From Myxococcota bacterium (GTDB lineage Bacteria; Myxococcota_A; UBA9042): a stretch of DNA of 30,183 nucleotides. The notes under the pieces were generated by a model. That model was given only the letters and a program-made list of their open reading frames with translations, was not told where the DNA came from and did not search any database. The stretch covers positions 1 to 30,183 of the forward strand of contig CAXRHS010000812.1 of NCBI GenBank assembly GCA_964230235.1, given 5' to 3'. Of the stretch, positions 1 to 30,183 are shown in pieces (the first letter of the stretch is position 1; each line of letters begins with the position of its first letter). A program made the translations under genes and the position numbers.

Positions 1-1
1 G

Positions 2-163
2 TTTATCGGCGCGGCGCTCGACGCCCACTGGCACAAGGCGGCCGACGAGGCCATGGTCGGGGTGGTGGTGCTCGGCAAGCCGGCGTTGGAGATGAAACCC
101 GTGCGCTACAAGCGGCCTGAAGAACTGACGCTGTGGCTCGACGTGCCCGAGATCGGGCTGTAG
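2..163 (+). CDS. 3' end of a hypothetical protein running in from the left edge
   Basis: Open frame from base 2 (FIGAALDAHW...LDVPEIGL) with GC-rich third positions; TAG at 161-163, 7 nt before the tgt start. Too short to assign. Confidence 0.5.
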   Translation, partial: FIGAALDAHWHKAADEAMVGVVVLGKPALEMKPVRYKRPEELTLWLDVPEIGL

Positions 164-170
164 GCAGCAG

Positions 171-1298
171 GTGTATCGCTTTGACCTGCAGCATGTGTGC
201 GCCCAGACGGGCGCGCGCGCCGGCCGCCTGCAACTGACGCATGGCGAGGTCCTGACCCCGATCTTCATGCCCGTCGGCACCCAGGCGACGGTCAAGGGCC
301 TGCAGCCGCGCGACGTCGTGCAGACCGGCGCGCAGATCATCTTGGCCAACACCTACCACCTGATGCTGCGCCCGGGTGCCGATCGGATCGCTGCGGCGGG
401 CGGTCTGCACCGTTTCATGGCGTGGGACAAGCCGGTGCTCACCGACTCGGGCGGCTTTCAGGTCTATTCGCTGGCCAAAATTCGCAAGGTCACCGACGAC
501 GGCGCGGTATTCCAGAGCCACTTGGACGGCAGCCGCCACGTGCTTGACGCCGAGCGCGCGGTGGCGCTGCAAGAAGCGTTTGGCAGCGACATCTTGATGG
601 CGTTTGACCAGTGCCCGCCCGCTACAGCCGATGCCCGCGAAATCGCCCGCGCTTGTCGGCGCACCACCGCCTGGCTCGACCGCTGCCTTGCTGCTCGCAG
701 GCGCCAGCAAGACTGTGCCCTGTACGGCATCGTGCAAGGCGGCATCGATTTGGGCCAGCGCAGCGCCCACGTGGCAGAAATCTGCGCCCGCGACGGCTGC
801 GAAGGGTTTGCGATTGGCGGCCTGTCGGTCGGCGAATCATGCGAGCAGATGTGGCAGACCTGCGCCCACACCGCGCGCCAGATGCCGACGCACAAGGCCC
901 GCTATCTGATGGGCGTCGGCACGCCCGAAGACCTGCTGCACTGCATCGGCTCTGGCGTCGACCAGTTCGACTGCGTCATGCCAAGTCGAAACGCCCGCCA
1001 CGGCATCGTGTTTACCCACGACGGCAAGCTGTCGATCAAAAACCGGCGCTTTTTCGACGACGACGGTCCGCTCGATCCCGACTGCGCCTGCGCGGTGTGC
1101 GCGACGTTTTCGCGATCGTACCTGCGACACTTGTTCGTCGCCGGTGAGCTGCTGGCCGCGACGCTTTTGACCAAGCACAACCTGTCGTTCTACCTGCAGC
1201 TGGTCGGTGCCGCTCGGGCCGCGATCCTGGCGGACCGCTATGGCGACTGGTCCACGGCGATGCTTGCGCGGCTGGGCAGCAAGCGCTGGGTGGCGTAG
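171..1298 (+). CDS. tgt: Queuine tRNA-ribosyltransferase (tRNA-guanine transglycosylase)
   Basis: Motifs TPIFMPVGT, ILANTYHL, LTDSGGFQV, YLMGVG, DQFDCVMP and Zn site CACAVC...H; GTG start. Confidence 0.97.
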   Translation: MYRFDLQHVCAQTGARAGRLQLTHGEVLTPIFMPVGTQATVKGLQPRDVVQTGAQIILANTYHLMLRPGADRIAAAGGLHRFMAWDKPVLTDSGGFQVYSLAKIRKVTDDGAVFQSHLDGSRHVLDAERAVALQEAFGSDILMAFDQCPPATADAREIARACRRTTAWLDRCLAARRRQQDCALYGIVQGGIDLGQRSAHVAEICARDGCEGFAIGGLSVGESCEQMWQTCAHTARQMPTHKARYLMGVGTPEDLLHCIGSGVDQFDCVMPSRNARHGIVFTHDGKLSIKNRRFFDDDGPLDPDCACAVCATFSRSYLRHLFVAGELLAATLLTKHNLSFYLQLVGAARAAILADRYGDWSTAMLARLGSKRWVA

Positions 1299-1335
1299 GA
1301 ACTGTCCCAAAATAGGTCATTTTGGGACCGGTTCC
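1298..1335 (+). terminator. Stem-loop immediately after the tgt stop
   Basis: Perfect 10-bp inverted repeat GTCCCAAAAT (1304-1313) / ATTTTGGGAC (1319-1328), extended by GGAAC/GTTCC. No U-tract, so terminator function is uncertain. Confidence 0.45.
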
Positions 1336-1348
1336 ATTGGCTAGCCGG

Positions 1349-1394
1349 GTGGGTCGCAAGCTCGCGTCTTTGCAAGCCGACTCGCCGCTCCGCT
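1349..1394 (+). repeat. REP-like structured repeat, copy 1
   Basis: GTGGGTCGCAAGCTCGCGTCTTTGCAAGCCGACTCGCCGCTCCGCT; 46/46 identical to 26193-26238 and 40/43 to the reverse complement at 24231-24273. Confidence 0.9.
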
Positions 1395-1511
1395 GGTTTG
1401 GCCAGCGACCGAGTTCATCTCGGACAAATCGTTGCCGGAACAATTGGCCGGTCTGGGGTATTGTGGCGGGCGGCGGCAATCACGCGCCGAGCGGGGGATC
1501 CCTTGCAGACC

Positions 1512-2651
1512 ATGCTGTTGTGGCGTGCGGCGTTGACCGCTTGCGCCGCGTGTGTCGCCATCGCTTGCACGCGCACCGAACCCGTGGTCGCGCCCACCAC
1601 CCAGGCGCCGCCGCCGGCCGCGCTGCACAAGGCCAAAATGGCAAATGGCATGTACCACAAGCCCGCCCAGGACGAACTGCGCCGCCGGCTGACCCCCATC
1701 CAGTACCGCGTGACCCAAGAGGACGCGACCGAACCCCCGTTTCGCAACGCGTATTTCGACCACCACGACGAGGGTCTGTACGTCGACGTCGCCACGGGCG
1801 AGCCGCTGTTCAGCTCGCGCGACAAGTTTGACTCGGGCACCGGGTGGCCCAGTTTTGTGCGCACCGTCGAAGACGGCCGGGTGGTCGAGAAGAAAGACGC
1901 TTCGCACGGCATGGTCCGGGTCGAAGTGCGCAGCAAGGCAGGCGACTCGCACCTGGGCCACCTTTTCGACGACGGCCCGGCGCCGACCGGGATGCGCTAC
2001 TGCATCAATTCCGCGTCCTTGCGCTTTGTCCCGGTGGCGCAACTGCAAGCGGAAGGCTACGGCGCCTACCTGGCTAAATTCGCCGGCAGCGCCGCGGCTT
2101 TGCCCGCCGACAGCAGCAACGTGTGCGCCACCCCCAAGCCGGGCGAGAAGGCGGGCTGCGAGGCGACCTTGGAAGAGATCATCCTGGCCGGCGGCTGCTA
2201 CTGGGGCATGGAAGAAATCCTGCGCAATGTCAAAGGCGTTGTCGATACCGAAGTCGGCTTTTGCGGCGGCCACACCCGCAATCCCCATTACGACGACACC
2301 CACGACGGCCGCACCGGCCACGCCGAGTCGGTGCGGGTGGTGTTCGATCCCAAGCTGCTGCCCATCGAAGAACTGCTCGACAAGTGGTTCTTTCGCATGC
2401 ACGACCCGACTACCGCCGATCGCCAAGGCAATGACGTCGGCAGCCAGTACCGGTCGGCGATCTTTTACACCAGCGAAAGTCAGCGGGTCGTCGCCGAAGC
2501 TGCCAAGGTGCGCGCCGGGCAGAGCGGCCTGTGGAAGCGGCCGATCGTGACCGAGATCAAGGCCGCGGGGCCCTTTTGGCCGGCGCACGCGGCGCATCAG
2601 GATTACCTGCAGAAGAATCCGGGCGGGTATACGTGCCATTATTTGCGGTAG
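1512..2651 (+). CDS. msrAB: Bifunctional methionine sulfoxide reductase, MsrB-MsrA order, with probable lipoprotein signal
   Basis: MsrB motifs [25 protein letters not shown]; MsrA motifs [40 protein letters not shown]. Start placed at ATG 1512 ([19 protein letters not shown]) rather than ORF-track 1398, which overlaps the repeat. Confidence 0.93.
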
Positions 2652-2672
2652 TGCCTCTCGCGCAGCTGTCAC

Positions 2673-2702
2673 TTGCCCCTGCCCGGTGGTCACGCGTACC
2701 CT
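2673..2702 (+). promoter_or_regulatory. Possible sigma70-type promoter for the small ORF / ATPase pair
   Basis: TTGCCC (2673-2678)-N18-TACCCT (2697-2702). Confidence 0.35.
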
Positions 2703-2778
2703 GTCGGCTGCGGCTTGTGCCGCCATCACCCAGGCCATGTCGCAGCAACCTCCGCCGTCGCCGCAACCACGAGATTGC

Positions 2779-2937
2779 ATGGCGCCAGACACGGACCCCA
2801 CCGAAGAAGAACTGGCCGCCGTCACCGACGCCGTGGCCGTTGTCCTGCAGATGCGTGCCGAGCAAGCGGCACGCATTCATAGCGAGCGGTTGGCAGCGGC
2901 CTTGCGAGATGCGGGTGTGCCCGCGGGGCAGCCGTGA
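2779..2937 (+). CDS. Small hypothetical protein, candidate partner of the downstream ATPase
   Basis: MAPDTDPTEEELAAV...; its stop overlaps the next start (GTGA). Alternative in-frame starts at 2737 and 2686. Confidence 0.5.
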   Translation: MAPDTDPTEEELAAVTDAVAVVLQMRAEQAARIHSERLAAALRDAGVPAGQP

Positions 2938-3536
2938 CGCAGCGACCGCGGTTGCTTGTCGTTGCCGGCCCCAACGGATCGGGCAAGACCACAGTCACGG
3001 AGCGAGGACTCGCCCACACGTGGTTCGCAGGCTGTGCGTATGTCAATCCTGACTTGATTGCGCAGCGAGAGCTTGGCGATTGGAACAATCCGGCCGCAGT
3101 GCTGGAAGCAGCGCGCATTGCGACTGTGCGGCGGCAAGGCTGCATCGACGAAGGGCGAAGTCTGGCCTTTGAGACCGTCTTCTCTGCGCGGGACAAGGTC
3201 GAATTCGTGCGAAACGCGCGGAGGCGTGGCTACTTCTGCCGACTGTTTTTCGTTGGCACAGCCAGTGCCACCATCAACGCCGCGCGTGTAGCCGATCGGG
3301 TCATGGCCGGCGGCCACGATGTGCCGATTCGCAAGATCATCGATCGCTATTACCGATCGATCGGCAACTGCGCAGCGGTGGCGGCCGAGGTCGACCGGTT
3401 GTACCTGTACGACAATTCGGTCGACGGCGCCGCGCCCCGGCTGTTCATGCGGGCCGTTGAAGGAAGAATAGCCAGAGATTACGGCGATGTGCCGGCATGG
3501 GCGATCGAGGTCGTGCGCCGTCTGCGCGCAGGTTGA
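2934..3536 (+). CDS. Zeta-toxin-like / COG4185-type P-loop ATPase
   Basis: VAGPNGSGKT Walker A, YVNPD, AFETVFS, RV..GGHDVP...I.DRY and LYDNS motifs typical of this family. Confidence 0.85.
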   Translation: MTQRPRLLVVAGPNGSGKTTVTERGLAHTWFAGCAYVNPDLIAQRELGDWNNPAAVLEAARIATVRRQGCIDEGRSLAFETVFSARDKVEFVRNARRRGYFCRLFFVGTASATINAARVADRVMAGGHDVPIRKIIDRYYRSIGNCAAVAAEVDRLYLYDNSVDGAAPRLFMRAVEGRIARDYGDVPAWAIEVVRRLRAG

Positions 3537-3709
3537 GACCGACCTGCGTGCGGCAAGCCAGCGATTTCTCTGGCCGGCGAGCGCAAGATCGTCTCCACCG
3601 AGAGCTTGCGAACCGCCGCGCCGTCCTGTCCCGATCAGGCTGCATGGCCTCGCCCGCAGCCCTGCGCTAGACTGCCGGCCCCGCGCCCACCCGGCGCACC
3701 CGGCCCGCG

Positions 3710-5341
3710 ATGCCCCCGCCGTCCCCGGTTTCGACGTTTGCCCCCGCGCCGCCCGGCTTTGGCTGCCCGCCGCTGGACTTGGAGGCGGCCACGGTCGACC
3801 GCTGCCGGTCGCTGGCGCGGACCATCGCCAGCGAGGTCACCGCGTTCAGCCGTCGCCACAGCACTGTCGCCACCGAGCGCACAGTGTTGCGGTTGTGCGG
3901 TGTGCGCGGGGCCGACGCCGATGGCGTTCCTTACGTCAACCGCGTGGTCGACGCAGCGCGCGCAACGGGCCTGCTGACCGCCGGCATTGCCCGGCCGTTC
4001 TTCGCGACCGCCGGCGCCCACAACCTGACGGTGCAGGCCTGCGCCGAAGCGATCGCCGCTGGCACGGTCGCCCTGCAAGTTCCCGCGGCCCGCGACCTTG
4101 CGGCGGTTGACGCCCAAGCTGCGCGCGCGGCCGACGTCGGCGTCGACGCGATCCTGGCCCAGCGTGCCACCCGCACGCGGTTGCTGCGCGAACTCGGCAG
4201 CGGCAGCCAGCCGCTGTGCTACGTGATTGTCGCGACCGGCAACATCTTTGAAGATGTCGTGCAAGCCCGCGTCGCCGCGCGCCAGGGCGCCGACGTCATC
4301 GCGGTCATTCGCTCGACCGGGCAGTCGCTGCTCGACTACGTGCCCGAAGGCACCACCACCGAAGGCTATGGCGGTACCTATGCCACGGGTGCCAATTTCG
4401 CGCTGATGCGCCAGGCCCTGGACGAAGTCGGGGCGGAACTGGGCCGCTACATCCGGTTGTGCAACTACGCATCGGGCCTGTGCATGCCCGAGATCGCGTG
4501 CCTGGGCGGTCTGGAACGCCTGGACATGATGCTCAACGACGCTCTGTATGGCATCTTGTTCCGCGACATCAACATGCAGCGCACGCTGTGCGACCAGCGG
4601 GCATCGCGGCGCCTCAGCGCGCTGGCCGGCATCGTCATCAACACCGGCGAAGACAACTACCTGACCACCGCTGATGCCGTAGACGCGGCGCACACGGTGG
4701 TCGCCTCGACGCTGGTCAACGAAGCGCTGGCGCGCGACTGTGGCCTGCAGACCTGGCAGCTGGGCCTGGGCCATGCGATGGAAATCGACCCGCTACGGCC
4801 CGATGCGCTGCAACTGGAGATCGCCCACGCGCTGCTGATTCGCACGCTGTTTCCGGGCGCACCGCTCAAGTACATGCCGCCGACCAAGCACATGACCGGC
4901 AACGTGCTGCGCGGCCACGTGCAAGACGCGCTGTTCAACCTGGTGACGGTGCTGACCGGTCAGGGCATCTGCCTGCTCGGCATGGCCACGGAAGCGATGC
5001 ACACGCCACACATCCACGACCGCTATTGGGCGCTGGAGTCGGCGCGCATGATCTTTGGCGGCGGCCGCGGCCTGGGTAGTGACCTGCTGGTGCGCTCCGA
5101 GGGCGAGATCGCCACGCGGGCCCGGCTGGTGCTCGACGAGGCGCTGGCGCTGTTGGAAAAACTCGCGCAATCGGGTCTGATGGCCGGCCTGGCGCGCGGC
5201 CTTTTCGCCGACATCGCGCGCGACCCCGCAGGTGGCCGCGGCCTGGACGGCGTATTTGCGCGCGCCGACGACTACTTTGACCCGGCCGAGGCGCGCATCG
5301 ACCGCGAGCTGGCACGCCTGGGTGCCGCGGAGGCCGCATGA
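3710..5341 (+). CDS. kamD: Lysine 5,6-aminomutase alpha subunit
   Basis: TVATERTVLRL, YVIVATGNIFED, AVIRSTGQSLLDYVP, NYASGLCMPEIA, INTGEDNY, LKYMPPTKHMTGN. Confidence 0.95.
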   Translation: MPPPSPVSTFAPAPPGFGCPPLDLEAATVDRCRSLARTIASEVTAFSRRHSTVATERTVLRLCGVRGADADGVPYVNRVVDAARATGLLTAGIARPFFATAGAHNLTVQACAEAIAAGTVALQVPAARDLAAVDAQAARAADVGVDAILAQRATRTRLLRELGSGSQPLCYVIVATGNIFEDVVQARVAARQGADVIAVIRSTGQSLLDYVPEGTTTEGYGGTYATGANFALMRQALDEVGAELGRYIRLCNYASGLCMPEIACLGGLERLDMMLNDALYGILFRDINMQRTLCDQRASRRLSALAGIVINTGEDNYLTTADAVDAAHTVVASTLVNEALARDCGLQTWQLGLGHAMEIDPLRPDALQLEIAHALLIRTLFPGAPLKYMPPTKHMTGNVLRGHVQDALFNLVTVLTGQGICLLGMATEAMHTPHIHDRYWALESARMIFGGGRGLGSDLLVRSEGEIATRARLVLDEALALLEKLAQSGLMAGLARGLFADIARDPAGGRGLDGVFARADDYFDPAEARIDRELARLGAAEAA

Positions 5342-6129
5342 ACCCGCACGGCCGCTCGGGTGCCCAGCCGCCGGATCTGAGCCGGGTGCGCGCGTATGGC
5401 GACACCTTGGACGACGGGCAGGTGATGTTGTCGTTCTCGCTGCCGGTGCCGTATGGCGACGAAGCGCGCGAAGCGGCCCGCCAGCTGGTGCGGCAAATGG
5501 GCCTGCACGAACCGCAGGTCTACCACGCCCACGACCTGGGCGAGGGCTACACGTACTTCACGGTCTACGCCAAAAGTCCGTTTTCGGTGGACTTTACCGC
5601 CATTTCGGTTCCCAAGGTCGCCGGCCGCAAACTGGACCACAAGGCGGTCGAGCACCTGTGGCACGGGCACTTTGCCGACCGCAAGCTGCGCATCCTCGGC
5701 GCGTGCACCGGCGACGACGCCCACACCGTCGGCATTGACGCGATCTGCAATGTCAAAGGCTGGCGCGGCGACAAGGGTCTGGAGAGCTACAGCTGTTTTT
5801 CGGTCAAGAACCTCGGCGCCCAGGTCAGCAATGACCGCCTGGTGACCGAAATCCGCGCGTTTGGTGCCGACGCGGTGTTGGTGTCGCAGGTGGTGACCCA
5901 AAAGGACTGCCACCGCAGCAACCTCGCAGCGCTGGTTGACCTATTGGAAGCGGAAGACCTGCGCGATCAGGTGACGCTTTTGTGCGGCGGGCCGCGGCTG
6001 TCGCACGCGGTGGCGTTGGAGCTGGGCTTTGACGCCGGCTTTGGCCCAGGAACCGTGCCGAGCGAAGTGGCGGGTTTTCTGGTGCAGGATGCGGTAGCCC
6101 GGGTCAGCGCCGCGCGGCCGTCGCTGTAG
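5338..6129 (+). CDS. kamE: Lysine 5,6-aminomutase beta subunit (B12-binding)
   Basis: RAYGDTLDDG N-terminus, cobalamin motif DAHTVGIDAI, PLP lysine in NVKG, GGPRLSH..A.ELGFDAGFGPGT; ATGA overlap with kamD. Confidence 0.95.
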   Translation: MNPHGRSGAQPPDLSRVRAYGDTLDDGQVMLSFSLPVPYGDEAREAARQLVRQMGLHEPQVYHAHDLGEGYTYFTVYAKSPFSVDFTAISVPKVAGRKLDHKAVEHLWHGHFADRKLRILGACTGDDAHTVGIDAICNVKGWRGDKGLESYSCFSVKNLGAQVSNDRLVTEIRAFGADAVLVSQVVTQKDCHRSNLAALVDLLEAEDLRDQVTLLCGGPRLSHAVALELGFDAGFGPGTVPSEVAGFLVQDAVARVSAARPSL

Positions 6130-6141
6130 CGAAAACCGCCG

Positions 6142-7863
6142 TCAAAACTTCCACAACCAGATCGCGTCGACCCGCCAGCTGGTATCGGCTGCCCCGCCCG
6201 CCGCGTTGTCGAACGCGCTGCCCGGCAGCAACACGCTGCTGCGCAGCTGCAATTGGCCCTGGCCCGACGAAACGCCCAGCGCCAGGTCGGGTTCGATGCC
6301 CAGCACGCGGCCCTTGCCCGGGGTGGCGGCGGCGAACATGGCGGCAGCGCCCAAGACACCCACGTCGGCCGACAACCCATAGCCGCCGCCGAGATCCCAG
6401 CCGTGGCGCAGCGCCGGCCGCGCGTACCAGGCGTTGGCGACGGCGCCGATGACATCGCGGAAAAGGATGCCGTCCAGGCGATAGCTCTTGTGGAACCGAA
6501 AGCCGGTCAACAGATCGCGCGGCGCGCCATCGGGCAGGCCGCCGGTCTTGAACGCGGTCTGGTCGCGCACGCCAAAGCCGCCTTCGGTTTCGCCGGTCGC
6601 CAGCCCCAGGTCGAGCTGCCAGGCCTGCGGACCGCGCTGCCAGTTGGCGCGCGCCGCGACGCCGCCGGCGGCAATGGTCTTGTCGTCGGCAGCGCTGGTG
6701 ATGTCGGTGCGGGCCAGGTTGCCATAGACGAACGCGCCTTCCAGTTGCAGGCGCAGCGAGTGGCCGGCCGCTTCGGTCTGCCAATCGAGCGCGCCCTGAA
6801 AGGTCCAGGTGCGCAGCCCGCGGTTGCTGAGCAGGCCACAGTTGGCGCCGCAGTTGGGGTCTTGCAGCTTGTCCAGCGGCGACACCGGTTCGTTCAAGGC
6901 CTGGGTCTCGCTGACCAGCGCAAAGTCCTGGCTCTGCCACAAAAGCGCAATGTCCCAGGTCCAGCCGCGGCTTTTGGTGATCTGGCCGCCGCCCACTTCG
7001 AAATCCCAGCGAATGACGTCGGCGCTATCTTGCAGCGGCAACCCGGTGGATCCGGTGCGCAGCGTGAACGGCACGGCGGTCGAGCCGCCCCAGCTGCCAC
7101 CGACCGCGTTGTTGTAGTTGCCGAGCGCGCTGTCGTCGCTGACCAGCGGCAAGCTGGCAAGGTTGGCGCGCGCGATGGCGGCGCGGATTCCGAACACCTC
7201 GGCACTGAGCTTGATGCGGTCCACGTCGCTTTGGTGGTCCTGGTCCAGGCCGCCGCCCTGGTTGCGCACCATCCCCATGCCGAAATGATCGGGCATGCGG
7301 CCAATCTGCAGGTCGCAGAGCCCGACCAGCCGCGCTTTCCACCACAGGCGCCGCACCCCCAGACTGGAATCGAGCGGCCCCGTGCCGATCGCGCCAGCGG
7401 CAAAGCGGTCGCGCAGGACGCCTTTGTCGACCAGGTTGTTCCACAGACCGGCGGCGTCGATCTGCAGGTGCACGGCCGACCAGTCGCCGACCACGACGGC
7501 CGGATCCAGCCGCAGCCGCAGGTCGCTGCCGAGCAGCCTGCCATCGGTCGGCGGCCCCGGCTTGTCGGCCTGACCGTGGCGCAAATCGAGGCGCGCCGGC
7601 AAAAGCGCATTGTCGGCGTTGAGGCGCACCCCGCCCCAGGCCTCGGCGCGCAGGCGCACGCTGCCCGACCAGTCCAGCCGCACCAGCGTCTGGGTGCGCA
7701 GGGGCAGGGTCGCCGGCCACATCGCGGTCGGATCGTCTCCGCCAGGCGAAGCCGGTGCCGGCCCGGTCGGCGTCGCCTCGGTTGCCAGCTCGACCGCCCG
7801 CGCGCCAAGCGGCCACGCCGCGCACAACAGGCCAGCCGTAGTCAGCAACAGTCGGAAACGCAA
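6142..7863 (-). CDS. Outer-membrane beta-barrel protein, resembling the myxobacterial TIGR04551 family
   Basis: TTG start at 7863 gives signal peptide MRFRLLLTTAGLLCAAWPLGARA. GRMPDHFGMG..N.G...D....SDVDR and FHKSYRLDGILFRDVIG.V.NA.Y.RP match my recollection of the family; C-terminal WLWKF. The ORF-track extension to 8589 overlaps the next gene. Confidence 0.72.
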   Translation of the reverse strand: MRFRLLLTTAGLLCAAWPLGARAVELATEATPTGPAPASPGGDDPTAMWPATLPLRTQTLVRLDWSGSVRLRAEAWGGVRLNADNALLPARLDLRHGQADKPGPPTDGRLLGSDLRLRLDPAVVVGDWSAVHLQIDAAGLWNNLVDKGVLRDRFAAGAIGTGPLDSSLGVRRLWWKARLVGLCDLQIGRMPDHFGMGMVRNQGGGLDQDHQSDVDRIKLSAEVFGIRAAIARANLASLPLVSDDSALGNYNNAVGGSWGGSTAVPFTLRTGSTGLPLQDSADVIRWDFEVGGGQITKSRGWTWDIALLWQSQDFALVSETQALNEPVSPLDKLQDPNCGANCGLLSNRGLRTWTFQGALDWQTEAAGHSLRLQLEGAFVYGNLARTDITSAADDKTIAAGGVAARANWQRGPQAWQLDLGLATGETEGGFGVRDQTAFKTGGLPDGAPRDLLTGFRFHKSYRLDGILFRDVIGAVANAWYARPALRHGWDLGGGYGLSADVGVLGAAAMFAAATPGKGRVLGIEPDLALGVSSGQGQLQLRSSVLLPGSAFDNAAGGAADTSWRVDAIWLWKF

Positions 7864-7910
7864 AGCAGTCAGGGGGTGTCCAGCAGGGCCGCGGGTCGGC
7901 AAAAGGGCCG

Positions 7911-10142
7911 CTAGCGTAAGGGCGCGGCGGCCCGCGACGCAACCGGTCGCCGGTGCACGCTCAGGATTGGCACGCCGTCCAACGCGTATTGCCAATCGGG
8001 CGCGAAATGGCGGTAGTCGCGCATGAGATCGGTCTGGTAGTCGTCGTGGTCTTTCTGGTGGTGGTAGAACGCCACCGCCGAGCCCTCGGCGCTGCCGCCG
8101 TAGCGCAAGTCGCGGCGCAGCCAGCCTTCGCGCTGGTACATCTCGAACGCACCCCATGCGCTTTTGTGCATGTAGACCAAGGCGTTGGCCGGTGCCACCC
8201 GATTGACTTCTTCCAGGCCTTCGCGGGTTGAACCACCCCAGAATTGCCGCTGCATGCCGCGATCGGCTGCACCGGGCACGCCGCCGATGAGTTCGTTGTA
8301 GTAGGCAGCGCCGTGCTTGTAGGTGGCGCGAGTGTCCAACGCCGCTGGCACGATCAAAAGCACGGCCATGACCCACGCCACCAGCCGAGCCCGACCGTTG
8401 GCCTGGCCGAGCACATCGTGCTGACGCCACATCACCGTGCGCCAAACCGCCTGCACACCATAGGCGCCAATCAAAAGCAGAAACGGATACGCGGGCATCC
8501 AGTGCTTGGTGCCGCCAAAAATCGGCGTGCCGGGCATCGAGATGAGCGCAATTGGCCACAGCGCGCTCAGCAAAAGCAGCCGCTGCCACGAGCGCTGCTC
8601 CGGCGTGCCGCCTTGCGCATCGGCGCGGTCGGCAAACAGCCAGGCGTCAAAACGCTCGACCTGCAGCACCGGCGGCGGAATCTTGAGCCCCTGCGGCAGG
8701 TACAAGGCGACCAGACCCAGCGCCACCGGCACCAGCAGCGTCAACGGCCAGGTCAGCGCGGTCATGCCCCACGCAAACTGCGGCGGAAACGGCGGGTAGG
8801 CCAGCACCTTGCCGAACCACACCTGCATGTAGTGTTCGTGGTGCAGGTGGAACTCAATCCAGCGCAGCAGGTTGTCAAACGTGTCGACCCACAGCAGCGG
8901 CCAGCCCGCGACCAGCAGCAGGGGGCCCACCGCGAGCATCGCAAAGAACACGCCGGGCACCGCCGGCAGTTCAAGCACGACGCCAGTCGCCGCCAGCCCG
9001 ATCAGCAGGGCAGCCACGCCAAGCAGCGGGTGGACCAGCGCCAGTCCGACGGCGGCCGCGACGCTCACTGCAACCCCGCTGAGCAGCCGCCGGGGCGCCG
9101 TTGGCCAGTACAGCACAATGCGTCGCTCCAGGGCCGCGTTGAGCAACCAATGCAGGATCAACGGGATCGGCAGAAAAAGCGCGTTGTGCTTGGCCAGCAG
9201 CGCAAAGCCCCACAGTCCGGCCGCGAGCCAGATCCAGCCGCGCGCCACCAGCGCCCGGTGCCACACCACCGTCGTCGCGAAAAGCAGCGCCACAATGGTG
9301 GTGTCAAAAGTGCACAGGTGTGCATGCCAGAACGGTTGCGGTAGACACAGGTAGCCGACTGCGGCGAGCAGCGCAAACGGTCTGCGCAGCTGCCCGGGCC
9401 CGCCAGCCGTCATCGGTCCGCAGAACACCATCCGGCCGGCCAGGTAGATGAGCGCCACCAGAAACGCCCCAAACACCGCGCCGGGAAAGCGCATCGCGGC
9501 CGACTCGGACAAGACGTAGAGCAGGCGTCGTTCGACGGCTTCGCAGCCGGTGCGGCGGTGGCGAGAGCCATCTTCGGCGTCGCCAGGCCCCGGCGGCAGG
9601 CACACCGCCTTGAGTTTGGCGAGATCAGCGTCGGCGGCCAGACGCACCGTGGCCGAGCGTTCGCCGCGCTCGGTAACGGTGCCCATGAGCAGTTGCCGAC
9701 CGCTGGGCGACGCCGGCTGGCCAACCACCTGGGGTGCCAGGATGGCGACCTGCGCATTGACGTCAAAGCCGTGCGCCGGCCCCAACTCGGCGATGTCGAG
9801 CAGCTTGTCGCCTTTGGCTTCGCGCAGGCGGTCAACCGGTCGCAGTTTGCGGCCGAGCGTCCGCCAGCTGTACCCAAACAGAATCTTGTTGAGCGGCGGG
9901 TGCTCGTTGTTGTGCTGCCAGGTGTCCAGGATCTCGGCGCGGCGCAGCGCCTTTTCGCGGTCCTCACCGCCCTTTTCGATCCGCACGAACCAGTTCTGGT
10001 AGGTCTCTGCGTGGCCGAAGTAGAATGCCTCGTCGCGCATGAAGCCCATGTCGTTGCTGCGGACCAGCACGAACAGCGCCGCGCAAAACAGCACGATGGC
10101 GAGGAACAAATCGGGCCCGCGGCTGGGCTGGTGGAGCGACAT
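7911..10142 (-). CDS. ArnT/PMT-like (GT-C fold) integral membrane glycosyltransferase
   Basis: N-terminal TM followed by RDEAFY, EHPPLNK, many hydrophobic helices, LLAKHNA, and YYNELIGG...RQFWG C-terminal domain. Confidence 0.8.
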   Translation of the reverse strand: MSLHQPSRGPDLFLAIVLFCAALFVLVRSNDMGFMRDEAFYFGHAETYQNWFVRIEKGGEDREKALRRAEILDTWQHNNEHPPLNKILFGYSWRTLGRKLRPVDRLREAKGDKLLDIAELGPAHGFDVNAQVAILAPQVVGQPASPSGRQLLMGTVTERGERSATVRLAADADLAKLKAVCLPPGPGDAEDGSRHRRTGCEAVERRLLYVLSESAAMRFPGAVFGAFLVALIYLAGRMVFCGPMTAGGPGQLRRPFALLAAVGYLCLPQPFWHAHLCTFDTTIVALLFATTVVWHRALVARGWIWLAAGLWGFALLAKHNALFLPIPLILHWLLNAALERRIVLYWPTAPRRLLSGVAVSVAAAVGLALVHPLLGVAALLIGLAATGVVLELPAVPGVFFAMLAVGPLLLVAGWPLLWVDTFDNLLRWIEFHLHHEHYMQVWFGKVLAYPPFPPQFAWGMTALTWPLTLLVPVALGLVALYLPQGLKIPPPVLQVERFDAWLFADRADAQGGTPEQRSWQRLLLLSALWPIALISMPGTPIFGGTKHWMPAYPFLLLIGAYGVQAVWRTVMWRQHDVLGQANGRARLVAWVMAVLLIVPAALDTRATYKHGAAYYNELIGGVPGAADRGMQRQFWGGSTREGLEEVNRVAPANALVYMHKSAWGAFEMYQREGWLRRDLRYGGSAEGSAVAFYHHQKDHDDYQTDLMRDYRHFAPDWQYALDGVPILSVHRRPVASRAAAPLR

Positions 10143-10192
10143 GGTGGGCAGGCCTGGGGGTGCGGGCGGCGGAGGCAGGGGTTGGCGTCAGG

Positions 10193-11653
10193 CTAGTCGT
10201 CGTCTTCTTCTTCGACGCCGCCGCCGACCAGACCGTACTTGCGGGCCAACCTTCGGAAGTGTTTGCGGTCGACGTCGGCTTCGCGGGCGGCCTGCGACAG
10301 GTTGCCGCTGTGGCGGGCCAGCAGCTTAGCCAGGTACTCTTTTTCGAACGCGCCGAGCCACTGCTCCTTGGCGTTCTTGAAGCTCAGGTCGGTCAGCACC
10401 GGCATCGCCGCCGTCGCCGACGGGGTCGCCCGCGCCGCCTCGGTCAGGTGGGCTTCGCTGCGGCGCACCCGCACCTGGGTCGCGCCCGAGATGTGGTCCG
10501 GCAGGTCGTCGATGCCGACCAGATCGCCTTCTGCAAAGCTGCACGCCCGCTCGACAACGTTGAGCAGCTCGCGGACATTGCCCGGCCAGGCGTAGCCGCG
10601 CAACGCTTCGCGGGCTTCGTAGCTGATGCCCTTGACGCGCTGGCCCTCGGCGGTCTTGTTGAAGCTGCCGGTGCGCAGCATGTGCTGGGCCAGCAGCACG
10701 ATGTCGTCTTGGCGTTCGCGCAGCGCCGGCAGCTTGAGCCGCACCACCCCCAGGCGGTAGAAAAGGTCCTCGCGAAAGCGGTCGGCTTTGACCTCTTCGG
10801 CCAGATCGCGGTTGGTGGCGGCGATGACCCGCACGTCGATGCGGATCGGCCGATTGCCGCCGACCCGGCGCACTTCGCGCTGCTCCAACGCGCGCAACAG
10901 CTTGGGCTGCAACTCCAGCGCCAGTTCGCCGATCTCGTCCAAAAAGATGGTGCCGCCGTTGGCCATCTCAAACAGGCCCTGCCGCGACGCCAAGGCACCC
11001 GTGAAGCTGCCCTTCTCGTGGCCGAATAGCTCAGACTCAATCAGGTTTTGCTGCACCGCGCCGCAATCGAACACGATGAACGGCCCAGCTGCGCGCTTGC
11101 TCAACTGGTGGATGGTGCGCGCGACCACTTCTTTGCCGGTGCCCGTCTCGCCTTCGAGCACCACGGTCGCCCCGGTCGGCGCAATCCGGTCGACCACGCC
11201 CATCAGCCGGCGCACCGCTTCAGTGCGGCCGACAATGCCGCCCAGCGACTCGTGCTGGCTCGGCTGGACCTCGACCCGCTCGGCCTGGACGCTAAAGCGC
11301 AGTTGCGTGTTGCCGACGCGGATGACCGCGCCCGAGCGCAACCAGGCGTCGCGCACCCGCACCCGGTTGACCCAGGTGCCGTTGGTGCTTTTGAGGTCTT
11401 CGATCAGGAAATCGTCGCCCTCCTGATAGATGCGGGCGTGGTAGCGGCTGGCCTGATCGTCGTCGAGCACCACGTCGTTGTCGTCCATCGACCCGAGCTT
11501 GACGATCGGCTGGTCAAAGATGAACTCCGCGGTGTTGCCGTCGGCGTCGGTGCGGACCAGCCGGGTTCGGCGCAGGGTCAGCGACGTGCCAGAGGCGCTG
11601 GGGCCCAGGCCGGTGCCGCCGAGCAGCGCGCTCAGCGACGACGGCGGCACCAC
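10193..11653 (-). CDS. FHA-domain sigma54-dependent transcriptional activator (EBP)
   Basis: FHA (G...N.V......SR.HA.I......IEDL.STNGTWVN), GETGTGKE, ESELFGHEKGSFTGA, FLDEIGE, WPGNVREL, Fis-type HTH NLSQAAREADVDR. Confidence 0.94.
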   Translation of the reverse strand: MVPPSSLSALLGGTGLGPSASGTSLTLRRTRLVRTDADGNTAEFIFDQPIVKLGSMDDNDVVLDDDQASRYHARIYQEGDDFLIEDLKSTNGTWVNRVRVRDAWLRSGAVIRVGNTQLRFSVQAERVEVQPSQHESLGGIVGRTEAVRRLMGVVDRIAPTGATVVLEGETGTGKEVVARTIHQLSKRAAGPFIVFDCGAVQQNLIESELFGHEKGSFTGALASRQGLFEMANGGTIFLDEIGELALELQPKLLRALEQREVRRVGGNRPIRIDVRVIAATNRDLAEEVKADRFREDLFYRLGVVRLKLPALRERQDDIVLLAQHMLRTGSFNKTAEGQRVKGISYEAREALRGYAWPGNVRELLNVVERACSFAEGDLVGIDDLPDHISGATQVRVRRSEAHLTEAARATPSATAAMPVLTDLSFKNAKEQWLGAFEKEYLAKLLARHSGNLSQAAREADVDRKHFRRLARKYGLVGGGVEEEDDD

Positions 11654-11837
11654 GGAAGCGAACGGATGAGGGTCGGCCAGGGCGGCACGCGTTTCGTTCA
11701 GGGTCGAACGCGGACCAGCCTGGGGCGCGCAGGTCCCAGCACGGTCGGGTGCACGATGATGGCGCAGCGGGTGTGCGGTGTCTACACCCCAGGGGCGCTA
11801 CCCGGATCGGCGCGGACCTGCGTGTCCGGCTGCAGGC

Positions 11838-12263
11838 CTACGCCTCGAACGAGGTCATGCGCTGGCGGCGCTTCTCGTACATCTTTTCGACGTGCTCCTG
11901 CTTCTCTTTGCACTGGATGCACAGGTCGGTCTCGGGCCGGGCGATCAGGCGCTGGCCGCCGATGACGGCCTCGCATTCTTCGCAGTAGTTGTAGTCGCCG
12001 GCATCGATGCGGCGGATCGCCTTGTCGATTTTCTTGATCAGCGTGGCGTCGCGGTCGCGCAGGCGGTACTCGAACGCCTGGTCGTAGCCGACGCTGGACA
12101 GGTCCATCTCGTCGGCGACGCGCAGTTCGTCCGGGTCGGAATTCTGCTCGGCGCTGCGCATCATGCCCAGGATCCGCTCGCGTTTTTCGAGCAAGACCAC
12201 GCGCTGGCGCTCCAGTTGGGCTTCGTCGAGCTCGATGGGCTCCAAGGTGTCGTTGACGGCCAT
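11838..12263 (-). CDS. dksA: DksA/TraR family C4 zinc-finger protein
   Basis: Coiled coil with acidic tip DEMD, AIRRIDAGDYNYCEEC...I...RL.ARP...LCIQC. Start ATG 12263 follows SD AGGAGG. Confidence 0.88.
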   Translation of the reverse strand: MAVNDTLEPIELDEAQLERQRVVLLEKRERILGMMRSAEQNSDPDELRVADEMDLSSVGYDQAFEYRLRDRDATLIKKIDKAIRRIDAGDYNYCEECEAVIGGQRLIARPETDLCIQCKEKQEHVEKMYEKRRQRMTSFEA

Positions 12264-12315
12264 CTTGTCCTCCTGTGCCGTGGCGAAAACCGAATCCGAT
12301 CGGGCGGTTGCGGTG

Positions 12316-12371
12316 ATGCGACCCGGATCCTGCGGAAATGCGACCCGGATCCTGTGTGGGTGCGACCCGGA
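12316..12371. repeat. Three direct repeats with exact 22-bp period
   Basis: TGCGACCCGGA starts at 12317, 12339 and 12361; the first two extend to ATGCGACCCGGATCCTG (17/17). Confidence 0.9.
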
Positions 12372-12711
12372 CGACCACCCGTGGTGCGCGGCGCACACGA
12401 ACCGCCTGCCGGTTCGCGCTTGCCAGTGGGGGCGTCTGCAAGCACCGCCCCTATCCTACGCCGAAGTGCACGGTGCTGGCCACCGCCCCGTCGCAGCCCG
12501 CAATTGGTTGCGGCCGGCCACTGGCGCGAACCACGCCGCCAGTGCGGTCGCGCGGACCCACTGGTGCGCCCGCGGCGCCTCGTCAACCGGCACGGTTGGC
12601 GAAAGGGGCCGCAAGATAGGCATCCGGCTGGCGGTGTCAAGACCGGGTTGTCAGCCGCCGCTGCCCTTGCATACCATCGCGCCGCCCGCCATCGGGCCTC
12701 AAAGGACCACC

Positions 12712-14208
12712 GTGACGCCCAGCCTCGCTCCGACCGCCGACTGCCGCTGGCTTGCGCAGCAACTCAGCGGAAAACATTTGATCAACGGTGCTTTGGTCGA
12801 TCCGGTCCATGGCCGCACTTTTGAAGTCGTACACCCGGCGACCCTGGAGGTCATCGGGCACGCAGCCGACGGTGATGCTGCCGACGTGGACCGCGCCGTT
12901 CAGGCCGCCCACGCGGCGCAGGTCGCGTGGGCCAAGGTGCCGGCCCGCCAACGCGGCAAGCTGTTGCTGCAAGTCGCGCGCCGGCTCGAAGACCACGCCG
13001 AAGAACTGGCGCGGCTGGTCACGCTGGAGACCGGCAAGGCGATTGCCACCGAAAGCCGCGTCGAAGCCGGCGTGCACGCCGACCTGTACACCTTCTTTGG
13101 CGGCCTGGGCAGTGAACTCAAGGGCGAGACGATCCCGTTTCACCCCGACATCCTGACCTTTACGCTGCGCCACCCGGTCGGCGTGGTCGGCGCCATCGTG
13201 GCCTGGAACGTGCCGCTGATGCTGATGGCGCTCAAGGTCGCGCCGGCGCTGGTGGCCGGCAATACCGTGGTGGTCAAGACCGCCGAAGAGGCGCCGTTCG
13301 CGTGCTTGCGGGTGGCGCAGATCTTCAACGAGGTGTTGCCGCCGGGCGTGTTCAACGTAATTTCGGGCGATGGTCCCGGCTGCGGTGCGCCGCTGGCCGA
13401 GCACCCCCTGGTGGCCAAGGTGACGCTGACGGGTTCGGTGGCGGCCGGCAAGTCGGTGGCGATGGCGGCGGCCCGCAAGCTCGTGCCCGTTACGCTGGAA
13501 CTCGGCGGCAAGTCGCCGATGATCGTGCTCGAAGACGCCGACATGGATCAGGTGGTGCAGGGCGCGCTGCATTCGATGCGCTTTACCCGCCAGGGCCAGT
13601 CGTGTACCGCGGCCAGCCGGATGCTGGTTCACCGCAGCCTGCACGACGAGTACGTCAGTCGGGTCAAGGCGCGGGTGGACCAACTGCGCATGGGCGATCC
13701 CTTCGACGAGGCCACCCACATCGGCACCATCATCTCGCCGGGCCAGTTCGCCACCGTCAAGCGGTACCTGGCGATCGGCGACGCCACGCCAGGCGCGACC
13801 GGGCATCGGTGTTCGGCCTTGCCGGAAGACCCGAAATTTGCGCGGGGCCTTTTCGTGCAGCCGACGATTTTCACCGGGCTGCCGATCGACAGCCCGGTGA
13901 TTCGCGAGGAGATATTTGGACCGGTGACGGCGGTGGTGCCGTTTGACACCTACGAAGAGGCGATCGCCATCGCCAATGGCACCGAGTATGGGCTGGCGGC
14001 CACGATCTGGACCCGCGACGTGCGGCGCGCGCTCGACGCCGTGCACCGGTTGGAGGCCGGCTTTGTGCAGGTCAATCAGAATCTGGTGGTGCAAAGCGCG
14101 CTGGCCTACGGCGGCATCAAACAGTCGGGTCTGGGCAAAGAGGCGTCGCTGGGGGCGATGTTGACGCACTTTACCCATGAGAAGACGGTGCTGATGAATT
14201 TGCGGTAG
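12712..14208 (+). CDS. NAD(P)-dependent aldehyde dehydrogenase
   Basis: GAIVAWNVP, LTGS...G, LELGGKSP, catalytic Cys in QGQSC, EEIFGP, YGL. GTG 12712 follows SD AAAGGA. Confidence 0.94.
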   Translation: MTPSLAPTADCRWLAQQLSGKHLINGALVDPVHGRTFEVVHPATLEVIGHAADGDAADVDRAVQAAHAAQVAWAKVPARQRGKLLLQVARRLEDHAEELARLVTLETGKAIATESRVEAGVHADLYTFFGGLGSELKGETIPFHPDILTFTLRHPVGVVGAIVAWNVPLMLMALKVAPALVAGNTVVVKTAEEAPFACLRVAQIFNEVLPPGVFNVISGDGPGCGAPLAEHPLVAKVTLTGSVAAGKSVAMAAARKLVPVTLELGGKSPMIVLEDADMDQVVQGALHSMRFTRQGQSCTAASRMLVHRSLHDEYVSRVKARVDQLRMGDPFDEATHIGTIISPGQFATVKRYLAIGDATPGATGHRCSALPEDPKFARGLFVQPTIFTGLPIDSPVIREEIFGPVTAVVPFDTYEEAIAIANGTEYGLAATIWTRDVRRALDAVHRLEAGFVQVNQNLVVQSALAYGGIKQSGLGKEASLGAMLTHFTHEKTVLMNLR

Positions 14209-14213
14209 ACGGG

Positions 14214-14266
14214 CAGGCTCAGGCACAGGCACAGGCTCAGGCACAGGCTCAGGCACAGGCTCAGGC
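14214..14266. repeat. Hexamer tandem array (A/T)CAGGC x9
   Basis: Nine CAGGC units at 6-bp period separated by A or T. Confidence 0.95.
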
Positions 14267-14302
14267 CCCTGGATTTGGCCGCGCCACCGCGCCGCCTCGC
14301 CC

Positions 14303-14331
14303 TTGACCTCCACCCCCACTTCCCCGTAAAA
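14303..14331 (+). promoter_or_regulatory. sigma70-type promoter of rpsA
   Basis: TTGACC (14303-14308)-N17-TAAAAT (14326-14331), about 130 nt upstream of the ATG. Confidence 0.8.
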
Positions 14332-14460
14332 TTTCGCCCCCTTGGCCGACCCCGGTCGGCGCGGCTTGGTCCGTAAGCCCATGAAAAACTTCAGCGATTC
14401 GCCGGCAGGTCGCCGGTCGATCGCCCGGAGAGCCGCAGGACAAGGAAGCAAGGAAATCCA

Positions 14461-16146
14461 ATGGCTATCACCGACTTTGCCCTCGACGCCGACTTCGAAG
14501 CGGAATTTCTCGAGTGGGAAAAAACCCAGAACGTCATCGAGGGCGAGATCGTCCGCGGCACCGTGCTGTCGGTCAACAAAGACTTCGTCATCGTCGACAT
14601 CAAGTACAAAAGCGAGGGTCAGATCCCGGTCGCTGAGTTCGCCGAGCACGACGGCACCCTGTCGGTGCACCCGGGCGACGAGATCGACGTCTACGTCGAG
14701 AACCGCGAGAACGAAAACGGCCTGGTCGAACTGAGCAAAGAGAAGGCCGATCGCCTCAAGATCTGGGACGAGATCGCCGACGCTTGCGAAAAAGAAGAAC
14801 TCGTCGAAGGCGTCATCACCGGGCGCGTCAAAGGCGGCCTCACGGTCGACATCGGCGTCAAGGCGTTCTTGCCGGGCAGCCAGGTCGATCTGCGGCCGGT
14901 GCGCAACCTCGAGAAGTACATCGGTCAGCGTTTCCACTTCAAGGTCATCAAGTTCAACAAGAAGCGCGGCAACATCGTGCTCAGCCGCCGGGCACTGCTG
15001 GAGAAGCAGCGCGAGGCGCTCAAAAGCCAGACGCTCGGCAAGCTCGAAGTCGGTATGGTGGTCGACGGCATCGTCAAGAACATCACCGACTACGGCGCGT
15101 TCATCGATCTGGGCGGCATCGATGGGCTTTTGCACATCACCGACATGAGCTACGCGCGGGTCAACCACCCGTCGGAGCTGTTTGAGGTGGGTCAAGAGGT
15201 CAAGGTCAAGGTGCTCAAGTACGACGCCGATCGCGAGCGCGTCAGCCTGGGGCTCAAGCAGAACTTCGAAGACCCGTGGATGTCGATCGACAGCAAGTAC
15301 CACATCGGTCAGCGCTGCAAGGGCAAGGTGGTGAGCCTGGCCGACTACGGCGCCTTCATCGAACTCGAAGGCGGCGTCGAGGGCCTGATTCACATCAGCG
15401 AGATGAGCTGGACCAAGCGCGTCAAGCACCCGAGCAAGGTGTTGAGCATTGGCGACGACGTCGAAGCGGTGATCCTGGAAATCGACGGCAAAGGCAAGCG
15501 CATCTCGCTTGGCATGAAGCAGATCGAGCAGAACCCGTGGGACGTGCTGATGCACACCTACCCGGTGGGCAGCAAGGTCAAAGGCACCGTGCGCAACATC
15601 ACCAACTTCGGCGTCTTTATCGGCATCGAAGACGGCATCGATGGCCTGTGCCACGTCACCGACCTGAGCTGGTCGAGCAAGGTCAAGCACCCGCAAGACA
15701 TCTTCAAGAAGGGCGACGAGGTCGAGGCGGTGGTGCTGGCCATCGACCCGGAGAAGGAGCGCTTCAGCCTGGGTATCAAGCAGTTGCTGACGGACCCGTG
15801 GTCAGACGTGCAGCGCCGCTACGGCCGCGGGTCGAGCCACGAAGGCAAGGTCGCCAAGCTGCTCGACTTTGGCGCCATCATCGAGCTCGACGACTGCATC
15901 GAAGGCTTCTTGCACATCAGCGAGATCGCCGAAGAGAAGGTGGAGAACATCCACAACGCGCTCAAGGAAGGCCAGACCGTCAAGGTCAAGATCATCAGCG
16001 TTATCCCCGAAGAGCGCAAGCTGGGTCTGTCGATCAAGCGCGTGGGCAACGACGACGATGAGTCGAACTTTGAGAACCCGGTTGCCGGCCCCACCACCAT
16101 CGGTGACCTGGTCAAAGAGAAGTTCGGCAACCTGCGTCTGAACTGA
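14461..16146 (+). CDS. rpsA: 30S ribosomal protein S1
   Basis: Six S1 domains; GYKSEG-like N-terminus, AFLPGSQVDLRP, YGAFIDLGGIDGLLHITDMS, EGLIHISEMSW; 561 aa. Confidence 0.98.
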   Translation: MAITDFALDADFEAEFLEWEKTQNVIEGEIVRGTVLSVNKDFVIVDIKYKSEGQIPVAEFAEHDGTLSVHPGDEIDVYVENRENENGLVELSKEKADRLKIWDEIADACEKEELVEGVITGRVKGGLTVDIGVKAFLPGSQVDLRPVRNLEKYIGQRFHFKVIKFNKKRGNIVLSRRALLEKQREALKSQTLGKLEVGMVVDGIVKNITDYGAFIDLGGIDGLLHITDMSYARVNHPSELFEVGQEVKVKVLKYDADRERVSLGLKQNFEDPWMSIDSKYHIGQRCKGKVVSLADYGAFIELEGGVEGLIHISEMSWTKRVKHPSKVLSIGDDVEAVILEIDGKGKRISLGMKQIEQNPWDVLMHTYPVGSKVKGTVRNITNFGVFIGIEDGIDGLCHVTDLSWSSKVKHPQDIFKKGDEVEAVVLAIDPEKERFSLGIKQLLTDPWSDVQRRYGRGSSHEGKVAKLLDFGAIIELDDCIEGFLHISEIAEEKVENIHNALKEGQTVKVKIISVIPEERKLGLSIKRVGNDDDESNFENPVAGPTTIGDLVKEKFGNLRLN

Positions 16147-16211
16147 GCAATTCTGCGGCAAGGCCGCGCGCCAGCGACGAATTTTGCGCTGGTGCGCGGC
16201 CCTGGCCGCCG

Positions 16212-16220
16212 TGGTACACT
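16212..16220 (+). promoter_or_regulatory. Extended -10 promoter candidate for the giant Cys-rich gene
   Basis: TG-G-TACACT, 18 nt upstream of ATG 16239. Confidence 0.45.
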
Positions 16221-16238
16221 GCCGGCCTGCATCGCGCG

Positions 16239-19200
16239 ATGCGCGCGCTCGGCTCGGTCGTGCCCCCCTCTTACGCCGCATACCGACATGGTCGCGCGGA
16301 CCGTCTCGCGTCACGGTCGGGGTGGCTGTGGCTGGCCGTCGCCGTCGCATGCGGCGGGCCGGCGAACCCGCCCGCCACTGCCAGCAAAGACGCGACCGAC
16401 GCCGGGCTGCCGGGCGACGCGACCGCTGTGGTCGGCCCCGATGCGACCGTCGCGCCCGACGGCGCGGTGGTCTGTCGCGCGGCCGGTTGCCCGTGCAGCC
16501 AGCACAACACCTGCGACACCGCCTGCGTCGAGCGCCGCGACGGCACCCAGCAGTGCGCCGCTGCGTGCAGCACCAGCAAGGACTGCCCTTACGGCGAAAT
16601 CTGCGAATTGGTCGCCGGCGCCAAGGTGTGCGTCGATTCGACGCTGACCCTGTGCGATCCGTGCGACACCCAGAACGATTGCAAGGCACCAGGTGCACCC
16701 GGTGCTGCATGCGTGGCCTGGCCCGACGGCGGTGGCCGCTGCGGGGTCAAGTGCCTGAGTTCGACCGACTGTCCGCCGGAATTCGCGTGCGAAGAGGTCA
16801 GCACCACCAGCGGCGCTGTGGCCAGGCAGTGCATGCCGACCGCTGCAGCGTGTGCCTGTTCGCCGCGCGCGGTGCAAAAAAAGCTGTCGAGCACCTGTTC
16901 GGTTGTCAACAGCGCCGGCAAGTGCCAGGGCAAGCGCACTTGCAGCGCAGGTGGCCTCTCGCCGTGCGACGGGCCAGAGCCCAAGGCCGAGTTGTGCAAC
17001 GGCCTGGACGACAACTGCAACAACGCGACCGACGACGGCGCGTCGTGCGACGACCTGAACCCATGCAGCAACGACCTGTGTTCGGGCAAGGCTGGCTGTA
17101 CCCACAGCGACGCCATTGAGGCCTGCGACGACGACAACCCCTGCACCACCGATAGCTGCGACAAGGCGACCGGTTGCGCGCACACCGACCAGCCCGGCTG
17201 TGTGGTCAAACTGCCGTACAAGCAGCCCTTTGCGTGCGGCAGCAAGCCGGCTTGGGAGGTGTCGGTCGCACCGCCGGGTTCGCCACGCTGGGGGTTGGAT
17301 GCCGCGCCCGCTCTTGGGGTGTTCACGCCCGGTTACAAGTCGCCGTACTGCTCGCTGAACTTCAACTTGGGGCCGTCGCTACAGTGCGCGCCCGATGGCG
17401 CCGATGTCTCCGGCACCGCGACCAGTCCGTGGTTCTCGACAGCGGGTCTTGGCGTGGAATCGGCGTTGGCCGTGCACTATTGGCTCGCGGGCACCTGGCG
17501 CACCCAGGATGTGCTTTCGCTGCAAGTGCAAGCCAAGGGTCAGACCGCCTGGCAAACCGTGCAGACCCACGAAGGCGGTGCGCTCGGCGGTGCCTGGCAA
17601 CGCCACACCGTCAAGCTGCCGGCGCCGACACCGGCGTCTTTTCGGCTGCGCTGGCTCATGCACGCGCCCGATTGCGCCAAAGCCGCCAACCTGACCGGAC
17701 CGTTTGTCGACGACATCGAGGTCAAGGACGCCTTCTGCAAGAAGGCCGGCGACTGCGACGACGACAACCCGTGCACCGGCGACGTGTGTGTGCCAGCCAA
17801 CAAGCTGTGCAACCACAAGCCGCTCAGCGGCGGTAGCTGCAGCGACGACAATCCGTGCACGCTGCAAGACGCCTGCAAGCTCGGTGTCTGCCAGGGCAAG
17901 CCGGCGCTGGGCGGCGTTTGCGACGACGGCAACCCTTGCACGGTCGGCGAAAAGTGCAGCGCAGGCGAATGCAACGGCAGCGACTGGACCGGGGCATGCG
18001 ACGACGGCAACCCGTGCACCGCCAGCGACAACTGCAAAGCCGGCGTTTGCGCGGGCAGCCCGGCCAAAACGTGCGACGACAAGAACCCGTGCACCTATGA
18101 TGTTTGCGACCTGTCCACCGGACAGTGCGCGGCTGCTGCCGCCGGCGAAGGTCAGAGTTGCGACGACGGCGACCCGTGCAGCGACCTCAGCCTGTGCCAC
18201 GCCGGAACCTGCGTGGCGCGGTTTGCCTGCGACGACAAGAATCCGTGCACCCAAGACTACTGTGCGGGCTCCAGTTGCTCGCACTTCAAGGTGCTCGCCG
18301 GCACCGCGTGCAGCGACGGCACCGCGTGCAGCGAACCCGACCTGTGCACGGCCGCCGGCAAGTGCGAAGGCGCCGCAGTCGCGTGTGCCACCATCCAGCA
18401 AACCAAGGTGACGTGCTCGGACGTGTCCGACGGCTGGTCGCTGCCCGAAGCGGCGACGGGCGAGGCGGCCTGGCGGATCGTGGCGGTACCCGAGACCGCC
18501 GGCCAGGGCTGCGCGCTGGCGTTTTCGGACGGCATCGGGCTCTCGTGCTCTGGCCAGCCCAAGCTGACCGGCACTGCGGCATGGACCGTTGACCTGCTCG
18601 GCCAGGAGCGCCCAGTGCTGCGGTTGCAAAGTCTGAACGCCGTAGGCAAAGACCCCAAGGTGCATCTGCGCTGGATCGACGTGGCCGTACCTGGCCCGGC
18701 CGGCCTGGTCATCACTCCGCTTGCGCTGCTGACCAACGACGATGACCCGCCCGGCGTGTGGCGGCCGCTGCGCTACGATCTGTCGGCCTGGAAGGGAAAG
18801 CAGATTCAGGTGCGGCTGGTGTTCGACTCGGTCGGTTGTCCCGAGACGCCTGGACTTGGCTGGCTGGTGCGCGACCTTGCGATCGAGTCCGGCAGTGGCC
18901 AGGCATGCGTGCTAGCCAAGGACTGCGACGACGCCAACGCCTGCACGGTCGACCTTTGCCTGCAAAGCGGCGCATGCAGCCACATGCCGCAGTCGGGCAC
19001 CTGCCAGGACGGCACGGCCTGCACCACCGCGGATAGCTGCACCGCGGCCGGCGACTGCGCACCCGGAAAGCCGACGCCCTGCGACGACAAAGACGTGTGC
19101 ACGCTCGACGCCTGCCTTGCTGTCAAAGGCTGCGTGTTTTCACCGCGGCCCGACGGCGATCCTTGCCCGGATGGCAACGCCTGTACGGTCGGTGACTTCT

Positions 19201-22200
19201 GCATCAATGGGCTTTGTGTCGTGCGCGACAAGTGCGACGACGGCAACCCTTGCACCAAAGACAACTGCGTCGCGGGCGGCACCTGCCTGTGGGACAAGGT
19301 CAACGGCGGCGCCCCCTGTGACGACGGCAGCCCGTGCACCAGCAACGATCACTGCTCGATGGGCGCCTGCGTTGGCAAGCCGGCGCCGTGCGCCATTGCT
19401 TGGCAAAACCCGCTCGACTGCGGGGACGCGTGGCAGCTTGCGCCGCTGCCGGCGCCCGGCACGGTGTCTTTTGCCATCGACGGCACGCCGGCGCCGCCGG
19501 CTGCCAAAGGTGGGGCTTGTTCGCTCAACGTCAACGACGGCGTGGCGCTGCCGTGCGCCAACGGGGTCGCCGGCAAGGCCAGTGCCACCAGTGCGCCGAT
19601 CCCGCTCGCCGGCCTCGCCAATCCGGCGCTGTGGCTGTGGAGCTGGCACGACGTCGGCACCGGCGCCAACCAGAACCTGCGGGTGCTGGAGGTCAGCGCC
19701 GACGGCTTTCAGACCGTGCCCATTGCGCTGTGGCAAGACAACGCCACAGGGTCCAAGGTGTGGCAGCGCGTGCGCGTCAACCTAGCAAAACTCAACGGCA
19801 AAACCGTCCAGCTGCGCCTGCGCTGGGCTGGCCTGAATTGCACAGCCCAATCGGGCAAGGGCTGGTTTGTGGACGAACTGCAAGTCGTGTCGTCCAAACC
19901 CGACCTGTGCAAGTCCAGCGCCCAATGCGACGACGGTGAGCCGTGCACCGATGGCCTGTGCGAATTCGGCATGTGCCTGCACCTGCCCAACCAGGTCACC
20001 TGCACAGACGCCGATGCGTGCACGGTGGCCGACCAGTGCTGGAAGGGCGGGTGTGTCGGCAAGCCCAAGGAGTGCAGCGACGGCAACCCCTGCACGCTCG
20101 ACAGTTGCGACCCGGCGACCGGTTGTTCGTCGGTGACCAAGGTCGACGGCAGCAAGTGCGACGACGGCAACTCGTGCAGCGGGCCCGACGCGTGCACCGG
20201 TGGTGTTTGCGGGGGGCCGACCGTGGTGGCCGATGGCGCACCGTGCAGCAGCCCGGCGCTGTGCACCAAGGGACAGACCTGCTTCAAGGGCAAGTGCCAG
20301 TCCGGCACCATGACCCCAGACGGCACCGGCTGCGACGACGGCAACCCCTGCTCGCTGGCGAGCACCTGCGAAAACAGCGTGTGCAAGGCCGGCCTGCAAA
20401 GTGCCTGCGACGACGGCGAGCCCTGCACGCTCGATCTGTGCGAAACGACCGGCGAAGGACTGTCTGGCTGCACCCACAGCGACTTGCAAAATGGCACGAT
20501 CTGCGATGACGGCGATCCCTGCACCACAAAGACCGCATGCTTACACGGGATTTGCGAGGGCGCCGCGGTCGACAGTTGTGTGGCCCTGGCCGCCAGCAGC
20601 TTTGACAACTGCGCCGCGCCGCCAACGTGGGAGTTTGACCCGGTGGTCAGCGGCATCGGCTGGAAAGTGGACGCGTTGCCGGCCGCGCCCACGCCGCACT
20701 CGGCCCCGTGCAGCCTGAACTACAACAACGACAGCAACGTCGACATCGGCGTGCCGATCAAGGGCGCGGTCACGTTGCCGGTGGTGCAGGTGCCGCTGCA
20801 GGGATCGGCGCAGTTGGCTCTTTTCTCGTGGCACGACGGCGACGTCAGCGGTCTCAAAGACAAGCGCACGATTGAGGTGTTCTTGCCGGGTTCGACCATC
20901 GTGCAAGAGCTTATCCAACTGCCCAACCACTTGCGGCGCGGCCGTTGGAGCAAGGTGCGGGTACCGCTGCACAAATTCGCCGGCAAGGCCATCATCGTCA
21001 AGCTGCGCTACGACACCGTCGACCAGTTTGACAACGAGACGCCCGGTTGGTTCGTGGACGACTTGCGCTTGCAGGTGGCGCAGCCGACCACCTGCAGCAA
21101 CGATGCCGCGTGCGCCCAGCCCAAAGACCCGTGCAAGCCGACCAAATGCATCGCCAATGGCTGCGTGCCGACCCCGCTGCAGGGCGAGTGCGACGACGCC
21201 AACGCTTGCACGGTCGCTACCACTTGCCAGCAAGGCCAATGTCTCGGCCAGGCCAAAGACTGCGAGGACGGCTACGCCTGCAGCGCCGACCTGTGCGACG
21301 TCGGCCTGGGCTGCTACTACAAGCTCATCGACAACTGCGGCGAAGTGACCCTGCCATTTGAAGCGACGTTTAGTTGCGGCGATCCGGCCAATACCTACTG
21401 GCAGCGTGACGCCGCGCTGGTGCCGGGCGCGCCGGCCTGGGCAATGGATGGGTCGCCGGCGGTGCCGCCGCCGCTGTCGCCCGATTGCTCGCTCAACTTC
21501 AACGACGGCGCGCACACCGCGTGCCCGGCGGGCGTGACCAAGCTGGACCAGTACGCGGTGTCGCCGCTGATTTCGCTGCAGGGTCTCAAGTTCGGTACGC
21601 CAGTCAAAGCGCGCATCAACGTCGCCGGCACCTGGCAACCCGCGCAAGGCGAGTCGGCAACGCTGGAACTGCAGCCGCTCGGCAACAGCAAATGGACGCT
21701 GCTGGCGACGCTCCAACCCTCGACCGCGTGGACCGCGAGCGAGTTTGACCTGTCGCAGTGGGGCGGGCTCAAGGTCAAGCTGCGGCTGCGCTTTGCCAGC
21801 GCGTGTCAGGCCGGATCGGGCGCGGGCAGCGGGCCGTTTATCGACGACGTGCAAGTGTTTGACGCCTCGTGCAAATCGAGCAGTGTGTGCAACGACGGCA
21901 ACCCGTGCACCGCCGATGTCTGCGACCTCGCGAGCGGCGTGTGCAAAGCCGACGGCCAGAGCGGCGCGGTTTGCGACGACAGCAACCCGTGCAGCGTCAA
22001 CGATGTGTGCGTGGTCGGCCAGTGCCTCGGCAACCCCAAGCCGTGCGACGACGGCAAGCCGTGCACCGCCGACACCTGCGACCCCAACAACGGGCAGTGC
22101 GCGGCGCCGCCGCTACCCGACGGCAGTGCCTGCAACGACGGCCAATCGTGCACCACCGGCGATCTCTGCACCGCCACGCTGTGCAGCGGCAAGGCCAAGG

Positions 22201-22463
22201 CCGACGGCAGCCCATGCAGCGACAGCAACCCATGTACCAACGACGACGGCTGCACCAAGGGCGTGTGCGCGGGCGGCGGGATGGAGCCTGATGGCAGCTT
22301 GTGCACCGACGGCAATCCGTGCACGGCGGGCGATGCGTGTGCCAAAGGCAAGTGCGCCGGGGGCAAGAATGCCTGTGATGATGGCGATCCGTGTACGGAA
22401 GACTTGTGCACGCCGGTCGGCTCGGTGGGCAAGAAGTGCGAGAGTAAGAAGAGTTGTCCTTGA
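16239..22463 (+). CDS. Giant Cys-rich surface lipoprotein: about 30 CDDGNPCT-type repeats, one MopE-like motif, five jelly-roll-like modules
   Basis: Lipobox-like WLWLAVAVAC; ELCNGLDDNCN; ~32 CxD(G/D)xxC(T/S) units counted by eye; five ~170-aa Cys-poor modules ending G(P/W)(F/L)(V/I)(D/R)D. Confidence 0.85.
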   Translation: MRALGSVVPPSYAAYRHGRADRLASRSGWLWLAVAVACGGPANPPATASKDATDAGLPGDATAVVGPDATVAPDGAVVCRAAGCPCSQHNTCDTACVERRDGTQQCAAACSTSKDCPYGEICELVAGAKVCVDSTLTLCDPCDTQNDCKAPGAPGAACVAWPDGGGRCGVKCLSSTDCPPEFACEEVSTTSGAVARQCMPTAAACACSPRAVQKKLSSTCSVVNSAGKCQGKRTCSAGGLSPCDGPEPKAELCNGLDDNCNNATDDGASCDDLNPCSNDLCSGKAGCTHSDAIEACDDDNPCTTDSCDKATGCAHTDQPGCVVKLPYKQPFACGSKPAWEVSVAPPGSPRWGLDAAPALGVFTPGYKSPYCSLNFNLGPSLQCAPDGADVSGTATSPWFSTAGLGVESALAVHYWLAGTWRTQDVLSLQVQAKGQTAWQTVQTHEGGALGGAWQRHTVKLPAPTPASFRLRWLMHAPDCAKAANLTGPFVDDIEVKDAFCKKAGDCDDDNPCTGDVCVPANKLCNHKPLSGGSCSDDNPCTLQDACKLGVCQGKPALGGVCDDGNPCTVGEKCSAGECNGSDWTGACDDGNPCTASDNCKAGVCAGSPAKTCDDKNPCTYDVCDLSTGQCAAAAAGEGQSCDDGDPCSDLSLCHAGTCVARFACDDKNPCTQDYCAGSSCSHFKVLAGTACSDGTACSEPDLCTAAGKCEGAAVACATIQQTKVTCSDVSDGWSLPEAATGEAAWRIVAVPETAGQGCALAFSDGIGLSCSGQPKLTGTAAWTVDLLGQERPVLRLQSLNAVGKDPKVHLRWIDVAVPGPAGLVITPLALLTNDDDPPGVWRPLRYDLSAWKGKQIQVRLVFDSVGCPETPGLGWLVRDLAIESGSGQACVLAKDCDDANACTVDLCLQSGACSHMPQSGTCQDGTACTTADSCTAAGDCAPGKPTPCDDKDVCTLDACLAVKGCVFSPRPDGDPCPDGNACTVGDFCINGLCVVRDKCDDGNPCTKDNCVAGGTCLWDKVNGGAPCDDGSPCTSNDHCSMGACVGKPAPCAIAWQNPLDCGDAWQLAPLPAPGTVSFAIDGTPAPPAAKGGACSLNVNDGVALPCANGVAGKASATSAPIPLAGLANPALWLWSWHDVGTGANQNLRVLEVSADGFQTVPIALWQDNATGSKVWQRVRVNLAKLNGKTVQLRLRWAGLNCTAQSGKGWFVDELQVVSSKPDLCKSSAQCDDGEPCTDGLCEFGMCLHLPNQVTCTDADACTVADQCWKGGCVGKPKECSDGNPCTLDSCDPATGCSSVTKVDGSKCDDGNSCSGPDACTGGVCGGPTVVADGAPCSSPALCTKGQTCFKGKCQSGTMTPDGTGCDDGNPCSLASTCENSVCKAGLQSACDDGEPCTLDLCETTGEGLSGCTHSDLQNGTICDDGDPCTTKTACLHGICEGAAVDSCVALAASSFDNCAAPPTWEFDPVVSGIGWKVDALPAAPTPHSAPCSLNYNNDSNVDIGVPIKGAVTLPVVQVPLQGSAQLALFSWHDGDVSGLKDKRTIEVFLPGSTIVQELIQLPNHLRRGRWSKVRVPLHKFAGKAIIVKLRYDTVDQFDNETPGWFVDDLRLQVAQPTTCSNDAACAQPKDPCKPTKCIANGCVPTPLQGECDDANACTVATTCQQGQCLGQAKDCEDGYACSADLCDVGLGCYYKLIDNCGEVTLPFEATFSCGDPANTYWQRDAALVPGAPAWAMDGSPAVPPPLSPDCSLNFNDGAHTACPAGVTKLDQYAVSPLISLQGLKFGTPVKARINVAGTWQPAQGESATLELQPLGNSKWTLLATLQPSTAWTASEFDLSQWGGLKVKLRLRFASACQAGSGAGSGPFIDDVQVFDASCKSSSVCNDGNPCTADVCDLASGVCKADGQSGAVCDDSNPCSVNDVCVVGQCLGNPKPCDDGKPCTADTCDPNNGQCAAPPLPDGSACNDGQSCTTGDLCTATLCSGKAKADGSPCSDSNPCTNDDGCTKGVCAGGGMEPDGSLCTDGNPCTAGDACAKGKCAGGKNACDDGDPCTEDLCTPVGSVGKKCESKKSCP

Positions 22464-22471
22464 GCCTGAGG

Positions 22472-22488
22472 GCTCGCCCTCGGCGAGC
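22472..22488. terminator. GC hairpin between convergent genes
   Basis: GCTCGCC-CTC-GGCGAGC, 7-bp stem, weak T-run downstream. Confidence 0.35.
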
Positions 22489-22527
22489 GGGCTGCTTTGT
22501 GACTCACGCGGGTCGTGGAACCTGTCG

Positions 22528-22824
22528 TCAAGCCGCCCGCGGAAGCACTTCGGCAGCAATGCGAGCGGCGGCACGATCGCTCTGCAATTCCAGATCATAG
22601 CGCGACTGAAGGTTCATCCAGAACGCCGCTGAGCAGCCAAAATAGCGCGAGAGCCGCAAGGCTGTGTCCGCCGTGATGCCACGGGTGCCATGCACGACTT
22701 CGTTGATGCGGCGCGGCGGGACAGCCAGCGCTTTTGCCAGCGCGTACTGGGAGAGCTTGAGCGGTTCAAGAAAGTCGAGCGCCAGTACCTCGCCAGGGTG
22801 AATTGGGGCGTGTTTCGTCGTCAT
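22528..22824 (-). CDS. higA: HigA family addiction-module antitoxin (Xre HTH)
   Basis: PIHPGEVL...FLEPL.LSQ..LA.AL.VP..RINE.V.G.R.ITADTALRL.RYFG.SA.FWMNLQ..YDL. Confidence 0.95.
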   Translation of the reverse strand: MTTKHAPIHPGEVLALDFLEPLKLSQYALAKALAVPPRRINEVVHGTRGITADTALRLSRYFGCSAAFWMNLQSRYDLELQSDRAAARIAAEVLPRAA

Positions 22825-22832
22825 TGGGTCCC

Positions 22833-22877
22833 CTAGTGGTAGTCGACCAGTTCGACGGATTCAGCACAGGCCGGCGT
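22833..22877 (-). pseudogene. higB: 3' remnant of higB toxin
   Basis: Last codons read TPACAESVELVDYH*, matching the characteristic HigB C-terminus (V)EIVDYH; stop is 8 nt before the higA ATG. No room for the rest of the gene before 22919. Confidence 0.75.
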
Positions 22878-22897
22878 TCCCCGGCGGACCGGCGCAA

Positions 22898-22919
22898 TGC
22901 GTGCAGGCCGAGGTTCGGC
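22898..22919 (-). other. Left-arm-like fragment of an integron attC site
   Basis: GCCGAAC overlapping the FGE-gene stop, then 5 nt, then CCTGCAC; no matching right arm. Confidence 0.35.
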
Positions 22920-23962
22920 TATTGCGCAGAGCGAGCGCACCGAAACCCCTGCGTTGGCAGTGCCGCAGCCGCGAATACCACAGTCCTTTGGGATGCCCTC
23001 AGTTGCTTCGCGCTGTCGGCCTGGTAGTCGCCGCCGCGCCAAACCCGCAGGTTGGTCACCGGTGGCCCTGTTGGGCCGTAGTTGGGTGACTTTGCGTAGA
23101 AACCAGCGTCGAACCAATCATTGACCACCTCCCGGACGTTGCCGGCCATATCATACAGGCCGTAGCCATTGGGGCCGGCAGTGCCTACTGGCCGGGTGCC
23201 GTCGAGAGTGCACGCTGCACTGCCGTCATCCCACACGGCCGAGTTTTGAGCGCAGGGCGAACAGCTGGGCGCCAGATTGCCCCAGGGAAACTTGGCACCC
23301 ACCAGTCCGCCGCGAGCGGCCTTTTCCCACTCCGCCTCTGTGGGCAGGCGGCCTTGAGGGTGCGCCCATTTGCAGTACTGGTGAGCCTGAAACCACTCGA
23401 CGCAGTTGACGGGATGATGCCATTTGCCCTGGGCGTGCCAATTGCAGTGGTTGCCCTTGCCGGCGGGCATCCCGCACGCTCCTACCTCAACGCAGATTTT
23501 GTAAGCCGCATAGGTAACCTCAAAGACGTCGATGTAGAATGCCTCCAGGTAGACTTCGTGTTGCGGATTCTCAGAAGGTTCGCAGTCGCCATCGCCGGGC
23601 ACGCAGCCCATCAGGAATTTGCCAGCCGGAATCATGACCATTTCCCCGGGTATGGCGCTGGCGTCTGGCTGGATCTCCTTGGAGCAATCTGCCGTTATGG
23701 CGGCGTCCTTGCCAGGCGCGACGCCCGCGGCGTCCGCTTGCGCGCATGAAGCGCAGGTGTTCCCGTCCGTCACTGCCTCAATTTGGTCGACGCGATCTTC
23801 GCTGTCCGTCGTCCGAGGGCTGGCCACGGATTTGGCATCGCTGCCGCTCACGATAGCGGCCGGGTCGCTTACGGTTGCGATCGGTTCCGTGCAATTGGCG
23901 AGTGCCGTCAGGCAGGCGAGTGCTGCCGCGTGCAATCTCGGCCTGGCGTGCGTCGCAGTCAT
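22919..23962 (-). CDS. Formylglycine-generating-enzyme (FGE/SUMF1) domain lipoprotein
   Basis: IPAGKFLMG, E.PQHEV.L..FYID..EVT, HPVNCVEW.QA..YC.W, RLPTEAEWEKAARGG, NGYGLYDMAGNV.E, RGG; signal LACLTALANC. Two sampled 60-nt lines are 58% and 48% GC versus 73% for a clpB line. Confidence 0.9.
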   Translation of the reverse strand: MTATHARPRLHAAALACLTALANCTEPIATVSDPAAIVSGSDAKSVASPRTTDSEDRVDQIEAVTDGNTCASCAQADAAGVAPGKDAAITADCSKEIQPDASAIPGEMVMIPAGKFLMGCVPGDGDCEPSENPQHEVYLEAFYIDVFEVTYAAYKICVEVGACGMPAGKGNHCNWHAQGKWHHPVNCVEWFQAHQYCKWAHPQGRLPTEAEWEKAARGGLVGAKFPWGNLAPSCSPCAQNSAVWDDGSAACTLDGTRPVGTAGPNGYGLYDMAGNVREVVNDWFDAGFYAKSPNYGPTGPPVTNLRVWRGGDYQADSAKQLRASQRTVVFAAAALPTQGFRCARSAQ

Positions 23963-24230
23963 GTTCGCTCTGGTCGACGAACCGCTACCCGCAACATCAG
24001 CCTAACAGACCCAGTTGGCCTTGGCGACGCGAGCATTTGGCAATCGCGGTCCACCTCACGCCGCACGCCGCCACCGCACCTTGACCCCCAACAACGCCAC
24101 CCCAATCGTGCGCGCGGGCGGTGCCAGCGTCCCCACACCCAGTTGGCGTCGCCATCAGGGTCTCCAAGCGCGCCATGTCCGCGGCCTTTACAGAATCGCC
24201 TTGAGATGAGGTCAAACCAACCGTCAGGAG

Positions 24231-24273
24231 GGAGCGACGAGTCGGCTTGCAAAGCCGCGAGTTTGCGACCCAC
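24231..24273 (-). repeat. REP-like structured repeat, copy 2
   Basis: Reverse complement GTGGGTCGCAAACTCGCGGCTTTGCAAGCCGACTCGTCGCTCC; 3 differences in 43 nt from copies 1 and 3. Confidence 0.88.
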
Positions 24274-24339
24274 TGAGCAAGCACAAACAGCCAATGTCGA
24301 TGACCTCGGGTCATCGCAATCCTGTATGGTATCGGCCTT

Positions 24340-24684
24340 CTAATCGGAACCGGCCCTTGCCAGGACCGTCCAGGCAGTCGCGTCACCCCTGCACAATTCA
24401 AAGATCTCGGCCAGCCCAGCGCGAATTGCCGCTGCCGACTGCGCAACAGTGCAGTTGCCGATATCCAGGTGCACCACCCACGGCGGTGGCACCTGCGCAG
24501 CCGCAAGATCGACGAAGTCCCAGTCCTTGCTCACGATGACCATTGCATTTGCGCGCTCGTGCTCCCACACACGCAGATCGTCGCGGCCGCGCAGGCCAAT
24601 GTCGCGCACATGAACCGCCTCGACCACTCCGGCGAGCAGGCGCGGCAAGCGCGGTGATAGGTTCTCATCGAGCAGCAGCCTCAC
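24340..24684 (-). CDS. DUF5615 family PIN-like toxin (VapC45-type)
   Basis: MRLLLDENLS, HVRDIGLRG..D..VW, VIVSKD.DF. Confidence 0.9.
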   Translation of the reverse strand: MRLLLDENLSPRLPRLLAGVVEAVHVRDIGLRGRDDLRVWEHERANAMVIVSKDWDFVDLAAAQVPPPWVVHLDIGNCTVAQSAAAIRAGLAEIFELCRGDATAWTVLARAGSD

Positions 24685-24917
24685 GCAGCACGCCGCAACT
24701 GCACCGCTTCGCGGCGGGCCGCGAAGGCCAAGCAGGCCATCACGTCATCGTGGGTCAGGTCGGGAAAGTCACTGACGATGGCCTCGGCCGACATCCCTGC
24801 CGCCAAGTACGAAAGCACGTCGTATACGGTGATACGCGTCCCGCGCACGCACGCCTTGCCGCTGCGGCGACCGGGTACGACTTCGATTCGGTCCATCCAG
24901 GCGAGGGCGTCCGGCAT
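24681..24917 (-). CDS. DUF433 family antitoxin (VapB45-type)
   Basis: RI...P...SGKAC.RGTRI.V.DVL..LA.GMS.E.I..DFP.LT..D..ACL.FAA; 4-nt overlap with DUF5615. Alternative start 24896. Confidence 0.92.
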   Translation of the reverse strand: MPDALAWMDRIEVVPGRRSGKACVRGTRITVYDVLSYLAAGMSAEAIVSDFPDLTHDDVMACLAFAARREAVQLRRAA

Positions 24918-24954
24918 CTGGCACCTGTGGCGAGGTGGACTCGCCGGCAGCCGC

Positions 24955-24984
24955 AGTGTGATGAAACGCCCGCGGTCGCGTCAA
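24955..24984 (-). promoter_or_regulatory. Candidate leftward promoter of the DUF433/DUF5615 operon
   Basis: Minus strand TTGACG (24984-24979)-N18-CACACT (24960-24955). Confidence 0.45.
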
Positions 24985-25426
24985 GGAAGCTCGCCGACCT
25001 CCCGACAAGCATACACCCGTCCTTGACACCGCCCGCCACCATCGAAGCCGAGTCCGCGGCGGCGGTCGCGCAGTTTCGGCGGGCCGCAAAAGACAATCGG
25101 TTCGAGGATATCGGGCGCGCGGCCGGGCTTTTGCGGTGGCGCAGACCTGTGCCCGCCGGGAGGCGACGATGCAGGACAAGCTGACCAACAACGCGCAGAT
25201 GGCGCTCCAGTTCGCCGGCGAAGAGGCGATTCGCAAAAGCCACCAGTTCTTGGAGCCCGAGCACATCCTGTGGGCGCTGTGCGGCAATGTGGACGGCATG
25301 GTCAAGCCGTTGCTGGCGCGCCTGGAAGTGCCGGCGGAGCCCACGGGCGACGAGATGGCGCGCGAAATCGCCTGCTTGCCGCCGGTCAATGCCCAGTCGG
25401 GGCCGCGGTTGGTGGGCGCAGAGCGG
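24974..25426 (+). repeat. 453-bp diverged direct repeat of the clpB promoter, leader and first 86 codons (copy A)
   Basis: Aligns at a constant +1483 offset to 26457-26909; coding part about 33 differences in 258 nt (manual count). Confidence 0.95.
25169..25426 (+). pseudogene. clpB: clpB 5' fragment (86 codons); frame continues without homology to a stop at 25483
   Basis: [38 protein letters not shown]...LVGAER, then abrupt loss of similarity. Confidence 0.9.
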
Positions 25427-25624
25427 CCCTGTCGTGCCGCGTCAGGCCGGCGCGTTGGCGGTGGTCGCATACCTGGCGGCTGAACTCCTTGCGGTACTGG
25501 TCTCGGACGCGGTGGACTCGGGCCCAGGGTTGCGCGCGGTTGCCCGCAAGACGGCCCGCGTTTGGCACCGGTCTGCGTGCCTGCTACCCTTTGACGGCGC
25601 CCGACGGCGCCAGGGCAATTGGCC

Positions 25625-25870
25625 ATGCGTTACACCGTGCTGCTGGAGCCAACCCGTGAACTGGATCAGCCCGGCTGGTACTACGCGCGCATTCCAGCGC
25701 TCGATTTGACGACGCATGGCCTTGGCGTCGAGGGTGCACTCGCTGCCGCCCGCGATCTGGCAGACGTTTGGTTGCAGGCGCTAGCCGATCAAGGTGTGGC
25801 AGCTCCGGCCGATACGACTGCGTTTGTGGGTCACGTCGAGGCGGGTGGCCATGCCGTTCTCCGCGGCTGA
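25625..25870 (+). CDS. hicB: Short HicB family antitoxin
   Basis: MRYTVLLEP.......[21 protein letters not shown]....WL; 81 aa with no C-terminal DNA-binding domain. Confidence 0.88.
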
Positions 25871-26057
25871 TTTGGTGCGGCGCCTGGAGCGCCTAGGCTT
25901 TGTGCGGGTACGCCAGTCTGGCTCGCATCTGGTGCTGCGTCATCCGGATGGCCGCATGACCTACGTTGCCATGCACCGCGGCGATGTACCAAACGGCACG
26001 CTGCGGGCGATTTTGCGGCAGGCCAAGTTGACCGAGGAAGAGTTGCGCGATGGCTAG
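25851..26057 (+). CDS. hicA: HicA family mRNA interferase toxin
   Basis: [28 protein letters not shown]...GTL..IL.QA.L; overlaps hicB by 20 nt. Confidence 0.93.
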
Positions 26058-26192
26058 CGACTGCGCCCAGGTCGTCAGCCGACGTCCATCAACCGTTGTG
26101 AATTGAGCTCCACGGCTTGGGGCCCGTTCGGCTTCCACGAAGGGCCCGTGAAAAATCTACTCGATTTTCCACTGGGCCCGTTTGCTGGTTCC

Positions 26193-26238
26193 GTGGGTCG
26201 CAAGCTCGCGTCTTTGCAAGCCGACTCGCCGCTCCGCT
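26193..26238 (+). repeat. REP-like structured repeat, copy 3, preceded by two GGGCCC-anchored hairpins
   Basis: Identical to 1349-1394; upstream GGGCCCGTTCG...CGAAGGGCCC and GGGCCCGTGAAAAAT...ATTTTCCACTGGGCCC. Confidence 0.9.
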
Positions 26239-26315
26239 ACTCGGCATGGCGATCGAGTTATTCTTACACGGACCCCAACGCACGCAAGGCCGGCCGCAAA
26301 CCTACCCTGGCCATG

Positions 26316-26407
26316 CAGGCTCAGGCTCTGGCTGCCTTTCAGAAACTGCCGCCGCCAGGGTCAGCCTTTCGAGGGGCTGCCGGTCAGGCTCAGGAACAGG
26401 GGCATGG
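26316..26407. repeat. Degenerate, interrupted copy of the (A/T)CAGGC hexamer array
   Basis: CAGGCTCAGGCTCTGGCT (26316-26333) and CAGGCTCAGGAACAGGGGCATGG (26385-26407). Confidence 0.55.
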
Positions 26408-26456
26408 TCAAGAACCCGCAATCCCGCTCGGGGCTGTCCAAACGGGTCGCTGCACA

Positions 26457-26909
26457 GGTCGCGTCAAGCAAGCTCGCCGACCTCCCGACAAGCATACACC
26501 CGTCCTTGACACCGCCCGCCCCCATCCTAGCCTAGTCCCCGGCGGCGGTCGCACGGTTCCTGCCTGCCGCAAAAGACAATCGGTTCGCGGGCATCGGGCC
26601 CACGACCGGGCTTTTGCGGCGGCGCAGACCTGTGCCCGCCGGGAGGCGACGATGCAGGACAAGCTGACCAACAACGCGCAGATGGCGCTCAAGCTCGCCG
26701 GTGAAGAGGCGATTCGGCGCAGCCACCAGTTCTTGGAGCCAGAGCACATCTTGTGGGCGCTGTGCGGCAACGTCGATGGCGTGGTCAAGCCCCTGCTCGC
26801 GCGCCTGGAAGTGCCGGTGGAGCCGTTGCGCGACGAGATGGCCCGCGAAATCGGCCGCTTGCCGGCAGTCAAGGCGCAGTCCGGGCCGGGGTTGGTGGGT
26901 TCGGAGCGG
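26457..26909 (+). repeat. Copy B of the 453-bp repeat (functional clpB 5' region)
   Basis: See copy A. Confidence 0.95.
26506..26533 (+). promoter_or_regulatory. sigma70-type promoter of clpB
   Basis: TTGACA (26506-26511)-N16-TAGCCT (26528-26533); the same -10 hexamer occurs at 29336. Confidence 0.6.
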
Positions 26910-29234
26910 TTGCAAGCGTTCTTTGAAGCCGCAGATGAAGAGCGCGGCAAGTTCAAAGACGACTACGTGTCGACCGAGCACCTGCTGCTGGCGATGCTGG
27001 CGGACCGCAAAGGTGCAGCTGCCAAGGCGCTGGCCGACCGCGGCCTGACCCGCGAGAAAATCCTGACCGCGCTCAAGCCCTTGCGCGGCTCGGCGCGGGT
27101 CGACAGTCAAGAGGCCGAAAGCCAGTTCCAGGCGCTGGAGAAGTACGCCCGCGATCTGACCGCCGTCGCCGCCCAGGGCAAGCTCGACCCGGTGGTCGGC
27201 CGCGACGACGAGGTGCGGCGGGTGATGCAGGTGCTGAGCCGCCGCCGCAAGAACAACCCGGTGCTGATTGGCGAACCCGGCGTGGGCAAGACCGCGATTG
27301 TCGAGGGTCTGGCGCAGCGCATCGTCCAAGGCGACGTGCCCGAGGGGCTGCGCGGCAAAAAGCTGCTGGCCCTGGATCTGGCGTCGATGGTCGCCGGCAG
27401 CAAGTACCGCGGCGAGTTCGAAGAGCGCCTCAAGGCCGTGCTCAAGGAGCTGGCCGACGCCCAGGACCAGGTCATCCTGTTCATCGACGAGCTGCACAAC
27501 CTGGTCGGCGCCGGCAAAGGCGAAGGCAGCATGGACGCCAGCAACATGCTCAAGCCGGCGCTGGCGCGCGGCGAGTTGCACTGCATCGGTGCCACTACGC
27601 TCGACGAATACCGCAAATACATTGAGAAAGACGCTGCGCTGGAGCGGCGCTTTCAGCCCGTGCACTGCGAAGAGCCGAGTGTGGCCGACACCATCAGCAT
27701 CTTGCGCGGGCTCAAGGACAAGTACGAGACCCACCATGGCGTGCGCATCCAGGACGCGGCGTTGATCGCGGCGGCGACGCTCTCGCACCGCTACATCGCC
27801 GACCGCTTCCTGCCCGACAAGGCCGTGGACCTGATGGACGAGGCCGGCAGCCGCTTGCGCATGGAGATCGACAGCCTGCCGACCGAGATCGACCAGTTGC
27901 AGCGGCGCATCCAGCAGCTGGAAATCGAGCAGGCTGCGCTGGGGCGTGAGGACGACGCGGCCAGCAAGGATCGGCTGGCGTCGTTGCAGGCGGAGATGGC
28001 CGGGCTCAAAGAGACGGCCACCGGCAAGCGCGCGGCCTGGCAGAACGAAAAGAAGCTCATCGACGGCATCCGCGCGCTCAAGGCCCAGGTCGAGGACAAG
28101 CAACACGCGCTCGAAGCGGCCCAGCGGCGCTACGACAACGAGACGGCGGCGAAGCTCCAGTACGGCGAGATTCCGCAGCTCAAAAAGCAGATTGCAGACG
28201 CGCAGCAAAAGCTCGCGGAACTGCAAGCCAATGGTGCCATGCTGCATGAGGAGGTCACCGCCGACGAAGTGGCCAAGGTGGTGTCGGCGTGGACCGGCGT
28301 GCCGGTGACCAAGATGCTCGAGAGCGAAATGGCCAAGCTCTTGCACTTGGAAAGCCAGCTGTCCAAGCGGGTTATCAACCAGCAAGAGGCGATCGAAGCC
28401 GTCGCCAACGCGGTGCGGCGGTCGCGCTCGGGCCTGCAGGACCCCAACCGGCCGCTTGGCTCGTTCATCTTTCTGGGACCGACCGGCGTCGGCAAGACCG
28501 AGCTGGTCAAGGCGCTGGCCGCGTTCTTGTTCGATGACGAAGCTGCGATGGTCCGCATCGACATGAGCGAGTACATGGAGAAACACAGCGTGGCCCGGCT
28601 GATTGGCGCCCCGCCCGGCTACGTCGGCCACGAAGAAGGCGGCCAGCTGACCGAAGCCGTGCGCCGTCGGCCGTACAGCGTGGTGCTTTTCGACGAAATC
28701 GAGAAGGCGCACGCGGACGTGCTCAATGTGCTACTGCAACTGCTCGACGAAGGCCGGCTGACCGACAGCCAGGGCCGCCAGGTCGATTTTCGCAATACGC
28801 TGGTGCTGCTGACCAGCAACATCGGCAGCTCGCTCATCTTGCAGGCCAAGGGCGACACGGCGGTTAAGTCCGTGGTCCAGGACGAGCTGCGCCGGCACTT
28901 CCGGCCAGAGTTCTTGAACCGCATCGATGAGGTGGTGGTGTTCAACGCGCTGCGCCAGCAGGACATGGTGCACATCGTCGACATCCAGCTGCAGCGCTTT
29001 CGCGCCCGGCTCGCGGATCGCAAGCTCGGCCTGACCGTGACCGACGAGGCCAAAAAGCTGCTCGCCGACGAGGGCTATGACCCGCACTTTGGCGCGCGGC
29101 CGCTCAAGCGCACGCTGCAGAACCGCCTGGAGAACCCGCTGGCCAAGGAGATTCTGGGCGGACGCTTTCCGCCGGGCGCGCACGTGGTGGTCGACGCCCG
29201 CGATGGCGAGATTGCCTTTGTGTATGCCGACTAG
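26652..29234 (+). CDS. clpB: ATP-dependent chaperone ClpB
   Basis: Clp N domain, [34 protein letters not shown], coiled-coil middle domain, [41 protein letters not shown] 26652 follows GGGAGG; 860 aa. Confidence 0.97.
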
Positions 29235-29312
29235 CCTGGCGACGTCGACCAGCTGCGCCGGCCGCTGACAGCGCCGTGACGCACGGGTGCTGTCGCGCAC
29301 CGCTTTGGCCCG

Positions 29313-29341
29313 TTGCCGCCCGCTGCGCAATGCCGTAGCCT
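29313..29341 (+). promoter_or_regulatory. sigma70-type promoter of the last gene
   Basis: TTGCCG (29313-29318)-N17-TAGCCT (29336-29341). Confidence 0.55.
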
Positions 29342-29379
29342 GCCTGTCTGGCCGGTCGGCTACGCGCGGGAGGCGCCCC

Positions 29380-30183
29380 ATGTTCAAACGGAACTCGCTG
29401 CGGATCGTTGCCACGGCAGCCACAGCGCTGCTGTTGGGCGCTTGCGAAGATGCCGCCAACACCACCGGCACCAGCGCCCCGGAAACCGGCGGCACCACCG
29501 CCACCGACGTCGGCGCCGTGTTTGCCAAAGATGCCGACGACCCGGCGGACAGCGCGGCAGACGGTTCGCAACCGCTGGCAGACCTTGGGGTAACGGTCCC
29601 GGCCGACGCCGCGCCCGACGTCGCGGTTGCCGATCTGCCGCCCGCCCCTGGCAGCTTTGGCTGGCCGTGCAGCGACAACAGCGAGTGCGCCAGCGCCGCA
29701 TGCCTGCCGACCGCGGTCGGCAAGCAGTGCAGCAAGACCTGCACCGACAGCTGCCCCAAGGGCTTCGCGTGCGGCCCGGTGCCCGGTAGCGACACCGTGT
29801 TCGTGTGCATCGCCAAGTACCCCAAGCTGTGCGACCCGTGCAAGGTCGACGCCGACTGCAAGAATACGCTCGGCGGCGGCATCCAGTTTTGCGTCGACTA
29901 CGGCAAGGACGGTTCGTTTTGCGGCACCGAGTGCAAAGCCGACGCCGACTGCCCGCAAGGCTACTTTTGCGCCAGCGAGAACCACAACGGCGTGCAAGCT
30001 GGCCAGTGCCGCCAGCAGATTGGCCTTTGCGCCTGCAGCCCGACCGCGCAAGTGGCGCAGTTGACAACCACCTGCCAGCAGACCTCGCCGTTTGGTACCT
30101 GCAAGGGCAGCCGGTTTTGCGGCAAAGATGGCCTGACGCTGTGCGACGCGGCGGTGCCGTCGGCCGAGCTGTGCAACGGCAAA
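29380..30183 (+). CDS. Cys-rich lipoprotein, paralog of the 16239 protein; truncated by the window edge and absent from the ORF track
   Basis: GGGAGG SD, MFKRNSLRIVATAATALLLGAC lipobox, open to the window end (...AELCNGK), Cys spacing collinear with the N-terminus of the 16239 protein. Confidence 0.88.
   Translation, partial: MFKRNSLRIVATAATALLLGACEDAANTTGTSAPETGGTTATDVGAVFAKDADDPADSAADGSQPLADLGVTVPADAAPDVAVADLPPAPGSFGWPCSDNSECASAACLPTAVGKQCSKTCTDSCPKGFACGPVPGSDTVFVCIAKYPKLCDPCKVDADCKNTLGGGIQFCVDYGKDGSFCGTECKADADCPQGYFCASENHNGVQAGQCRQQIGLCACSPTAQVAQLTTTCQQTSPFGTCKGSRFCGKDGLTLCDAAVPSAELCNGK

What the first reader, a model, noticed from the sequence alone, without database searches (positions are those of the whole stretch)
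24974..26909. hicBA bracketed by two diverged alleles of the clpB 5' end: a gene-anchored cassette that may rebuild its target
Seen: a 453-bp direct repeat (24974-25426 and 26457-26909, constant 1483-bp offset) covering promoter, leader and 86 codons, with sharp ends. The 1030 bp between hold hicBA, hairpins and the REP-like element. Manual count in the coding part: about 33/258 nt differ, about 15 synonymous versus 13 non-synonymous codons, no stops or frameshifts. Established: neutral decay of a duplicate gives mostly non-synonymous changes, and elements that integrate into genes carry a replacement fragment. Inference: the two copies diverged largely as functional clpB alleles in different lineages. 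A donor piece carrying hicBA plus its own clpB 5' end then recombined in, displacing the resident 5' end and tying the heat-shock disaggregase promoter to a TA module. Recombination between the repeats would excise a 1483-bp hicBA circle whose loss the TA would penalise.
Basis: partly seen in the sequence, partly recalled or inferred. Interest (0 to 1): 0.78.

Follow-up and report, generated by a model that had tools for sequence, protein, structure and literature searches.

The report
Old duplication scar around hicBA cassette
A small toxin-antitoxin gene pair sits in front of the heat-shock gene clpB between two copies of that gene's promoter and first 86 codons; the right copy is the working one and the left is a decaying leftover, so this is an old insertion scar of a kind already described for restriction-modification genes, not a cassette that carries its own working clpB start.

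Summary
There is a 453-bp direct repeat (24974-25426 and 26457-26909, offset 1483) with 52 mismatches, no indels and sharp ends. hicB, hicA and repeat elements fill the 1030 bp between the copies. The structure is not a misassembly: per-run contigs from two independent studies bridge both junctions at even depth.

Copy B matches relatives as well as the rest of clpB does, and dS to the nearest relative is even along the whole gene. All 13 amino-acid changes lie on copy A's branch, 11 of them at positions invariant or nearly so in the genus. A's private changes fall 14:7 on codon positions 1+2 versus 3, the neutral ratio, against 0:10 for B plus the nearest relative.

Related contigs show the single-copy empty site, and only this genome among 37 in the family has the duplication. 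No recombinase is present. The closest known kind is 'insertion with long target duplication', described for restriction-modification units. This scan has noted the same scar around toxin-antitoxin cassettes on other DNA. A second case, a PIN cassette between 488-bp repeats, lies in this genome.

The parts
24974..25426 (+). Copy A: relic of the clpB promoter, leader and codons 1-86
   Evidence: 88.5% identical to copy B with no indels. It has 31 private changes in the quartet against 8 for B, and its -10 box is lost.
25169..25483 (+). Truncated open frame of copy A: 86 ClpB codons, then 18 unrelated codons and a stop
   Evidence: Single Clp_N hit, E 1.9e-6. No other protein like it in the 5.8-billion protein set.
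25427..25624 (+). Single-copy spacer of unknown origin. I read a promoter/operator for hicBA in it (TTGACG, then GGCGCC-N4-GGCGCC, then GGCAAT just before the ATG); this is inferred.
   Evidence: No match elsewhere in the genome or in 40 relatives. Sequence read. The promoter scan tool found nothing at its threshold.
25625..25870 (+). hicB antitoxin gene (81 aa)
   Evidence: 156 homologues, several named HicB family by their sources. It overlaps hicA by 20 nt. No Pfam or NCBIfam model hit.
25851..26057 (+). hicA toxin gene (68 aa)
   Evidence: PF07927 HicA_toxin, E 4.7e-18, profile positions 2-58 of 58.
26141..26279 (+). High-copy interspersed repeat of the REP/MITE type
   Evidence: About 300-370 copies in this genome and many in genus relatives. 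An inverted partner lies at 24190-24325 (I1).
26278..26389 (+). Second, low-copy repeat family
   Evidence: 6 other copies in the genome at 71-79% identity.
26457..26909 (+). Copy B: the working clpB promoter, leader and codons 1-86
   Evidence: 92.5% identical to the nearest relative against 87.3% for A. Zero replacements on its branch. Continuous in divergence with the rest of the gene.
26652..29234 (+). clpB (860 aa)
   Evidence: TIGR03346 chaperone_ClpB equivalog, 1315 bits against a cut-off of 1232.
24340..24917 (-). Neighbouring DUF433/DUF5615 (PIN-like) toxin-antitoxin pair, directly left of copy A
   Evidence: PF18480, E 4e-23, and PF04255, E 2.7e-22. Absent from the related contigs.

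Best explanation
This is a fossil of one 'insertion with long target duplication'.

The event: a hicBA toxin-antitoxin cassette entered at the 5' end of clpB in one lineage of a probable Myxococcota bacterium. It carried no mobility gene. Repeat elements may have been added to it later. The event left 453 bp of the target (promoter, leader, first 86 codons) on both sides of the insert.

The two copies: the right copy, continuous with the gene, has served as clpB's promoter and start ever since. The left copy lost its function at the event and has drifted neutrally. It has lost its -10 box and gained 13 replacements at conserved positions. Some stretches have been kept identical to B, most likely by gene conversion.

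How the event happened (inferred): the two junctions, 25426|25427 and 26456|26457, were probably made in one of two ways. One is recombination anchored by homology in clpB with an illegitimate join at codon 86 (homology-facilitated illegitimate recombination or a Campbell-type crossover). The other is a replication template switch. The data do not separate these.

Today (inferred): hicBA probably runs from its own promoter/operator. Loss of the toxin-antitoxin pair by recombination between the repeats would have been penalised. This explains why an otherwise unstable duplication lasted long enough to diverge by 11.5%.

Shown here: the structure, its correct assembly, the empty site, the decay of A and the integrity of B. 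Inferred: the joining mechanism and the stabilising role of hicBA.
For: - Structure and counts.
- Correct assembly in two independent studies. Contigs L021-L023.
- Empty site: G005:C328 and ENA contigs L128/L129 run lipoprotein-FGE-DUF2281-clpB with one copy of the segment, aligned from 25016/26499 onward.
- Only this genome of 37 in the family has two copies.
- Decay of A. Quartet private sites are A 31 (codon positions 10/4/7, noncoding 10), B 8 (coding ones all position 3) and the relative 5 (all position 3). There are 13 non-synonymous changes on A's branch against 0 on B's. The -10 TAGCCT is kept in B, G005 and G003 but is AAGCCG in A.
- B belongs with the gene. Identity to G003 is 0.888 for codons 1-86 against 0.885 for the rest, and to G010 0.818 against 0.797. 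dS to the G005-type gene is 0.39, 0.42, 0.47 and 0.35 along the gene.
- A and B share 42 nt upstream (24974-25015, 1 mismatch) that G005 and G003 lack. Informative sites favour AB|G5G3 by 8 to 4 to 2.
- The ratio of position-3 to position-1+2 differences between A and B is 17:16. One neutral and one constrained copy starting identical would give about 1:1 (my calculation).
- Patchy identity: identical runs of 70 and 51 nt, permutation P 0.006 and 0.0005. One strain variant of A is B-like at 25234-25237.
- No recombinase lies between the repeats.
- The kind is in print for restriction-modification units, with repeats up to 423 bp that often span a start or stop codon and leave the target intact (PMC2853133).
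Against: - A's branch omega by NG86 is 0.43, not 1. With 13 non-synonymous and 9 synonymous codons, strict neutrality is only borderline (about p 0.06-0.1). Part of A's synonymous divergence may predate the event; my point estimate is about a quarter.
- The best ML tree puts A outside (B, G005, G003) with weak support (80/75). The A+B clade is not rejected (p-AU 0.21).
- No indel in about 36 substitutions is somewhat unexpected for a pure pseudogene.
- The source of the 1030-bp insert is unknown.
- The closest HicB relatives (83%, 76%, 73%) sit at other loci and show no such scar.
- The nearest 'relative' contig is far closer to this window (FGE 95%, clpB 92%) than the two genomes are overall (about 80%). 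Exchange or binning therefore blurs the time scale.
Confidence: 0.65

Rival explanations
1. A piece or circle carrying hicBA plus its own functional clpB 5' end came from a diverged lineage and crossed into clpB. One copy is then a foreign allele that evolved under selection elsewhere, and the 1483-bp unit can still leave and re-enter.
For: The layout is the product expected of a single crossover of a circle holding the 453-bp segment plus cargo. dS between A and B (0.36) is as large as that between B and the nearest relative (0.39). A's omega of 0.43 leaves room for a period under selection. The ML tree places A outside B+G005+G003. Identical runs of 70 and 51 nt would still allow homologous excision.
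Against: Every replacement is on A's branch and at positions conserved across the genus. A's -10 box is destroyed. B is native-like and continuous with the gene. A and B share a 42-nt upstream stretch that sister lineages lack. No other genome of 37 in the family has a second clpB start. No A-like protein exists in 5.8 billion proteins. No circle or deletion joint appears in the contigs. hicBA relatives share only their open reading frames with this cassette, not its flanks.
Confidence: 0.15
2. A whole-gene tandem duplication of clpB was followed by deletion of most of the upstream copy. hicBA and the repeat elements then inserted independently into the gap.
For: It gives the same fragment-insert-intact gene order and the same decay of the upstream copy. 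Tandem duplications are common in bacteria (general knowledge).
Against: It needs three events instead of one. Nothing in the 1030 bp matches the DNA downstream of clpB, as a tandem junction should, at least within the contig. The left end of the repeat lies only 195 nt before the start codon.
Confidence: 0.08
3. This is the remnant of a site-specific integrative element that targeted the 5' end of clpB and brought a replacement promoter and N-terminus, as SXT does at prfC and the dusA islands do. The integrase and most of the cargo were later deleted.
For: [quoted passage not shown] A toxin-antitoxin pair promotes the maintenance of SXT (PMC2654960, title and abstract listed).
Against: There is no integrase or excisionase between the repeats or nearby. 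The copy in use is native-like, not divergent. The homology runs 453 bp on both sides of any possible core. The family search found no element at clpB in 36 other genomes.
Confidence: 0.04
4. The structure is an assembly artefact that joins two strains.
For: The genome is a fragmented metagenome bin (1170 contigs), and a second clpB allele is present in run X1.
Against: Both junctions are bridged without mismatch by independent per-run contigs in two studies, at even depth. The junctions share no long word that could mislead an assembler.
Confidence: 0.01

Closest known systems
Insertion with long target duplication of restriction-modification gene units (Nobusato et al. 2000; Furuta, Abe and Kobayashi 2010, PMC2853133)
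   Same: A small 'addiction' gene unit with no mobility gene lies between long direct repeats (up to 423 bp in print) that align with a single copy at an empty site in a relative. The repeats often span a start or stop codon so that the target gene stays intact.
   Different: The cargo is a type II toxin-antitoxin pair, not a restriction-modification system. Of the 7 held papers that carry both terms, I read two, and both have the phrase only in their reference lists; none was seen to describe the scar for such pairs. Here the scar is old: the repeats are 11.5% diverged and one copy has decayed. The authors' suggested link to DNA breakage by the cargo cannot apply to an mRNA-cutting toxin.
Homology-facilitated illegitimate recombination and Campbell-type insertion-duplication
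   Same: One end is anchored by homology and the other joined illegitimately. This has been proposed to explain displaced gene fragments next to newly acquired modules in T6SS and Rhs loci (PMC5361080).
   Different: The process has not been observed here. The donor arrangement (hicBA directly upstream of clpB) has not been found.
[quoted passage not shown]
   Same: The target gene stays expressed after an insertion into its 5' end.
   Different: Those elements carry an integrase and a short att core, and their replacement N-terminus is divergent. Here there is no integrase, and the copy in use is the native-like one.
Earlier notes of this scan on toxin-antitoxin cassettes between duplicated gene ends (for example a pyrC promoter and 5' end, 124-134 bp)
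   Same: Same layout: gene fragment, cassette, intact gene, and no recombinase.
   Different: Those are unchecked AI notes on other genomes. This case has the longest repeat among those listed, and its direction of decay is worked out.

Membership tests
Insertion with long target duplication (criteria of Furuta et al. 2010) | Direct repeats longer than 30 bp flank the insert | tested here: met
   453 bp, 88.5% identical.
Insertion with long target duplication (criteria of Furuta et al. 2010) | Both repeats align with one copy at an empty site in a related genome | tested here: met
   G005:C328, L128/L129 and G003:C208 hold one copy, aligned over 411 of the 453 nt. There is one copy in each of the 35 other family genomes that had a match.
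Insertion with long target duplication (criteria of Furuta et al. 2010) | Insert under 20 kb with no mobility gene or other mobile element | tested here: inconclusive
   The insert is 1030 bp and its only genes are hicB and hicA. It also holds two interspersed repeat elements, which may be later arrivals.
Insertion with long target duplication (criteria of Furuta et al. 2010) | Cargo is a restriction-modification system | tested here: not met
   The cargo is HicA/HicB. This is therefore the same scar with another class of cargo.
Integrase-driven elements targeting a gene's 5' end (SXT/prfC, dusA islands) | Tyrosine integrase and excision factor inside the element | tested here: not met
   No such gene lies between or beside the repeats.
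Integrase-driven elements targeting a gene's 5' end (SXT/prfC, dusA islands) | The promoter and N-terminus in use are the element's own, divergent ones | tested here: not met
   Copy B is 98% identical in protein to the nearest relative and matches the rest of the gene in divergence.
HicAB type II toxin-antitoxin | HicA toxin domain | tested here: met
   PF07927, E 4.7e-18, full profile length.
HicAB type II toxin-antitoxin | Adjacent HicB-family antitoxin | tested here: met
   81-aa product with 156 homologues, several named HicB family. It overlaps hicA by 20 nt. No Pfam or NCBIfam hit.
HicAB type II toxin-antitoxin | Toxicity of HicA and neutralisation by HicB | not testable with these tools
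   Needs expression tests.
ClpB disaggregase | Full-length match to the ClpB equivalog model above its cut-off | tested here: met
   TIGR03346, 1315 bits against 1232.

The most novel reading that the evidence does not exclude
Small toxin-antitoxin cassettes may spread without any recombinase by a homology-anchored 'insertion-duplication'. Candidates here are hicBA, and in the same genome a PIN cassette between 488-bp repeats. In this reading the cassette travels with, or copies, the end of the gene it lands beside, so the target survives. The cassette's own addiction effect then blocks collapse of the duplication. The 1483-bp unit would be one frozen example of a general, still undescribed entry route for such modules.
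Probability: 0.15. Interest if true: 0.7.

Novelty: new variant of a known kind. Interest (0 to 1): 0.38.

Why it matters
How toxin-antitoxin pairs move between and within chromosomes without mobility genes is poorly understood. This locus is a clean, correctly assembled case with a datable scar, a known empty site and a worked-out direction of decay. It shows the scar described for restriction-modification units around a classical toxin-antitoxin pair. It also suggests a testable role for the pair: protecting a long direct duplication from recombinational collapse. By itself it is a single old event in one lineage, with no sign of present mobility and no effect on clpB beyond a dead upstream copy. 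Its weight lies in adding to a pattern rather than in a new mechanism.

Tried and rejected
- Misassembly is rejected by the per-run contigs.
- A search for a lineage with an A-like allele found nothing: 37 family genomes, the 5.8-billion protein set queried with A's open frame (only itself), and the exact 28-mer of the shared upstream stretch in JGI metagenomes (none).
- A search of JGI metagenomes for close clpB relatives gave one, identical to G003's contig; the rest were at 48% or less.
- An exact look-up of this ClpB returned nothing on record.
- hicB was sought in 107 genomes of the class. The only hit was a broken relic in G008, next to a dksA homologue.
- The flanks of the closest HicB relatives hold no long direct repeats, apart from REP copies around the G008 relic.
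- Rfam found nothing credible in 24000-26800.
- The sigma-70 scan found nothing at its threshold. The -10 argument therefore rests on conservation in the alignment alone.
- The tree of 258 nt could not decide whether A is sister to B or sits just outside B+G005+G003.
- Joints in the contig lay-out were all between REP copies or inside conserved clpB. No joint skipped 1483 bp.
- Protein-complex and structure prediction were not used, because no claim here depends on them.
Full report
OBSERVATION. The window is the whole of contig C812 of a fragmented metagenome bin (1170 contigs, 84% complete). The repeat is exactly as described. Copy A is 24974-25426 and copy B is 26457-26909, at a constant offset of 1483. 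There are 52 mismatches in 453 nt and no indels, and the flanks on both sides are unrelated. These are the only two copies in the genome.

ANATOMY. Copy B runs straight into an 860-aa clpB (26652-29234; TIGR03346, 1315 bits against a cut-off of 1232). Copy A's frame ends 18 codons after the repeat (25169-25483). The 1030 bp between the copies hold:
- a single-copy stretch of 198 bp of unknown origin;
- hicB (25625-25870) overlapping hicA (25851-26057; PF07927, E 4.7e-18). HicB has 156 homologues, several named HicB family;
- a repeat of the REP type (26141-26279) with about 300-370 copies in this genome and many in the genus;
- a second small repeat family (26278-26389).
Directly left of copy A, on the other strand, lies a DUF433/DUF5615 pair (24340-24917). 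Further left are another REP copy, in inverted orientation, and an FGE-sulfatase gene. Sources name the ClpB of relatives Myxococcales or Myxococcota.

ASSEMBLY. Five runs from an estuary study and one from an independent marine study hold over 90% of the sampled words of 24700-27200. Their per-run contigs cover 25178-26170 (A into the insert) and 26209-26499 (insert into B) with 0-1 differences. Depth is even: about 11-13 in X1 and 6-8 in X4 (the contigs themselves were fetched). The two junctions share no long word. A strain chimera is therefore excluded. No joint skipping 1483 bp was listed, but contigs drop rare forms.

EMPTY SITE AND DISTRIBUTION. Contig G005:C328 is collinear with the window from 15085 to 24106. 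Two ENA contigs are identical to it where they overlap (L128, L129). These contigs then carry about 700 bp of different spacer, holding a DUF2281 antitoxin-like gene and short tandem repeats. After that comes a single clpB promoter, homologous from 25016/26499 onward. They have no DUF433 pair, no copy A and no hicBA. Among 37 genomes of the family, only this one has two matches to the ClpB N-terminus. HicB was found in one other of 107 genomes of the class. That copy is a broken relic with two stops and no hicA, next to a dksA homologue and flanked by REP copies. The nearest HicB relatives in the large protein set (83% and 76%) lie in other contexts, one of them a toxin-antitoxin island beside uvrC. 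They share only the open reading frames with this cassette.

WHICH COPY IS WHAT. Copy B is 92.5% identical to the G005-type sequence and 85.2% to G003. Copy A is 87.3% and 79.3%. In the quartet A, B, G005, G003:
- A has 31 private sites: 10 noncoding, and 10, 4 and 7 at codon positions 1, 2 and 3;
- B has 8, and its 5 coding ones are all at position 3;
- G005 has 5, all at position 3.
The split of 14:7 for A is the neutral 2:1. Against 0:10 for B plus G005, Fisher's p is 4.6e-4.

With an inferred ancestor, A's branch has 13 non-synonymous and 9 synonymous codon changes (omega about 0.43). B's branch has 0 and 7. Working genes in the genus give 0.03-0.09. Eleven of A's 13 replacements hit positions that are invariant or nearly so in 9 relatives: K14Q, L15F, R23K, L59T, R60G, R69C, A72P, K74N, G80R, S84A and V44M. 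The hexamer TAGCCT, 16 nt after TTGACA, is conserved in B, G005 and G003 and reads AAGCCG in A. The scan tool did not call any promoter here, so this point rests on conservation alone.

Copy B is as similar to relatives as the rest of clpB: 0.888 against 0.885 for G003 and 0.818 against 0.797 for G010. dS to the full G005-type gene is even along its length, at 0.39, 0.42, 0.47 and 0.35. The ML tree of the 258 nt places A next to B, G005 and G003 on a branch three times longer than B's (0.117 against 0.041). A+B as a clade is not rejected (p-AU 0.21). Informative sites favour AB|G5G3 by 8 to 4 to 2. A and B also share 42 nt at the left end of the repeat, with one mismatch, that G005 and G003 lack.

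The A-B differences fall 17:16 on position 3 against positions 1+2. That is about what one neutral and one constrained copy give when they start identical. My point estimate leaves about a quarter of the time for divergence before the event, not significantly above zero.

PATCHES. The mismatches are clumped. Identical runs of 70 nt (25138-25207, from the leader to codon 13) and 51 nt (24987-25037) give permutation P of 0.006, and 0.0005 for the two together. A's private sites leave an 85-nt gap (P 0.018). One estuary contig (L022) is a strain variant of copy A that is B-like at 25234-25237 and A-like after that. Gene conversion between the copies is the simplest reading. It would also help to explain the absence of indels.

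MECHANISM. The layout (truncated fragment, insert, intact gene with its own promoter) is what a single crossover of a circle carrying the 453-bp segment would give. The same layout would result from homology-anchored import with an illegitimate join at codon 86, or from a replication template switch. These cannot be told apart here. What can be said is:
- the copy in use is native-like;
- the displaced copy has been dead for most or all of its separate history;
- no recombinase is present;
- the event is unique to this lineage among the genomes searched.

The kind is in print as 'insertion with long target duplication' of restriction-modification units. There the repeats reach 423 bp, related genomes hold empty sites, no mobility genes are present, and the repeats often span a start or stop codon so that the target stays intact (PMC2853133). 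[quoted passage not shown] I infer that recombination between two initially near-identical 453-bp repeats 1 kb apart would have removed hicBA quickly. Post-segregational harm from HicA is a plausible reason why it did not. This is untested.

CONTEXT IN THE SCAN AND IN THIS GENOME. Earlier notes of this scan describe the same scar around toxin-antitoxin cassettes in other genomes, one with a pyrC promoter and 5' end. They pointed me to the Nobusato/Furuta papers, which I then read. A screen of this genome for local two-copy direct repeats found a second case. On contig C228, 488-bp repeats at 89.1% identity bracket a DUF2281-like plus PIN_3 pair (PF13470, E 2.2e-16). On C189, a 144-bp pair surrounds two small overlapping genes without family hits. 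This recurrence is why I keep a modest probability for a general, recombinase-free entry route.

CAVEATS. The 258 coding sites give wide error bars. The nearest 'relative' contig is much closer to this window (FGE 95%, clpB 92%) than the genomes are overall (about 80% over 43 fragments). Exchange or binning may therefore distort relative ages. Synteny ends right after the clpB stop. The source of the insert is unknown.

VERDICT. The reading as two functional alleles and a cassette that rebuilds its target is not supported. The best reading is an old insertion with long target duplication around hicBA, with a decaying left copy.

Noticed in passing
G000 contig C228 (L122:187-674 and L122:1844-2331): A second case in the same genome. 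488-bp direct repeats at 89.1% identity bracket a DUF2281-like plus PIN_3 toxin-antitoxin pair (L122:1229-1654, PF13470, E 2.2e-16). The repeat is part of a gene on the minus strand; its mismatches fall 28:13:12 by codon phase.
   Followed up: partly
G000 contig C189 (L124:907-1050 and L124:2028-2171): 144-bp direct repeats at 92% identity surround two small overlapping genes (79 and 100 aa) with no Pfam hit. This may be another cassette of the same sort.
   Followed up: partly
window 24190-24325 (inverted), 26141-26279, 1349-1394: An interspersed repeat of about 58-135 nt with roughly 300-370 copies in this genome and many in genus relatives. Many contigs begin or end in it, so it is probably a main cause of the fragmented assembly.
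   Followed up: partly
window 26551-26575 and 26611-26635 (copy B), 25068-25152 (copy A): The clpB leader holds an inverted repeat (GCCGCAAAAG ... CTTTTGCGGC) and a block CAAAAGACAATCGGTTCG. Both are conserved in G005 and G003, so this may be a regulatory 5' UTR. No Rfam match.
   Followed up: no
L015:9214-9915 and L128:6205-6399: In the nearest related contigs the spacer before clpB holds an orphan DUF2281 antitoxin-like gene (E 1.9e-7) and tandem copies of GTCCGCACCCAATTGTTGTGG. The space upstream of clpB seems to be a turnover spot for small toxin-antitoxin genes.
   Followed up: partly
window 15085-24106 and 26499-29234 against G005:C328 / L128: This region is much closer to the G005-type contigs (FGE 95%, dS 0.13; clpB 92%, dS 0.4) than the two bins are overall (about 80% over 43 fragments). 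Synteny stops right after the clpB stop. Recent exchange or a binning error is possible.
   Followed up: partly
run X6 laid on window 24404-26129: A freshwater metagenome holds hicBA pieces at 100% identity but shows no depth over the DUF433/DUF5615 pair and copy A. It also carries a clpB allele with 27 differences in 758 nt. This may be a strain with another arrangement.
   Followed up: no
L025 (G008:C31:1130-4363), hicB relic at L025:1489-1734: In a genus relative a hicB homologue (73% identity) is broken by two TAG stops and has lost hicA. It lies beside a dksA homologue between two REP copies in direct orientation.
   Followed up: partly
L022 (Logan contig), window 25234-25237 and 25345: Strain variants of copy A exist in the estuary population. 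One is B-like (GGCGC) at 25234-25237, and two carry C at 25345.
   Followed up: partly
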